Origin: a phage
Direction: 5' to 3' (one strand)
Sequence record: NC_111505.1
DNA: 64,000 bases
Part shown: positions 1 to 64,000 of the stretch, one piece after another
Layout: each line of letters starts with the position of its first letter
How positions within the stretch are numbered: the first letter of the stretch is position 1
Position numbers and translations under genes: made by a program
The notes under the pieces: model-generated
What the model was told of the DNA's origin: nothing
Seen by the model: only the letters and a program-made list of their open reading frames with translations
Database searches by the model: none

Positions 1-36
1 GTGGATGTGGTTAACATCCGACTTAATCCCTGCCAT
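1..36 (-). CDS. hypothetical protein, 5' end only (gene continues past window start)
   Basis: ATG at 36..34 lies 11 nt downstream of the stop of the preceding minus-strand gene (48..50); the frame stays open to position 1. Only 12 codons visible. Confidence 0.25.
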   Translation of the reverse strand, partial: MAGIKSDVNHIH

Positions 37-47
37 ATTCCGCCGCC

Positions 48-1538
48 TTAAATAGTTTGTTGGAAAGTTATATTACTTTCATCGAGGTCAAACACCTCGG
101 TCATGTTTGCAACAATATCGTTTGTGGTGTAAGCTTCGTCAGAGGCTCCCACAGGTTTAACTTGAATTACCAATCTGTTAAATCTGCCTATCGACACAGC
201 AGCTGATGCAGCACCTACCAATTGGATATTGTACAACGTATCGGCGACATCCAAGCCGTTAACAACCTGCAAAAGAGCCTCTGTAATGGCATCTTTTTCG
301 GTAGTAGAAAGAGCAGCACCTGAGTAGGTAATTATCATATCCAGGCGGTAAGTGTTTGCCTTAGAATAATAAATCCTTTCAGTCTGACCGTCTGATGTGG
401 TAATATCGTAGAAGATATTCCCATAAGTTCTGTTTGTGCAAGCTATGGTTTGATACAGCGCCTGACAGATATCCTCTGTTGCACCACCAAACACCACCAC
501 TTGAAACTTATAAGGTGGTATACCTTTCGCATCCGTTTTATCGGTGTTGTTAGAGAACACTCTTACTTTCTCAACACCTTTCACTTCGCTTACAGCGCTA
601 AGGATTGCAGGGCGGGTAGCTTTAGATGTCAACTGTTTAGTGCTGGAAGCTCTTAGGCGATACTCTGAGTCCTTCTCAACATCCCTACCCTCATTGAATC
701 TTTCTCGGTTGGTAAGCTTGATAAATCCGCTGGGAGTAGGCGACATTGTTGTTACAGTTTCTGCCTCTCTTGACAGCTCACCTGCCTCGTTAGCGATAAC
801 ATCTAGGGTGATAGTTCTTTCACCTACAATCGGGGATACTCTGAAATCTACTCTGCTATTAAGCCCAACTTGATCAAGATTCGAATTGTATCCTATCCAC
901 AACGTTCCTGTCAACATATCTATCTGAATTAAATCGTCGTTCAACAGGGTTGTGTTATCTACAATAAATTGCTTAATCTCGCCGTAAAAGCTTGGTAAAT
1001 CAGAAGAGTCCAGAGACTTATCGGTTAAAACCAGACTTTTTGTTTTGATACTTCCATCTGTCTGGTTGGTAATTTGAAAGTTGTATTTACCGATTCTTAG
1101 ATCTGGAGCGTTTATCCTGTGAGCAATAAGATTCCCCGCCACCTGCACGTCACTGCTAAGAACAAAGTTGCCACTATCCAGCGTGTAGGTTTTGGAATCA
1201 TAAATCATATTGTACGGCACAGTTGTGTTAATTGTCAACTGGCAAGTGCCTGATGATTTAGAACGACCTCTCCGGTAAATACCTTGCCTTCCAAGAAGTT
1301 CATCAAGGTAAATACCTTCTGCCCCATACAGCGTCTGGGATGCGTATACAGATGCTGCCATAAGAATAAGTTGATACTCTCGCTCGTTGAAGATAGTGGT
1401 CAGCTTATCTGCAACGGAGTTACTTTGTACGTTGAAGTTTTCGCCAAAAGCACGGATCAGGCTTTGCTTAGTTTCAACGATTAGGTCATTTAGGGTTGGT
1501 ATAACGAAACCAGCCTCGGTCAATCCATACTTAGCCAC
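48..1538 (-). CDS. baseplate J-like (gp47/gpJ-family) protein
   Basis: 496-aa ORF; N-terminus (GFVIPTLNDLIVETKQSL...) resembles the N-terminal pattern of baseplate J-family wedge proteins; sits in the tail module. Family assignment from recollection, not searched. Confidence 0.5.
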   Translation of the reverse strand: MAKYGLTEAGFVIPTLNDLIVETKQSLIRAFGENFNVQSNSVADKLTTIFNEREYQLILMAASVYASQTLYGAEGIYLDELLGRQGIYRRGRSKSSGTCQLTINTTVPYNMIYDSKTYTLDSGNFVLSSDVQVAGNLIAHRINAPDLRIGKYNFQITNQTDGSIKTKSLVLTDKSLDSSDLPSFYGEIKQFIVDNTTLLNDDLIQIDMLTGTLWIGYNSNLDQVGLNSRVDFRVSPIVGERTITLDVIANEAGELSREAETVTTMSPTPSGFIKLTNRERFNEGRDVEKDSEYRLRASSTKQLTSKATRPAILSAVSEVKGVEKVRVFSNNTDKTDAKGIPPYKFQVVVFGGATEDICQALYQTIACTNRTYGNIFYDITTSDGQTERIYYSKANTYRLDMIITYSGAALSTTEKDAITEALLQVVNGLDVADTLYNIQLVGAASAAVSIGRFNRLVIQVKPVGASDEAYTTNDIVANMTEVFDLDESNITFQQTI

Positions 1539-1605
1539 GTCACTCCTCCGGTATGAAAATCTCTACAAGGTATTTTACCAAATTTTGTAACAATAGTCAA
1601 TCTGA

Positions 1606-1634
1606 GCATAAAAATAAACCCCGCCGAAGCGGGG
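1606..1634 (-). terminator. rho-independent terminator after large tail fibre gene
   Basis: Hairpin CCCCGC-CGAA-GCGGGG (1619..1634) followed on the minus strand by a U-run (plus-strand A-run 1609..1618), immediately 3' of the 1644..5483 gene. Confidence 0.5.
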
Positions 1635-1643
1635 CTTTAAAGG

Positions 1644-4600
1644 TTAGTCGTGAGACTCGTTCCAAGGTCCCTGGAAGCTAGAGTTTGAACGACTTACTAC
1701 AACGGTAGGACAGGATATTGTGATGCCTGTCACGTTCCCTGTTGACCACGGCGTGTAAATTTCAACGATAATGTCTATGGTTTGTTCTCCAAGGCCTGTT
1801 ATCCCGATAGCGCACATACCGTCATTGTCGTTTCCGTACTTCTTGCCAGCAAGGAGCTGATGACCAGCTATCCACGCATTCAGTTGAGAGTTGGCACGCG
1901 TACCGTTCAGTTTAAAGAAGAATGTTACGTTCTTACCTTGGCCTTGTACGTTGTCCACATATCTCCATCTCCAACGGCAAACCCTTTGCTGGGAGTTATA
2001 TACTGGAGCACAATCCCCGTAAGTCCTGTGTGCAACAATTGCACCTTCGAACTGGTTAGCGCGGATAACAGAAGCTTCTACACGACCACGGAAGGTACCT
2101 CCGGTTGCATCTATGGTGCCTCTAAAGCTACCATTATTGGCATAAACATCCCCACGGAAGGTACCACTAGTGGCGTTAACTGCCCCTGTGAAGTTACCAG
2201 AACTGGCGTTGATGTTGCCTTTCACCCACACATCCATAAATTGGGCGTGCCCGTTCTTGTTAATATACCAACCGTATTTATGGTACCCGTTGCCATCGTA
2301 GTTGTTTGACGAAATTTCTTGTGCAATCTTGGCAGAAGAGATCGTCCCGTTCTCTATAAAAGCATCTTTCAAGAACGCTTGGTTGTTCTTGATTGCGAAA
2401 GCAAGGGTTGCTGTTCCATTTCCAGGGTTGTATACCGCAAAGTTGTTTGCACTAACCATGAAGTATGATTGTACTTGGCCTCCAGAACCTTCCATGCCCA
2501 ATTGGATACCTGCCACATACTTATTCCCTGCGGAGTCTACCTGTATTTTTGTGCCCCATTGAGCATTTACTTTGCCCTCTAAGTCGGTCACAGCCTTAGA
2601 TGTTGTAGCCACTGCAGCTCTTAGCTCTGATACATCCCCAACATCATCAATGATCTCCTGCTTAGCAACAGCAAGTTCTTGACGAATAGCTGACGCTGTG
2701 CCATTAATAAGATCCACGGTTGCTTTGTTGGTATCGGAGATTGTAGCATCTAGAGCTGTTTTTGTGGAGGTCAGTTTACCATCCAAATCCGCAATCGCCT
2801 GTTTGTTGGTAGAAATCTCCCCACGTGCAGAAGTTATCTGCTCCGACAGTGCGGAGGTTTTCTGATTCAACAAATCTGTGGTGGCCTTGTTGGTATTGGC
2901 AATCAGGGTATTGAGATCAGTTTTTGCGGTAGTTATCTTACCATCAAGGGTGGTATAGTTCTTAGATACTGTCGCGTTTGTCTGACTGATCTTTTGATCC
3001 AGAGTTTCAGAGGTCCTGTTGAGAAGATCCACTGTCGCCTGGTTGGTGCTTAAGATGCTTGCATCAAGTTCCGTTCTCTGGGTATTGATCTTGCCATCTA
3101 GAGTTTTATCTCCAGCAAGGTATCCGCTCTCCACACCACTTATTTGTTCTACCAACTCCCCTTTGGCTGCAACCAATTTCTCGTCCAAAGCCTCTGTCTT
3201 TTTGTTCAGAAGATCAGTGGTTGCTTTATTGGTTGTCTCAATCAGGGATGCCAATCTTCCACTTTCAGTGTTCAAATCGTTGGTGAACTTGTTCTGTGCA
3301 GCAACAAGTTTCCTATCCAGCGCTGTGATATTGCCATTGACATCCTCAAACTTCTGAGTTGTCTCTGTAACTACCGCACCTATTCTGTCTCCAAGTTGCT
3401 GGAATGCCTCATCTACCCTACCATCCATGTACCTGTTAAGTTCTGTGACACGATTTTCAACCTCTTCAATAGAGGAATCCAAAGTGCTCATCAACTCTTT
3501 ATAAGTTTCTGTCTTTTTGAATTCAGCATCTATCTGAGGCATCAAATCCTCAATAGAGGTGTAGCAGCGTGCAGCGCATTCTACAAACTGAGAACTGCCA
3601 AAAGCGTTTGTGGTCCGAATATACCAATAATAAACCTTATCGTTCTGCAGACCTTCAGATGTCCAAGTTGAACCAACACCCATACGGGTGGCGTTTGAAG
3701 TAACGGTTGCATCACTGGTGTCGGGCAACCTTGTCATACCGGATGTCCAAAAGTCATACTGGGTGCTTACACTTGCCAAATCCCTGCTGTGTGGAATCAA
3801 GGTGATAGCAAAGTATCCCTGCTTAACCTCTACAGAAACCGGAGCCTCAGGTGCCTGAATGTTAAACTCGCAGTACGCTTCTGGAGATACACCACCTTTA
3901 TAAGATGTTGCAACCACGGTTGCTGTGTATGACCCTTTGGTCAAACCTTCTACTCTGACAAACTGCTCAACTGTCTGTGCTGTCCAAACAATCTCTCCGT
4001 TCTTTCTTACCTGCACAATATTTTGAGCGTAAGTCCCAACGTTGTCCCAAGCTAAAACACCGTGAGTTACTTCTCCAGCTTGGAGAACGGAATATCTGAA
4101 GTTTTGCGGTTGAGCTACACCAGATGGGGATATCGGAATATCTACATCGCCAGAATCCGGAAGTTGCCCTGTGGCATCATTCCACTCTTTAGCATCTTGA
4201 CGAAGTTTTACCTTGACACCGCCCTTTTTGGTGAACTCCCATTCAAGAACCCTCATTTCTTGGCCCACTATACCAATACTTGGGAGGTCCATTGTAACAT
4301 AACGGCCAGGCTTAAATTTAAAACCTCGCATATTGCAGGTGACTTCAATAATCCTGCCAGCTCTAGCACGTCTTAAGAAGATTGCAGAAACACGTTGAGC
4401 TTGATAAGGACTGGTAACAAAGCGATAGTCTATATCGATTATCTTTCTTTCTCCATCCTTCTCTATCCACTCTGGTACAAACACTGATGGGAAATCTGTT
4501 TCAGAATACCCTTTGGTCGGACTAGTGAATCTGCCAGTTATTGTGTTAGATCTTTTGTCAAATGAGGCTTCCGGATAGATCTTAACCTCACCACAGACAC

Positions 4601-5483
4601 AGTCCTCCCTCAATGTCATTGTTGCCGGACCATAGTATGCACCAACCAGCAAACCATACTTACCAGCAACATAACTAAGGTCTGCACCGCAAGCTTTCAG
4701 CATTTCTGCCATAATACTTGCTGGGGCCTCATCCATGTCAAACTCACCGTTAATGGTGTAACGTCGCTCACTGGTGCCGTCAGCGTTTTTTACCGCCTCG
4801 TCGCATATGTTGGCAGCCTCCCTGAAGGACTCCCAGTTGATGGTTTCGTCAGGACATTTAAGGTATGTTCTTAAATAGTCCAGAATCACCAAGGCAGCGT
4901 TATTGGTATACACCTCTTTACTGGTGCGAGGATCATAGCATTTTTTACCAACCTTAACGAGTGTTACGTTTGGCAACCCAAAAGGAAACTTGTTAGGGTC
5001 AAACCTAAAGCTGACCCGTAGCCAACTGATCCCTCTGCCTATCATGTCCGGTGACCACGATGGGCAGTGTGTTCCCATAAAAGGATCAGAGGTTTTTCTG
5101 TCGTTATGTAGCTCCCACGATACCAAATCCCCATACGAAGAAATAGGATTACCGTCGATAAGTATATCTTCTATACCTTCTAGAGGGTGATTGGCAAGAA
5201 CAATGGCACAATGGAGGGTTCTGTCTCTATCCTGCTCCAAAAATGCAAGCAATCCAGATGTACGTGTCTTCCCATATACTACAGAACAAGGTGCAGCAGA
5301 AGATCTAAGAAGCTTTTGCCTATCTTGCTGACTTCTGTAAGATTTGTTACCCTCGAAAATCTTATCCAGAGTTCTGGTGGTAACAGTGTTCAGGCTGTCA
5401 GCCAGAGCTGCCTTGGATGCGTTCCAGTCATAGCTTGAAGATCTTGCAGAAGCAACGATGTTATCAATCATTGCAATTGGCAT
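1644..5483 (-). CDS. large tail fibre / host-specificity-type structural protein
   Basis: 1279-aa ORF. Central segment has degenerate ~40-aa repeats (TNKATTDLLNKKTEALDEKL.../DGKINTQRTELDASILSTNQATVDLLN...) typical of a coiled-coil shaft; C-terminus carries short Gly-rich repeats (GNFTGAVNATSGTFRGDVYANNGSFRGTIDATGGTFRG). Confidence 0.6.
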   Translation of the reverse strand: MPIAMIDNIVASARSSSYDWNASKAALADSLNTVTTRTLDKIFEGNKSYRSQQDRQKLLRSSAAPCSVVYGKTRTSGLLAFLEQDRDRTLHCAIVLANHPLEGIEDILIDGNPISSYGDLVSWELHNDRKTSDPFMGTHCPSWSPDMIGRGISWLRVSFRFDPNKFPFGLPNVTLVKVGKKCYDPRTSKEVYTNNAALVILDYLRTYLKCPDETINWESFREAANICDEAVKNADGTSERRYTINGEFDMDEAPASIMAEMLKACGADLSYVAGKYGLLVGAYYGPATMTLREDCVCGEVKIYPEASFDKRSNTITGRFTSPTKGYSETDFPSVFVPEWIEKDGERKIIDIDYRFVTSPYQAQRVSAIFLRRARAGRIIEVTCNMRGFKFKPGRYVTMDLPSIGIVGQEMRVLEWEFTKKGGVKVKLRQDAKEWNDATGQLPDSGDVDIPISPSGVAQPQNFRYSVLQAGEVTHGVLAWDNVGTYAQNIVQVRKNGEIVWTAQTVEQFVRVEGLTKGSYTATVVATSYKGGVSPEAYCEFNIQAPEAPVSVEVKQGYFAITLIPHSRDLASVSTQYDFWTSGMTRLPDTSDATVTSNATRMGVGSTWTSEGLQNDKVYYWYIRTTNAFGSSQFVECAARCYTSIEDLMPQIDAEFKKTETYKELMSTLDSSIEEVENRVTELNRYMDGRVDEAFQQLGDRIGAVVTETTQKFEDVNGNITALDRKLVAAQNKFTNDLNTESGRLASLIETTNKATTDLLNKKTEALDEKLVAAKGELVEQISGVESGYLAGDKTLDGKINTQRTELDASILSTNQATVDLLNRTSETLDQKISQTNATVSKNYTTLDGKITTAKTDLNTLIANTNKATTDLLNQKTSALSEQITSARGEISTNKQAIADLDGKLTSTKTALDATISDTNKATVDLINGTASAIRQELAVAKQEIIDDVGDVSELRAAVATTSKAVTDLEGKVNAQWGTKIQVDSAGNKYVAGIQLGMEGSGGQVQSYFMVSANNFAVYNPGNGTATLAFAIKNNQAFLKDAFIENGTISSAKIAQEISSNNYDGNGYHKYGWYINKNGHAQFMDVWVKGNINASSGNFTGAVNATSGTFRGDVYANNGSFRGTIDATGGTFRGRVEASVIRANQFEGAIVAHRTYGDCAPVYNSQQRVCRWRWRYVDNVQGQGKNVTFFFKLNGTRANSQLNAWIAGHQLLAGKKYGNDNDGMCAIGITGLGEQTIDIIVEIYTPWSTGNVTGITISCPTVVVSRSNSSFQGPWNESHD

Positions 5484-5920
5484 TAATACCTCCAGACATC
5501 AACAACGATAGAATCTTTCATATCGAACGTAAAGATCCCTTTATCACCTTTCGCCCAAATCTGGTTGTTCCAGAACACACCAGCGGTGAGGCCGTTCAGA
5601 CCTTCGAAAATAACAATATCACCACGCTGAACCTGTTTAGGAGTATCCAGTCGAGTCAAAAAGAGATCAAAAATAGTAGGCAGGTGTGTGGTTTTGAAAC
5701 GGAGCATGCACCATCTCTTGCTTTCCAACTCTGTTTTATACGTTCCTTCAAAGTTAGAAAGAAAATCTGTTCCGTATTGGGCATCAACACATTTAGCCGC
5801 AAAAGTGCAACAATCGTGGAATCCCCATTCAAACGGGGCGGTGGCTTCTTCGTCAAATACTTTCCACAATTTTTCTTGCCAGTCTACTAAACGAGGGTGT
5901 GTGCTCATTAAACCTCCCAA
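5483..5920 (-). CDS. hypothetical tail-associated protein
   Basis: 145-aa ORF coupled to the neighbouring tail genes (shares the boundary nucleotide with the fibre gene). Contains an HDCC motif; function not assignable by eye. Confidence 0.45.
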   Translation of the reverse strand: MGGLMSTHPRLVDWQEKLWKVFDEEATAPFEWGFHDCCTFAAKCVDAQYGTDFLSNFEGTYKTELESKRWCMLRFKTTHLPTIFDLFLTRLDTPKQVQRGDIVIFEGLNGLTAGVFWNNQIWAKGDKGIFTFDMKDSIVVDVWRY

Positions 5921-6474
5921 ATGATCGGGCGGCTCGCCACCTGATCCACATATTTAAAAAATCTGTCATTATCGTTTCTTGAGCTATGGCTTTCCTCTGT
6001 GTATCGGTAAGGAAAACCTCTTAACCAGCTGTTGAAGATGGAAGAGATGGATATGGACAAAGCACTATTCTCCCCTGTCTGAATAGCCATGTCTGTTATA
6101 AGGCCGTCAAACAAGCCATTAGTTGTGACAGGTAAACCATTCTCCATAGCGGTGATATATAACGTGGCACGGCAACCAGAGTACTCCGTCTTCAGCAGAT
6201 CGCCAACATATTTAGGATCAAACCCGTTCAATGTTGCTACCACAGATCCGAAGTTGGTGGCATCTTTCTCAGACACAGCAGTCAATGTTGCTGATCCACC
6301 TATCCCTATAAAATGTTGCCCCTCAATCACCACAACACCAGTTCCTGAGCACACCCTGACAGTCCCTGTTGGTAGCTCTAACTTTGCAGCAATTAAGATT
6401 TCAACACCATCAAGCTCTAACTTTTCAAGAAATAAATTATCTAATGGCGCTCTTATCATCTTAGAAATCCTCAA
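5908..6474 (-). CDS. hypothetical tail-associated protein
   Basis: 188-aa ORF overlapping its neighbours by a few nt on the same strand within the tail-fibre block. Confidence 0.45.
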   Translation of the reverse strand: MRISKMIRAPLDNLFLEKLELDGVEILIAAKLELPTGTVRVCSGTGVVVIEGQHFIGIGGSATLTAVSEKDATNFGSVVATLNGFDPKYVGDLLKTEYSGCRATLYITAMENGLPVTTNGLFDGLITDMAIQTGENSALSISISSIFNSWLRGFPYRYTEESHSSRNDNDRFFKYVDQVASRPIIWEV

Positions 6475-7051
6475 AGAAGTTGATAACTATATTGTCACCT
6501 TTCTGCATAGCATCAACCTTTTGCTTAATTTTATAAAGATCCCTGATATGAAATCTACCCTTCGGAGATTGAGTTATTATCTTCATGGTATCCCCTGCGG
6601 CAATAGGTTTCCTAAGTCTTGGGGATATGTTTATAACAGCGGCCCCAACACCATCACTTCGTACTGATGCTGTCACCACTTTCAACTCATCATTGACAGA
6701 TATTTTATCCCCAGCCCTGGCTATATCCCTGTTGGGCTCCCAACCAACCGTCTTCAAAAAATCGTCGTTACCAGTCGGTCCGAGAGCGATTGGCTCGTTG
6801 GAGGTCACTGAATGCCCATAAGCCTTGATGAGAAAAATGTTTCCATCTTTGTAAACCTGATCAACAAAACTTTTAAGCTCCAACAACTGAGATTCACTGA
6901 TATTGGAAACCGTCAAAGTACCTTTCCAGTTAGGTGTGGCATAGGTTACTTTTTGCGTCTTACCTGTAAACGGGCTTTTAAATGTAACGATGTCTGCCAG
7001 TAACTCCAATCTAATATCTGGGAGGTATCTAGGCCTTTCCCATAAAAACAT
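6461..7051 (-). CDS. hypothetical tail-associated protein
   Basis: 196-aa ORF, first gene downstream of the terminator that follows the 1266-aa fibre gene. Confidence 0.45.
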   Translation of the reverse strand: MFLWERPRYLPDIRLELLADIVTFKSPFTGKTQKVTYATPNWKGTLTVSNISESQLLELKSFVDQVYKDGNIFLIKAYGHSVTSNEPIALGPTGNDDFLKTVGWEPNRDIARAGDKISVNDELKVVTASVRSDGVGAAVINISPRLRKPIAAGDTMKIITQSPKGRFHIRDLYKIKQKVDAMQKGDNIVINFFEDF

Positions 7052-7112
7052 TGTGCCTCCAGGTTAAACAAATATGATAGTTATTTTACCAGATTTTAAG
7101 TTAATACGCAAT

Positions 7113-7143
7113 ACAAACAAAAAGCCCCCGCCGAAGCGAGGGC
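7113..7143 (-). terminator. rho-independent terminator after 1266-aa tail fibre gene
   Basis: GC-rich hairpin GCCC(C)CGC-CGAA-GCG(A)GGGC (7124..7143) with a minus-strand U-run (plus A-run 7113..7123), directly 3' of the gene ending at 7151. Confidence 0.45.
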
Positions 7144-7150
7144 AAAACAG

Positions 7151-10100
7151 TTACTTCAGTTTCTCTTGCAACTCAGTAACAACCTCCGTCAATTTTTTAA
7201 CCTGCTCCTCAAGGGCGGTTATTTTATCATCCTGTTCCCTGCAAACCTGGACAAGCAAACCTGTTACAGCTGCGTAGTCAACGTTATAGAACCTTTCCTC
7301 GGTCATCAAAGGAATGCCGTCTTGAGTAGGACCTTCTATTTCCTTCCTTTTCACGAAAGACCCTACTGCCTCTGGCAATGCTTCCATAACCTCTTGAGCA
7401 ATCACGCCTGCATAAGGCATACCATTCTCTTTCAAGGTGTAGGTATAGCCATTCATCTTCCTGATAGCTTCCAGCGCGTCAGGTATGACCTCTATATTAT
7501 CCTTCAGATCCCTATCAGAACTTTGACTAACAGTGGTACATACTACCGCACCGTTGACAGCAAAATATCTTGACTTGGCCTCATCTGCCTTGGCCCCACA
7601 GTGGAATACCCAGCTGCCGGTTGTTGAGTTATCACCTATCTGAAACTCCAGCACGTTCTTCCTATCTGCGCCATTGCCCCAATAGTACAACCTGCCTGTA
7701 TTAGAAGGCATGTTGGAAGTGTTGGTAACATCCGCTCCACCACCTGTGTGTATTGTAAACTCTGGTTCAAGATTGGAGCCTTGAGTTTTTAAAGTGATAC
7801 CCTTACCACCTAGCTGCTGCCAATGGCCCCATGTGAAAACACCACCTATCGTTGTTCCATAACGTAGGAATTTTTCTCCAAGGTACGATATATATTCCTG
7901 TACGCAACTTTCTGGAACGTTGGCGTAGTTCCTGTATACGATAAGCGTACCTGCCTGGGAACATGGGTAGTTTCTATCAGGTGTGGCTTGAGCATTGGCC
8001 TCCTGATGATAAAAACCCTCCCTATCTCCTTTGTAGTCGTTAAGGTCATTAGTTCCCAACCCTTGACCACGGTGCTGAATAACTTTGTTCCACGCTCTGT
8101 GGTTACCCTGCTCTATGGAACGGGTGTACAGCTGATCTAAACGACCTGCCATCTGGAAAGCATAGTTTCCAGAAAACGCCACAGACAACCCGCCAACAAC
8201 CATTGAACCTTCAGGCCCGTTGACGTTGCCAGCCAGTATTTTGGACGGATTATTATTTCCGAACTGGTTGTTCCAGTCTGCACCTGTGTGGCATACAAAA
8301 CCACCAGGGGCCGAGAAAGTACCGTCTTTGTTGAAATTGTAGAATCTGTGAGCGGAACCTACAACATCACGAACAATAACTTGACCAGCTTCTGGAGTAG
8401 ACCTGAACTCTGCTTGACCTTGGAGGCCAGCACCATTACCACATTTAGAGGTAAACGTACCGTTAGTAAGATCATCTGTCCCATCTGATGCACACTGGAA
8501 TCCTGCATTAGAGAATAACGCCTTTCTAGGACTGCCGTAGCACAAATAGTCAATACCGTCAGCCCATAGTTCGACTTTAGGCATGTTCATTTTGCTCATC
8601 ACCGCATAGCGTTCAGCAGTGCCTATATAGTGCCACTGTGTGCCGCCGCCAGTGTAGAACCCAGAGGTACCTTTGAAGTCAACAATAGGTCTGGTGTTGG
8701 TATTGTTATCTCCAAGAACAGCCAGATTTAAATCTGCTGACTGGAGAGGTGCAACGAACTTAACACCGTCCTGATTGTTTGTTACAGAGCCGACTTGATA
8801 ATCTTGCTCTCTGGTAAACACTTCGACAACATTTCTACTTGCGTATATGCTGACAGGGAAAGCACGAGCCTCCGCATAGAAAGCAACATACTCTTGTTTA
8901 CCCCTTGTTGGAGCAACCATCCCAAGAAGTGCTTTTTCATTTTGATAGAAATTCACTACCCCGTAGAAAGAGTCTCCTCTATCTGTCCAACCACCAGTCC
9001 TATAGTGGCACTGTAAGGTGGCGCAGTTCATAGGGTCACCACCGGATGACGATCTGGTGACTAGGGTAATATCAGTGCCAGTTGCTGGAGCATAGTACGG
9101 ATCTGTTCTAACGATGATTGGGTAATATTTCCCATCTTCCATACCTGCAGTTCTTGGCAGTGTTAAGAAATCTTTGACACCCGCAGCTATAGGAACTTTG
9201 AACAGATTCTGAGCATCTGCCAGGGTTGTAGCCCCAGTACCACCCGCTGCCTGAGGTAAAGGTTCCCACTTGGCCTTCCGGTTGTTATAAACACCCCATT
9301 CCAGAGTACCATTACCGGATTCATCCATACCGCCATCCCAGACGACCATCTTAGCGGCTTTCTTGGAACCCCAGAACCCTCTTTCTGCCCCTGAACTACG
9401 AATCCATTCCCCAAGTCCCCAGTTTGTCAGCTGACCAGTGAGATCCCCGACCTGCATGTACTTAGGACAATCTAATACACCATCTTCACGGAATCCTAAA
9501 TACCGATGAGTTTCAGATCCTTTTGCGCCTTTGTGCAGGTGGACTGTTAACCAAGTCTTATTGTCGTTTCTTACCTCGGAGTAGATCCTATAACCATGCT
9601 CAAGAACACCATCAGCGTCATATTTATCTCCATGGAGAATACCTGAAGCATTTTTAACATCTCCTGAGTATTGAGCTAAGTAAAGGTGCCCGAAAGCAGG
9701 GGAGTTGTTTTTACCAAGGCCGATATGAGATCTGAAGGTGTCATCATTACGAGGTCTGACCATCGGCTGCCATGCAGTCCACTGGTTTGTGTTGGCCTGA
9801 TAGGTTCTCAAATACCAAACATCCACGTTAGAGAATGGATAGTATTCCTGACGACAACCTGTACCACCGTTAGCATTGTTCTGCCAAACAATCAAGTGAC
9901 CAGCACCAGAACCTGCAGGATAACCATTTGCCTCAGTTGCATTAGCAGTCATCGGCTGATAGTATATGCCGTCCTGATTACCAGTCAAGTTATTGATATT
10001 GAAATTTGCCTCAAGGGCTGCACGTTGCTTATAGAAAGCACCGATATTGATACGGACTCCAGCGGCATCTCTGGCACCTGTACCACCTTGCTCTATAGCA

Positions 10101-10951
10101 AGAGGTTGCCACGAGGCTGTTTGCTGGTTCCACATACCCCAACGGCCTGCTGCATCAAGCTGCAAGTACCCTGCCGTGTTTAAATCATCTCCAGCACGGA
10201 TAACTGTTCTTGTTGGGTTGTTTGCCTCCAGGCGTTTAAATTCATCACGAAGTGCTATTCTTTTTGTTGTTGCTACACCGTTGGTTACTGCAATGGTATA
10301 CATGGCTCCTGAGGTAGCGCCACGGAAAATACCATCAACAGTTGTAGTATCACGACGAGATACCACACCGTTCAGAAATTTTTCACCAGCTGCTTCAGAA
10401 GGGTAGTTAGTGGTTCTTCCCTCTTCAATAACTGCAGGGCCAACAAAGTTGACAAGGTGAATGACATCGCCTACAGTATGCACAGTACCAAAATCTACCC
10501 GCTGTGCAAGCGCTTTAGCATCGTTGGCTGTCTGAACCGTAACATCCATTACATCCTGGACAGACTGCCCTTCAGCTGTCATGATCATAGATGCGCCAAT
10601 GGTAGACTCCAGCTCCTCCCTTAAGGACGGGTCTGTATATACCATCCATGCAGCATCGGTAATCCCACCATCAGCGTACGGTGAAGACAGTGCAGGAACA
10701 GTGTGCGGAAATTCGCCTTTCCAACGCAGGTAGAGGTCTTCCTCTTCGAAGTAGGCAAAATCCATTGGGCCGTTTAACTTACCACCTTCCTTAAAGGAGA
10801 TTACATGAGAAACAGTCCCATCCACATGGACAACATCGCCAATTTTTACACGACGGGTCAGGTCTGGTTGTTGAACAACCAGGTAATCATCCTCTGTCAC
10901 TGCGGTAGTGGCAGGAAGAGATTCAATTCTGACAACTTTAATATCAGCCAT
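7151..10951 (-). CDS. tail fibre with C-terminal intramolecular-chaperone (peptidase S74-like) domain
   Basis: 1266-aa ORF. C-terminal SSDRDLKDNIEVIP...MNGYTYTLK matches the auto-processing intramolecular chaperone motif of endosialidase-type fibres. N-terminal ~95 aa are homologous to the N-terminus of the 13586..14254 protein (DDYLVVQQPDLTRRVKIGDVV vs DDFLVVNQTDGTRKAKIDDVV). Confidence 0.65.
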   Translation of the reverse strand: MADIKVVRIESLPATTAVTEDDYLVVQQPDLTRRVKIGDVVHVDGTVSHVISFKEGGKLNGPMDFAYFEEEDLYLRWKGEFPHTVPALSSPYADGGITDAAWMVYTDPSLREELESTIGASMIMTAEGQSVQDVMDVTVQTANDAKALAQRVDFGTVHTVGDVIHLVNFVGPAVIEEGRTTNYPSEAAGEKFLNGVVSRRDTTTVDGIFRGATSGAMYTIAVTNGVATTKRIALRDEFKRLEANNPTRTVIRAGDDLNTAGYLQLDAAGRWGMWNQQTASWQPLAIEQGGTGARDAAGVRINIGAFYKQRAALEANFNINNLTGNQDGIYYQPMTANATEANGYPAGSGAGHLIVWQNNANGGTGCRQEYYPFSNVDVWYLRTYQANTNQWTAWQPMVRPRNDDTFRSHIGLGKNNSPAFGHLYLAQYSGDVKNASGILHGDKYDADGVLEHGYRIYSEVRNDNKTWLTVHLHKGAKGSETHRYLGFREDGVLDCPKYMQVGDLTGQLTNWGLGEWIRSSGAERGFWGSKKAAKMVVWDGGMDESGNGTLEWGVYNNRKAKWEPLPQAAGGTGATTLADAQNLFKVPIAAGVKDFLTLPRTAGMEDGKYYPIIVRTDPYYAPATGTDITLVTRSSSGGDPMNCATLQCHYRTGGWTDRGDSFYGVVNFYQNEKALLGMVAPTRGKQEYVAFYAEARAFPVSIYASRNVVEVFTREQDYQVGSVTNNQDGVKFVAPLQSADLNLAVLGDNNTNTRPIVDFKGTSGFYTGGGTQWHYIGTAERYAVMSKMNMPKVELWADGIDYLCYGSPRKALFSNAGFQCASDGTDDLTNGTFTSKCGNGAGLQGQAEFRSTPEAGQVIVRDVVGSAHRFYNFNKDGTFSAPGGFVCHTGADWNNQFGNNNPSKILAGNVNGPEGSMVVGGLSVAFSGNYAFQMAGRLDQLYTRSIEQGNHRAWNKVIQHRGQGLGTNDLNDYKGDREGFYHQEANAQATPDRNYPCSQAGTLIVYRNYANVPESCVQEYISYLGEKFLRYGTTIGGVFTWGHWQQLGGKGITLKTQGSNLEPEFTIHTGGGADVTNTSNMPSNTGRLYYWGNGADRKNVLEFQIGDNSTTGSWVFHCGAKADEAKSRYFAVNGAVVCTTVSQSSDRDLKDNIEVIPDALEAIRKMNGYTYTLKENGMPYAGVIAQEVMEALPEAVGSFVKRKEIEGPTQDGIPLMTEERFYNVDYAAVTGLLVQVCREQDDKITALEEQVKKLTEVVTELQEKLK

Positions 10952-10986
10952 TCTTTCTCCTGAAAGGGGGCAAACAGCCCCCTATG

Positions 10987-13584
10987 TTAAAGGTACAATC
11001 CACGGTATTGAGCATAAAGTCCCAGACCGCGAAGGATTTCGCCAGAGTGATAGCCTACCGGATCAGAAACTGCCCAGCAGCCGTTTAAAACATTATCCCC
11101 GTTAATGAAGTGGTGCTTTTGTAGTAACTTCACACAGGCTTCTACAACAATATCTATTTGAGGTATTGTCTCTGAATACCCGCAAAGACCTAGCCAGCAG
11201 CAACCTGCAAGCCATTCACCTACCACCCACATCCTGTCCCCTCTGTCTTGATAAGAATATCCACCAGAGGTGTTAAAGTCTGTAGGGAGATTTCCGGAAT
11301 GAGATGACTGGAATCTGTTGAGGAACCATGCCCATTTCTGGCAGAACAGGAACAGTCTCTCATCAACAGGTTCTTTATGTTTCTTAAGCTCATACAGTGT
11401 GCGGCACGCAGCAACAAAGGCTCTTGATTGGAGTTTAGAGTTATCTACCATCTCCCACCAACCAGTCAACCCCTCATTACCCCTCTGCCATACGTAGCGG
11501 GATGCAACTGGTCCTTCTGTTCTAAATGTGTTATTATACCAAACTTGGGAGTCGTACATAAATCCAATTGTATTTGCCAATCTTTGACGATCTATGTTTT
11601 CCGCACCCATACAGTAGACTACCGGATATTGCATGCCGGGATAGGGCCAATTTGGCCTTTCCTCTAGAAGATAATTCTCCTTATCTATCACCTTTCCGGC
11701 AGGGAACACACCCGGAGTGTGTCTGTATGCGCCTTGCTTGTAGTTTCTGACATAGCAATCACCAACCTTGGCTGTTGATTCTGTCTTGCTTGCCATCCAT
11801 ACACTAAACCAGATCATATAAGCATCTCTGTCTGCAACATAAAATTGCGGCAGCGTGTTGACGCAATACAGATCGAACAAGCCATTGCCTATCTGCCTGT
11901 CGCTCAGGCTGAAATCTACAGAGGTAATTCCTTTAGGGTTAGCAAAGAAAGGTTTAATCTCATCTTCTGTGTGATGAGGTTGTGTCGGGTCTAGTTTAAA
12001 ATCCCCTAGGGTAAGAGTTTCTGTTATCCATTGTCCGTTAGTGGCATATAGATCAGCATACCATAACCAACGGTCTTTGTCAAGAAATTTGACCCTTACC
12101 ATCTCATCATCTGATCGATAAGTTACTGAGTTTAAAGAGATCTCTCTTCCAAAATTGAAAGTTACCTTGCCTCTTGCTATGTTGCAACGGGTGAAGTTGT
12201 CGGAGTGGTTATAAATGTCGGTATCATACTGCATACTAACACTAGCGCCACCGCTTACGACAATGTTTTCCTCTTTTGGTAAGAGATACGGGTTACCATC
12301 TTTACCAACCACCTCTACGAAATCGGTAACCTTGGCAACTGTCTCTGTTACCTCTGCCCCTCCAAAAGGGACACCTATCCTATACTGTTTTTTGTTATTG
12401 TTGCCATCATTAAGAATGAAGTGTGGCTGGAACAGAACCCCTTCTCCTCCGAAATTCATAACAATTTCAGCATCTCTGCCTATCTTGTATGTAGTCCCTT
12501 TTTGGATTATTTCGCAAGGTTGGCGTGCGTTCATTCTAAAATTGATATACCCGTCACTGTCCCTGCTCATGACAGGAACTGTTCCTGCAACAAGACAAGT
12601 ACCATCTGTAAACGGTGCCTTAATCAACGTGGTCTTTCTAAACAGTTTGTCGTAGGCATTTATATCACTGAAATTAAGCAGCTTGTTGTAAGACTGCTTA
12701 AACGCAGTGTAATACTTTTCCTCACCTGTCAAGGTGTAGAGTTGATAACAAGCGTCACACCACATTTCTTCCCCGTCCAACTCTGGGGCTTGATTGTCTG
12801 CAACCACATTTATAGGATTTACAATTACAGGGGATCCAGCAGGTATCACCGATCCACCCTGCTCTTGTGGCAATCTCACACAGTAGGTTACCTTGTGACT
12901 TCCTGTAACACCCTTATCTTGTAATTGGATTGTGCCGAACTCTACAGACGTATGACCACTGTCGGCTATACTACCGTTAGCCCAATAGCGGTTACCATCC
13001 CATGCTATATACCACTCAACCCACCAACTTAATCCGGATGTTGTCCAATCTGGGTTAGCATCTGTGCCACCGTAAACATCGGAGTCTACAGTGTTTCTTC
13101 CTAACACACCGTTATACGCTTGGAATGCCTTGTCCAGGTATTCACCCCATGTTGGAGATCCTGCTGGAATTTTTCCTCTACCATTGGTAAAAGACACCAC
13201 CACATCTTTAAACCCACCGTGTGATGGAACCCCATCTGTGGATAGAGGGTAGTGGGACAATCTTTGCATTTTACTTTCTACTGCATATGCACCCAGAAGA
13301 TGACTATTGTAAGCTTCCCAAGCATCTTTTGCCCTATCCAGATAGAAATCGCTTTTCGATGCCCTATATGCTTCAATGTATCCCAGAATCAACACAGCTT
13401 GGGACTCATGCATTGCCCAATCATTATTTATCTTATTACCTGCCCACCCTGCAGCTATAAGACCATCAGGGTTTACTAGCTTATTTTGTGTAGGGGTGTT
13501 GGTAATACCTGTGTTGTTATCGAGGCACTTCCTGTGCCCCTCAATCATCTGAAATACGTTATCAATGTTGTGTTGAATACGCAT
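10987..13584 (-). CDS. putative tailspike enzymatic subunit (depolymerase-like)
   Basis: 865-aa ORF coupled to the adaptor gene upstream (stop-1 nt-ATG, RBS GGAG). Aromatic-rich sequence suggestive of a polysaccharide-degrading fold; lacks its own N-terminal anchor domain. Enzyme class is inference. Confidence 0.45.
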   Translation of the reverse strand: MRIQHNIDNVFQMIEGHRKCLDNNTGITNTPTQNKLVNPDGLIAAGWAGNKINNDWAMHESQAVLILGYIEAYRASKSDFYLDRAKDAWEAYNSHLLGAYAVESKMQRLSHYPLSTDGVPSHGGFKDVVVSFTNGRGKIPAGSPTWGEYLDKAFQAYNGVLGRNTVDSDVYGGTDANPDWTTSGLSWWVEWYIAWDGNRYWANGSIADSGHTSVEFGTIQLQDKGVTGSHKVTYCVRLPQEQGGSVIPAGSPVIVNPINVVADNQAPELDGEEMWCDACYQLYTLTGEEKYYTAFKQSYNKLLNFSDINAYDKLFRKTTLIKAPFTDGTCLVAGTVPVMSRDSDGYINFRMNARQPCEIIQKGTTYKIGRDAEIVMNFGGEGVLFQPHFILNDGNNNKKQYRIGVPFGGAEVTETVAKVTDFVEVVGKDGNPYLLPKEENIVVSGGASVSMQYDTDIYNHSDNFTRCNIARGKVTFNFGREISLNSVTYRSDDEMVRVKFLDKDRWLWYADLYATNGQWITETLTLGDFKLDPTQPHHTEDEIKPFFANPKGITSVDFSLSDRQIGNGLFDLYCVNTLPQFYVADRDAYMIWFSVWMASKTESTAKVGDCYVRNYKQGAYRHTPGVFPAGKVIDKENYLLEERPNWPYPGMQYPVVYCMGAENIDRQRLANTIGFMYDSQVWYNNTFRTEGPVASRYVWQRGNEGLTGWWEMVDNSKLQSRAFVAACRTLYELKKHKEPVDERLFLFCQKWAWFLNRFQSSHSGNLPTDFNTSGGYSYQDRGDRMWVVGEWLAGCCWLGLCGYSETIPQIDIVVEACVKLLQKHHFINGDNVLNGCWAVSDPVGYHSGEILRGLGLYAQYRGLYL

Positions 13585-13585
13585 C

Positions 13586-14254
13586 TTAGATAGCTCCTGC
13601 GATAATCAGTGCCCCGTACCAAGTTAGCCCGTTGTCGTAGGTTTCCAACTTGAAAATGTCTGTTGCACCAGCTGTAAATGTTAGGATAGGATCTCTTCCG
13701 TAGGACCATTTAACATTACCAGGCCAATAGACTTTGTTGCCGCCAGAGGTCTGAGTAATGCATACGGTTATGGTTCTCGCCACCCCTTCAAGACCTTCTG
13801 TTTGATTTTCAAAAGAGATTGTGGTATTTGAAGTTAGTCGAACCTTAAAGGTATCCGCAACTTCAAGATCCATATCAAGCTGACCACCGATAGATCCGTA
13901 ATCAACTATTCTGCCAGAAGAAGTTGCAGCAAGCTCACCAAAAACAGACCAGGCATTTGCAGACACACCCCCAGCACCCTCTACAGTGGAGTCTGGGAGG
14001 ATTATTTTAGGATAATCCCCGTTCCACGTGTAGTAGCGCTTAGTTTCTGGATCATAAGCAAAGTCCTTCTTGCTCTTAAGATAACCACCCTCTGTGAAAT
14101 AGACTATCTTAGTAATGCTAAGATCGTTGACAACATCGTCAATCTTAGCCTTTCTTGTCCCATCAGTCTGGTTGACAACCAAGAAGTCATCACTCAGGAC
14201 TGTTTCTGCATCTTCAAGATCTGGAATTGGTATTGTAGGATAAGCTACAGCCAT
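13586..14254 (-). CDS. tail fibre adaptor protein sharing the N-terminal anchor domain with the 1266-aa fibre
   Basis: 222-aa ORF; N-terminal ~95 aa align with the N-terminus of the 7151..10951 fibre. Confidence 0.5.
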   Translation of the reverse strand: MAVAYPTIPIPDLEDAETVLSDDFLVVNQTDGTRKAKIDDVVNDLSITKIVYFTEGGYLKSKKDFAYDPETKRYYTWNGDYPKIILPDSTVEGAGGVSANAWSVFGELAATSSGRIVDYGSIGGQLDMDLEVADTFKVRLTSNTTISFENQTEGLEGVARTITVCITQTSGGNKVYWPGNVKWSYGRDPILTFTAGATDIFKLETYDNGLTWYGALIIAGAI

Positions 14255-14263
14255 GATTTCTCC

Positions 14264-14980
14264 TTAGTTAACATCAATAGCACGACCAGACTGGTTGGCA
14301 ATAGCCTCATCATTGGAGGTAGCAATAACACCAGAGTATTCGCGCTCATCTGGAGCAAGCGTCCAGGTATTGCGGTTAATGGTTTGTTCTGCCTCAGTCA
14401 TCAGCAGATCTTTATCCTGAGTCAACAGAGAGCCTACAGGGATCGGGTTTTCCATCTCAGGACCAGCATACTGGTTCCACCATGTGGCATCTCCGGTTCT
14501 AGGCAATCTGAAGTTGATCAGATAGTACAGTTTATTAGCCCACTTAATCCAACCCTCATCATCACAAAGAGAGGTTGTCCCAGAATCAGGCTGTGGGTAG
14601 GTGAGCTGATCAAGACCTACGAAGGCCAGCCTTACAATCTCGTTCTCTTTGGTAACAACCTCAAAGAACGCTTGGTATGTTCTCGATCTTCGATCCATGG
14701 TAGACTGGAAGTTTATGATGTTTAGCACATCCGGCTCTTGTCTTGCCACTTCCATAATCTTGTTATCAAGAACAGTCTTCATGACCTTCTTACTGAGAAA
14801 GTCCATATAAGGGAAGCCAAACAGCTCGTCAAAGTACCAGCTCCCCTTCCACGTATTAAACCTCATCCACAAGCGCTGGCGCAGACTTACCTGGTTTGAA
14901 TCTATCAACTCAAGACCTTTGTCTATCGCCAAATCTCCTGTTTGTGGGTCCATCAATATATCACTATAAAGCGTAGCCAT
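14264..14980 (-). CDS. baseplate wedge protein (gp25/gpW-like N-terminal region)
   Basis: 238-aa ORF directly downstream of the spike gene; N-terminal segment (DLAIDKGLELIDSNQVSLRQRLWMRFNTWKGSWYFDELFG) resembles gp25/GPW-type baseplate proteins. Confidence 0.4.
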   Translation of the reverse strand: MATLYSDILMDPQTGDLAIDKGLELIDSNQVSLRQRLWMRFNTWKGSWYFDELFGFPYMDFLSKKVMKTVLDNKIMEVARQEPDVLNIINFQSTMDRRSRTYQAFFEVVTKENEIVRLAFVGLDQLTYPQPDSGTTSLCDDEGWIKWANKLYYLINFRLPRTGDATWWNQYAGPEMENPIPVGSLLTQDKDLLMTEAEQTINRNTWTLAPDEREYSGVIATSNDEAIANQSGRAIDVN

Positions 14981-14992
14981 GAAAGCCCTCTA

Positions 14993-15670
14993 TTAGTGCG
15001 GTCCACTTGTCTCGCCATCAGGGCAAGAGTGGGTATGACCTTTATATTCTGCATAGAATGAATCCAAATCCACACCAGCAGCAGTTATAATTCTACCAGA
15101 TGGGTCTATTGTGGCACCATTCATTCTGATATTTCCATCCACAGCAGCTCGCAAATTGGCAGCCCCGTTAGTGAAAGAAAACTCCCCACTGCTGTCGCAC
15201 CGTAATGTCCCACCCGGTGTTTGAAGCTCAAAATCGCCAGAAGGTGTCAGTTTAAAATAAACCCTATCATTCCATAACTCTACGTTATCAGGATCAATTT
15301 GTAAAGCGTTCGAGTCTGAATGAACAGAGGTGATTGCCCACCCTGGAAACAGGCCGTGAGTTTGTTGATCGTCGTTATTGTTTTCATTCCTCTCTGAAAA
15401 CTGCAATCCTACAACATCTCCGGCCTTAATAGGGAGTGTTAACCTTGCCTTTCCGCTGTTTGCAGACATCACCTGAATCGGAACGTCATAGATAAGAGGG
15501 TATCTCTCCACATCTCCGTCATCAAACGTGGTTTCAGCTATTGGCTGCACGGCTGCAGAAGGTATACTGTAGTCAACACTGACAACTCTGGCCCTGATAC
15601 TGGTGTGGTAGTCCCTCATTATTTTTTCTATAAAGGATCTTACAGCAGCATCTTTCCTATTTATTGCCAT
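14993..15670 (-). CDS. baseplate central spike protein (gpV/gp45-like)
   Basis: 225-aa ORF with C-terminal HTHSCPDGETSGP apex motif characteristic of P2 gpV / Mu gp45-type spikes; size and position fit. Confidence 0.5.
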   Translation of the reverse strand: MAINRKDAAVRSFIEKIMRDYHTSIRARVVSVDYSIPSAAVQPIAETTFDDGDVERYPLIYDVPIQVMSANSGKARLTLPIKAGDVVGLQFSERNENNNDDQQTHGLFPGWAITSVHSDSNALQIDPDNVELWNDRVYFKLTPSGDFELQTPGGTLRCDSSGEFSFTNGAANLRAAVDGNIRMNGATIDPSGRIITAAGVDLDSFYAEYKGHTHSCPDGETSGPH

Positions 15671-16674
15671 TATACCTCCTCAGTTTTGTCAACAACTCCA
15701 CCTACTGTTTCCCCAAGACCAAGCTCTGTAGTGTAATCACCACCTTCTATGGTGCCCTTATGATGCACCGTGATCACCTTATAGAAGCCTGTATATTGAT
15801 TGCTTTTAAGATAAATAGTGGACTCTGGGAGGATAGCTCCGTTAAGGCATGTGGTTACAGTAAGGCCAACATCCTCTCTCGGGTTTTTCTTTTTCTTTTT
15901 AGATGTCGAACCACCTTTGGCAGCAGCTTTAGCTTTTCGTTTTTTAGCAGGTTCTGGGTTTTTAGGGGTAGGTGATCCGTGCATCCCAGACTCTGCACTT
16001 ATTTCAAACACAGAGTCCTTGAACCTTTTTCCAACCTTGGTCCAATATAAAGCACCGTCCTGAACGCTGAATGTTGAGTTTGTCAGCCTTGCAAACCTGC
16101 GGAGGTTTTCTGCGGTGTTTCCGGAGAAAGCCATAGAGTATTGCAAAGTCTGGTTTCCAAAACCAACAACCCTACCTTTTGGCAAGTTCATATCCTTCAG
16201 CAGGTCATTAAGCACAGAGTTCAGAGGTGTGCCTTTCTGATAAGATCTTGTGCTCTGGCACTTAATGATGTTCTCAGTGCCATCCCCAAAGATGAACTTA
16301 GTTTTTCTGGTCGGACCTTCCCACCTGTCTTCAACAAACTCCACAGTTCCGGAGAATATCAACTGGTTCTCATTATCATAGCCAGCTTCAAACATAACTG
16401 CAAGGGCATCAGCCTGATGCATATCCAGATAGTTAACTGTATCGTCAGACAGGTTGTAAACTGTCACATAGCCTTTGTTTGGCTCTTTGGTATTATCCTT
16501 TTGTATGTCAAACTCTATATTGGCAGCACCAGTGTCCGAGCTAATCTCATAAACTCCGGAATCACTCTCCCCTTTCTTTTCAACAGATTTTGGGATATTG
16601 GTTTTTGATTTGCCGCCATGTTCTACAGGACGACCAAATAGCAATCGCCATGTTCTACGTCTGTACTCTGCCAT
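15670..16674 (-). CDS. hypothetical baseplate/tail protein (hub-like position)
   Basis: 334-aa ORF immediately upstream of the spike gene; contains a Lys-rich linker (PAKKRKAKAAAKGGSTSKKKKKNP). Confidence 0.4.
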   Translation of the reverse strand: MAEYRRRTWRLLFGRPVEHGGKSKTNIPKSVEKKGESDSGVYEISSDTGAANIEFDIQKDNTKEPNKGYVTVYNLSDDTVNYLDMHQADALAVMFEAGYDNENQLIFSGTVEFVEDRWEGPTRKTKFIFGDGTENIIKCQSTRSYQKGTPLNSVLNDLLKDMNLPKGRVVGFGNQTLQYSMAFSGNTAENLRRFARLTNSTFSVQDGALYWTKVGKRFKDSVFEISAESGMHGSPTPKNPEPAKKRKAKAAAKGGSTSKKKKKNPREDVGLTVTTCLNGAILPESTIYLKSNQYTGFYKVITVHHKGTIEGGDYTTELGLGETVGGVVDKTEEV

Positions 16675-17054
16675 TATTCTAACCCTTGCTGTTCCTTGTA
16701 AAGATCAACTGGGGTACCGTATACAAGTTGCAGCTCAGATCTTGCTCCAAGGTTGTATCTTCCAACCCTTCCCCAATATTGATCGTCTTTAAACGACAGC
16801 ACCATCAATCTACCTTTCGGTAAATCGTCTCTGTAATGCAGTCCGTCTAGAATATCTTGACAAGCTGTTACTTTTCTGGTTACTAAAGGACTGTCACCTA
16901 CCGGACCAAGAGATAACCACCAGGACTCATCCCTCTCATTCCATTGCATACGCATTTCATACGTCTCATTGTCTAAAACAACACGCATGGTTTGATCAGG
17001 AAAGCCGTCAATGTCCCACACAAAGGTGATTATGCACCAATCTTTAAGCTCCAT
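16674..17054 (-). CDS. hypothetical tail protein
   Basis: 126-aa ORF in the tail block, shares its boundary nucleotide with the downstream gene. Confidence 0.4.
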   Translation of the reverse strand: MELKDWCIITFVWDIDGFPDQTMRVVLDNETYEMRMQWNERDESWWLSLGPVGDSPLVTRKVTACQDILDGLHYRDDLPKGRLMVLSFKDDQYWGRVGRYNLGARSELQLVYGTPVDLYKEQQGLE

Positions 17055-17066
17055 TACACGCTCCCC

Positions 17067-17978
17067 TTATTTTCCGTTAACTTTGTTGTAGTTCCCCTGC
17101 TCAGATGGGACTATGGTAGAAGGTCTTCCATATTCCTGATAATACCAATCCGCAGCAGATTGGGTAACACCGTTTTCATCCGTCCACATCATAGATTTGT
17201 ATGGCTGCCACTCTTCTGCAGCATTTGTGGATGCAGTGTCTGCAAATGCCCCTGTGTCCCTCTTGTTACCTACGTTACTGCCATTCTTACAGTCGTTGAC
17301 AGCACCTTTTTGCTGGGTCTTGCCCACTTTCTTAGGGTTGCTGTATACAGTTGCATTAACAACCTTGTTCAAGTAGAATGTGCGGAACTCTGTAAGTTCT
17401 ACATCAAACACCATCGCAGCACCTTCACCAACAGACTTGTTGGCAGAAAGGCTGGTTATGATGTAGTTCTCAAGGAGTCTCTCCTCGGTAACCAAAGAAA
17501 CCAACTGGCGCTTATTAATGATCTCAGTCAAAGCCTCCAGTGCAGCGCCCGGTCGCATAGATGCTGCAGGGTTTTTAGAGTCAGTATTCCTGTCAATGTA
17601 GTTTTGCTCATAGATTATATGTGGTGATGTATTTACCCTACCAGTAAAAGAAAATACACCATCTTTAATTACAGCGTGGTCTGACAGGGTAGATTTATCT
17701 TCCACCGCAAAATCAGTCTTATCAACCGTATGTTTGAAAGAGTAGTTCTCAATCTGATCGAAGATGATGGCAAGATCGTTAGTAAAGTTTTTACCCTTCA
17801 TCTCCGTATTGCGACCACCATAGTTAAGACCGCTGACAAACATAGTGTATTTTACATCGCTTTCAGTTTGCTGCTCTGCCTTTTCAGCCTTTGGAGATTT
17901 AACCTCTTGAGGCTTGTACAGGTCTTTTTCATCAACTATATTGCTTGGCATAACCTCTCCAGGACACTCCGATACCAT
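17067..17978 (-). CDS. hypothetical tail protein
   Basis: 303-aa ORF, first gene downstream of the tape measure gene. Confidence 0.45.
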   Translation of the reverse strand: MVSECPGEVMPSNIVDEKDLYKPQEVKSPKAEKAEQQTESDVKYTMFVSGLNYGGRNTEMKGKNFTNDLAIIFDQIENYSFKHTVDKTDFAVEDKSTLSDHAVIKDGVFSFTGRVNTSPHIIYEQNYIDRNTDSKNPAASMRPGAALEALTEIINKRQLVSLVTEERLLENYIITSLSANKSVGEGAAMVFDVELTEFRTFYLNKVVNATVYSNPKKVGKTQQKGAVNDCKNGSNVGNKRDTGAFADTASTNAAEEWQPYKSMMWTDENGVTQSAADWYYQEYGRPSTIVPSEQGNYNKVNGK

Positions 17979-18019
17979 CTAAATATTGTATCATAAAATA
18001 GCCGTTTTTACAACACCGA

Positions 18020-18044
18020 TAAAATAAAGGGGGCCGGAGCCCCC
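18020..18044 (-). terminator. rho-independent terminator after tape measure gene
   Basis: Hairpin GGGGGC-CGGA-GCCCCC (18029..18044) with a minus-strand U-run (plus A-run 18020..18028), just 3' of the gene ending at 18058. Confidence 0.45.
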
Positions 18045-18057
18045 TGTGTGCTGTTTA

Positions 18058-20397
18058 TTACCAAAGATCTGTTGACATAAAGTTAATATCTTTGTTATTC
18101 TCCCACTCAAGTTTTGCATCAAGTATTTTGCTAAACTCACCCTCATCTATTGAAATCGTGATTTTCCCATCGCTGATCTCTAAAGGTAGCATTTCCATAG
18201 TTCTTAATTGAGAAGCAAAACCAGGACCACCCGGCAACGGAAGAGTTCCTCCCGGCAAGGTGTCCAAAGGATCAACAAATCCGTTACCTCCCGATATGAT
18301 ATCTTTGCGAATCATATCACTGATAGTATCCAGTTGCTGATTTCTCTCACTTAGCGGGTTGAAACGGTCATTAAATAACTCCCCGGCACTTAATATTGTA
18401 CCGATAATACCAAGCTTCCCAAGCAGGCCAACTCTACCACCAGGTGTCTTGAGGCCACCTCCCCCTTTTCCTGCCGCACCACCACCAGATCCTTCTGTGG
18501 TAGCTGCACCTGCACCTGCTGCTCCAGCTGCGCCTCTTATAGAACTAAGGAATTTGAAGGTTTTTACAAGCATAGATGCCATGACAAAACCTTTTGTCAG
18601 GGCGTTCACTACCAGCATGATGGCAGCAGCAAACCCTGCCCATTTAGCATAGCTAAAGGTGTCATTAAGCTCTTCAGAATATTCCTTCGTCTTAGCTGTT
18701 ATGAATCCCCATTTAATCCCCCATTCAAGGAAAAACATGCGGATCTTGACTATGGTATTGTTTAGTTCGCCAACTACCCAGTTGAGACCTCTCACAAAAC
18801 CGCTAACAAAATCACCAGAGGCATCCCACACAAATTGCAAAGTCTCACCTGTGCGAATCAGTGTATAATAGAACTCTGTTAATTCATCAGCCCAACGGGT
18901 GAACAGCTTCTGACGAGATAGTTCGATGAAGGTTTTCAGTCTGTTTTCTGCCAGTACGTTAGACTTCTGCATTCTTTCATAACCAGCTGCAGATGCCTCG
19001 TTCATGTACTTAGCTACATACTTCATGATCTTGGCTGTCTTAACCTCACCTTTCTTCATCATGTCCATGAACTGATCCATGGATAGTTCAGAAAGACCAA
19101 AAGCCTCTTTGGTGGCTTTGATAAAAGGTTCGTATGCACCGGGCAATGCTTCAGCAAGTTGTTGCTTCAGTTCTTCGGACATTACCTGTCCTTTACCAAG
19201 CATTTGCTGGATTGCCATAATACCGCGCTGGTATTTTACCTCATCCGCACCATAAGCAGCAGCATACTGTGAGTATGCAGAGAATAGCTCATGCACTTCC
19301 TGATTTGTCATCTGGTTTTTGGCGTTTACCGCCATCTGGGCGTAACCTTGAAGACCAGATTTGAGATCAAAACCAAGACGCATAGCCTCTTGCTGGACAA
19401 ACGCAACCTCACTGTTGGCTTTGTTTGGATCTCCAGTAACAGCAGTAAGAGCAGCACTTGCCCCCTCCATCATGTGACCAGATCTGTTCACAGCAGTAAA
19501 TCCAGAGAAAGCCGTATACGCAGCTGTTGCATTAATAACAGATCTACGTAAGTCTCTCATGGCATCGCCTAGTGTAAGCGTTTGGCTGGTGGCGCTTTTA
19601 AATCCAGACTGCAGAGCTGACAGGTGGGCGTTAAAGGTTGACTTTTTCATCTCTCCGCGAGCAAACCTGGACTCTAACTCTGAGTATCCTGGCAAGCTTC
19701 CACGGAATCCGGCTCCATACTTGGCAGAAAGTCTTATCGCAGAGTTGTAGAGGTGGGTTCTCCTTGCCTCACGATCAGACATAAGCTTATTATCCATACC
19801 AGCTTTACTGTCTCTTCTTAGCTGTCTATGATAACGATTCATAGCGGCTGTCTGAGCTTTCACAAGGTTAGGGTCGGAAGCCACACCACCCATATTAGGG
19901 TTACCTGGGATATACTTGAAAGATTTGGCATTAGCCAAAACTCTTGCCTTTGGTGCCTTATAACCGCCGTAAGACACTGGTGTAGATTTGGCAGCCTTTT
20001 TGGCCTCTTTAGCTTGCTGCTGGTAGAACTTACGCATCCTGGCCATTTCTGGATTTTTAGCGGTAAGATTACCTACAGCCTGTTTACGTCTTGCGTTTTC
20101 CCTACGTTCTATTGCAGCCCTTACTGCAGCCTCTTTCTTGGCTTGTGCTACGCTCTCCCTGTGAAGTTTAGCATTTGCCTGAGATTGCTGTCTGGCAACC
20201 CGCTGCATTGTTTGCTGGGTTTTAACAGCCACTGCCTGCCATCTACTCATTGGGTTGGCTGAGTTAAAATCCTCGCCCAGTTTCCTGAACTCCCTCCCAA
20301 TACTGCGAATTTTCTCTACAGCTTTTTTGTAGGAGGAGTTCTCTATCTCAAAGCCAATCTTGTTGACTGTTGTGGCAACTATTTTGTTTGTAGCCAT
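18058..20397 (-). CDS. tail tape measure protein
   Basis: 779-aa ORF downstream of the tube gene and chaperone-like ORFs; helical N-terminal two-thirds and Gly-rich C-terminal region (AAGAAGAGAATTEGSGGGAAGKGGGG). Confidence 0.6.
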   Translation of the reverse strand: MATNKIVATTVNKIGFEIENSSYKKAVEKIRSIGREFRKLGEDFNSANPMSRWQAVAVKTQQTMQRVARQQSQANAKLHRESVAQAKKEAAVRAAIERRENARRKQAVGNLTAKNPEMARMRKFYQQQAKEAKKAAKSTPVSYGGYKAPKARVLANAKSFKYIPGNPNMGGVASDPNLVKAQTAAMNRYHRQLRRDSKAGMDNKLMSDREARRTHLYNSAIRLSAKYGAGFRGSLPGYSELESRFARGEMKKSTFNAHLSALQSGFKSATSQTLTLGDAMRDLRRSVINATAAYTAFSGFTAVNRSGHMMEGASAALTAVTGDPNKANSEVAFVQQEAMRLGFDLKSGLQGYAQMAVNAKNQMTNQEVHELFSAYSQYAAAYGADEVKYQRGIMAIQQMLGKGQVMSEELKQQLAEALPGAYEPFIKATKEAFGLSELSMDQFMDMMKKGEVKTAKIMKYVAKYMNEASAAGYERMQKSNVLAENRLKTFIELSRQKLFTRWADELTEFYYTLIRTGETLQFVWDASGDFVSGFVRGLNWVVGELNNTIVKIRMFFLEWGIKWGFITAKTKEYSEELNDTFSYAKWAGFAAAIMLVVNALTKGFVMASMLVKTFKFLSSIRGAAGAAGAGAATTEGSGGGAAGKGGGGLKTPGGRVGLLGKLGIIGTILSAGELFNDRFNPLSERNQQLDTISDMIRKDIISGGNGFVDPLDTLPGGTLPLPGGPGFASQLRTMEMLPLEISDGKITISIDEGEFSKILDAKLEWENNKDINFMSTDLW

Positions 20398-20451
20398 GCT
20401 TTCCTCATAATAAAAAGGGCCAGATCCCAGAAAAGGAATCCGGCCCTTAGA

Positions 20452-20700
20452 TTATCCTCTCCTGCGTTTAGCTTTCGCAGCAGCTGCGGCAGCCTTCTGC
20501 TCCCGCTCCATTTCCCTGTTTTGGACGGTATCTAGGAATTCTTCGATATCAAGATACTCACAGAGCTTCAGGAAATACGCCATATCTGCAAGATTTAGCG
20601 ATTCAAAATTTTCCCCTTTGAAATTCTTGAGCACCCTGCACCAAAGAAAGTCGAACCAGTTGAGTGAACTGTTCTTGGCTGCCCACTCACTGGCCCTCAC
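20452..20700 (-). CDS. hypothetical protein (tail assembly chaperone region)
   Basis: 82-aa ORF with a GTG start, in the -1 frame relative to the upstream 157-aa ORF; occupies the usual chaperone position between tube and tape measure. Confidence 0.4.
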   Translation of the reverse strand: MRASEWAAKNSSLNWFDFLWCRVLKNFKGENFESLNLADMAYFLKLCEYLDIEEFLDTVQNREMEREQKAAAAAAKAKRRRG

Positions 20701-20711
20701 AACAACCTTGC

Positions 20712-21185
20712 TTATTCCTGCTCTTCCGGAGTCTGATCCAGATTGTTCACCTGCTGAATCATACCCATCTGCTGTAACATCTCCAGAAGGCTTCCTAAAC
20801 CGTCTTGTGTGAAAAAACAGCCGTAGTTAACCTCCAGAACCTTACCTGCCAGCTTAATCATCTCCAGTAGATGCCCTGCAAACACAACATCAGGGTTAAG
20901 CTTATCCACACCATCCACGGTAATATCTTCGAACAAGATTTTAAATAACTCCTCAATAGAGTTATCATCAAGTTCTTGGAACAGGTAAGCCAGGGCTGTA
21001 GGAAGGACCTCTGCCATATTCTGACCGCCTGATAGAATAGATCCACCGATAGCACCTAGCGGGACAGCCACAATCTTACCGATTTTAGGCATGTTTTTCA
21101 TTGCTTTCATCGGCCCCCAGTGGGTGATCACAAAGTTGTGCCCTGCTAAATCAATCTCTGTTGTAGGTCTAAAGTTTATAGCCAT
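20712..21185 (-). CDS. putative tail assembly chaperone
   Basis: 157-aa acidic ORF between the tube and tape measure genes. Confidence 0.4.
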   Translation of the reverse strand: MAINFRPTTEIDLAGHNFVITHWGPMKAMKNMPKIGKIVAVPLGAIGGSILSGGQNMAEVLPTALAYLFQELDDNSIEELFKILFEDITVDGVDKLNPDVVFAGHLLEMIKLAGKVLEVNYGCFFTQDGLGSLLEMLQQMGMIQQVNNLDQTPEEQE

Positions 21186-21299
21186 TTTATAGCATCCTTA
21201 TTAGTCATGTTGTGCACCATATTTGTGTATTTTACCATGATTATGGTGCATTGTCAATTTAACCTTTCAAGCAATTCAAGAACGTGTGTCAAAACCATA

Positions 21300-21329
21300 A
21301 AAGCAAAAAGCCCCACCCGAAGGTGAGGC
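21300..21329 (-). terminator. rho-independent terminator after tail tube gene
   Basis: Hairpin 21310..21329 (GCCCCACC-CGAA-GGTGAGGC) with a minus-strand U-run (plus A-run 21300..21309), 3' of the gene ending at 21348. Confidence 0.45.
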
Positions 21330-21347
21330 CTATGCTAAAGTGTGCCC

Positions 21348-21821
21348 TTAGATAATACCTGCAAGACCTGCGAGGCCAGTGAGAGCACCAGTGATGTTGT
21401 CACGGTTGAGCCATGCATCCAGAATACCAATATCCCAGTCCAGCTGACCTACTTCGGTTCCGTAAGTCAGGTCAGGCTGTTTCTGGATCCAACCGATTGT
21501 AGAAATACCAGGGCCTTGGCTACCTTCCAGCAGAACCGGGAAGAATACCAGACCAGTAATCGATGCCTGTTTCTGCCAGTCAGAAAGGTAAGCGTTCCAT
21601 ACAGAAGTGTTCTGCAAGGATACAGTCATAACACCGGATTGGTTACGAGACAGTGCCGCAGACATTTCACCATCCACACCAACGTGAGGGTAGATGTTGT
21701 CTTCGTTTCTTGAAACAACGATCTTGGTGTCAGCAGCGAAGCCAGTGACACGCTGCTGCATCAGATACAGTTTGACCTTTTTAGGGTCATACGCATAAGG
21801 AGTTAAAATTTGAGTTTCCAT
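21348..21821 (-). CDS. tail tube protein
   Basis: 157-aa ORF immediately downstream of the sheath-like gene and followed by a terminator, the typical sheath-tube arrangement. Confidence 0.5.
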   Translation of the reverse strand: METQILTPYAYDPKKVKLYLMQQRVTGFAADTKIVVSRNEDNIYPHVGVDGEMSAALSRNQSGVMTVSLQNTSVWNAYLSDWQKQASITGLVFFPVLLEGSQGPGISTIGWIQKQPDLTYGTEVGQLDWDIGILDAWLNRDNITGALTGLAGLAGII

Positions 21822-21831
21822 CTAGTCTTCC

Positions 21832-23208
21832 TTATTCAGTCATTGCAACAGCATTGGTGGATTTAGAACCAACTTTGTCCAGGAGGACGTTGATCCGGAT
21901 ACGAACGAAGTGCAGGGCGTTGTTATACACCAGTTCTACTTTCACACCTTCCAGAACACGAGCAGCCAGCTGATTGGTTGGGATCTCTGCACGTTTAGGA
22001 ACTGTGATGATCGGGTCGTAGAACACATTGTTGTCTTCGTCAAAACCTGTCAGGATCGCGCCATTCTTAATGCCAGTGTTGATCGGGTTGTTCATCAGAA
22101 CAGACTTGATAACCGGAAGATCATCATCAGACATCTTCATGCTTAAACCCATATTGGAGCGGCGATGCATGTACCCGAACATGGATTCTTCAGATCTGAA
22201 CTTGATCCAGTGTGCAAAACGAATAGCGTCTGCATACTGACCTGAAGCACACTTACCTTCCCAGAAAGCGCCAACACCGTTAATCATTCTGTAGAAGTTA
22301 ACGTGGTTTTCCCAAATCGCCATACGCTGAGTTAAAGTCAAAGATGGTGCAATCACACCCGGCATCTGTTTTAAGTGCAAACTGTCACCATAGGACGGAT
22401 CGTTGGATGCCATAGCACCTATGATACCACCCTCCGGGAAGTCCTTATCTGCACGAGGATCGTACATGCCAACACTGTCATATTGTGCAGCCATTAGTTT
22501 GGTGGCGATGTTATTATCTTTACCAGTCACATCTTCTGCAGTAGAGTAGACATGCAGCTTGTAGTTAGCCTGAGCCCACTTAGCACATGCTTCAATGTCG
22601 GTGTGATCTTCATGGCACAGGAAGTACCAATTGTCACGCTCAGCATTGATCTTATCAACTACTGTAGAAGGTTTTTCAGCATTGGCGATATTTTTGATTG
22701 TATAGTTACCAGTATGATAACCAACAGTACAGTCACCCGTGATGGTGAGAACACCGTCTTCAGCCGCTACAGTGATATCGTTCAAGCTATCATCTGCTTC
22801 AATTTTAGTCTTCATTGACTCTGCAATCTGAGTTGCACCTGTTCCACCAGAGATAGGCACTATCAGAGAAGTATTGTAGCTACCTTTTGCAATAGTCATT
22901 ACGACATCAGTATCAGCTGCGGCAGCAATACCTTTAAAATCTACAGTGGTTTTTTCTTTTGCCTGTCTGCCGATCATAACATACTGTGGAGGGAATACAC
23001 CGCCGAAAGCTTTTGCTGCAAACTCATACGCTGCAGAGCCTTGTGCGAAACCGTCTTCCACCATCTGATCCAGCTCAGCATATACGCGAGCTCGCTCAGT
23101 AAAGTTGTTGTGGATAGCGATGAACAGCGGGGTTTCGAAACCTACAGTGTCAATAGGCTGGGTTCCGAGGTTAACTGTAACATCTACCACTTTATCTAAA
23201 TATGGCAT
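21832..23208 (-). CDS. tail sheath protein
   Basis: 458-aa ORF directly upstream of the tube gene; size and context consistent with a contractile sheath. No motif-level confirmation. Confidence 0.55.
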   Translation of the reverse strand: MPYLDKVVDVTVNLGTQPIDTVGFETPLFIAIHNNFTERARVYAELDQMVEDGFAQGSAAYEFAAKAFGGVFPPQYVMIGRQAKEKTTVDFKGIAAAADTDVVMTIAKGSYNTSLIVPISGGTGATQIAESMKTKIEADDSLNDITVAAEDGVLTITGDCTVGYHTGNYTIKNIANAEKPSTVVDKINAERDNWYFLCHEDHTDIEACAKWAQANYKLHVYSTAEDVTGKDNNIATKLMAAQYDSVGMYDPRADKDFPEGGIIGAMASNDPSYGDSLHLKQMPGVIAPSLTLTQRMAIWENHVNFYRMINGVGAFWEGKCASGQYADAIRFAHWIKFRSEESMFGYMHRRSNMGLSMKMSDDDLPVIKSVLMNNPINTGIKNGAILTGFDEDNNVFYDPIITVPKRAEIPTNQLAARVLEGVKVELVYNNALHFVRIRINVLLDKVGSKSTNAVAMTE

Positions 23209-23248
23209 TTGTTTCCTCTTAATATCTGTGCACGGATATCAAACACGC

Positions 23249-23265
23249 AGTGTAATCATTACACT
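23249..23265. promoter_or_regulatory. perfect 17-bp palindrome upstream of sheath gene
   Basis: AGTGTAAT-C-ATTACACT (8-bp arms) about 40 nt upstream of the sheath start codon (23208). Confidence 0.3.
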
Positions 23266-23280
23266 ACACAATTATAACGA

Positions 23281-23832
23281 TTACTGACCACTGTCTGTAA
23301 CCGATTTATCAGAATTGGGTGAAGGGAAGTGCGTGGTTATTTCAGCCTTAATTCCCTGAAGATCCTCAAAAGCCCCAATGTCTGTCTCAACAAACCTTAC
23401 GTTAAATGTCAGCATTACCGTGGCTCTATTTTCATACGTCTGCTTATTCAACGGCACCCTTTGAGGGGAGATTGTTGAATTGTTAGAGTAAGCAAAGCAC
23501 GATCCCAGAGGGAAATACTTGTCATAAAACATTGGAAGATTTATTGCTTGCAATACTCTGCTAAGTGCAGCATGTGCCCTGCCACGATAAGCTGTTAACA
23601 GATAGGTAACAGTGTAACTGTGTGTTACGTAAGCATTACCCTCCGCATCTTGAAACTCATTATCTTCCCAAGTGGTGGGATTGATCGCCAAGGTTTGTAA
23701 AAGTACAAACTCACCTTCCGGCTTCGGTATGGTAGAGCTTTCTGCCAGAACTACAGTTCTTCCTGTGGCAACCTTGACAAGCTTAGCAATGGTTGTTTCA
23801 AGATCAGAAAAAACTTTTTCGAAAGCTTCCAT
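23281..23832 (-). CDS. hypothetical neck/tail-completion protein
   Basis: 183-aa ORF between head and sheath genes. Confidence 0.45.
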   Translation of the reverse strand: MEAFEKVFSDLETTIAKLVKVATGRTVVLAESSTIPKPEGEFVLLQTLAINPTTWEDNEFQDAEGNAYVTHSYTVTYLLTAYRGRAHAALSRVLQAINLPMFYDKYFPLGSCFAYSNNSTISPQRVPLNKQTYENRATVMLTFNVRFVETDIGAFEDLQGIKAEITTHFPSPNSDKSVTDSGQ

Positions 23833-24257
23833 CAGTCTTCTCCTTCAGGCTCTTCTACCACAAAAAATCTATATCTTCCACCACCAGACGTTACATATGC
23901 ATCACATTTTAAAACGGTAAACCATTTCAAGTCACCCCGGATGCCAGGCAGTTGAATTTGATCAGCCATTGCATATGTTCCTTCATCTGGACTATACAAC
24001 TTGGTTGAGGAGTAAACTGTAAAAGCCTCGTACTGTCTGTCACCTTCAGGATTTATTTGAGAGGAGTAATCTTTAGCTGCCCTTCCCGTCAACGGCTGCA
24101 CAACACACTCTAAGACATCAAACTCTTCATACTCAAGTTCTAACCCCTCGTTAGCAAAAGGACCACCAACTGTTTTGTTATACACTCTGTGGCGACCTTT
24201 GAATGTTTTACGAGGTATTAGCCTGTTCTTTCCTATCAGCTTATAACCTGCTGCCAC
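23832..24257 (-). CDS. hypothetical head-tail joining protein
   Basis: 141-aa ORF coupled to the downstream gene (shares its boundary nucleotide). Confidence 0.45.
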   Translation of the reverse strand: MAAGYKLIGKNRLIPRKTFKGRHRVYNKTVGGPFANEGLELEYEEFDVLECVVQPLTGRAAKDYSSQINPEGDRQYEAFTVYSSTKLYSPDEGTYAMADQIQLPGIRGDLKWFTVLKCDAYVTSGGGRYRFFVVEEPEGED

Positions 24258-24266
24258 TCAACCCCC

Positions 24267-24743
24267 TTATTTTTGCTGTCCAATTTTAAAGGTTGCAGAT
24301 TCCAGCAGCACATCGTAATGCCGCATAGCCTCGTTGAAGCCCTTCTCTTGTGCCCACTGCTCACTAACAGTAGGGTTACTAAACTGACCAGCCTCAATAA
24401 CAAACTGGATAGCTTTGGCCCCTGTGTCCCCCATCTGCTTAAGAACAGCCTCTGCACTTGATCCTCTAGCCATAGCTCTCAACAATTTTTCTGTCAAGGT
24501 CTGCAGTTGCGTGCTGTGAAATGCAAAGGCCGTCTCCATGAAATTGCGAACAGGCAGCCCGTTCCAACCGAAGTTGTGAATAGCTGCCAATGTTGCCATA
24601 TTTAAGCCTGACGGGTGAGGTTCATCATAAAAGCCGTAGGTTATTGTTTTGCTTTCGAGTTTCACAAGGTCTTTGTAAAAGCGATCTAAACGCTTTAGGT
24701 TGAACCTGGTTTGACATTTAACCTTTAGCATTATATTCCTCAC
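24267..24743 (-). CDS. hypothetical head-tail connector protein
   Basis: 158-aa ORF in the neck region between capsid and tail genes. Confidence 0.45.
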   Translation of the reverse strand: MRNIMLKVKCQTRFNLKRLDRFYKDLVKLESKTITYGFYDEPHPSGLNMATLAAIHNFGWNGLPVRNFMETAFAFHSTQLQTLTEKLLRAMARGSSAEAVLKQMGDTGAKAIQFVIEAGQFSNPTVSEQWAQEKGFNEAMRHYDVLLESATFKIGQQK

Positions 24744-24784
24744 TAATGTATTTTACCACAAAGATACATCAAAAGCAACAATTT

Positions 24785-25462
24785 TTAAAAACTGCGTTTG
24801 CGTCTTGGGTGACGAGGAGGTTGATTATTTAGACCACTGATAGGTGTAATTCCCTGAACATCGAACGGGCCGTTACTGTTTTCATTAAATTTAACCCGAA
24901 TACCTTCGTCTACACGAACACCACCGATGATAATCATTCTGCTGTAAGCGTCTAGCTCAGAGTCTACATAATCCGGATGTGCCAGCAGCCAATCAAGGAA
25001 ATCTTTCCACTGGGCGTAAGAAGACCCGCCACGAATCTCTATGGTCTCATCACCTATTTTTTCCAGACGAGAAGTTATACTTGCATTACCGCTGGACACT
25101 TCCTGCATCATCAGCCACCGCACAAGCTGCACAAGCACATTGTATTTAAGCAGAGGTAGCTTATCAGGATCTGCCGGATAATTTAGTTTCAGCTTCTCCA
25201 TGTCAAGGAATGTTTTAATTACCTCATCAGGAAGTGTTTCCTCATCAACATTGCCAAGCAATAACCTCATAATATCAATAAGAGGTTGGTCTGGATCAGG
25301 TTCCGGAGGTACAGGATCTTCTTTTGGTGGTTCTTCTGGGGTATCGACTACACCATCCTGGTTAGGCGGGGACGGGATAATCTCTTCATCTTCATACCAT
25401 GCCATTTGAAAATACCTCGTAAAAATAAAGCCCCATTCCTGATTTGGAAGGGGCCTTAACAA
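24785..25462 (-). CDS. hypothetical structural protein
   Basis: 225-aa ORF with a Pro/Glu-rich N-terminal segment (PEEPPKEDPVPPEPDPDQP). Confidence 0.45.
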   Translation of the reverse strand: MLRPLPNQEWGFIFTRYFQMAWYEDEEIIPSPPNQDGVVDTPEEPPKEDPVPPEPDPDQPLIDIMRLLLGNVDEETLPDEVIKTFLDMEKLKLNYPADPDKLPLLKYNVLVQLVRWLMMQEVSSGNASITSRLEKIGDETIEIRGGSSYAQWKDFLDWLLAHPDYVDSELDAYSRMIIIGGVRVDEGIRVKFNENSNGPFDVQGITPISGLNNQPPRHPRRKRSF

Positions 25463-25464
25463 AA

Positions 25465-26280
25465 TTATGCCAGTGCAGCCTCAAAATCTTTCATCATATT
25501 TTGGAAAGTTTTTGCCTTACTTAAGGTAACACCGTACTCTTTAGCAAAGGTTTGGAGTGCATCTTTTGAACCACTTTTGTCATCTTCGTTGTTAAGAGCT
25601 GCGGCCTGTTTAAGGATTTCATCCTTATTCTCAACAGCTGCAGATGCGAAAGAGGCTACAGCCACATCTTGTGGATCTGCTACAGGACCTTCACTGTCAC
25701 CCTCAAGAGGTGGTTCCGGCACTTCAGGTTCAGGCTCTGGAGCCACTGTAGAGGTCAGTCCAAGATTTACAACCTGAGAGCGTTTCTTAGGCCATTCGAT
25801 GGTGAAAGTTTGGGTATCTTCCTCATAAACAATGCTGCATTGCTCATCGTTTATGGTAACTTTTTTAGGCATCCCTGCAAGGTCCCACAGATGTCCTTCT
25901 GCCACGGAAACTTTGAAAGCAGCATCTACCTCTTTAAACACTGACGGAGTGAGTGTAATATTGACATCCCCGCTTTGCAGTGTTAAAGTGCTTTCATCAA
26001 GGTTCTCTGTGAAGAACAGAAGAATAACACCCATACGGATAGTTGAAATACCAGTATCAATTGGCAGGCCTGTATGTTTTGCAATCTTCTCGAAGAAGTC
26101 TACAATAGTTCTGCATGGATAGTGAACACTGCCAATAACAAATTCTGTTGGTGGCAGCAGGGCTGATAAACCAACATTGATTTCTGGGTTATATTGTGCT
26201 AAAAATTGATAGAAACTTAACTGATTGTTGAAAACTCTTAATAGAGGATCATACTCAACTGGATATACGGCTCTCTTCAC
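25465..26280 (-). CDS. hypothetical head-associated protein
   Basis: 271-aa ORF directly downstream of the major capsid gene and its terminator. Confidence 0.45.
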   Translation of the reverse strand: MKRAVYPVEYDPLLRVFNNQLSFYQFLAQYNPEINVGLSALLPPTEFVIGSVHYPCRTIVDFFEKIAKHTGLPIDTGISTIRMGVILLFFTENLDESTLTLQSGDVNITLTPSVFKEVDAAFKVSVAEGHLWDLAGMPKKVTINDEQCSIVYEEDTQTFTIEWPKKRSQVVNLGLTSTVAPEPEPEVPEPPLEGDSEGPVADPQDVAVASFASAAVENKDEILKQAAALNNEDDKSGSKDALQTFAKEYGVTLSKAKTFQNMMKDFEAALA

Positions 26281-26300
26281 GGGACACTCCTGTTAAACCC

Positions 26301-26336
26301 TAATAAATAAAAAGGGGAGGGGAGAACCCCCTCCCC
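26301..26336 (-). terminator. rho-independent terminator after major capsid gene
   Basis: 9-bp G/C stem GGGGAGGGG...CCCCTCCCC (26314..26336) with a minus-strand U-run (plus A-run 26301..26313), 3' of the capsid gene ending at 26361. Confidence 0.5.
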
Positions 26337-26360
26337 ATATGGGATGAATCACCTTAGTGA

Positions 26361-27368
26361 TTATTCACTTTTCAGAGTTGCTTTAACAACCAGCTCTGGA
26401 CGGGTGTTAACTGCCAGCATGGAAGTTTCAGATTCAATCTTCTCTTCACGCAGGTATGCAGAGTGTTTGTACCACATGTACAGTTCCTGTGCTGGAGTGT
26501 TTGCTTCGTTAACATCGTCTGCTGGAGCAAAGTGCAGCTGGAACATCTGATCGATACCCATCGGCAGAATGCGAGCTTCTTTCTTAGGAATATTGCCAGA
26601 GATATCTTCGATAAAGGTGATACCTTTATGTTCAAACACACGGTATACGCTGTCCTGACCGCCAGCACCCAGACGGCGACGCAGAGGTTCCTGAGCAGAG
26701 CCGTAATAGGTATATGCCAGTTCTACCAGCGGGTGATGAGTAACAGCACTGAAGAACTCCGGTGAGCACAGTGCTACGATGCGATAGCCAGCTGCGTTAT
26801 CACCAGCTTGCAGTGCGATGTGCAGACGAGCTTCTTCCAGAACCTCCATAGGATCCTGATCTGCTTTTGCAGGGTCAATCTCAACAGACTTCTGAGACAC
26901 ACCCCACAGAGTGTAGTAGTCATACTGACAGGTGGTGTCACCAGGTGCATAGGATTTACCCAGGATAGCCTGGAACAGCGCTTTCTCACGCAGTGCTTCA
27001 TGAGAAACACGGATACGGCGAACAACGCGGGTTACTACATCCTGAACAGTTTTCGGAGCATCAGGAGTGAAGTAACGACGGAAGTTCTGAACATCTGCGG
27101 CGGTGATGCCTTTGTCCAGAGGGAAGAACGGGATGTTCAGGTTTTTAACCTGAGCGCGTTCATTACCAACGTAGTTACGCTCACCACCACGACGGCGTGC
27201 CGGAATGTCGGTTACAACTTCATCAACACGCTCAATCTGAGCAATTGTTGAGGTGCCGAGACGAGTTTCGAACAGATCCATACCGGTGATCAGGCGAAAT
27301 TGACGCGGAACAAGGTCCAGAGTAGCACCTAAATCAACAATGCCAAATTCATCTTTACGAGTAATCAT
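26361..27368 (-). CDS. major capsid protein (lambda gpE-like size class)
   Basis: 335-aa ORF downstream of portal, scaffold-like and decoration-like genes and followed by a strong terminator. Confidence 0.6.
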   Translation of the reverse strand: MITRKDEFGIVDLGATLDLVPRQFRLITGMDLFETRLGTSTIAQIERVDEVVTDIPARRRGGERNYVGNERAQVKNLNIPFFPLDKGITAADVQNFRRYFTPDAPKTVQDVVTRVVRRIRVSHEALREKALFQAILGKSYAPGDTTCQYDYYTLWGVSQKSVEIDPAKADQDPMEVLEEARLHIALQAGDNAAGYRIVALCSPEFFSAVTHHPLVELAYTYYGSAQEPLRRRLGAGGQDSVYRVFEHKGITFIEDISGNIPKKEARILPMGIDQMFQLHFAPADDVNEANTPAQELYMWYKHSAYLREEKIESETSMLAVNTRPELVVKATLKSE

Positions 27369-27416
27369 TTATTTCTCCAAAGTAAAACTTAAATATTTTC
27401 CCGAACAATTTAGGGC

Positions 27417-27806
27417 TTACTCTTCACCAAGAGTCTGGACGTGAACTTTGTTACCCAGAGCTTCCAGCTTTTCAAGAACAGCCTGCTTAGCTGCTTCACC
27501 GTTAGACCCCAGCAGCTTATCTTTTGCAAAGGTAACACCGTGAACTGCAACAACCAGTTTATATTTCTGACCTGTTTGCAGAGGCTCAGCGAGATGAACT
27601 TTTCCTGCATCTTTTACCAGAGCTCGGTCTACAAGAACACCATAAACATCTGAGCCATCATCGTTAGCGATAGTGCCAGTTTTTGTTACAACAGTACCAG
27701 CATGATGGTGCTCTGTCAGTGTAATTTCCATCTCTTTAAAATTGTAGCCAGCATCGCTAGAATCAACTTTGCCGAGCACGATATCAGAATATTGAGCGGT
27801 AATCAT
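27417..27806 (-). CDS. putative head decoration protein
   Basis: 129-aa ORF immediately upstream of the capsid gene, the position and size of a lambda gpD-type decoration protein. Confidence 0.4.
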   Translation of the reverse strand: MITAQYSDIVLGKVDSSDAGYNFKEMEITLTEHHHAGTVVTKTGTIANDDGSDVYGVLVDRALVKDAGKVHLAEPLQTGQKYKLVVAVHGVTFAKDKLLGSNGEAAKQAVLEKLEALGNKVHVQTLGEE

Positions 27807-27826
27807 TTATTTCCCCCGTTAATGTC

Positions 27827-36182: not shown

Positions 36183-36228
36183 TTATCACGTGATAGGTGG
36201 ATTTTATCACGGCAAATACTGATTGTCA
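36183..36228 (-). promoter_or_regulatory. sigma70-type promoter with palindromic operator-like site
   Basis: Minus strand: -35 TTGACA (36228..36223), 17-bp spacer, -10 TAAAAT (36205..36200); perfect 12-bp palindrome TATCACGTGATA (36183..36194) lies between the -10 and the RBS of the 35834..36172 gene. Confidence 0.45.
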
Positions 36229-36517
36229 AGTTCGCCGCAGGGTGGTATTCCCTGCGACTTGCCCAGCGTCCTAGACCAGCAAGACCCAACAAGTGGGTTA
36301 CCAGAGACCCATTACCGCGCTTTGGCTCGACCTTATTACAGGTTGGCTGGGGTCACATCGTCATGTGCTGGCTGCCCCTACCATTTTAAGTGTGGTGCAC
36401 TATCAAGCCCTCTAAGGGGAACTCAGCCTTCTCCGAACCCTGTTTCAAAGCATCCGGAGATAAAGCCATCAAACTCATCTTTAAATTGGATATTCATCAT
36501 GATACACGAAAACAACC

Positions 36518-36760
36518 TCATTGTAAAGCACAAATAAATAAAACATACTTAATTTGTTTGTTATCGGGCTCAGGGTAGAAGTAGAAGATCTTGCTATCAC
36601 CAATCTGAACACCACCATCCCAACAACATAAACCATAACCCGTATTCATACAAGCTAAGTCGTTGGCAAAATCTATTGCATCATCTAGTGCACGAAATTC
36701 ACCTTCATCTTCTAAATAATCCTCATTCATGGAACGGAAAACGAGCTTAACCTTAAACAT
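36518..36760 (-). CDS. hypothetical protein
   Basis: 80-aa ORF, acidic. Confidence 0.4.
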   Translation of the reverse strand: MFKVKLVFRSMNEDYLEDEGEFRALDDAIDFANDLACMNTGYGLCCWDGGVQIGDSKIFYFYPEPDNKQIKYVLFICALQ

Positions 36761-36836
36761 AGCATTACCTGTAGACCTCGTAAGTTAAAATTGTATCACA
36801 TCATATTGCAGATCTTATCAGGTAACATTATTTTTG

Positions 36837-37025
36837 TCAACAGATTCCGGCCTTATCCCTCCTGTCTGCGTATTCTTTAATCGCAACCTCACCTGCATTG
36901 GTAACCAGATCTTCAAAGTAATTCTCAAGCTCCTCGTCAATGTCCGGTGACCAGCTCTTTTTCCTGTCAGTGTGAATTGCAGACCTGTTGAACTTATTAC
37001 AGTTCTTTGCTACCGGATTGTTCAT
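36837..37025 (-). CDS. hypothetical protein
   Basis: 62-aa ORF on the same strand as its neighbours. Confidence 0.35.
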   Translation of the reverse strand: MNNPVAKNCNKFNRSAIHTDRKKSWSPDIDEELENYFEDLVTNAGEVAIKEYADRRDKAGIC

Positions 37026-37035
37026 TAAGCTCTCC

Positions 37036-37614
37036 TCAACGTTCGTAGTAAATCTTATTCAACATTACCTCATCGTTTGCAGAAAGGATATCAAGATATG
37101 CATCACCAAATCTGCCTGCAACAACCTCTGCATGATACATCACTTCGTCAACATCGTCAAGAGTGATAACCGGATGACCATATCTTTCTGAATATTGCCT
37201 CAGGGTGCGATGTAACGAGTCGTCATCATATGCAGACTTTTTAATATCACAAACACGACGAATGGCCTTGATGTCGAAAAAACCTGTGCGATACCACCCA
37301 AGAAAAAAGTTCCGTGTGGTGTCAACATCTACATCAATACCATCAAGAACCTTATCTACAAGATAGCTGTCATCCTTTGGACCAGCGTCCTTAGTGCGAA
37401 TGTAGTTGCCATCTTTTCCAGGCGATAGCTCCTTCTCATCACCAACCTGCATGCCATCATTTGGCGGTGTTAGCCACTTATCCGGATGCTTACGATCACG
37501 AGCGTTAGAATGATTACGCTGGAAACCTGGCTTCCACTTGAAAGTTTTCTCCATCTGTTCTTCATTCTGATAACGTTTTGCAATCTTTTCGCGGTCATCT
37601 TTGCGTGAACTCAT
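37036..37614 (-). CDS. hypothetical protein
   Basis: 192-aa ORF; first gene downstream of the 660-bp non-coding region. Confidence 0.5.
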   Translation of the reverse strand: MSSRKDDREKIAKRYQNEEQMEKTFKWKPGFQRNHSNARDRKHPDKWLTPPNDGMQVGDEKELSPGKDGNYIRTKDAGPKDDSYLVDKVLDGIDVDVDTTRNFFLGWYRTGFFDIKAIRRVCDIKKSAYDDDSLHRTLRQYSERYGHPVITLDDVDEVMYHAEVVAGRFGDAYLDILSANDEVMLNKIYYER

Positions 37615-37689
37615 AACTGCCTCCTCTTCAAGTTATAGAAAAACTCACTGTATCGCTTTGTAACGAGCTTTTCTATCAAACTGGTGCGA

Positions 37690-37985
37690 TTGCCTTACTT
37701 GGTATAGTTTACGCAGCTGTGTGGCGATTTAGGGGCCTTCCTGTCCGTTTCCACACATAAACTTTAACCAAACTCGCGCGGGAGGCTCTCAACCGACTCC
37801 TTACGGCGCTGGCAAGCTTTCGTCGGTGGCCCACATTAGTGCTCGGCATTTGGCCTGCGCTATCGCTTCGCTCCCACACATGTTAACAGTCCTGCATGTA
37901 TGCACTCCTGTTATTGTGTGCACTATGGAGGCCCGGCATCTCGCCCCTCGTAGGCGAGTGCCAATGAGGGGCCGACACTACCAAT
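37690..37985. other. GC-rich ORF-free island with multiple stems (candidate structured RNA or regulatory leader)
   Basis: About 300 nt visibly more GC-rich than flanking DNA, with no ORF of 60 aa or more in any frame and several complementary segments (GCCCCTC/GAGGGGC, CCGAC/GTCGG, GGGAG/CTCCC). Confidence 0.2.
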
Positions 37986-38117
37986 AGTAAGTAATAAATT
38001 TAAAACATGGTACTTAGGATCTAGTATATTCTACATAAGTTAAGTATATGTACTTTAGTACCATAAGTACTAGATCTTTTATTTTTTATTATTTAGTTAT
38101 TTTAGTTATATTCTTTA

Positions 38118-38201
38118 TGTGTCCGTATCACGGACAGTTAGTGTCCGTATTACGGGCAGATGTGTCCGCGTGACGGACAGTAGTGTCCGTATCACGGACA
38201 G
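38118..38201. repeat. four tandem iterons, each an inverted repeat (TGTCCGT-nnn-ACGGACA)
   Basis: Units at 38118..38137, 38141..38159, 38161..38180 and 38183..38201 (period 20-22 bp), each a palindrome with 7-bp arms; preceded by an AT-rich tract (37985..38117) with AGTAC-type repeats. Confidence 0.7.
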
Positions 38202-38275
38202 TTACTACCCTCTGCTCTGGGATGGACATAAAACATACGAATCCTTATAGTACAGATATTTAAGTTTTTACTGGT

Positions 38276-38626
38276 CTAACCAGTTGTTGACATTCGAATA
38301 ACCTCTTCTGGTGGCAAAACTTTGGAAAATGTGCACCTTTTACCTCTCCCTTGTGTGGATATTTCAACCACTCCTGCACATTCTAAAGTTTTAACGCACG
38401 CTGCTGCTTTTGTTTTCTTTATCCCAACATCTGCTGCAATTTTCCTTGTGCTGGGTGTGAAGCGTGAACTTCCTCCAAGCTTATACCAGTTGTGCAGGTA
38501 GCAGTATACGATCTTGTCATACAAGTCAAGAATAACAACCTCCCCAGTTGTGTCATTCAAAACTTTTGACATAGACAGTATTTCAAGGGGGACTTTAAGA
38601 TATAGCAGCTTATCCCCATCTTTCAT
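38276..38626 (-). CDS. helix-turn-helix DNA-binding protein
   Basis: 116-aa ORF with HTH-like segment (RKIAADVGIKKTKAAACVKTLECAGVVEI), directly adjacent to the iteron array. Confidence 0.5.
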   Translation of the reverse strand: MKDGDKLLYLKVPLEILSMSKVLNDTTGEVVILDLYDKIVYCYLHNWYKLGGSSRFTPSTRKIAADVGIKKTKAAACVKTLECAGVVEISTQGRGKRCTFSKVLPPEEVIRMSTTG

Positions 38627-38673
38627 ATCTCCTGATTCTCCTTGTGTGGCAATTTTCTTTAAAATAGCAGGGA

Positions 38674-39228
38674 TTACTCACCGCTGTCAATAGCAAAACT
38701 CATTGCAATACGGTATGCCTCTTCTAATGGTAAGAGTCTCCCCCACACATCCCAACCGACATCAAACTGCCTGCCAAACAACTGCTGTGTGGTTCCGTGA
38801 GCATGACCGAACAGTTGGACTGATCCGTGAGGCTTTCTGTTCCACTTTGCAAACTGGTAATGGCTCATACAGATCAAATTCTTGTTGTGGCGAAGCTCGT
38901 AATAATCTACAACCTCATGACCGAACTCTTTCATAATTCTGACAGTCGTTCTTGTGTCATGGTTACCACGAACAAGAATAATATGTCCGTTCAACATATT
39001 TAGAACATCTGGAAGCAATTTGTTGATATTCTTATCATTAGTGCACGCAATATCCCCCAAGTGAAACACAGTGTCTGCAGGTGACACAACAGAGTTCCAC
39101 TTGGTGATGATTCCCGCATTCATACTGTCAAGATTGTGATCATACTGAGATCTGTGTTTTTGACATGAGTCGAACTCCATTACCCGCTGGTGGAGAAAGT
39201 GTGTGTCGCTTGTTACAAAGTATTTCAT
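38674..39228 (-). CDS. calcineurin-like metallophosphatase (Ser/Thr phosphatase family)
   Basis: Metallophosphoesterase motifs SDTHF, GDIACTN, VRGNHD, GHAHG. Start at ATG 39228..39226, 7 nt after the stop of the upstream kinase gene. Confidence 0.6.
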   Translation of the reverse strand: MKYFVTSDTHFLHQRVMEFDSCQKHRSQYDHNLDSMNAGIITKWNSVVSPADTVFHLGDIACTNDKNINKLLPDVLNMLNGHIILVRGNHDTRTTVRIMKEFGHEVVDYYELRHNKNLICMSHYQFAKWNRKPHGSVQLFGHAHGTTQQLFGRQFDVGWDVWGRLLPLEEAYRIAMSFAIDSGE

Positions 39229-39235
39229 ACATTCC

Positions 39236-39646
39236 TCATTTAAGTTTAATGCAGTTTTTAAGCTGGCGTTCCATACGATCCACAACCCTGTCTGGAACAT
39301 CATGAATGCTTTTATTACCATGGCGGTTTTCAACCACGATCACGGTATAACTATATCCATGACTGATCGCCATGTCAATATATTCTTGCACATATTTTTC
39401 TTTTGTAAACGTATTACTTACCACGATACGGTCGTAGCCCATACGCATCATATCTTCTACGTTATCTTTGCACCATTTTGCTGCAAGTGTTACTTTACTT
39501 GCATCCCAATTGTAATTGCCGTCATCGTCGTACCAGAACATATCGTTCTCAAAATGTGGATACAGACCTTCTAAAGATAGCGCATTTGCCAGTGTTGATT
39601 TGCCAGACCCTGGTAGACCACGCACGATATATAGCATTTTAGACAT
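39236..39646 (-). CDS. P-loop kinase (polynucleotide-kinase-like)
   Basis: Start at ATG 39646..39644 (MSKMLYIVRGLPGSGKST, Walker A) with RBS GGAGAG; N-terminus resembles the T4 Pnk kinase domain as recalled. Confidence 0.55.
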   Translation of the reverse strand: MSKMLYIVRGLPGSGKSTLANALSLEGLYPHFENDMFWYDDDGNYNWDASKVTLAAKWCKDNVEDMMRMGYDRIVVSNTFTKEKYVQEYIDMAISHGYSYTVIVVENRHGNKSIHDVPDRVVDRMERQLKNCIKLK

Positions 39647-39674
39647 AGTAACTCTCCGTTTTAATTTTAATGAT

Positions 39675-39703
39675 AGTATACCTAACTGTTTTGTTAATTT
39701 CAA
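39675..39703 (-). promoter_or_regulatory. sigma70-type promoter for the kinase/phosphatase operon
   Basis: Minus strand: -35 TTGAAA (39703..39698), 17-bp spacer, -10 TATACT (39680..39675), about 30 nt upstream of the kinase start. Confidence 0.4.
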
Positions 39704-39706
39704 GTG

Positions 39707-39736
39707 TTGACACCAGGTTATTTGTGTGGCAGAATA
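39707..39736 (+). promoter_or_regulatory. candidate divergent plus-strand promoter
   Basis: -35 TTGACA (39707..39712) lies 4 bp from the minus-strand -35; the -10 is weak (CAGAAT/AGAATA around 39730..39736). Confidence 0.3.
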
Positions 39737-39746
39737 AAGGGACAAA

Positions 39747-40682
39747 ATGACAAATGAGGAATGTATGATGAAGTATTTTAATGCAGACGACCTGGTTGAC
39801 AAAGGTCTTGTAACCAGCAGATATTACCCAGATCTTGGATTAAAGATCTACAAATATGCCAGAAAAGTATTCTACAACAATTTATGGCATTTGTCTCCGC
39901 GTTTACTAGAGTGCCGAGGCATTGTTGTCGGTAATGAAGGAAATGTTGTGGCATGGCCCTTCACAAAAGTGTTTAATTTGGGAGAAAACTCCACCAACCT
40001 GCCTGACAATAAACTTGTGACGGCGGTAGAGAAAAAGAACGGATTCCTTGGTGTGGTATCATCTCATAAAGGTGAACTATTGTTTTCAACAACCGGGTCT
40101 CTTGATTCTCCATATTGTAACCTTGCAAAGGAAACCATCCAGGAGCAATGTGGTAATTTAGATCTCATCAAAAAGGTTATGGGCCATGAAAACATGACAT
40201 TCATGTTTGAAATTTGTCACCCTTCAGATCCGCATATTGTTCAGGAAGACCATGGCGCATATTTGATAGGTTGCAGATATAACGATTCTGGAATAATGCT
40301 ACCAGAAGCAGCTTTAGATGGGATTGCCAAATACCTTGGTGCAAAACGTCCTCACACTGTGCGTGAAATTCCGTTCAGCTATGCAAAAGAATTAGCTGCA
40401 GAAACAAGAGGTGAAGGGTATATGATTCGTAAGCCTTACTACCCTTATGATCTGCAGCTGAAGATCAAGTCTCCATACTATTTGGCACGGAAGGCCGTAA
40501 TGAGGGGTAAAGCTTGGAAGATTTGGGATGATGATATCTTTAAACGTATTGACGAAGAGTTTTACGGCATGGTAAACTTCATTCGTAACAATTACACAGA
40601 AGATGTGTGGAACTGCCTCCTAGAGCAGGAACGCCGTGAGATACTTGACTGCTATTTCCACAACGAGGACTATATGCAATGA
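39747..40682 (+). CDS. putative nucleotidyltransferase / RNA-ligase-like protein
   Basis: Lys-containing KKNGF segment (AVEKKNGFLGVVS) resembles ligase motif I (KxDG/KxHG). In-frame ATGs at 39747, 39765 and 39768; RBS GAGGAA (39756..39761) favours 39765/39768. Confidence 0.35.
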   Translation: MTNEECMMKYFNADDLVDKGLVTSRYYPDLGLKIYKYARKVFYNNLWHLSPRLLECRGIVVGNEGNVVAWPFTKVFNLGENSTNLPDNKLVTAVEKKNGFLGVVSSHKGELLFSTTGSLDSPYCNLAKETIQEQCGNLDLIKKVMGHENMTFMFEICHPSDPHIVQEDHGAYLIGCRYNDSGIMLPEAALDGIAKYLGAKRPHTVREIPFSYAKELAAETRGEGYMIRKPYYPYDLQLKIKSPYYLARKAVMRGKAWKIWDDDIFKRIDEEFYGMVNFIRNNYTEDVWNCLLEQERREILDCYFHNEDYMQ

Positions 40683-41029
40683 AGAAGTTGATTGTGTGGC
40701 TGGATGACTTGAGAGATCCGTCAAATTATGGGCTCCCAGATGCTCTTTGGCTAAAGAATTCCTCTGAGTTTATGGATTTTATTAACGATAAGGGAAAGCT
40801 CTACAGGCGCGTTTCTGAGTGGCACATGGACAACGACCTTGGAGAGGTATTTGAAGGGTACGATTGCCTATCTATGCTGGAGGAAAAATTTGTATTTGGT
40901 AAGCCTCCTGTAGTTGACAACGTGAAGATTTTCGTGCATACTTCTAACCCATCAGCTGCTCGTAAATTCATGCTTGCTGCTGACTCGTTTAAAAAGTTTG
41001 GAATAGAGATTAAACAAAACATCTACTGA
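40679..41029 (+). CDS. hypothetical protein
   Basis: 116-aa ORF overlapping the upstream stop by 4 nt. Confidence 0.45.
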   Translation: MKKLIVWLDDLRDPSNYGLPDALWLKNSSEFMDFINDKGKLYRRVSEWHMDNDLGEVFEGYDCLSMLEEKFVFGKPPVVDNVKIFVHTSNPSAARKFMLAADSFKKFGIEIKQNIY

Positions 41030-41037
41030 GGACACTT

Positions 41038-41799
41038 ATGCGACGACTGATCATTATCTCCGGTGCTGGTTTGAGCGCTGAATCTGGTATCCCAACTTTC
41101 CGATCTGGTGGCACTGCAATGTGGGAGAATTTCAGCATCGATGAGGTGTGTAACATCCACACCTTTGCCAAGAACTACTATAAGGTTCATGACTTTTACA
41201 ATGCACGGCGTGTAGCTCTTGGCAGTGTTGATCCTAACCTTGCACATCTCCGGATCGCTGAGTGGTATTCCCGCTGGTCTGGTCGTGTGATTAACCTGAC
41301 CACCAATGTAGATGATTTGCTGGAGCGTGCTGGTGTAAAACATGAAGATATTTTACATGTCCACGGATATTTGCCAGAAATAGTCTACGAGGATGATGAA
41401 GGGAGTAACGTCATTAAAGACATTGGATACTCTGAGGTAGATGCAAGCAAGTATACTTGGGTTAAGCCTAATGTAGTGTTCTTCGGAGAAGTAGCTCCAA
41501 AGTATACAGACATGTATGACCTGTTGACTTCTCTGACGAGCAATGATATGGTTATCCTTGTAGGGTGCTCCAACACAGTTATCAATTTTAACTGGGAGCT
41601 ATTCCCTGCCTGTAATAAGGGGACCAAACTGCTGATCGTTAACAAATACGACTCACAGCATTTAGGGGAGAATGGCATTTCACGTAGTGACATTTACCAG
41701 TATGAGGATCGCGGCATCCCAGTTTGGTTTAACGGGGCTGTTGACGCTTTCTCTGATAAAACATTCATTGACATCGTAGAAAACTTTATGGAACTGTAA
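41038..41799 (+). CDS. Sir2 (sirtuin)-family NAD-binding protein
   Basis: Sirtuin signatures GAGLSAESGIPTFR, TTNVDDLLERAG and catalytic-type HVHGYL; no CxxC...CxxC zinc-ribbon pairs visible. Confidence 0.7.
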   Translation: MRRLIIISGAGLSAESGIPTFRSGGTAMWENFSIDEVCNIHTFAKNYYKVHDFYNARRVALGSVDPNLAHLRIAEWYSRWSGRVINLTTNVDDLLERAGVKHEDILHVHGYLPEIVYEDDEGSNVIKDIGYSEVDASKYTWVKPNVVFFGEVAPKYTDMYDLLTSLTSNDMVILVGCSNTVINFNWELFPACNKGTKLLIVNKYDSQHLGENGISRSDIYQYEDRGIPVWFNGAVDAFSDKTFIDIVENFMEL

Positions 41800-41813
41800 G
41801 CGGAGGCCTTTTA

Positions 41814-42527
41814 ATGCTGAATACTAAACTGATTGACAACTTGGAAAAACTGTCTCAGCCTGAAAACTACCTTTGGTCTGCCAACTGGGTGGAAAATTGG
41901 AACCGTGTAGCAGCTAAAGTGAAAAAATCATACACACCATTCGAACTTCAGCTGAGTTTCATTGAGGAAGAGTTCAATGAAGTTTTGGAAGAGTTGGAGA
42001 AAGGTGATGGTGGGGATCATCTCCTAAAAGAGGCCTGCGATCTTCACGTTGTCACAAGTTATGCCGCTTATCTTGTTAACGATAACCATGAAAAGTGGTC
42101 AAACCTGTTTGATAATCCGCGAGGTCTTAAGTTTAAGATCGGTGAATTTTATGATACATTGATCGCTGCGAAAAATACCTCTAAGCAAAGAGCGTCTGCT
42201 TACCGCTTAGCAGAGTTGTCAACAGCTTTGCTGTTCCAGCTTCGCGGCGATGTGTGCGGGATGATGCGTAAGGTTCTCAAATCGAATGACAGCAAGTTTG
42301 CACGGGTCAACCATCTACGGTATTCACACGGTGCCAGTGCAGATATGCCTGCTGAACAACTCATCGAGTTGGAGATTAAAGATCTTGAGCGACGCTTTGA
42401 TGGTCGATATGAAGGTTTTGTTGCTAAGGAAGAATTCTACAACGGAAATAAAGTTATCATATTCCTCGACAGTAAAGGTAAGATTATGAAGCCTTCAAGC
42501 TTCAAGGATGTAACAGAATATATTTAA
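41814..42527 (+). CDS. putative MazG-like nucleotide pyrophosphohydrolase
   Basis: EExxE...E..D-type motif (EEEFNEVLEELEKGD...LKEACDLHVV); RBS GCGGAGG 7 nt upstream. Confidence 0.35.
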   Translation: MLNTKLIDNLEKLSQPENYLWSANWVENWNRVAAKVKKSYTPFELQLSFIEEEFNEVLEELEKGDGGDHLLKEACDLHVVTSYAAYLVNDNHEKWSNLFDNPRGLKFKIGEFYDTLIAAKNTSKQRASAYRLAELSTALLFQLRGDVCGMMRKVLKSNDSKFARVNHLRYSHGASADMPAEQLIELEIKDLERRFDGRYEGFVAKEEFYNGNKVIIFLDSKGKIMKPSSFKDVTEYI

Positions 42528-42533
42528 CAACAT

Positions 42534-42560
42534 AGCCGGGGCGATCCCGGCTTTACTTGT
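42534..42560 (+). terminator. rho-independent terminator
   Basis: Hairpin AGCCGGG-GCGAT-CCCGGCT (42534..42552) followed by a T-rich tract, 7 nt after the stop at 42527. Confidence 0.5.
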
Positions 42561-42591
42561 TTCGGAAAGTATGCAAGTGAGGTAGAAAGTT

Positions 42592-42900
42592 ATGTACAAG
42601 CACTCCAGAGACCTTGAAAACGATGCTGTGTTTGGAGATCAGATGAAAGAATTGGTTAAACTTATAGGTAGGATAGAGGATAAGTTTGACACTAAGATCT
42701 ACATCGACAGCAAAGTATTCAACCACAAAATATGGACAAATCTGTGTGTTGGACTACATGGAGATAAGGATGTGGTAAATTTAGTTGTAATTAAGTTCAT
42801 AGTGTGGCAGAATAGAACCATAAGTTATTACGATCCGCACCTACTTGTTTACCCGATAAAAGATCTATTAGAGAAGGAGGACTGCAATGCCGTTATTTAA
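42592..42900 (+). CDS. hypothetical protein
   Basis: 102-aa ORF with RBS GAGGTAG upstream. Confidence 0.4.
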   Translation: MYKHSRDLENDAVFGDQMKELVKLIGRIEDKFDTKIYIDSKVFNHKIWTNLCVGLHGDKDVVNLVVIKFIVWQNRTISYYDPHLLVYPIKDLLEKEDCNAVI

Positions 42901-43156
42901 TCTTGCTAAACCTGTAGAAGCACACCAGTTTGATGGAAGCTCTTCATCAGTATCTGATCTGCAACGGTGGATTGATACAGGTGTGTTTACATCGTCACCT
43001 GTTCGAACCAGAGATATTCTTCGCATGTGTGAGCTTGTCGAGCCGTTTGGTAACCTTGTCTTGTACCAAGGGGATTGGTTAGTTGACTTTATGGGAGACT
43101 GGTTGGTAATGAGCAAAGAAGAGATGTTTAAAATTTTTAAGGAAGAGGCTGAGTAA
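42887..43156 (+). CDS. hypothetical protein
   Basis: 89-aa ORF coupled to both neighbours. Confidence 0.4.
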   Translation: MPLFNLAKPVEAHQFDGSSSSVSDLQRWIDTGVFTSSPVRTRDILRMCELVEPFGNLVLYQGDWLVDFMGDWLVMSKEEMFKIFKEEAE

Positions 43157-44439
43157 TGCATCAGATCAAAACAACACTGTACGCACTGAACAAAGATGGC
43201 AGCTACCAACAGTGGAAAGTATTCACGGATGGTGATAAGGTTATCGTAGAGTTTGGCAAGCTTGATGGTAAACTGCAATACAAAGAGACGATCTGCACAC
43301 CTAAGAACGTTGGTCGTGCCAATGAAACTACAGCTGAGCAACAGGCTGAGCTGGAAGCGATCAGTAAGTGGGAAAAACAAGTCCGTCTTGGGTATGTTGA
43401 AAATATGGAAGATTGCGAGCAGGGTGTTGACCTTTTACCCATGCTGGTGCATGACTACCTGAAGCGTGGAAAGGCACTTAAATTACCTTGCTGGATCTTG
43501 CGTAAGTTAGATGGCCTTCGTCTACTTGTTGTTTTCCAAAATGGTGAGCCTAAATTTATTTCCCGTGGTAATAAGTCCTACCCTATTCAAGGAAAGCTTC
43601 TGGAGCAACTTCGTTCTTTCCACTTCACCACCGGTATTAAACAGCTCGACGGAGAGATCTATATTCATGGCCTGCCTCTGCAGAAAATAGTGTCTCTTGC
43701 TAAACGGTGGCGCACACAGGAAGAGATTCAGGCCGAGATCGATAAAGACTACGAGGCAGATAAAAAACGCCGTCATGCCGCAATTAAGGCAGGCTTATCA
43801 ACATACAAAAACTTCAACAAGGTAGATATTCCTGTTGATGTTGAGCCTGTTCGTGATGATTTGCGTTACGGTGGGTACTGTAGCTACGATCTAGAGTATC
43901 ACATTTTTGATATTCCTAGTGACAAGGTGTGGTGGGATCCAGAAACAGAATCTGGACGCTGCAAGGATCTTATGGATGTAGAAGATACCATTACCACTCT
44001 GATGCTTGACCATATCAAGGTTGTTGACGCAGAGCTTGCGTACACAGTTGATCATTGCGAAGAATCTGTCGGTGTATTCATGTCCGAAGGGTATGAAGGT
44101 ACTATCATGCGTAACTTCTGTGGTAAATACGAATACGGTCAGCGAACATCTGAAGCATTGAAATGGAAAAAGTTCAACGATGCTGAGGTGAAAGTTATTG
44201 ACGTTGAGAAAGATAAGAATGATGAAGGTGTTCTTATCTGTGTTGACAAGGAAGGTATTGTTGTTAAAATGAAGATGAAAGGTACGCACGAGGAGCGTAG
44301 CTATGACAGGATGCAGGAAATGATCGGCAAGTTTGTCACCTTCAAATATCAAGCAAGGACAGAAGACAACAACTACCAATTCCCTGTCGGTATCTGCGTC
44401 CGAAATGTTAACCCAGACACTTGGGAGGTGCTGGAATAA
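43156..44439 (+). CDS. ATP-dependent DNA ligase
   Basis: Ligase motif I KLDGLR (WILRKLDGLRLLVV), motif IV-like EGYEGTIMR and motif V-like KWKKF; 427 aa. Confidence 0.65.
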   Translation: MHQIKTTLYALNKDGSYQQWKVFTDGDKVIVEFGKLDGKLQYKETICTPKNVGRANETTAEQQAELEAISKWEKQVRLGYVENMEDCEQGVDLLPMLVHDYLKRGKALKLPCWILRKLDGLRLLVVFQNGEPKFISRGNKSYPIQGKLLEQLRSFHFTTGIKQLDGEIYIHGLPLQKIVSLAKRWRTQEEIQAEIDKDYEADKKRRHAAIKAGLSTYKNFNKVDIPVDVEPVRDDLRYGGYCSYDLEYHIFDIPSDKVWWDPETESGRCKDLMDVEDTITTLMLDHIKVVDAELAYTVDHCEESVGVFMSEGYEGTIMRNFCGKYEYGQRTSEALKWKKFNDAEVKVIDVEKDKNDEGVLICVDKEGIVVKMKMKGTHEERSYDRMQEMIGKFVTFKYQARTEDNNYQFPVGICVRNVNPDTWEVLE

Positions 44440-44466
44440 TTTAGGTATGTTTAGTAGCTAACGGTA

Positions 44467-44494
44467 GCCAATTGAATGAGTGTTTTCAATTGGC
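44467..44494 (+). other. perfect 10-bp-stem hairpin after DNA ligase gene
   Basis: GCCAATTGAA-TGAGTGTT-TTCAATTGGC, 28 nt after the ligase stop; no clear U-tract. Confidence 0.3.
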
Positions 44495-44589
44495 ACCTGC
44501 ATATGCCCTGATATTCGCACTGTGCAATATACCCATGCTGTACAGTGTTGTTGATCGGATATGCTATAAGTAGATTGGAGAGTAAAAAA

Positions 44590-45306
44590 ATGATTAATTT
44601 CTTCTTCAATGATAATTTTGCATTTTGGTACAAAGATGGGGAGCTAGTTTGGACAAAGAATCATTATAGAGGCCGAGGTAAAAATCAACTCTTCATAAAA
44701 GCTGGCACAAAAGCTGGTTGTAATGATGCACAAGGGTATGTTATAATCAACTCTCATAAAGGTGGTGATAAGAAGCGTCATAGAATTATTTACGACATGT
44801 TTTATAACTCTTTAACAAAAAACTTTCTTGTCAGGCATTTAAATGATATAAAAGGCCAGGATAATATAGAAAATCTTTCTATGGGCACCTACAGTGATAA
44901 CAACAAGGACCGTATAAGAAATAATTTACTCCCGAAAAATAACCCGCACGGTAACTTAGGAGTTTATAAGAAATGTGGTTTATGGTATGCAGTATATAAC
45001 ACCCTCGAAGGAGATAGGTTTGCTGGGTACTTTAAGACCAAAGATGAGGCTGTAGAGGCAAGAAAACAGCTAGTTTCAGGTACTTATAAAGGCAAAATAC
45101 TAAAACTTAATAACACATCTGGGTGTACAGGTGTTAAATGGAGACACGATACTGACAAGTGGCAAGTTCAGATTGCTGAAAACAGCAAAAGGTATCATTT
45201 GGGGCAATACACGGAGTGGTGGGATGCTGTATGCGTCAGAAAATCCGCAGAATATGCAAAACATGATGATTCGTTGGAAGAGTGGTTTAATCGGAGGTTT
45301 AAATGA
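44590..45306 (+). CDS. HNH homing endonuclease with AP2-like DNA-binding domain
   Basis: Start at ATG 44590 (RBS GGAG). HNH_3-type motif (RHRIIYDMFY...VRHLNDIKGQDNIENL) and AP2-like segment (GVKWRHDTDKWQVQI...RYHLGQY). Confidence 0.6.
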   Translation: MINFFFNDNFAFWYKDGELVWTKNHYRGRGKNQLFIKAGTKAGCNDAQGYVIINSHKGGDKKRHRIIYDMFYNSLTKNFLVRHLNDIKGQDNIENLSMGTYSDNNKDRIRNNLLPKNNPHGNLGVYKKCGLWYAVYNTLEGDRFAGYFKTKDEAVEARKQLVSGTYKGKILKLNNTSGCTGVKWRHDTDKWQVQIAENSKRYHLGQYTEWWDAVCVRKSAEYAKHDDSLEEWFNRRFK

Positions 45307-45782
45307 AGCTAGATAAAAATGTACAATTGAGAGCATTTTTTTCGATGATTTCACACTCAGAAGGTACTGACAGGTATGGTGGCGAAGATGCTTCGTACCA
45401 CATCCTTGTTGGTGGAAAATACATAGAGGATCTCAGCAGGCATCCCGGTATTTATGTCAAATTAAGACCAGGCCTTACCTCTTCAGCATTTGGCAGATAC
45501 CAAATTCTGGAGAAATACGCTAAGCATTACATGAAGCAGCTTGGCTTAAGAGATTTTGGTCCGGCAAGTCAGGATGCCATAGCAAAACAGTTGATCCGCG
45601 AATGTAAAGCCCTTGATGACATTTATGAAGGAAGGATCCGTTCAGCTATCTATAAATGCCGTAGCCGTTGGGCAAGTTTCCCACCACCACCGGGGGCTGG
45701 TAAACTGTATGATCAGCGTGTAGAAAACATAGAGAAGATGCTGGACGTCTTCCGAAAAGCCGGAGGCACAGTACTGGATTAA
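45303..45782 (+). CDS. endolysin, lambda R-like lytic transglycosylase
   Basis: Shares the lambda R signature blocks as recalled: SEGTD, LVGG, HP, FGRYQIL, KQLGLRDFGP.SQDA, WASFPP..GAG, KAGGTV. Confidence 0.7.
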   Translation: MKLDKNVQLRAFFSMISHSEGTDRYGGEDASYHILVGGKYIEDLSRHPGIYVKLRPGLTSSAFGRYQILEKYAKHYMKQLGLRDFGPASQDAIAKQLIRECKALDDIYEGRIRSAIYKCRSRWASFPPPPGAGKLYDQRVENIEKMLDVFRKAGGTVLD

Positions 45783-45785
45783 TGG

Positions 45786-45814
45786 TTGACATAACCACAC
45801 GGACGTGGTATTGT
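45786..45814 (+). promoter_or_regulatory. sigma70-type promoter
   Basis: -35 TTGACA (45786..45791), 17-bp spacer, extended -10 TGgTATTGT (45806..45814), 30 nt upstream of the ATG at 45846. Confidence 0.5.
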
Positions 45815-45845
45815 CACCTCATAAAATGTTTGGGAGGGTTTAACC

Positions 45846-46052
45846 ATGAAAGATTTTCTGTTGGCAATTTTGTTCATGGCAGCATGCCTTGTCTGTGGTG
45901 TCGTGTTTGCAGGTGAGACAGCGTACCTTGTAGATGTATATCGGGACAATGGTAAACGTATTTGCCTTTATGAGACAAGCCAAGGTGAGCTATATGAGCT
46001 TGTGAAACAAGGTGAGGCAGGTTCCTGCCCTCGCACCCATTTCTTTGAATGA
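45846..46052 (+). CDS. small membrane protein (possible holin-type)
   Basis: 68-aa ORF with one N-terminal hydrophobic helix (FLLAILFMAACLVCGVVFAG), immediately downstream of the endolysin and a promoter; RBS GGGAGGG. Confidence 0.4.
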   Translation: MKDFLLAILFMAACLVCGVVFAGETAYLVDVYRDNGKRICLYETSQGELYELVKQGEAGSCPRTHFFE

Positions 46053-46061
46053 GGAGGATAC

Positions 46062-46526
46062 GTGGAAGACGGACGTTTAATGAAGTCTGAACGCAGGCTT
46101 ATTGTGCAACTGATCCCAGAAACAGCTTGGTATAATAACCTCCGAAACGCTGTGAAGAAGAGTGAGTGGGATAAGATCCGTAAGAAGTGCTACAGAGAAG
46201 CCAACTACACTTGCGAGGTGTGTGGTGGCAAAGGTAGCAAACACCCTGTGGAGTGTCATGAACTTTACACCTTCGAAGAGGGGGTGATCCGGCTTGTCGG
46301 ACTGATAGCCCTGTGCCCAGATTGTCACACATCGGTGCATCCTGGGTTAGCAAATATCCGTGGGAAATATGCTCAGGCAGTTAATCAGTTGGCTAAGGTA
46401 AATAAGATCACTAAGGGCATGGCTGAAGCTTATTACCGAGACTGCTTTGCAGAGTGGCTGGAGCTTAGTAAAGTTCCGGAATGGAAGACCGACTTTTCGT
46501 GGATAGAGGGTTACCTTGATGGCTAA
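46062..46526 (+). CDS. zinc-finger / HNH-like nuclease-domain protein
   Basis: GTG start with RBS GAGGAGG; Cys/His cluster CEVCGG...HPVECHE...CPDCHTSVH. Confidence 0.35.
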   Translation: MEDGRLMKSERRLIVQLIPETAWYNNLRNAVKKSEWDKIRKKCYREANYTCEVCGGKGSKHPVECHELYTFEEGVIRLVGLIALCPDCHTSVHPGLANIRGKYAQAVNQLAKVNKITKGMAEAYYRDCFAEWLELSKVPEWKTDFSWIEGYLDG

Positions 46527-46809
46527 GAAACCTGTAAAAGAAAAATTTGATAAGACAGCTTTTGTATTCGATACACCTCTGGACGACATTATTAGAGGTA
46601 TGCAATCATTGTACCGGAAGGCTGAATCTGATCAGTTGTCTGAATCAGAACTTTACTGGCTTGGTTGGTGGGAGCTAAACCTTCCTAAAGCTGAAAGTTC
46701 TTGTCTGAGAACTGTTAAAACGTGCGCCCAAGAAAACGCTGCACTTGGAATCTACCACAAAAGGAAAAGATCAACAAAAAGCTCTCCAAGGAAGACTAAA
46801 AAGTCTTGA
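46516..46809 (+). CDS. hypothetical protein
   Basis: 97-aa ORF; its stop overlaps the -35 of the next promoter. Confidence 0.35.
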   Translation: MMAKKPVKEKFDKTAFVFDTPLDDIIRGMQSLYRKAESDQLSESELYWLGWWELNLPKAESSCLRTVKTCAQENAALGIYHKRKRSTKSSPRKTKKS

Positions 46810-46835
46810 CAAAAGTGTTATTAATCTGATATTAT
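46806..46835 (+). promoter_or_regulatory. sigma70-type promoter
   Basis: -35 TTGACA (46806..46811), 18-bp spacer, extended -10 TGaTATTAT (46827..46835); RBS GGAG before the ATG at 46869. Confidence 0.5.
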
Positions 46836-46868
46836 CAGTCAGATATTTATAAACCAGGAGAACTAGAT

Positions 46869-47177
46869 ATGCTTAAAATTTTTATTGTTGAAGATAAAGA
46901 TATTGTCCAGTTGTATGCAAACGAGAATCATAAAGGTATGATCCTGAAGAAGGCAAGCAACCTTCATGAAAACACCATTCAACCTGGCGATGTAATTAAG
47001 ATCTGTGGCTATCTGATACCAGACTCCTTGATGAAAATAACCCACCACTGGGGGTCTAATCCGTTCCTTTTTGAAAAATATTGGGATGTTGAGTCGCTTA
47101 TTGCAGAGAGTGATGATGCATTCCATTACAGCATCCAACCATCTTGCAGAGTAACTAACAGGAGGGTCTTTGAGTAG
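46869..47177 (+). CDS. hypothetical protein
   Basis: 102-aa ORF downstream of a promoter. Confidence 0.4.
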   Translation: MLKIFIVEDKDIVQLYANENHKGMILKKASNLHENTIQPGDVIKICGYLIPDSLMKITHHWGSNPFLFEKYWDVESLIAESDDAFHYSIQPSCRVTNRRVFE

Positions 47178-48309
47178 AGAATATCCACTTATTGAGTCCA
47201 TAGATTGTCTAGCTGATCTTCTTGAACCTGACGCTATAGTTTATTATGACTTCGATCAGGTTGCATATCAAGCTGCAGCAAGTTGCGAAAAAAGGACAAT
47301 TGAGGTAACACACAAAGCCTCCGGACGTAAGAAGATGTTTAAAACACGAACAGAGTTCTGGGGGCGGCAGAAGAACACAGTTGGTGGTTGGTTAAAAGCT
47401 GAGAATACCAACCGTGAAGCTGCATGTAAAAAGGCTGGCAAGGAGTTTATTCCGTGGACACGAGAAGATTTCGATGTCTTGGATATCCAAACCCCTGATC
47501 CTGTAGAGAACTGCTTGCACACAATTAAGTGTAAAGCTAATGCAGTCCTTAATTATCTCGGTATTCCGGAAGATCGGTGCGTGGGGGTACTTGGAGGCAC
47601 AGGTAATTTCAGACTAGATCTTCCCATGCCGGAAAGATATAAAGCCAACCGTAACAATACTCTTCGACCACTGCTGCTTGGAGATGCAAGACAGTATCTC
47701 CAAAAGCAGTATAATGCTCAAGTGATCAACGGTATCGAGGCTGACGACTGGTTAGCTATCCAGCAATTTGAAGGTTGGAACCACTACCAAAAAACAGGTA
47801 AGTTCAACAAGTTTATTATCTCTATTGATAAGGACCAAAGAACACTACCGGGGCTTGTGTTCGATCCCATGCGAAACGATAAGGGAGATTTTGTAAGGGA
47901 AACCCCTATGCTGATCGATAACGGTATGGGGAACATCTTCATGAAGCCTAATGGAGAGGTTGGTGGTTACGGGATGCTGTTCTTCGGATACCAAATGCTG
48001 TGTGGTGACTCTGCTGACAATATCAAGCCGTATCAAGGACTTATCGGTAAGGGTAAGTTCGGGGATGCCTCAGCATTCTACCTACTGTCTCAGTGCAGCA
48101 CTCCAAAGGAGATGTGGGTGGCTATTATTGATCAGTACAAGAAGTGGTTCCCGAAAGGTGTTGTTAAGTATACTGACTTCAATGGTATTGATCGCAGAAT
48201 TTCCGTAGGTCAATGGATGAGTATAATTTTTGACTGTTTGTATATGAAGCGAACATTCAATGATCAAACAAAACTTGTTAACGTTCTTAGAAATGTTGGA
48301 GCAATTTGA
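47170..48309 (+). CDS. putative 5'-3' exonuclease / flap endonuclease-like protein
   Basis: Acidic clusters resembling FEN-family metal-binding motifs: GIEADDWLA, ISIDKDQ, MLCGDSADNIKPYQGL. Confidence 0.45.
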   Translation: MSREYPLIESIDCLADLLEPDAIVYYDFDQVAYQAAASCEKRTIEVTHKASGRKKMFKTRTEFWGRQKNTVGGWLKAENTNREAACKKAGKEFIPWTREDFDVLDIQTPDPVENCLHTIKCKANAVLNYLGIPEDRCVGVLGGTGNFRLDLPMPERYKANRNNTLRPLLLGDARQYLQKQYNAQVINGIEADDWLAIQQFEGWNHYQKTGKFNKFIISIDKDQRTLPGLVFDPMRNDKGDFVRETPMLIDNGMGNIFMKPNGEVGGYGMLFFGYQMLCGDSADNIKPYQGLIGKGKFGDASAFYLLSQCSTPKEMWVAIIDQYKKWFPKGVVKYTDFNGIDRRISVGQWMSIIFDCLYMKRTFNDQTKLVNVLRNVGAI

Positions 48310-48641
48310 TGACTAAAAATGCTGTAGATAACGCAATTATGGAAGCTGTTTTTGAGGATGATCATACAACAGGGACACTTAAAACAAAAAACACATTCGT
48401 TGTTGCCACAGGTATGTGGCGGTTGTATGAAGATGACACCATTTCATACATCCTGTACACTGATGATTACGCAGATGACCGTGTATGGTCTGCTGTTTTA
48501 AAAGAGGATTGTGAGCTGATTGAGGGCGAGCGGTTATGCATGTTCACCAGTGTGGAAACAGATGTTAAGCTTTGCTCTCTCGTCTTGTTCAAAGATAAGG
48601 CTTATGCTCCTGATGAAGGAGAGGAGGATGAGGAAGCATGA
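48306..48641 (+). CDS. hypothetical protein
   Basis: 111-aa ORF overlapping its neighbours by 4 nt. Confidence 0.4.
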   Translation: MMTKNAVDNAIMEAVFEDDHTTGTLKTKNTFVVATGMWRLYEDDTISYILYTDDYADDRVWSAVLKEDCELIEGERLCMFTSVETDVKLCSLVLFKDKAYAPDEGEEDEEA

Positions 48642-49267
48642 GAGAGCGTCTATTATCCATAGACCAGTCGTTGACACACACAGCTTGCGTTGTATGGGAC
48701 GATGGAAAGCCTGTTCATAAGGTTGTGTTACGAACTCAAAGCTCATCTGCAAAAGAGAAGAAACCAGGGACGGTTTCTTTTGCAACAGCTGCTGAGCGTA
48801 TTGACTGGATCTGCAAACAGGTTAGATATTATATCCACACGCACGGCGTTGACACCGTGGTAATGGAAGGGCTCTCCTTCGGATCGCGAGGGGATGCTAC
48901 ACGTGAACTGGCTGGGTTGTTTTACGGTCTTGAAGTTATGTTATGGGATGCTTTAGCGGATTGTGAAAATGACGGCCTGTTTAAGGTCCACACAGTGACA
49001 CCTACAACTGCCAAAAAGTTTGCTCGTAGTCATCTACCTGAAGAACTTGCTTTTGAGGAGAAGAAAAAGCTTGACAAAAAGACAGGTAAAGAGCATACTG
49101 TGAAGAAACCTGTTACGATGGATAAAAAGTTGATGGTCAAGGCCTGCGAAGTATCTGAACCGGGGTTCCTAGATGGGATCAATTTAGTACAAGGTAAGGC
49201 CGATCTCGCAGATGCTTATTGGATAGGCAGGGCGCATCTGGAGGGATTATCGCAAAGCGTAAAATAA
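48638..49267 (+). CDS. RuvC-like Holliday junction resolvase
   Basis: RuvC-type blocks LSIDQSLTHTA (cf. LGIDPG), VVMEGLSFGSRG and LADAYWIGRAHL. Confidence 0.55.
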   Translation: MRERLLSIDQSLTHTACVVWDDGKPVHKVVLRTQSSSAKEKKPGTVSFATAAERIDWICKQVRYYIHTHGVDTVVMEGLSFGSRGDATRELAGLFYGLEVMLWDALADCENDGLFKVHTVTPTTAKKFARSHLPEELAFEEKKKLDKKTGKEHTVKKPVTMDKKLMVKACEVSEPGFLDGINLVQGKADLADAYWIGRAHLEGLSQSVK

Positions 49268-49794
49268 GAAAGAAAGCTGTCAAAGCCCCCGTTCATAACG
49301 GGTGGCTAAAAGATTCTAAGGATATAGCCAACTTTCGGAAAGAATTGTCAGAAGAGCAGGATGGTCTTGATCCGATCTTGTGCGAACCACTTCGTAAGCC
49401 TTGTTTAGATCATGATCATCTGACTGGTCGTTGCAGGGGTGTTTTGTCCCAATGCACTAATACCTTTGAGGGGTATGTGCTTAAATACTGGATGAAATAC
49501 TGTAACGAGTATACAGATTGCAGTTTATCAGAGGCGTTGCGCCGGATGGCTGACTATCTGGAGAAAGACTACAGCGACTTCCCGCTCCACAAAAACTACA
49601 GGGACGATATGACAAAGTTCTTGAGGAGATGCTCTAAAGCTACGATTATTGCACGGGCAGAATCGGATCTCGATCTTGTCATTAATTCAGAGTACACCAA
49701 GCATGAGGCTATTGAGGCCTACATGCAGGAGTTTATAAAGAAAACTGAGGAGAGAGATTTCTATGGAGACGAAAAAGGTATTCAATCCTTGTGA
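49219..49794 (+). CDS. endonuclease VII-like (HNH-type) protein
   Basis: Endo VII signature CEPLRKPCLDHDHLTGRCRGVLSQCTN. Overlaps the upstream gene by 49 nt; no alternative start found in frame. Confidence 0.5.
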   Translation: MDRQGASGGIIAKRKIRKKAVKAPVHNGWLKDSKDIANFRKELSEEQDGLDPILCEPLRKPCLDHDHLTGRCRGVLSQCTNTFEGYVLKYWMKYCNEYTDCSLSEALRRMADYLEKDYSDFPLHKNYRDDMTKFLRRCSKATIIARAESDLDLVINSEYTKHEAIEAYMQEFIKKTEERDFYGDEKGIQSL

Positions 49795-49984
49795 TTCAGT
49801 TCTGATCAGGATGAAATACCGTAACTGGAAAGGTGTTGTTGCAGATCGCTGCGTTACTGAGCCTAGTTTATGGTTTGGATCTACAGAGTATCATAAAGAA
49901 GAGCAGTGGTTGATGCATGCATTTGATGTAGACAAGGGCGAATATCGTGACTTCGCTTTAAAAGACATTCTTCAGTTTTACTAA
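49763..49984 (+). CDS. hypothetical protein
   Basis: 73-aa ORF. Confidence 0.35.
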   Translation: METKKVFNPCDSVLIRMKYRNWKGVVADRCVTEPSLWFGSTEYHKEEQWLMHAFDVDKGEYRDFALKDILQFY

Positions 49985-49996
49985 GGAATCTTAACG

Positions 49997-50980
49997 ATGA
50001 TGACAAAGTTAACTCTTGAGCAAATTTTAACACTGAAGCAACAGGGATACACTAATAGACAAATTGCTCGTGAATTTTTAGGTCGTGAGTCACGTGAGAG
50101 CTGGATCCGGCTACAGCTTAAACGTGCACAAGAGAATATGTCAGAGATTGTAGGAGAGGCAACGGAGCGCTTCCTTGAAGAACACAAAGGTGCCAAAGTT
50201 TGGGTGTATGATACAGAGACATCTCCAACAAACGGCTGGTTCTTTGGGCATTATAAGACCAACATTCAAACCTGCGGTATTGAAATTATGCCATATATGC
50301 TAACTTTCGCAGGTAAATGGTTAGACAGTCCTAGCGTGGTTGACTGTGCTCTTCCTGATTACAAAATGTGGGACGAGGATATCCACAACGATCTTGAACT
50401 GATTCAAGATTTGTGGTATTATCTGGATAAATGCGATGTCGCAGTAGCGCACAACTCTGGTTTTGACTGTGGGTGGGCCAACCAACGATTTGCATTTCAC
50501 GGTTTGCCGCCAACAAGCCCATACAAAGAGGTTGACACCCTCAAGATGATTAAAAAGGCATTCCGTTTGAATGCAAACACGTTAGAGTATGCATGTAAAT
50601 ACTTCCAACTGGCCCGACAGAAACTAATTGACCACACATTTGAAATGTGGATCAAGTGTGTTCATGGTGATCTTGAGGCGTTTAAACAGATGCGGGAGTA
50701 TAATGTTGGGGACATCTTGTCTCTGGAAGGTCTGTATTTGCTGGCGCGTCCGTTTGCTAAGCAGCACCCCAACATGTCGTTGTACTACCAAGATGAGGAG
50801 TCAAAAGTTCGTTGCCCACGTTGTGGTGGAGAACACCTTCACGAGGAAGAGGCTTTGGCGTATACTCAACTGAGTGCATTTAAAACCTACCGCTGCGAAG
50901 GTTGTGGATCTGTTGTTCGTGATCGTAACAACATCCGTACCCGAGAAGAGATGAAAAACACCCTGATTCAGATAATCTGA
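49997..50980 (+). CDS. DnaQ-like (DEDD) 3'-5' exonuclease with C-terminal zinc ribbon
   Basis: Exo motifs VWVYDTETS, VAHNSGFDCGW, YNVGDILSLEG; C-terminal CPRCGG...CEGCG. Confidence 0.5.
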   Translation: MMTKLTLEQILTLKQQGYTNRQIAREFLGRESRESWIRLQLKRAQENMSEIVGEATERFLEEHKGAKVWVYDTETSPTNGWFFGHYKTNIQTCGIEIMPYMLTFAGKWLDSPSVVDCALPDYKMWDEDIHNDLELIQDLWYYLDKCDVAVAHNSGFDCGWANQRFAFHGLPPTSPYKEVDTLKMIKKAFRLNANTLEYACKYFQLARQKLIDHTFEMWIKCVHGDLEAFKQMREYNVGDILSLEGLYLLARPFAKQHPNMSLYYQDEESKVRCPRCGGEHLHEEEALAYTQLSAFKTYRCEGCGSVVRDRNNIRTREEMKNTLIQII

Positions 50981-50995
50981 CAAGTAGAGGGAGGC

Positions 50996-51832
50996 TTGCG
51001 CCTCCCTTTTCATTTTGGAGGCACTTTGAGCAAGAAAGAGTCCAACGACAAATATTACACAGACCCTGAGTATGCAGAATATCTTGTTGGTAAAGTAAAA
51101 GGTAGGTATGGGAATTGTGCATACGTTGAGCCTTCTGCTGGAAAGGGTTCTTTTTCAAAACTATTTTCAGAGATACTGTCGTACGATTTGGTACCAGATC
51201 CTGGATTTGAAGGCCCAACACCGTGTATTAAGGCAAACTTCTTAGAGGTGTACCCTAAGGCTGATGTCTTCATAGGCAATCCTCCATTCGGCAAAAATTC
51301 GTCTTTAGCTTGCAAGTTCTTTAACCACTGTGCATCATTGCTAGAGCCTGGTGGGGCTATAGCCTTCATCTTGCCACGGACATTTGAAAAAATATTTTTT
51401 GCAAACAGGCTTGACATGTCGATGCACCTTATTTACAGCGAAAGGTGCCCCAAGAACTCGTTTTTACTTAACGGCAAACCTTATGACGTGCCATGTGTTT
51501 TCCAAATTTGGGAGAAAAAGGTGTGCAATAGGGATCCTGTAGAGATTGGAGAGAATAAGTTATTTTCTTTTAGCACCCCAGATGACTACGACTTCTGCAT
51601 AAGACGTGTTGGGTATAATGCTGGAAAAGTATTGGGAGAGGATGACCCAAAATCTGAAGAATCAACATATTTCATAAAATCTTTAGTTGAGGGTGTTGAC
51701 AGAGTGTTTGCTGAATGCTATTCTTCTTTTCAAGAAGAAGCAGGTAAGACTGCTGGAATGAAGAGTATAGGCAAGAAAGAACTACAATACATTTTGGAGA
51801 CCAGGTATGATCAAAAGTATAGACTTGACTAA
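50996..51832 (+). CDS. N6-adenine DNA methyltransferase
   Basis: SAM-binding-like YYTDPEYAEYLV...VEPSAGKGSF and catalytic NPPF (IGNPPFGKN). Non-ATG start; TTG at 50996 or 51026 (RBS GGAGG). Confidence 0.6.
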   Translation: MRLPFHFGGTLSKKESNDKYYTDPEYAEYLVGKVKGRYGNCAYVEPSAGKGSFSKLFSEILSYDLVPDPGFEGPTPCIKANFLEVYPKADVFIGNPPFGKNSSLACKFFNHCASLLEPGGAIAFILPRTFEKIFFANRLDMSMHLIYSERCPKNSFLLNGKPYDVPCVFQIWEKKVCNRDPVEIGENKLFSFSTPDDYDFCIRRVGYNAGKVLGEDDPKSEESTYFIKSLVEGVDRVFAECYSSFQEEAGKTAGMKSIGKKELQYILETRYDQKYRLD

Positions 51833-52265
51833 AGAGCTTACTGATGCAAAGGCTTTTGGTGAAACAGCCGTGCAAAGGGGACAGGCTATGGGGCTGGCAC
51901 TACCTTTTGTCTTAAAAGAGCATTTTACAGATTTTCAGCTTATCCGTGGTGAAAAGGGTATGCTTATTCTGGAACATAAGTTGAGTAAGAAACGTTATAA
52001 AGTTGTTTTTAATTCTAAAGCCCCAACAAAACTTGGATTCAGAACTTACAATCTCAACCCTTCTTATACTAAGGGTGTTGGAAGAGTGGAACAGCAGCAT
52101 TTCAGTGCTAGAGCTTCTTTAGCACCTTTGATGGTAAATTTCTCAGGTGTGGCTTTAGGATACCTGGATAAGAAAAGAGTTCTTCATGTTCGTTTTACAG
52201 ACTTTGTAACGCTTTTAGCTAACAACGAAGTAGATGAAAAGGGACGTGTAAAAACAAACTTCTAA
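51807..52265 (+). CDS. hypothetical protein overlapping the methyltransferase 3' end
   Basis: 152-aa ORF with RBS GGAGA, overlapping the methyltransferase gene by 26 nt. Confidence 0.4.
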   Translation: MIKSIDLTKELTDAKAFGETAVQRGQAMGLALPFVLKEHFTDFQLIRGEKGMLILEHKLSKKRYKVVFNSKAPTKLGFRTYNLNPSYTKGVGRVEQQHFSARASLAPLMVNFSGVALGYLDKKRVLHVRFTDFVTLLANNEVDEKGRVKTNF

Positions 52266-52280
52266 TAACGCACAGTATGA

Positions 52281-52484
52281 TTGGAGACCGCAATGACACC
52301 AGAGTTAACAATCCCAGACAGCTTTTCAGAAAGCTTTATTCCAGAAATGATGGGAAAGATGCGATCACTGCTTGATCAGATTGAGGAGGCTGTTTGGGAA
52401 GACGATGCTGTAGTGGCTAACGAGCTGGTAGATAAGTGTAAAAGTATTATTGATGCAGTCGAAGAATATCACGGAGGTTTTTAA
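52281..52484 (+). CDS. hypothetical protein
   Basis: 67-aa acidic ORF. Confidence 0.35.
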   Translation: METAMTPELTIPDSFSESFIPEMMGKMRSLLDQIEEAVWEDDAVVANELVDKCKSIIDAVEEYHGGF

Positions 52485-53086
52485 TGGATATTATTGTTCT
52501 TAATGCTCCACCAAGTTCTGGAAAAGACCATATCGCAGATCTTTTGTTGGAAGCCATTCCAAACTCGCATCACCGCGAGGTAAAGGAAATGCTATTCAGT
52601 GTGGCAATTAAGGCAGCTGGTATTTCACCACAGTTGTGGAATGCACTCTATGATCGCCGCTACAAAGAAGAACCGTGCCCGTTCTTAATGATAGACGGCA
52701 AGCATGTTTCTCCGCGAGAATGGATGATCCATTGTAGTGAAAATCTGATTAAACCTATCTTTGGTGAAGATGCTTTCGGTAAGGCAGCAGTCGCATCCTT
52801 GAAGAAAGATTTCCCTGAAGGCAAAGGGGTTGTTGTTTACTCCGATGGTGGCTTCAAAGAGGAGCTGGCATGCCTTGGCGAGTACGCATACAGCACAGGT
52901 GGCGATCTTCTACTGTTCCGTATCCACCGTGCAGGATATGATTGGGGAAATGATTCCAGAACTTACCTTAGCCTAGAGAAGAACGGGATAAAAGGTATCG
53001 AGTTTGATGTTGTTAACCCCGAGGGAGCTCCTTGGGAGTGCGCATCTGAGATTGTGTGCAAGTATATTGATGCTAAAGAGGGCTGA
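52484..53086 (+). CDS. putative deoxynucleoside monophosphate kinase (P-loop)
   Basis: P-loop LNAPPSSGKD near the N-terminus, similar in layout to phage dNMP kinases; 200 aa. Confidence 0.45.
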   Translation: MDIIVLNAPPSSGKDHIADLLLEAIPNSHHREVKEMLFSVAIKAAGISPQLWNALYDRRYKEEPCPFLMIDGKHVSPREWMIHCSENLIKPIFGEDAFGKAAVASLKKDFPEGKGVVVYSDGGFKEELACLGEYAYSTGGDLLLFRIHRAGYDWGNDSRTYLSLEKNGIKGIEFDVVNPEGAPWECASEIVCKYIDAKEG

Positions 53087-53091
53087 GAACA

Positions 53092-53685
53092 ATGCTGATC
53101 GGAATTGATGTAGATTTAACACTGGTAGACTCAGGAACAGCATGGTGGGAATGGCTAGAGCGTTTGTATGGCCCAGCCAGCAAGACAGTCGCTAAACCTT
53201 CTAACGGACTGATGTATTACGATCTGTCAAAGTATTGGCCTGATCGCCCCAAAGAAAACATCATAGGGCCTTTTGATTTCTGGAGTGACCCGTTCCTCTA
53301 CGACTTTCTTAAGCCTGAAGAGGGGGCTATTGAGGTTATGAAAGATTTGGTGGCTCGTGGTCACAAGCTTGCATTTATCTCTGTATGTAAGAAAGGTCAC
53401 CTTGCATCTAAATCAAGGTTCTTAAAGCGTTGGACCAGCGATTTTATGGATCTGGACGATCACACCCAGGGTCACGGCTTCTACGCCACACATTTCAAAG
53501 GTAATGTGGCTGTAGATGTTATAATTGACGACAGGCATGAATACCTGAATCAATTCGCTTCACGTCCTGAAGTTATTAAAATCTTAAAAGGCACTCCTTA
53601 CGAGCAATTCGAGGAGTTGAAGGTTAGTGTTGACTATACCGCTAACAGCTGGTATAAAATAGGGAAGTTTTTAGAAGGTATTTGA
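53092..53685 (+). CDS. HAD-superfamily phosphatase (5'-deoxynucleotidase-like)
   Basis: HAD motif I IDVDLTL at the N-terminus and C-terminal IIDDR. Confidence 0.5.
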   Translation: MLIGIDVDLTLVDSGTAWWEWLERLYGPASKTVAKPSNGLMYYDLSKYWPDRPKENIIGPFDFWSDPFLYDFLKPEEGAIEVMKDLVARGHKLAFISVCKKGHLASKSRFLKRWTSDFMDLDDHTQGHGFYATHFKGNVAVDVIIDDRHEYLNQFASRPEVIKILKGTPYEQFEELKVSVDYTANSWYKIGKFLEGI

Positions 53686-53686
53686 A

Positions 53687-53887
53687 ATGGGCAGATGTTC
53701 TAAAGGTGGAGATCCTGTAGTCAGATACGGTGACTGGATAGAGGTGTATGATCTGGGCGGTAAGCTGGTGTATGCCTCCAGGATCACCCAAGATATGTGC
53801 TCCGATATGTTTAACAGATACCTTGCATTTAAGGCCAACATAAACCCAGACGAAATTTCCAAAATTAAAACAAGGAGAGCTAAATAA
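53687..53887 (+). CDS. hypothetical protein
   Basis: 66-aa ORF. Confidence 0.35.
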   Translation: MGRCSKGGDPVVRYGDWIEVYDLGGKLVYASRITQDMCSDMFNRYLAFKANINPDEISKIKTRRAK

Positions 53888-54870
53888 TGCTAAAACTGTG
53901 CACTGCAAAGATTATTGCCGACAGCATTTCCGAGAAAGGTAAGCGTATCACTACTTTTGAGCTAGAATATCCTCGAATTATTCACTCAGAGCTTATGACA
54001 CATCGAATGTTCAGCCGAAACGCTATGTCTTCTCGTGCAGTGCCTGTCAGCAAGATGTTGCAGCAGATTGTGGAGAATCCGGCAATGCCAGTTCGCTTCG
54101 GTGTAAATAAGCGAGGAATGGAAGATGGAGGGGAACACGATCAAAAGATCCGTGTAGAATACACTGACATGGAGATGACTCCTGAAGAGTTTTGGAAAGA
54201 AGCTGCAAAAAACGCCGCTTGGCATGCAGAGAAGTTCGCCCTTGCTGGTTACCATAAGCAAGTATGTAACCGCTTAGTAGAGCCGTTTCAGCGCATGAAA
54301 ACAGTTGTAACAAGCACCGAGTGGAATAATTTTTTCCACCTGCGTTGCTGGCACGATGCGGATCCTACGATTCAGATGTTGGCTAATTGCATGCAGGATG
54401 CTATTATGAATAGCACTCCTGAAATCCTTAAACCGGGTCAATGGCACACCCCATATGTAGAGCATGTTTATTTGGACGGAGAGTTTAACTACGCTGTACG
54501 TGACACAGAAGGAAAGCTCTGCATTCTCGATACTAAAGAAGCTCTGTCTATTAGTGCTAGTTGCTGTGCACAAGTATCTTATCGAAATATTGACAGCACG
54601 TTTGAAAAGGCAGACAGTGTGGCTAAAAAATTGATTGGTGGGGATCGTATTCATGCAAGCCCTTACGAGCACCAGGCAACACCTATGGATCACGATAACG
54701 CAATGGAACGTTTAAACTACTACCTGTCTTCATGTGAAATCACACAGGACAGCTGTGTTTGGCAGGAAGGTGTAACCCATCAAGACCGTGATGGTAAATT
54801 CTGGTCTGCCAACTTTTGTGGGTGGGTTCAGCACAGACAGCTGCTTAATAACCACTTCATGAAAGGTTAA
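53887..54870 (+). CDS. thyX: flavin-dependent thymidylate synthase (ThyX-like)
   Basis: ThyX signature HR-x7-S present as THRMFSRNAMSSR; 327 aa; sits with nucleotide-metabolism genes. Confidence 0.55.
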   Translation: MLKLCTAKIIADSISEKGKRITTFELEYPRIIHSELMTHRMFSRNAMSSRAVPVSKMLQQIVENPAMPVRFGVNKRGMEDGGEHDQKIRVEYTDMEMTPEEFWKEAAKNAAWHAEKFALAGYHKQVCNRLVEPFQRMKTVVTSTEWNNFFHLRCWHDADPTIQMLANCMQDAIMNSTPEILKPGQWHTPYVEHVYLDGEFNYAVRDTEGKLCILDTKEALSISASCCAQVSYRNIDSTFEKADSVAKKLIGGDRIHASPYEHQATPMDHDNAMERLNYYLSSCEITQDSCVWQEGVTHQDRDGKFWSANFCGWVQHRQLLNNHFMKG

Positions 54871-54871
54871 T

Positions 54872-54898
54872 CCTATCACAGCGATAGGTAACTTTTGT
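54872..54898 (+). terminator. rho-independent terminator after thyX
   Basis: Hairpin CCTATC-ACAGC-GATAGG (54872..54888) followed by TAACTTTTGTGTT. Confidence 0.5.
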
Positions 54899-54899
54899 G

Positions 54900-54928
54900 T
54901 TGACTAATAGTATTAGATAATCTATAAT
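54900..54928 (+). promoter_or_regulatory. near-consensus sigma70-type promoter
   Basis: -35 TTGACT (54900..54905), 17-bp spacer, -10 TATAAT (54923..54928). Confidence 0.55.
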
Positions 54929-54956
54929 AATGGCTCACTTTGTTGGTGAGCCAGAA

Positions 54957-55430
54957 ATGGAGACAGATATGAGTAATGTTATGATTCCTAAAAAGACATT
55001 TATTTCAGTTACTTTAGATTTCCTATCTACTGTTCCCGGATTTAACGTTCGCACACGAAACGGTCTCCGAGCTGCACTCTTTGCTGTAGGGTTTGATTTA
55101 AAAAATATTGATGTTCTTCGTGGAAAAAACGTTCGATGCAAAAATAAGCCAACACATTATAGAAAGGCAGATGTATTTGCTGGTGTCATGCGTGCAGACT
55201 TTAGATACCCGCAAATGTATAACGGTGTAGATATTTTAGATGTAGATAAAGCACCCGATGAGGCAATGCTTGTTCAAGATCTTCCCTATGATATCCCTGT
55301 AGAAGATCGTGTTAATGTAAGAAAGTATACAAAACAATCTGAAAAGGCTGAAGATATTCATATTGTTGATGAACCTTTCAATTTTGAAGATCTGCATCGC
55401 CTGGAAAAATTATTCGGTATTGAAAGCTAA
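54957..55430 (+). CDS. hypothetical protein
   Basis: Start moved to ATG 54957 (RBS GGTGAG) because the ORF-track ATG at 54930 lies only 2 nt after the -10 element. Confidence 0.4.
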   Translation: METDMSNVMIPKKTFISVTLDFLSTVPGFNVRTRNGLRAALFAVGFDLKNIDVLRGKNVRCKNKPTHYRKADVFAGVMRADFRYPQMYNGVDILDVDKAPDEAMLVQDLPYDIPVEDRVNVRKYTKQSEKAEDIHIVDEPFNFEDLHRLEKLFGIES

Positions 55431-55440
55431 GGTGGTGAAG

Positions 55441-55671
55441 ATGAGTCATAACTCCAAGTGGAAGGATCTTGGTTTTGCAAGTCGGGCAGAATATGTTGGT
55501 TGGCTTTGGTTCAACGGTCTGACAAACGATATTAAAATGTATGATGATGTTTACTATGACGAGTATACAGGTAAAATTATAAATATCTCTGTAGAAGAGG
55601 ATACCTTTGTCCAGCAAGATACTGATACCTGCCTTGATAAATACGTTGATGAAGTGGAGGAAGCAAATTGA
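55441..55671 (+). CDS. hypothetical protein
   Basis: Start at ATG 55441 (RBS AAGGTGG); the longer ORF from 55363 would overlap the upstream gene. 76 aa. Confidence 0.4.
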   Translation: MSHNSKWKDLGFASRAEYVGWLWFNGLTNDIKMYDDVYYDEYTGKIINISVEEDTFVQQDTDTCLDKYVDEVEEAN

Positions 55672-57983
55672 TCACCAAGGTAATTAAAAGCAACGGATGT
55701 GAAGTGGCATTCGATCCAGAACGTTTAAATAAGGCGGCTATTTTCGGTGACGACGGTAACGGCAATTGGTCACATATTGCACTGGATGCATACAAGCGGC
55801 TGTATGATGGATGTACAACCAAAGAAGTTAACCAAGCTATTATAGACTCTTGTGTTAGCCGTAAAGACGAAGCACATTCCCGTATGGCTGGTCGTGTTCT
55901 TATTGGTCAGATTTATAAAGAGGCTTTTGGAGGGTTTACAAAGATCCCTTCCTTACCATCATTTTACAATACCATGGTTGAGAAAGGGTATTGGGAGGAT
56001 ATGGGTTATAGCTTTACCGAGCTAAACACTTTAGACGCTGTTATTGACCACAGTAAAGATCTCGGTTATGGCTATGCAGTCCTTAAACAGTTTCGAGACA
56101 AATACGGGATCAAGGATACTCTTAAAGACACCCTGTTCGAATCTCCACAGATGATGTTTATGGGGATAGCGATGGCTGTCATGAAAAATATGCCGAAAGA
56201 ACGCCGTATTGACGATGTTGTAAAATTATACACTTATCTGTCAGACTTAAAGATCAATGCCCCGACACCGTACTTAAACGGTCTACGCACAGGTAAGACA
56301 GGGTATGCATCTTGTTGTGTAATAAAAGCTGACGATACAGCAAAATCTATTGGTGTGGCACGTGAAGTTGCATACACAATGACGGTTAACCAAGCAGGTA
56401 TTGGATACTATTTATCATCAAGATCTGCAGGTGATGGTGTTCGTGGTAACACTATTAAACATATGGGCAAGATTCCATATTATAGAGGTATTGATGCTGG
56501 GGTTAAGGAGAACAGACAACAATCACGTGGCGGTTCTGCAACAGTATCATTCCTTGCACTGGACCCGCAGATTGATGAGCTAATCCGTTTGAGAAACCCT
56601 ATGACTGTTGCTTCAAAAAGAATCAACACCATGGACTACTCTATAGGTATTAATAGGTCGTTTATCAACCGTGTGGCTAAGAATTTAGATTGGATGCTTG
56701 TTTCTTATAAGCACGCACCTCAACTGCACGAGGGTATCTTCACCATGTCTATGGAGGAGTTTGATGCAGAGGTTGATCGTATTGCTAAAGATGACAACAT
56801 TCCTAAAACATGGATCCGTGCTAGAGACCTTGCTGTTGAACTGATCACGCAGCGTACCGAGGTTGGCAGGCTGTATGTGTACTGGACAGATGAGATGAAT
56901 AGACATACACCTTTTAAAGATGTAATCTATTCAAGTAATCTGTGTGCAGAGATAGCCCTTCCGACAAAAGGCTATTCAGATATGCGTAATATCTTCAAGT
57001 ACGATGCTGATGATGGTGAGGTTGCATTGTGCTTCCTGTCATCCCTTGTAGCGGGAAGGGTTACCCCAGAGGAGTATGAGGATGTTGCATACTACACTGT
57101 GCTTATGATTGACAATGTTATGGAAATCATGACATATCCGTATGAAAATATGGAGAGCACTGTTAAAAAACGCAGATCCATCGGGGTTGGCCTTACCAAT
57201 ATTGCACATTTTATTGCCAGCCACAAGGTTGCTTACGGGTCTCCTGAAAGTAAACAGCTTGTTCACGATCTTGCAGAGCTTCACAGCTACAGCTTGCATA
57301 AGGCAAGTTTACGATTGGCAAAAGAGCGTGGTGTCTGCGAGTGGATGCATAAAACAAAATACCCAGAGGGTTGGTTACCAATCGACACTTATAACAAAGA
57401 GGTCGATAGTGTGGTGAAAGATCCTTCTCTTAAGCAGGATTGGGAAGGGTTACGTAAAGAAATTATTGAAAACGGTGGACTACGTAATAGCGTTCTTGAA
57501 GCATATATGCCTAATGAAAGCTCCTCGTTGGCAACAAACACAACTAACGGGGTTTATCCTGTCCGTGAGCACATTATCTTTAAAAAGTCGCCACAAGGGC
57601 AGGTGCTGTTTATCGTTCCTGAATATGATGAACTGAAAGAGTATTATACCTCGGCTTGGGACGTTGATACTAACGACATGATTGATATGTATGCTGTGAT
57701 TCAAAAATTCACAGGACAGGCAATCAGTGCTGACCTATATATTGATTACACCAAGTTGAAAGATGGTAAAATTTCAATGAAGGAGCAGCTTGGGTATCTT
57801 ATCCGTGCTACTAAATTCGGGATGAAGACATGGTATTACTTAAACTCTCGGGTTGGTGCTGGTGACTCTTTGACAGAGGAGCTCCACGCGAAGAAACAGG
57901 CTGAAGATGAAACCAGAAAGAACTATCCTTTGATTGCAGATAGTTCAGTTGAAGATCCATATTGCGAAAGTTGTGCACTGTAA
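55668..57983 (+). CDS. nrdA: ribonucleotide reductase class Ia alpha subunit
   Basis: TTG start with RBS GGAGG; N-terminus ITKVIKSNGCEVAFDPERL matches phage NrdA ATP-cone starts; NLCAEIALP active-site block; C-terminal CESCAL. Confidence 0.9.
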   Translation: MITKVIKSNGCEVAFDPERLNKAAIFGDDGNGNWSHIALDAYKRLYDGCTTKEVNQAIIDSCVSRKDEAHSRMAGRVLIGQIYKEAFGGFTKIPSLPSFYNTMVEKGYWEDMGYSFTELNTLDAVIDHSKDLGYGYAVLKQFRDKYGIKDTLKDTLFESPQMMFMGIAMAVMKNMPKERRIDDVVKLYTYLSDLKINAPTPYLNGLRTGKTGYASCCVIKADDTAKSIGVAREVAYTMTVNQAGIGYYLSSRSAGDGVRGNTIKHMGKIPYYRGIDAGVKENRQQSRGGSATVSFLALDPQIDELIRLRNPMTVASKRINTMDYSIGINRSFINRVAKNLDWMLVSYKHAPQLHEGIFTMSMEEFDAEVDRIAKDDNIPKTWIRARDLAVELITQRTEVGRLYVYWTDEMNRHTPFKDVIYSSNLCAEIALPTKGYSDMRNIFKYDADDGEVALCFLSSLVAGRVTPEEYEDVAYYTVLMIDNVMEIMTYPYENMESTVKKRRSIGVGLTNIAHFIASHKVAYGSPESKQLVHDLAELHSYSLHKASLRLAKERGVCEWMHKTKYPEGWLPIDTYNKEVDSVVKDPSLKQDWEGLRKEIIENGGLRNSVLEAYMPNESSSLATNTTNGVYPVREHIIFKKSPQGQVLFIVPEYDELKEYYTSAWDVDTNDMIDMYAVIQKFTGQAISADLYIDYTKLKDGKISMKEQLGYLIRATKFGMKTWYYLNSRVGAGDSLTEELHAKKQAEDETRKNYPLIADSSVEDPYCESCAL

Positions 57984-57992
57984 TTTAAAAAA

Positions 57993-58012
57993 GGGGCTTC
58001 GGCCCCATTTTA
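57993..58012 (+). terminator. short hairpin with U-tract between nrdA and nrdB (possible attenuator)
   Basis: GGGGC-TTCG-GCCCC (57993..58006) followed by ATTTTA; only a 5-bp stem. Confidence 0.35.
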
Positions 58013-58023
58013 GAGGTAGAATA

Positions 58024-59112
58024 ATGGCTGTATTTAATACTGAGAACACTGCTCATAAAACTGGTGATTATCCGCTGTTTCTAGGACAGCAGATGGGGAT
58101 GTACGACTCTATTAACAAAAAGTATCCACAGCTGTTTGAACTATACAAAAAACAAAAAGAACAAGATTGGGCAGAGGACGAAGTAGATTTGTCACAGTCT
58201 ATTTCTGATTTCGTAACATGCTCAAAGTCAACTTACGATGTGATGGTGCAGACACTGATGTGGCAATGGGAGGCAGACAGTGTTGCAGCAAGATCTATCA
58301 TTTGTCTGTTTTCACCATTTATCACCAACAGTGAGCTTTTCACCTTGTTGATGAAGCAGTCTGAGATTGAGGTTCTTCATGCACTAACTTACTCAGAGAT
58401 TGTTAGACAATGCCTTCCTAATGCTCGCGAGATTATAGAAGAGATTCAGGAAAACCAGAACGTGCTGAGCAGATCTGGAGTTATTGTCAAATATATGCAA
58501 GAGCTTGAGGTTATTGGTGCAAAATACCGACTGGATCCTTCCAGTGTTGAAGAAGATGTTGTACGGAAATGTATCCTTAGAGCACTTTTTGCACTTTTAG
58601 CTCTAGAAAGTATTGAGTTTATTGCAAGTTTTGCATGTACGTTCGCAGTAGCTGAGCAAGGTATTTTTGTTCAAGTGGCACAACTTGTTCAAAAAATTAT
58701 GCTTGATGAAATGCTGCACTCGAAAGGTGATTTTGCTATCATCGATATCCTGCTTGATGATCCTGCATGGGAGCAAAGCTTTCTTGAGATTAAGGGTGAG
58801 TTAAAAGAAATTCTTGACGAAGTGCGGACCAAGGAGTACGGTTGGAGTGACTATATTTTCAGCGAAGGAAGAGCGATTATAGGTCTTAATTCACCGTTGC
58901 TTAAAGAATGGGTTGACTATAACTGCTCACCGATTTATGATTATTACGACATCGACAAAGACTTTGTGCCGCCAACAAAGGACCCGCTACCGTTTATGCA
59001 GGTGTGGATGAAACCTTCATTGCAACAGACGGCGAACCAAGAAATGTCGAACACTGACTACCGCGTCAACACAACTGTTAACGACGCTGAAGAAGAAATT
59101 TGGGAGTTTTAA
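58024..59112 (+). CDS. nrdB: ribonucleotide reductase class Ia beta subunit
   Basis: Start at ATG 58024 (RBS GAGGT); 362-aa ferritin-like R2 protein directly after nrdA. Confidence 0.85.
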   Translation: MAVFNTENTAHKTGDYPLFLGQQMGMYDSINKKYPQLFELYKKQKEQDWAEDEVDLSQSISDFVTCSKSTYDVMVQTLMWQWEADSVAARSIICLFSPFITNSELFTLLMKQSEIEVLHALTYSEIVRQCLPNAREIIEEIQENQNVLSRSGVIVKYMQELEVIGAKYRLDPSSVEEDVVRKCILRALFALLALESIEFIASFACTFAVAEQGIFVQVAQLVQKIMLDEMLHSKGDFAIIDILLDDPAWEQSFLEIKGELKEILDEVRTKEYGWSDYIFSEGRAIIGLNSPLLKEWVDYNCSPIYDYYDIDKDFVPPTKDPLPFMQVWMKPSLQQTANQEMSNTDYRVNTTVNDAEEEIWEF

Positions 59113-59115
59113 TAT

Positions 59116-59394
59116 ATGAGCTGCGAAAAATCTTTTTTCATCATCATTTACGGTAAGGATAACTGCCCACATTGTGTAAGAGCAAAAGAATTTGCAGTCA
59201 GTAAAGGCATACCTTTCGTATACAAGACGCTAGGTGAAGGATACACAAAAGAAGAGCTTATCGAGAAGTGTAGCCCATTTGTTCCCAGAACGTTGCCTCA
59301 GATCTTCTTGGAAAGCAACCTTGACAGTATTCACATAGGTGGTGCTGACGATTTCATCTCTTTTGTTAAGAATGGTTTTGGAGAGAAAAAGTGA
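59116..59394 (+). CDS. glutaredoxin-like protein
   Basis: 92-aa ORF with CPHC redox motif (YGKDNCPHCVRAKEF), between nrdB and nrdD. Confidence 0.6.
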   Translation: MSCEKSFFIIIYGKDNCPHCVRAKEFAVSKGIPFVYKTLGEGYTKEELIEKCSPFVPRTLPQIFLESNLDSIHIGGADDFISFVKNGFGEKK

Positions 59395-60551
59395 AAGTTG
59401 TAAAACGGGACGGTAGAGAAGAGTTTTATAACGGAATTAAGGTGATCAAGGCGGCAGAGTCCGCCTTACTTGAGTCTGGACATACTGAAGAAGAAGCTTA
59501 CCGGATTGCCTGTGCGGTTAATGAAGTTGTTGCCAACAATCTGCCAACTGACCAGTGCACGATCTCTGTAAAAAATATCCATATCCTTGTTGAAGATGCT
59601 CTTATGGATATGGGTTTAAAATGTGCAGCCAGAGAATACATCCAGTATAGACAGACAAGAGATAATAACAGAGAGGCAGGTGGAAAACTGCTTGCCGATA
59701 TTAGTGGCTTCTTGGATCGTACTTGTGATGAATTTACAAAAGAAAACGCAAATAAGCCTACTAATCATGTACACACTCATCGTGACCTGCTTGCAGGAAT
59801 CCTTAGCAAACATCTTGCATCAACACAGATCCTGCCAGACCGTGTCTCTGAAGAGCACAACAAAGGCTTCATCCATGTGCATGATCTTGACTACCTGATC
59901 AGTCCGTTAACAAACTGTTGTTTGGTAAATTATCCGGATATGCTGGAAAACGGATTCAACATTGGCAACGCCCATGTCAGTAAGCCGAAGTCAATAGGGG
60001 TTGCAACAACAATCCTTAGCCAAATCTCTAGTGCAGTAGCTAGTGCTCAATATGGCGGTCAGACCATGAGTCATATTGATCATTATTTGGCACAGTATGC
60101 TGAAGCAACTTATGAGAAGAACCTTAAATTTTGTCAGGAACATTGGTTGCCAGATGCTGAGACTGTTGCAATGCAAATGACAGATAAAGACGTGTTTGAT
60201 AGTATGCAAACTTTGCTCTACCAAATCAATACGTTAACTTCTGTCAACGGGCAAACCCCATTCATCACATTAAGTTTAGGGCTGGATACTTCGGTCTTTG
60301 GTAGAATGATTACCAAAAACTACTTGAAAGTTCACAAAATGGGTCTTGGTGAAGAACGGATCACACCTGTGTTCCCTAAAGTGCTGTTCTTCTTAGAGGA
60401 GGGTGTCAACATGAACCCTGGGGATCCTAACTACGATTTGAAACGGTTGGCCCTAGAATGCTCTGCAGAGCGGATTTATCCTGACTTTGTTTCTGTTCCT
60501 CTAAATCGTAAAGTGACAGGTTCAACAGACGGCAAAGTAACAAGCATGGGT
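59391..60551 (+). CDS. nrdD: anaerobic ribonucleotide reductase, exon 1
   Basis: GTG start overlapping the glutaredoxin stop (RBS GGAGAG). Exon ends after ...TSMG at U60551, which pairs with internal guide GCTCATG (60563..60569) to form a 7-bp P1. Confidence 0.8.
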
Positions 60552-61313
60552 AAACTATAACTGCTCATGTAAAATCTATCTAAACGGGGAAACTCCAGAA
60601 CGGACAATCCCGTGCTAAACGTAACAGAACTCCTGACTAAGAGGAGTCCTGAAATGAGAAAACAAATTCGTGATTTTGAAGGTTATGAAATTGACGAGAT
60701 GGGCAATGTTTATTGCACCCGATACGAAAATGAAAGAATTATTCATTCGTGGGAAGAGATAAACACAGGTTACCGTCTTGTCAGGATACGCAAGAACAAA
60801 AAGACTGTTTGCCTAAGGGTTCACAGACTTGTTGCTGAAGCGTTTTTACCAAATCCAGACAATTTACCATATGTTAAGCACAAAGGTGACAACAGGAAAG
60901 ATAACAGCGTATACAACCTTGAGTGGGGAGCTTGCCCAGACAATACTCAAGAAGGATACGACAACAACTGTTATGCTTTTTACACAAGATGTCACGGGGT
61001 GAAAGCCACCCACAAATTAACTGGTGTGGTTATTCACTTTAAGAGTCTGAGATGTTGTGCTGATGTTTTAGGAATAGATAGAAAAAGAATATCTGCTATC
61101 CTGAAACGTGGTGCACCTAATAACTATGATTACGAGTTCTGTTACGAAATGCCTAACGACTAACCGTGATGAATGTAGCGGTGTAGGGTGTAAGCTGATG
61201 ACACTCGAAATGGTAGACACACTAAGTGTGAAGATATAGTCTGATCTGCATGGGGACATGCAGCAGCACGTAAAGGTGCGGGGGTGGCCTTGCGAACCAC
61301 CTTGAACATAATG
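60552..61313 (+). mobile_element. group I intron in nrdD carrying an HNH homing endonuclease ORF
   Basis: 762 nt. 5' region AATCTATCTAAACGGGG...GACAATCCCGTGCTAAA and 3' end ...CATGCAGCAGCACG...GAACATAATG resemble T4 td-type group I introns as recalled; ends in G61313. Exons join in frame (SMG|CRSFL). Confidence 0.7.
60654..61163 (+). CDS. intron-encoded HNH homing endonuclease
   Basis: Start at ATG 60654 with RBS GAGGAG; HNH_3-type motif VHRLVAEAFLPNP...KHKGDNRKDNSVYNLEW. Confidence 0.65.
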   Translation: MRKQIRDFEGYEIDEMGNVYCTRYENERIIHSWEEINTGYRLVRIRKNKKTVCLRVHRLVAEAFLPNPDNLPYVKHKGDNRKDNSVYNLEWGACPDNTQEGYDNNCYAFYTRCHGVKATHKLTGVVIHFKSLRCCADVLGIDRKRISAILKRGAPNNYDYEFCYEMPND

Positions 61314-62276
61314 TGTAGAAGTTTCTTATCGAAATATAGCGACCCTGTAACAGGCGAGGAGAAATACCTTGGCAGATTCAACTTGGGTGTTGTTAGCCTT
61401 AACCTACCAATGATTGCGGCAAAAGCTAAGACGGAAGGTATTGATTTCTTTGCAGTTCTTGACGAATACCTGGATCTTGCATACGAGGCTCACCTTGTAA
61501 GGGTTAACCGTCTAAAAGGAACAAAGGCAGGGCAGAACCCTATCATGTGGTGTGAAGGAGCTCTTGCTCGCCTGGATCCTGAAGAGAGTATCGATAAACT
61601 CTCCTATGACGGGTACGCTTCCATCAGTATTGGGTATATTGGTGTGTATGAAACCTGTCAGATTTTGGGCAGAGAGGGTGACAAGGCTTTAGCTCTTGGA
61701 ATCCTTCAGCACATGAAAGATGCTTGTGAGCGATACAAGAAGGAAAGTGGACTAGCATTTAGCTTGTACGGCACACCTTCTGAGAGTTTATGCTATAAAG
61801 CTGCAACCTGTCTGGATCGTGAATACCCAGAAGTGTTGAAGCACGAGCATGAATACCTCACCAACAGTTTCCATCAGCCAGTATGGATCAATAGCTCGCC
61901 TTTTGATAAGTGGAAGTATGAGGAAGGTTTTGCTATGATCTCCTCTGGTGGCAACATTGGATACATAGAAACACCTAATCTGAAAAACAACCTGGATGCT
62001 TTGGAATCTCTTGTCGATTTCGGGTATAAACACATTATGTATTTTGGTATTAACCAACCTGTGGATAAATGTCTTAAATGTGGATTCTCTGGTGAGTTCA
62101 GTGCAACAGCTAAAGGCTTTGTATGCCCAGAGTGCGGAAACCATGAAGAGGGAACGATCAGTGTGATTAGACGTGTATCCGGGTATCTGTCCAGTCCAAA
62201 CTCCCGCCCTTACAATAAGGGTAAGCAAGCGGAGGTTATAGAACGGGTTAAGCACTACGGAAGTTGTGGTTGCTGA
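61314..62276 (+). CDS. nrdD: anaerobic ribonucleotide reductase, exon 2
   Basis: Begins CRSFLSKYSD... in frame with exon 1; C-terminal zinc site CLKCGFSG...CPECG and glycyl-radical motif RVSGYLS. Confidence 0.8.
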   Translation, partial: CRSFLSKYSDPVTGEEKYLGRFNLGVVSLNLPMIAAKAKTEGIDFFAVLDEYLDLAYEAHLVRVNRLKGTKAGQNPIMWCEGALARLDPEESIDKLSYDGYASISIGYIGVYETCQILGREGDKALALGILQHMKDACERYKKESGLAFSLYGTPSESLCYKAATCLDREYPEVLKHEHEYLTNSFHQPVWINSSPFDKWKYEEGFAMISSGGNIGYIETPNLKNNLDALESLVDFGYKHIMYFGINQPVDKCLKCGFSGEFSATAKGFVCPECGNHEEGTISVIRRVSGYLSSPNSRPYNKGKQAEVIERVKHYGSCGC

Positions 62277-62279
62277 TAC

Positions 62280-62309
62280 TTGACAAAAGTCACAAGGATG
62301 TGGCATATT
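62280..62309 (+). promoter_or_regulatory. candidate sigma70-type promoter
   Basis: -35 TTGACA (62280..62285) with a moderate -10 (CATATT, 62304..62309), 4 nt after the nrdD stop. Confidence 0.4.
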
Positions 62310-62339
62310 GTTGTCACACAGTAAACTAGGAGGTGCAGC

Positions 62340-62456
62340 ATGTCTACAGGTATTTATAAAATTTGCAAGTGTGGTTGTCATTGCAATCTTCGTTGGTGTA
62401 AGGCACTGGACGATTTTATTTGGCATTGTCCTAAATGCGATGCGGAGTATGTATGA
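62340..62456 (+). CDS. small Cys-rich zinc-ribbon-like protein
   Basis: 38-aa ORF (MSTGIYKICKCGCHCNLRWCKALDDFIWHCPKCDAEYV) with strong RBS AGGAGGT; its stop overlaps the nrdG ATG. Too short for the supplied ORF track. Confidence 0.3.
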   Translation: MSTGIYKICKCGCHCNLRWCKALDDFIWHCPKCDAEYV

Positions 62457-62926
62457 ATATTGTCGGGTATACAGAGATATCTTACACCGAGGGACCGGGT
62501 ATTAGGACAGCTTTGTGGGTATCTGGGTGCCCACACGCTTGCCCTGGTTGCTTTAATCAAGCATTTTGGTCAAAAGATAAAGGAAGAGAGTTCACCGAAG
62601 AAGATTTGCAGAAAGTTTTGTCGGACTTAGACAATGAATCTGTATGCGGTATTTCTTTACTTGGTGGAGAGCCTTTGGCTACTTATAATGAGCCAGGTAT
62701 TATTGACCTTATGAGGAGAATTAAGGAAAAGTTTGGTGACAAGAAAACTATTCTTGTGTATACTGGGTTCACATTTGAGCATATCTCTAGTGATGTTCTT
62801 AAACTGGCTGATATCGTCATTGATGGAAAGTATGTAAAAGATTTACCAACCAAGAAACCATTTCGAGGCAGTGATAACCAAAGAATGTTTAAAAAGGTAG
62901 CAGGAGGTTGGGTTCAGGTTGACTAA
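62453..62926 (+). CDS. nrdG: anaerobic ribonucleotide reductase activating protein (radical SAM)
   Basis: Start at ATG 62453; GPGIRTALWVSGCPHACPGCFN matches the NrdG cysteine-cluster region. Confidence 0.75.
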   Translation: MNIVGYTEISYTEGPGIRTALWVSGCPHACPGCFNQAFWSKDKGREFTEEDLQKVLSDLDNESVCGISLLGGEPLATYNEPGIIDLMRRIKEKFGDKKTILVYTGFTFEHISSDVLKLADIVIDGKYVKDLPTKKPFRGSDNQRMFKKVAGGWVQVD

Positions 62927-62929
62927 TTG

Positions 62930-62959
62930 TTGACAAAGTCTTGTTAAGTTGGTTATAAT
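62930..62959 (+). promoter_or_regulatory. sigma70-type promoter
   Basis: -35 TTGACA (62930..62935), 18-bp spacer, -10 TATAAT (62954..62959). Confidence 0.5.
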
Positions 62960-62988
62960 TAGCGTAATGAAAGCAGAGGAGGTGCCCA

Positions 62989-63102
62989 ATGGCTAAAAAG
63001 GCCTTGAAGAAGGCGTACAAAAAAGAGATTGCGCTTGAGCTTAAGAAAAAACACAAGCGTGAAAAGAAACATCATGAGGATGAAGAGGGGGTGCAACAGT
63101 GA
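62989..63102 (+). CDS. small Lys-rich protein
   Basis: 37-aa ORF (MAKKALKKAYKKEIALELKKKHKREKKHHEDEEGVQQ) with RBS AGAGGAGGT; its stop overlaps the next GTG start. Confidence 0.25.
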   Translation: MAKKALKKAYKKEIALELKKKHKREKKHHEDEEGVQQ

Positions 63103-63449
63103 CACAAGAACGTATCGATTTGGCTAATAAGTTTGTAGATCTCATTTTGCCACGGTTAGTTACTCAACATGCGGACGCTATTTCTACTAATCTTGATGGC
63201 TTACGCCTGATGCTGAATCGCACAGATGACCCTCGTATTCGGGCTGATTTAGAAGCCTCTGCCAACAAACTGGAAAAGTTCTTGCAAGTGGACACGCAAG
63301 AAGCCTTGCACAAGATTATGGTGGAAGGTTTCTCTAAAGAATTTACCATTAAAGAGCTTAAGGAGCTGATCCACCAAGAAGAGATGAATATCCGAGTTCA
63401 GGCTGTTGCAAGCAGCATGGAAGCGGCTATTGAAAAACTATTGCAGTAA
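63099..63449 (+). CDS. hypothetical protein
   Basis: 116-aa ORF with GTG start, predicted helical. Confidence 0.45.
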   Translation: MTQERIDLANKFVDLILPRLVTQHADAISTNLDGLRLMLNRTDDPRIRADLEASANKLEKFLQVDTQEALHKIMVEGFSKEFTIKELKELIHQEEMNIRVQAVASSMEAAIEKLLQ

Positions 63450-63487
63450 AAGTACTTGGCACATCTCAATCTGAAAGGAGTCCCAAC

Positions 63488-64000
63488 ATGGGTCGAGCTA
63501 AAGAAACAAAACGCATGCGTGATGAAGCTAGAGAGGCTCGCAAATCTGATCGCCTGCGTAAGGCTGCTGAAAAATTTGCTGACGAACGGGAGCACACCGC
63601 TCCAGCTCTCCGACCAATGAATAAAAAACAAGAGTATTATCTCCACCTTCTTAAAACTAAACAGTTAGTGATCGCAACAGGGCTGTTTGGCACAGGCAAG
63701 TCGTTTATGGCTGCAGCTTATGCTGCAGATCTGCTTCGTAAGAACGAGATTGATAGAATTATTGTTTGCCGACCAAATGTTGAATGTGGGAGCCATGGCA
63801 CAGGGTTCAAACCTGGCGGTGTATTACAGAAAAACGAACCTTTCTTAAAATCAATTTTAGAAACACTCAAAAAACGACTCGGACCTGGTGCTTATAGCAC
63901 GTTGTTGGGAGACGGTCAGACTGGGCGCATCGAGGTGCAAGAGGTTGCAACAATCCGAGGTCGAGATTTTTCTGATCGTTGCATCATCTTAGTTGATGAG
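63488..64000 (+). CDS. phoH: PhoH-like ATPase, 3'-truncated at window end
   Basis: ATG 63488 with RBS GAAAGGAG; translation contains Walker A GLFGTGKS and reaches Walker B-like ILVDE at the window edge; no stop within the window. Confidence 0.75.
   Translation, partial: MGRAKETKRMRDEAREARKSDRLRKAAEKFADEREHTAPALRPMNKKQEYYLHLLKTKQLVIATGLFGTGKSFMAAAYAADLLRKNEIDRIIVCRPNVECGSHGTGFKPGGVLQKNEPFLKSILETLKKRLGPGAYSTLLGDGQTGRIEVQEVATIRGRDFSDRCIILVDE

Follow-up and report, generated by a model that had tools for sequence, protein, structure and literature searches.

The 38-codon open reading frame (ORF) that lies between the two anaerobic ribonucleotide reductase genes of the phage analysed here is best read as an exchangeable zinc-binding accessory cassette rather than as a part of the class III reductase, a statement that, taken as a whole, we consider correct with a probability of about 0.6. 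Its coding sequence is conserved, its product resembles a zinc ribbon with additional cysteines, and the same gene is found in an unrelated group of Escherichia coli phages, where it is joined to a different downstream gene.

A small gene at the nrdD-nrdG junction

The window, that is, the whole 64,000-nucleotide stretch of phage DNA under analysis, is of FV3-like Vequintavirus type; its region 59.4-63 kb is a nucleotide-reduction block, and positions 62200-63000 are 98.3% identical to Escherichia phage FV3. The small ORF runs on the + strand from an ATG at 62340 to a TGA at 62454-62456 (62340..62456) and encodes MSTGIYKICKCGCHCNLRWCKALDDFIWHCPKCDAEYV; from the ORF list, a match to phrog_20137, its pN/pS ratio and an AlphaFold2 model we describe it as a putative mini zinc-ribbon gene of the phrog_20137 family with seven cysteine codons, the Cys7 gene. 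The first-pass annotation had placed it between the two anaerobic reductase genes, with an AGGAGGT ribosome-binding site and a stop codon overlapping the nrdG start, and each of these readings is borne out. Upstream, on the same strand, exon 2 of nrdD (61314..62276), which encodes the glycyl-radical domain and a C-terminal zinc ribbon (Pfam NRDD and Gly_radical), ends at 62276; downstream, also on the + strand, lies nrdG (62453..62926), the radical SAM activase of class III ribonucleotide reductase (Pfam Fer4_12, E 9.5e-43, and Radical_SAM). The Shine-Dalgarno sequence AGGAGGT can be read at 62328..62334 (+ strand), with a 5-nt spacer to the ATG, and a similar AGGAG or AAGGAG precedes the small ORF in all aligned Vequintavirus-type homologues; the two copies from the genus Vectrevirus, described below, have just GAGGA, some 11 nt 5' of the start. 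In the gap that separates the end of nrdD from the small ORF, a consensus scan detected a sigma-70-like promoter candidate on the + strand (TTGACA-18-CATATT with TG before the -10, 62280..62309, 10/12 matches), whose sequence is kept in three of the other loci (L003, L006, which is rV5, and L011), wherever nrdD immediately precedes the small ORF.

At the 3' end, the TGA of the small ORF overlaps the ATG of nrdG (62453-62455) as ATGA (62453-62456), and a GGAG within the final Ala-Glu-Tyr codons of the small ORF (62444..62447, + strand), 5 nt 5' of the nrdG ATG, is likely to be the Shine-Dalgarno sequence of nrdG. The surrounding CGGAGTA is invariant in 14/14 distinct DNA versions of the gene, and in the Vectrevirus copies it precedes the ATG of a DNA ligase. 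An ATGA or GTGA overlap is present in 12 of these 14 versions, and two rV5-type versions end in TAA. With an overlap and an embedded Shine-Dalgarno sequence that are both conserved among relatives, the small ORF and nrdG bear the marks of a translationally coupled pair; the stop/start overlap with nrdG is conserved in two Vequintavirus lineages, the window type and the one in which the small protein has a Lys/Glu-rich (K/E) extension.

The neighbourhood shows other features. In the window, nrdD is interrupted by a 762-nt intron (60552-61313) with an HNH_3/NUMOD-like homing endonuclease ORF (60654-61163), and joining 59391-60551 to 61314-62276 yields a 707-aa protein identical at 694/707 positions, with no gaps, to the uninterrupted NrdD of rV5. 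Rfam Intron_gpI matches at 61029-61263 with 32.9 bits (E 4.3e-6), which is under its gathering score of 50. The content of introns and endonucleases in nrdD varies among close relatives (L001, which is FV3, L002, L007 and L008): FV3 has nrdD split at another position than the window; L008 has it in three pieces with two inserted ORFs, and a free-standing DUF723/HNH_3 gene precedes the small ORF; in rV5 and S127 BCL3 the gene is uninterrupted. In O157 typing phage 14 (L005), a 386-aa ORF (279-1439) with four KYDYSxVxYV...CPxHGEF repeats, CxxC pairs and a terminator-like hairpin on its 3' side has been inserted after nrdD, ahead of the small ORF, and looks like a free-standing homing endonuclease. 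Downstream of nrdG there is a perfect sigma-70 consensus (TTGACA-18-TATAAT, 62930-62959), marked P118 in rV5, and after it an ORF for a Lys-rich protein of 37 aa (62989-63102). The stop codon of this ORF shares bases with the GTG that starts the ORF 63099-63449, and both FV3 and rV5 annotate the 37-aa product as a hypothetical protein.

Coding evidence and corrections to existing annotation

The presence of a 38-codon ORF says little by itself, as 75 ORFs with 25 aa or more fall wholly or partly within the surrounding 5 kb. Homologous stretches collected from phage records, IMG/VR, Logan/ENA contigs and metagenomes provided 20 loci with 14 distinct DNA versions of a 28-codon core. Across these 14 versions, the frame of the small ORF has a pS of 0.546, a pN of 0.059 and a pN/pS of 0.11, while the two other frames reach pN/pS values of 1.23 and 1.51, and the variable columns are distributed over codon positions 1/2/3 as 9/2/19. 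Six of the seven cysteines fall within the core, and at each of them both TGT and TGC are used and the residue stays constant. Homologues of different length, among them a 41-aa form with CKHCGC and forms of 53-54 aa with an N-terminal Lys/Glu-rich extension (one lineage), differ by whole codons. The small ORF is also the richest in cysteine among the 183 ATG-initiated ORFs of 30-60 aa in the window. Judged by these substitution patterns, the protein is under strong purifying selection, and we have very little doubt that the small ORF is a genuine protein-coding gene. The ORF list that accompanied the DNA had been noted to contain only an ORF in a different frame at this place, and this fits, as the 65-aa ORF 62308-62505 is the sole entry at the default cut-off of 60 aa; it was rejected as a coding sequence, both alternative frames having pN/pS >1.

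The gene had also been thought to be unannotated, which is true of FV3, whose record has no small CDS, but not of many Vequintavirus records (e.g., EPFV3-03/2025, S127 BCL3, WalterGehring), where the CDS is called a hypothetical protein, nor of PHROG, while rV5 annotates another frame. The gene is already catalogued and not new: it has its own family, phrog_20137, which the product matches over its full length (E 6.3e-30, 103.9 bits, residues 1-38 on profile positions 1-38/38) and which we take as the same family. The Vectrevirus and 41-aa variants likewise match phrog_20137. Literature searches found no publication on the small protein. What the analysis yields is above all corrective, for the small gene and nrdG in FV3, rV5 and PHROG/RefSeq. 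In the FV3 record, nrdG begins at the ATG equivalent to 62435, giving a 163-aa product and masking the small ORF. The nrdG homologues of all lineages begin MNI or MNV, which corresponds to 62453 here and is preceded by GGAG, and by this comparison the shorter version starting at 62453 is almost certainly right, which would put the FV3 start 18 bases too early. In rV5, gp109 (L006 2936-3163) is an ORF in a different frame that overlaps the Cys7 ORF and is equivalent to window 62308-62505; it is probably a mis-call, because both alternative frames have pN/pS >1. Lastly, phrog_20137 is labelled 'ribonucleotide reductase', and the RefSeq name of the CDS in FFH2 and JES2013 is identical; this label appears to have been borrowed from the neighbouring genes and, unlike what it implies, the product is a small 38-aa Cys7 peptide without a reductase domain.

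Sequence and predicted fold of the protein

The cysteines of the peptide are at positions 9, 11, 13, 15, 20, 30 and 33. In 13 aligned proteins the invariant residues are C9, C11, G12, C13, C15, L17, R18, W19, C20, L23, D24, D25, I27, W28, C30, P31, C33, E36 and Y37, and the family pattern can be written C-x(1,2)-C-G-C-x-C-x4-C-x9-C-P-x-C. The two pairs of cysteines expected of a zinc ribbon, C9/C11 and C30-P-x-C33, are thus invariant in the 13 proteins and the 14 DNA versions, with a knuckle spacing of CxC or CxxC, then 18 residues, then CPxC. In the variants of 41 and 53-54 aa the C9/C11 knuckle becomes CxxC, and these read as a textbook zinc ribbon (CxxCG, 17 residues, CPxC) with three additional cysteines. 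The first-pass annotation had seen zinc-ribbon clusters in C-x-C-x-C-H-C and HCPKC, and the Cys knuckles, with a tentatively ribbon-like model, support it in this; its two histidines, however, are not conserved, as position 14 varies among H, R, S, K and E and position 29 between H and Y in the aligned homologues, which argues that neither is a ligand.

An AlphaFold2 model computed from the family alignment has a mean pLDDT of 68.9, a moderate value, with strands at 16-20, 25-30 and 35-37. The best 30 Foldseek matches to this model in the PDB are mostly zinc ribbons, including those of Rpb9, the N-terminal domain of a NUDIX protein and Thermus ZifS, with TMq 0.64-0.74 and rmsd 1.1-1.5 Å, at E values of at least 0.47, which carry no significance with a chain this short. 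In a profile search of the PDB, the matches were weak and non-significant; they comprised the IWHCPKC ribbon motif of eL43 and a zinc-finger micro-protein of CPxCG type. Scans of the peptide against Pfam and NCBIfam with E up to 1 found no match, and neither did rubredoxin, ferredoxin or Fe-S family profiles of the same two collections at that threshold. Taken together, the alignment and the model make a mini zinc ribbon the best-supported fold, one that we consider probable, and C13, C15 and C20 could serve as an interface or hold metal, either in a second site or in a cluster.

Distribution

A tblastn search located the peptide in ~120 phage records, essentially all of the genus Vequintavirus, in which almost every member has the gene, placed without exception between nrdD and nrdG. 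The family amounts to 14 clusters among 5.8 billion proteins when queried with the alignment; when 1.84 billion representatives were searched with a profile, all credible matches belonged to the family (a low-complexity repeat protein, P0015, was judged spurious), and 185,579 bacterial and archaeal genomes contained no confirmed relative. Scans of viral and metagenomic contigs detected relatives in Vequintavirus-like and Vectrevirus contigs only; two weak matches (L013 and L026), one per type of scan, were rejected, as both are out of frame inside unrelated genes, a tail-fibre gene and a gene of a high-GC bacterial contig. Across these collections, two unrelated groups of Escherichia coli phages are the only carriers of the gene. 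Eighteen of the ~120 phage records, numbered MG0656xx and named 'Campylobacter phage' (host Campylobacter jejuni), have this region at a sequence ~90% identical to E. coli Vequintavirus, which suggests that they are mislabelled or contaminating coliphages. Two variants depart from the usual form: in phage Alma (P0003) a frameshift replaces the last residues after CPECDA, and in a 1.5-kb ENA contig (P0014) a deletion joins residues 1-20 of the Cys7 protein to a gp111-like C-terminal part. These could be sequencing or assembly artefacts, or a sign that the gene is dispensable.

Relation to the class III reductase

From its position, the first-pass annotation had proposed that the small protein could be an accessory factor of the anaerobic reductase. 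Stated in full, this explanation holds that it is dedicated to the class III enzyme, is made in step with NrdG by translational coupling and binds NrdG or NrdD, for example as a donor of zinc or Fe-S, as a rubredoxin-like electron carrier for the cluster of the activase, or as a stabiliser of the C-terminal ribbon of NrdD. There are good reasons to consider it. The small ORF sits between nrdD and nrdG in every Vequintavirus examined, so that conservation at this place, the check that had been suggested, holds throughout that genus; the ATGA/GTGA overlap with nrdG is conserved in two lineages; and the gene is tightly coupled to nrdG in ~85 window-type records and in the K/E-extended lineage. 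In addition, NrdD is 98% identical between the window and rV5, and a conserved NrdD surface could explain a conserved small protein, while the CxxCG...CPEC pattern resembles the NrdD ribbon CLKCG...CPECG.

Nevertheless, comparison beyond and within the genus leaves the idea poorly supported. The check fails in Phapecoctavirus phAPEC8 and Seunavirus EspYZU08, the nearest outgroups examined, in which the nrdD stop overlaps the nrdG start directly and nothing lies between. Nor does the gene follow nrdD and nrdG as a class III accessory would be expected to, with 2,151 phage records having an NrdG match against ~120 with the small ORF, and no such ORF in ~2,000 further phage records with NrdG matches of <60% identity. 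The small ORF of 33 rV5-type records ends in TAA and is followed by gp110, gp111 and then a different nrdG allele, so that two ORFs part it from nrdG. Nucleotide homology between the window type and the rV5 type ends at about nt 110 of the 117-nt ORF; the alignment thus marks a recombination breakpoint at the 3' end of the small ORF, and the point at which homology stops indicates that the ORF belongs to the conserved block on the nrdD side and not to nrdG. The small protein does not co-vary with NrdG, the three nrdG alleles (window, rV5 and K/E-extended) being 50-57% identical versus 86-100% for the paired small-protein cores. The gene also occurs without the reductase, beside a DNA ligase to which it is coupled, in the Vectrevirus phage ACG-C91 and contig L009, and in ACG-C91 neither nrdD nor nrdG was found by annotation or tblastn. 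Similarity to the C-terminal ribbon of NrdD reached a probability of 10% with hhalign, leaving homology to it unsupported, and the missing rubredoxin and Fe-S matches also count against a cluster carrier. On these genomic comparisons, we consider it quite likely that the small protein is not a dedicated accessory of NrdG or NrdD, and the full explanation set out above is correspondingly improbable. Given the tight coupling to nrdG and the near-universal placement between nrdD and nrdG in Vequintavirus, the small protein might still work together with NrdD, which is highly conserved, or with the NrdDG of the host.

Exchange between inter-cistronic slots

Outside Vequintavirus, the small gene is present, with 74-82% identity and all cysteines kept, in the SP6-like podovirus vB_EcoP_ACG-C91 and the related metagenomic contig L009. 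There, its neighbours are a DUF3310 nucleotide kinase upstream and a DNA ligase downstream, the ATG of which shares an ATGA with the stop of the small gene. The flanks of this kinase-ligase slot are identical (upstream ...GATGAGGATATTT(G/A)AT-ATG; the ligase begins ATGAATAT), and the slot has three alternative occupants, each with a stop that overlaps the ATGAATAT of the ligase: ACG-C91 and L009 have the Cys7 gene there, K1E and fTuEco01 a 38-aa CPNCG...CHSC ribbon that is unrelated to it, and Mt1B1_P10 a non-Cys protein of 57 aa (phrog_15259). Most copies of nrdG also start with ATGAATAT(T/C), and two start with ATGAAC; the two kinds of slot thus share 8 nt at the 3' junction, a match that may have favoured transfer. 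The Vequintavirus nrdD-nrdG interval is plastic as well, containing the Cys7 gene with or without gp110/gp111, and with or without upstream free-standing homing endonuclease genes of three types. The Vectrevirus copies could be the product of a recent, functionless transfer, but the two diverged copies keep the frame and all cysteines, which speaks against it.

A second small gene may be shared between the nrdD-nrdG and kinase-ligase slots. In rV5-type genomes nrdG is coupled to gp111, and the gp111 of rV5 (L006 3269-3505) contains a stretch (DDGCYWFVSYQGD) weakly similar to one (NDEGAMWFLSAYGSD) in the 57-aa protein of Mt1B1_P10 (L018 699-872), with a BLASTP E of 6e-4 over 30 aa; the two proteins are placed in different PHROGs (phrog_3249 and phrog_15259).

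Discussion

Our analysis suggests that the product of the small ORF would be a free-standing, 38-residue, metal-binding mini zinc ribbon, whose knuckles C9/C11 and C30-P-x-C33 most likely hold one zinc ion, and whose invariant cysteines 13, 15 and 20 could provide a second metal site or a contact surface. Its gene would behave as a cassette, inserted at a cistron junction in an operon for DNA or nucleotide metabolism and bringing its own Shine-Dalgarno sequence, from which it would be expressed, possibly with transcription from the promoter candidate at 62280. The embedded GGAG and the ATGA overlap would then pass ribosomes to whatever gene lies downstream, nrdG here and DNA ligase in Vectrevirus. 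The presence of the gene in two unrelated E. coli phage families and its near-constant sequence amid diverging neighbours suggest that the protein works in trans, on a target that both kinds of infection have in common. From this distribution we infer that the target would most plausibly be an E. coli host factor or a general component of replication or nucleotide metabolism. The two slots offer a clean example of small phage genes swapped through inter-cistronic positions between unrelated E. coli phages, each insert supplying a ribosome-binding site and an ATGA overlap for the gene that follows.

A more specific version of the cassette reading can be formulated, in which the three extra cysteines of the Cys7 protein build a binuclear Zn site or an Fe-S site and the protein acts on a conserved Escherichia coli factor, with dNTP supply, the class III reductase machinery or an immunity system as candidates. 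We consider it speculative and rather unlikely. If true, it would define a new class of host-directed micro-proteins, traded between myoviruses and podoviruses via junction slots that are ready for coupling, and, if the host target were correct, the 38-residue protein might possibly become a useful tool.

Other explanations fare worse than that of a dedicated reductase factor. Typing phage 14 (with a product of 386 aa), L008 (DUF723/HNH_3) and WalterGehring have free-standing homing endonuclease genes directly 5' of the ORF, and nrdD carries intron-borne endonucleases, so the ORF might be a module or remnant linked to these elements, such as a detached DNA-binding zinc finger or a marker of a landing site. 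But most genomes have the ORF without an adjacent endonuclease gene, the three endonucleases are of unrelated types, none is near the Vectrevirus copies, and the small protein has no similarity to them beyond generic CxxC; a connection of this kind is very unlikely. Still less probable is that the peptide itself is irrelevant and that its translation only delivers ribosomes to nrdG, or senses the supply of cysteine through a run of Cys codons. The stop/start overlap, the Shine-Dalgarno sequence of nrdG embedded in the ORF and the seven Cys codons preceding the gene for a Cys-ligated 4Fe-4S enzyme would suit such a leader; a pN/pS of 0.11 and invariant Trp, Asp, Pro and Leu besides Cys would not, and the ORF is intact in rV5-type genomes though uncoupled from nrdG, while sister phages couple nrdG straight to nrdD and do without it. 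As for a chance ORF that is no gene, to which the abundance of short ORFs in the 5 kb and the missing Pfam or NCBIfam match might point, it is scarcely credible in view of pN/pS values of 0.11 versus >1.2 in the other frames, indels by whole codons, retention in two unrelated phage groups and a strong Shine-Dalgarno sequence.

Among known systems, the C-terminal ribbon of NrdD itself (CLKCG-x14-CPECG, in nrdD exon 2 of the window) has in common with the small protein the generic CxxCG...CPEC pattern and genomic adjacency, and differs in its spacing and in being part of a 707-aa enzyme. Ribbons of the Rpb9/TFIIS type, ZifS (8yoz), the Haloferax 'small CPxCG-related zinc finger protein' (8q5b), to which there is a weak profile match, and eL43 are alike in having two Cys knuckles 18 residues apart and, as predicted for the small protein, a three-stranded sheet, and the second knuckle of eL43 (IWHCPKC) matches its own. 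None of these named ribbons shows a significant sequence match to it or has a counterpart of its extra invariant cysteines 13, 15 and 20, and its first knuckle sets it apart from them, being CxC in most members and CxxC in some. The 38-aa ribbon of K1E and fTuEco01 differs from the Cys7 protein in having just four cysteines and an acidic tail, and homology between the two is unsupported (hhalign aligned 8 columns in the wrong register, with 36% probability). Even so, it belongs to the same length class, occupies the same slot with the same ATGA overlap with the ligase, and has an identical 18-residue gap between the second cysteine of knuckle 1 and the first cysteine of knuckle 2.
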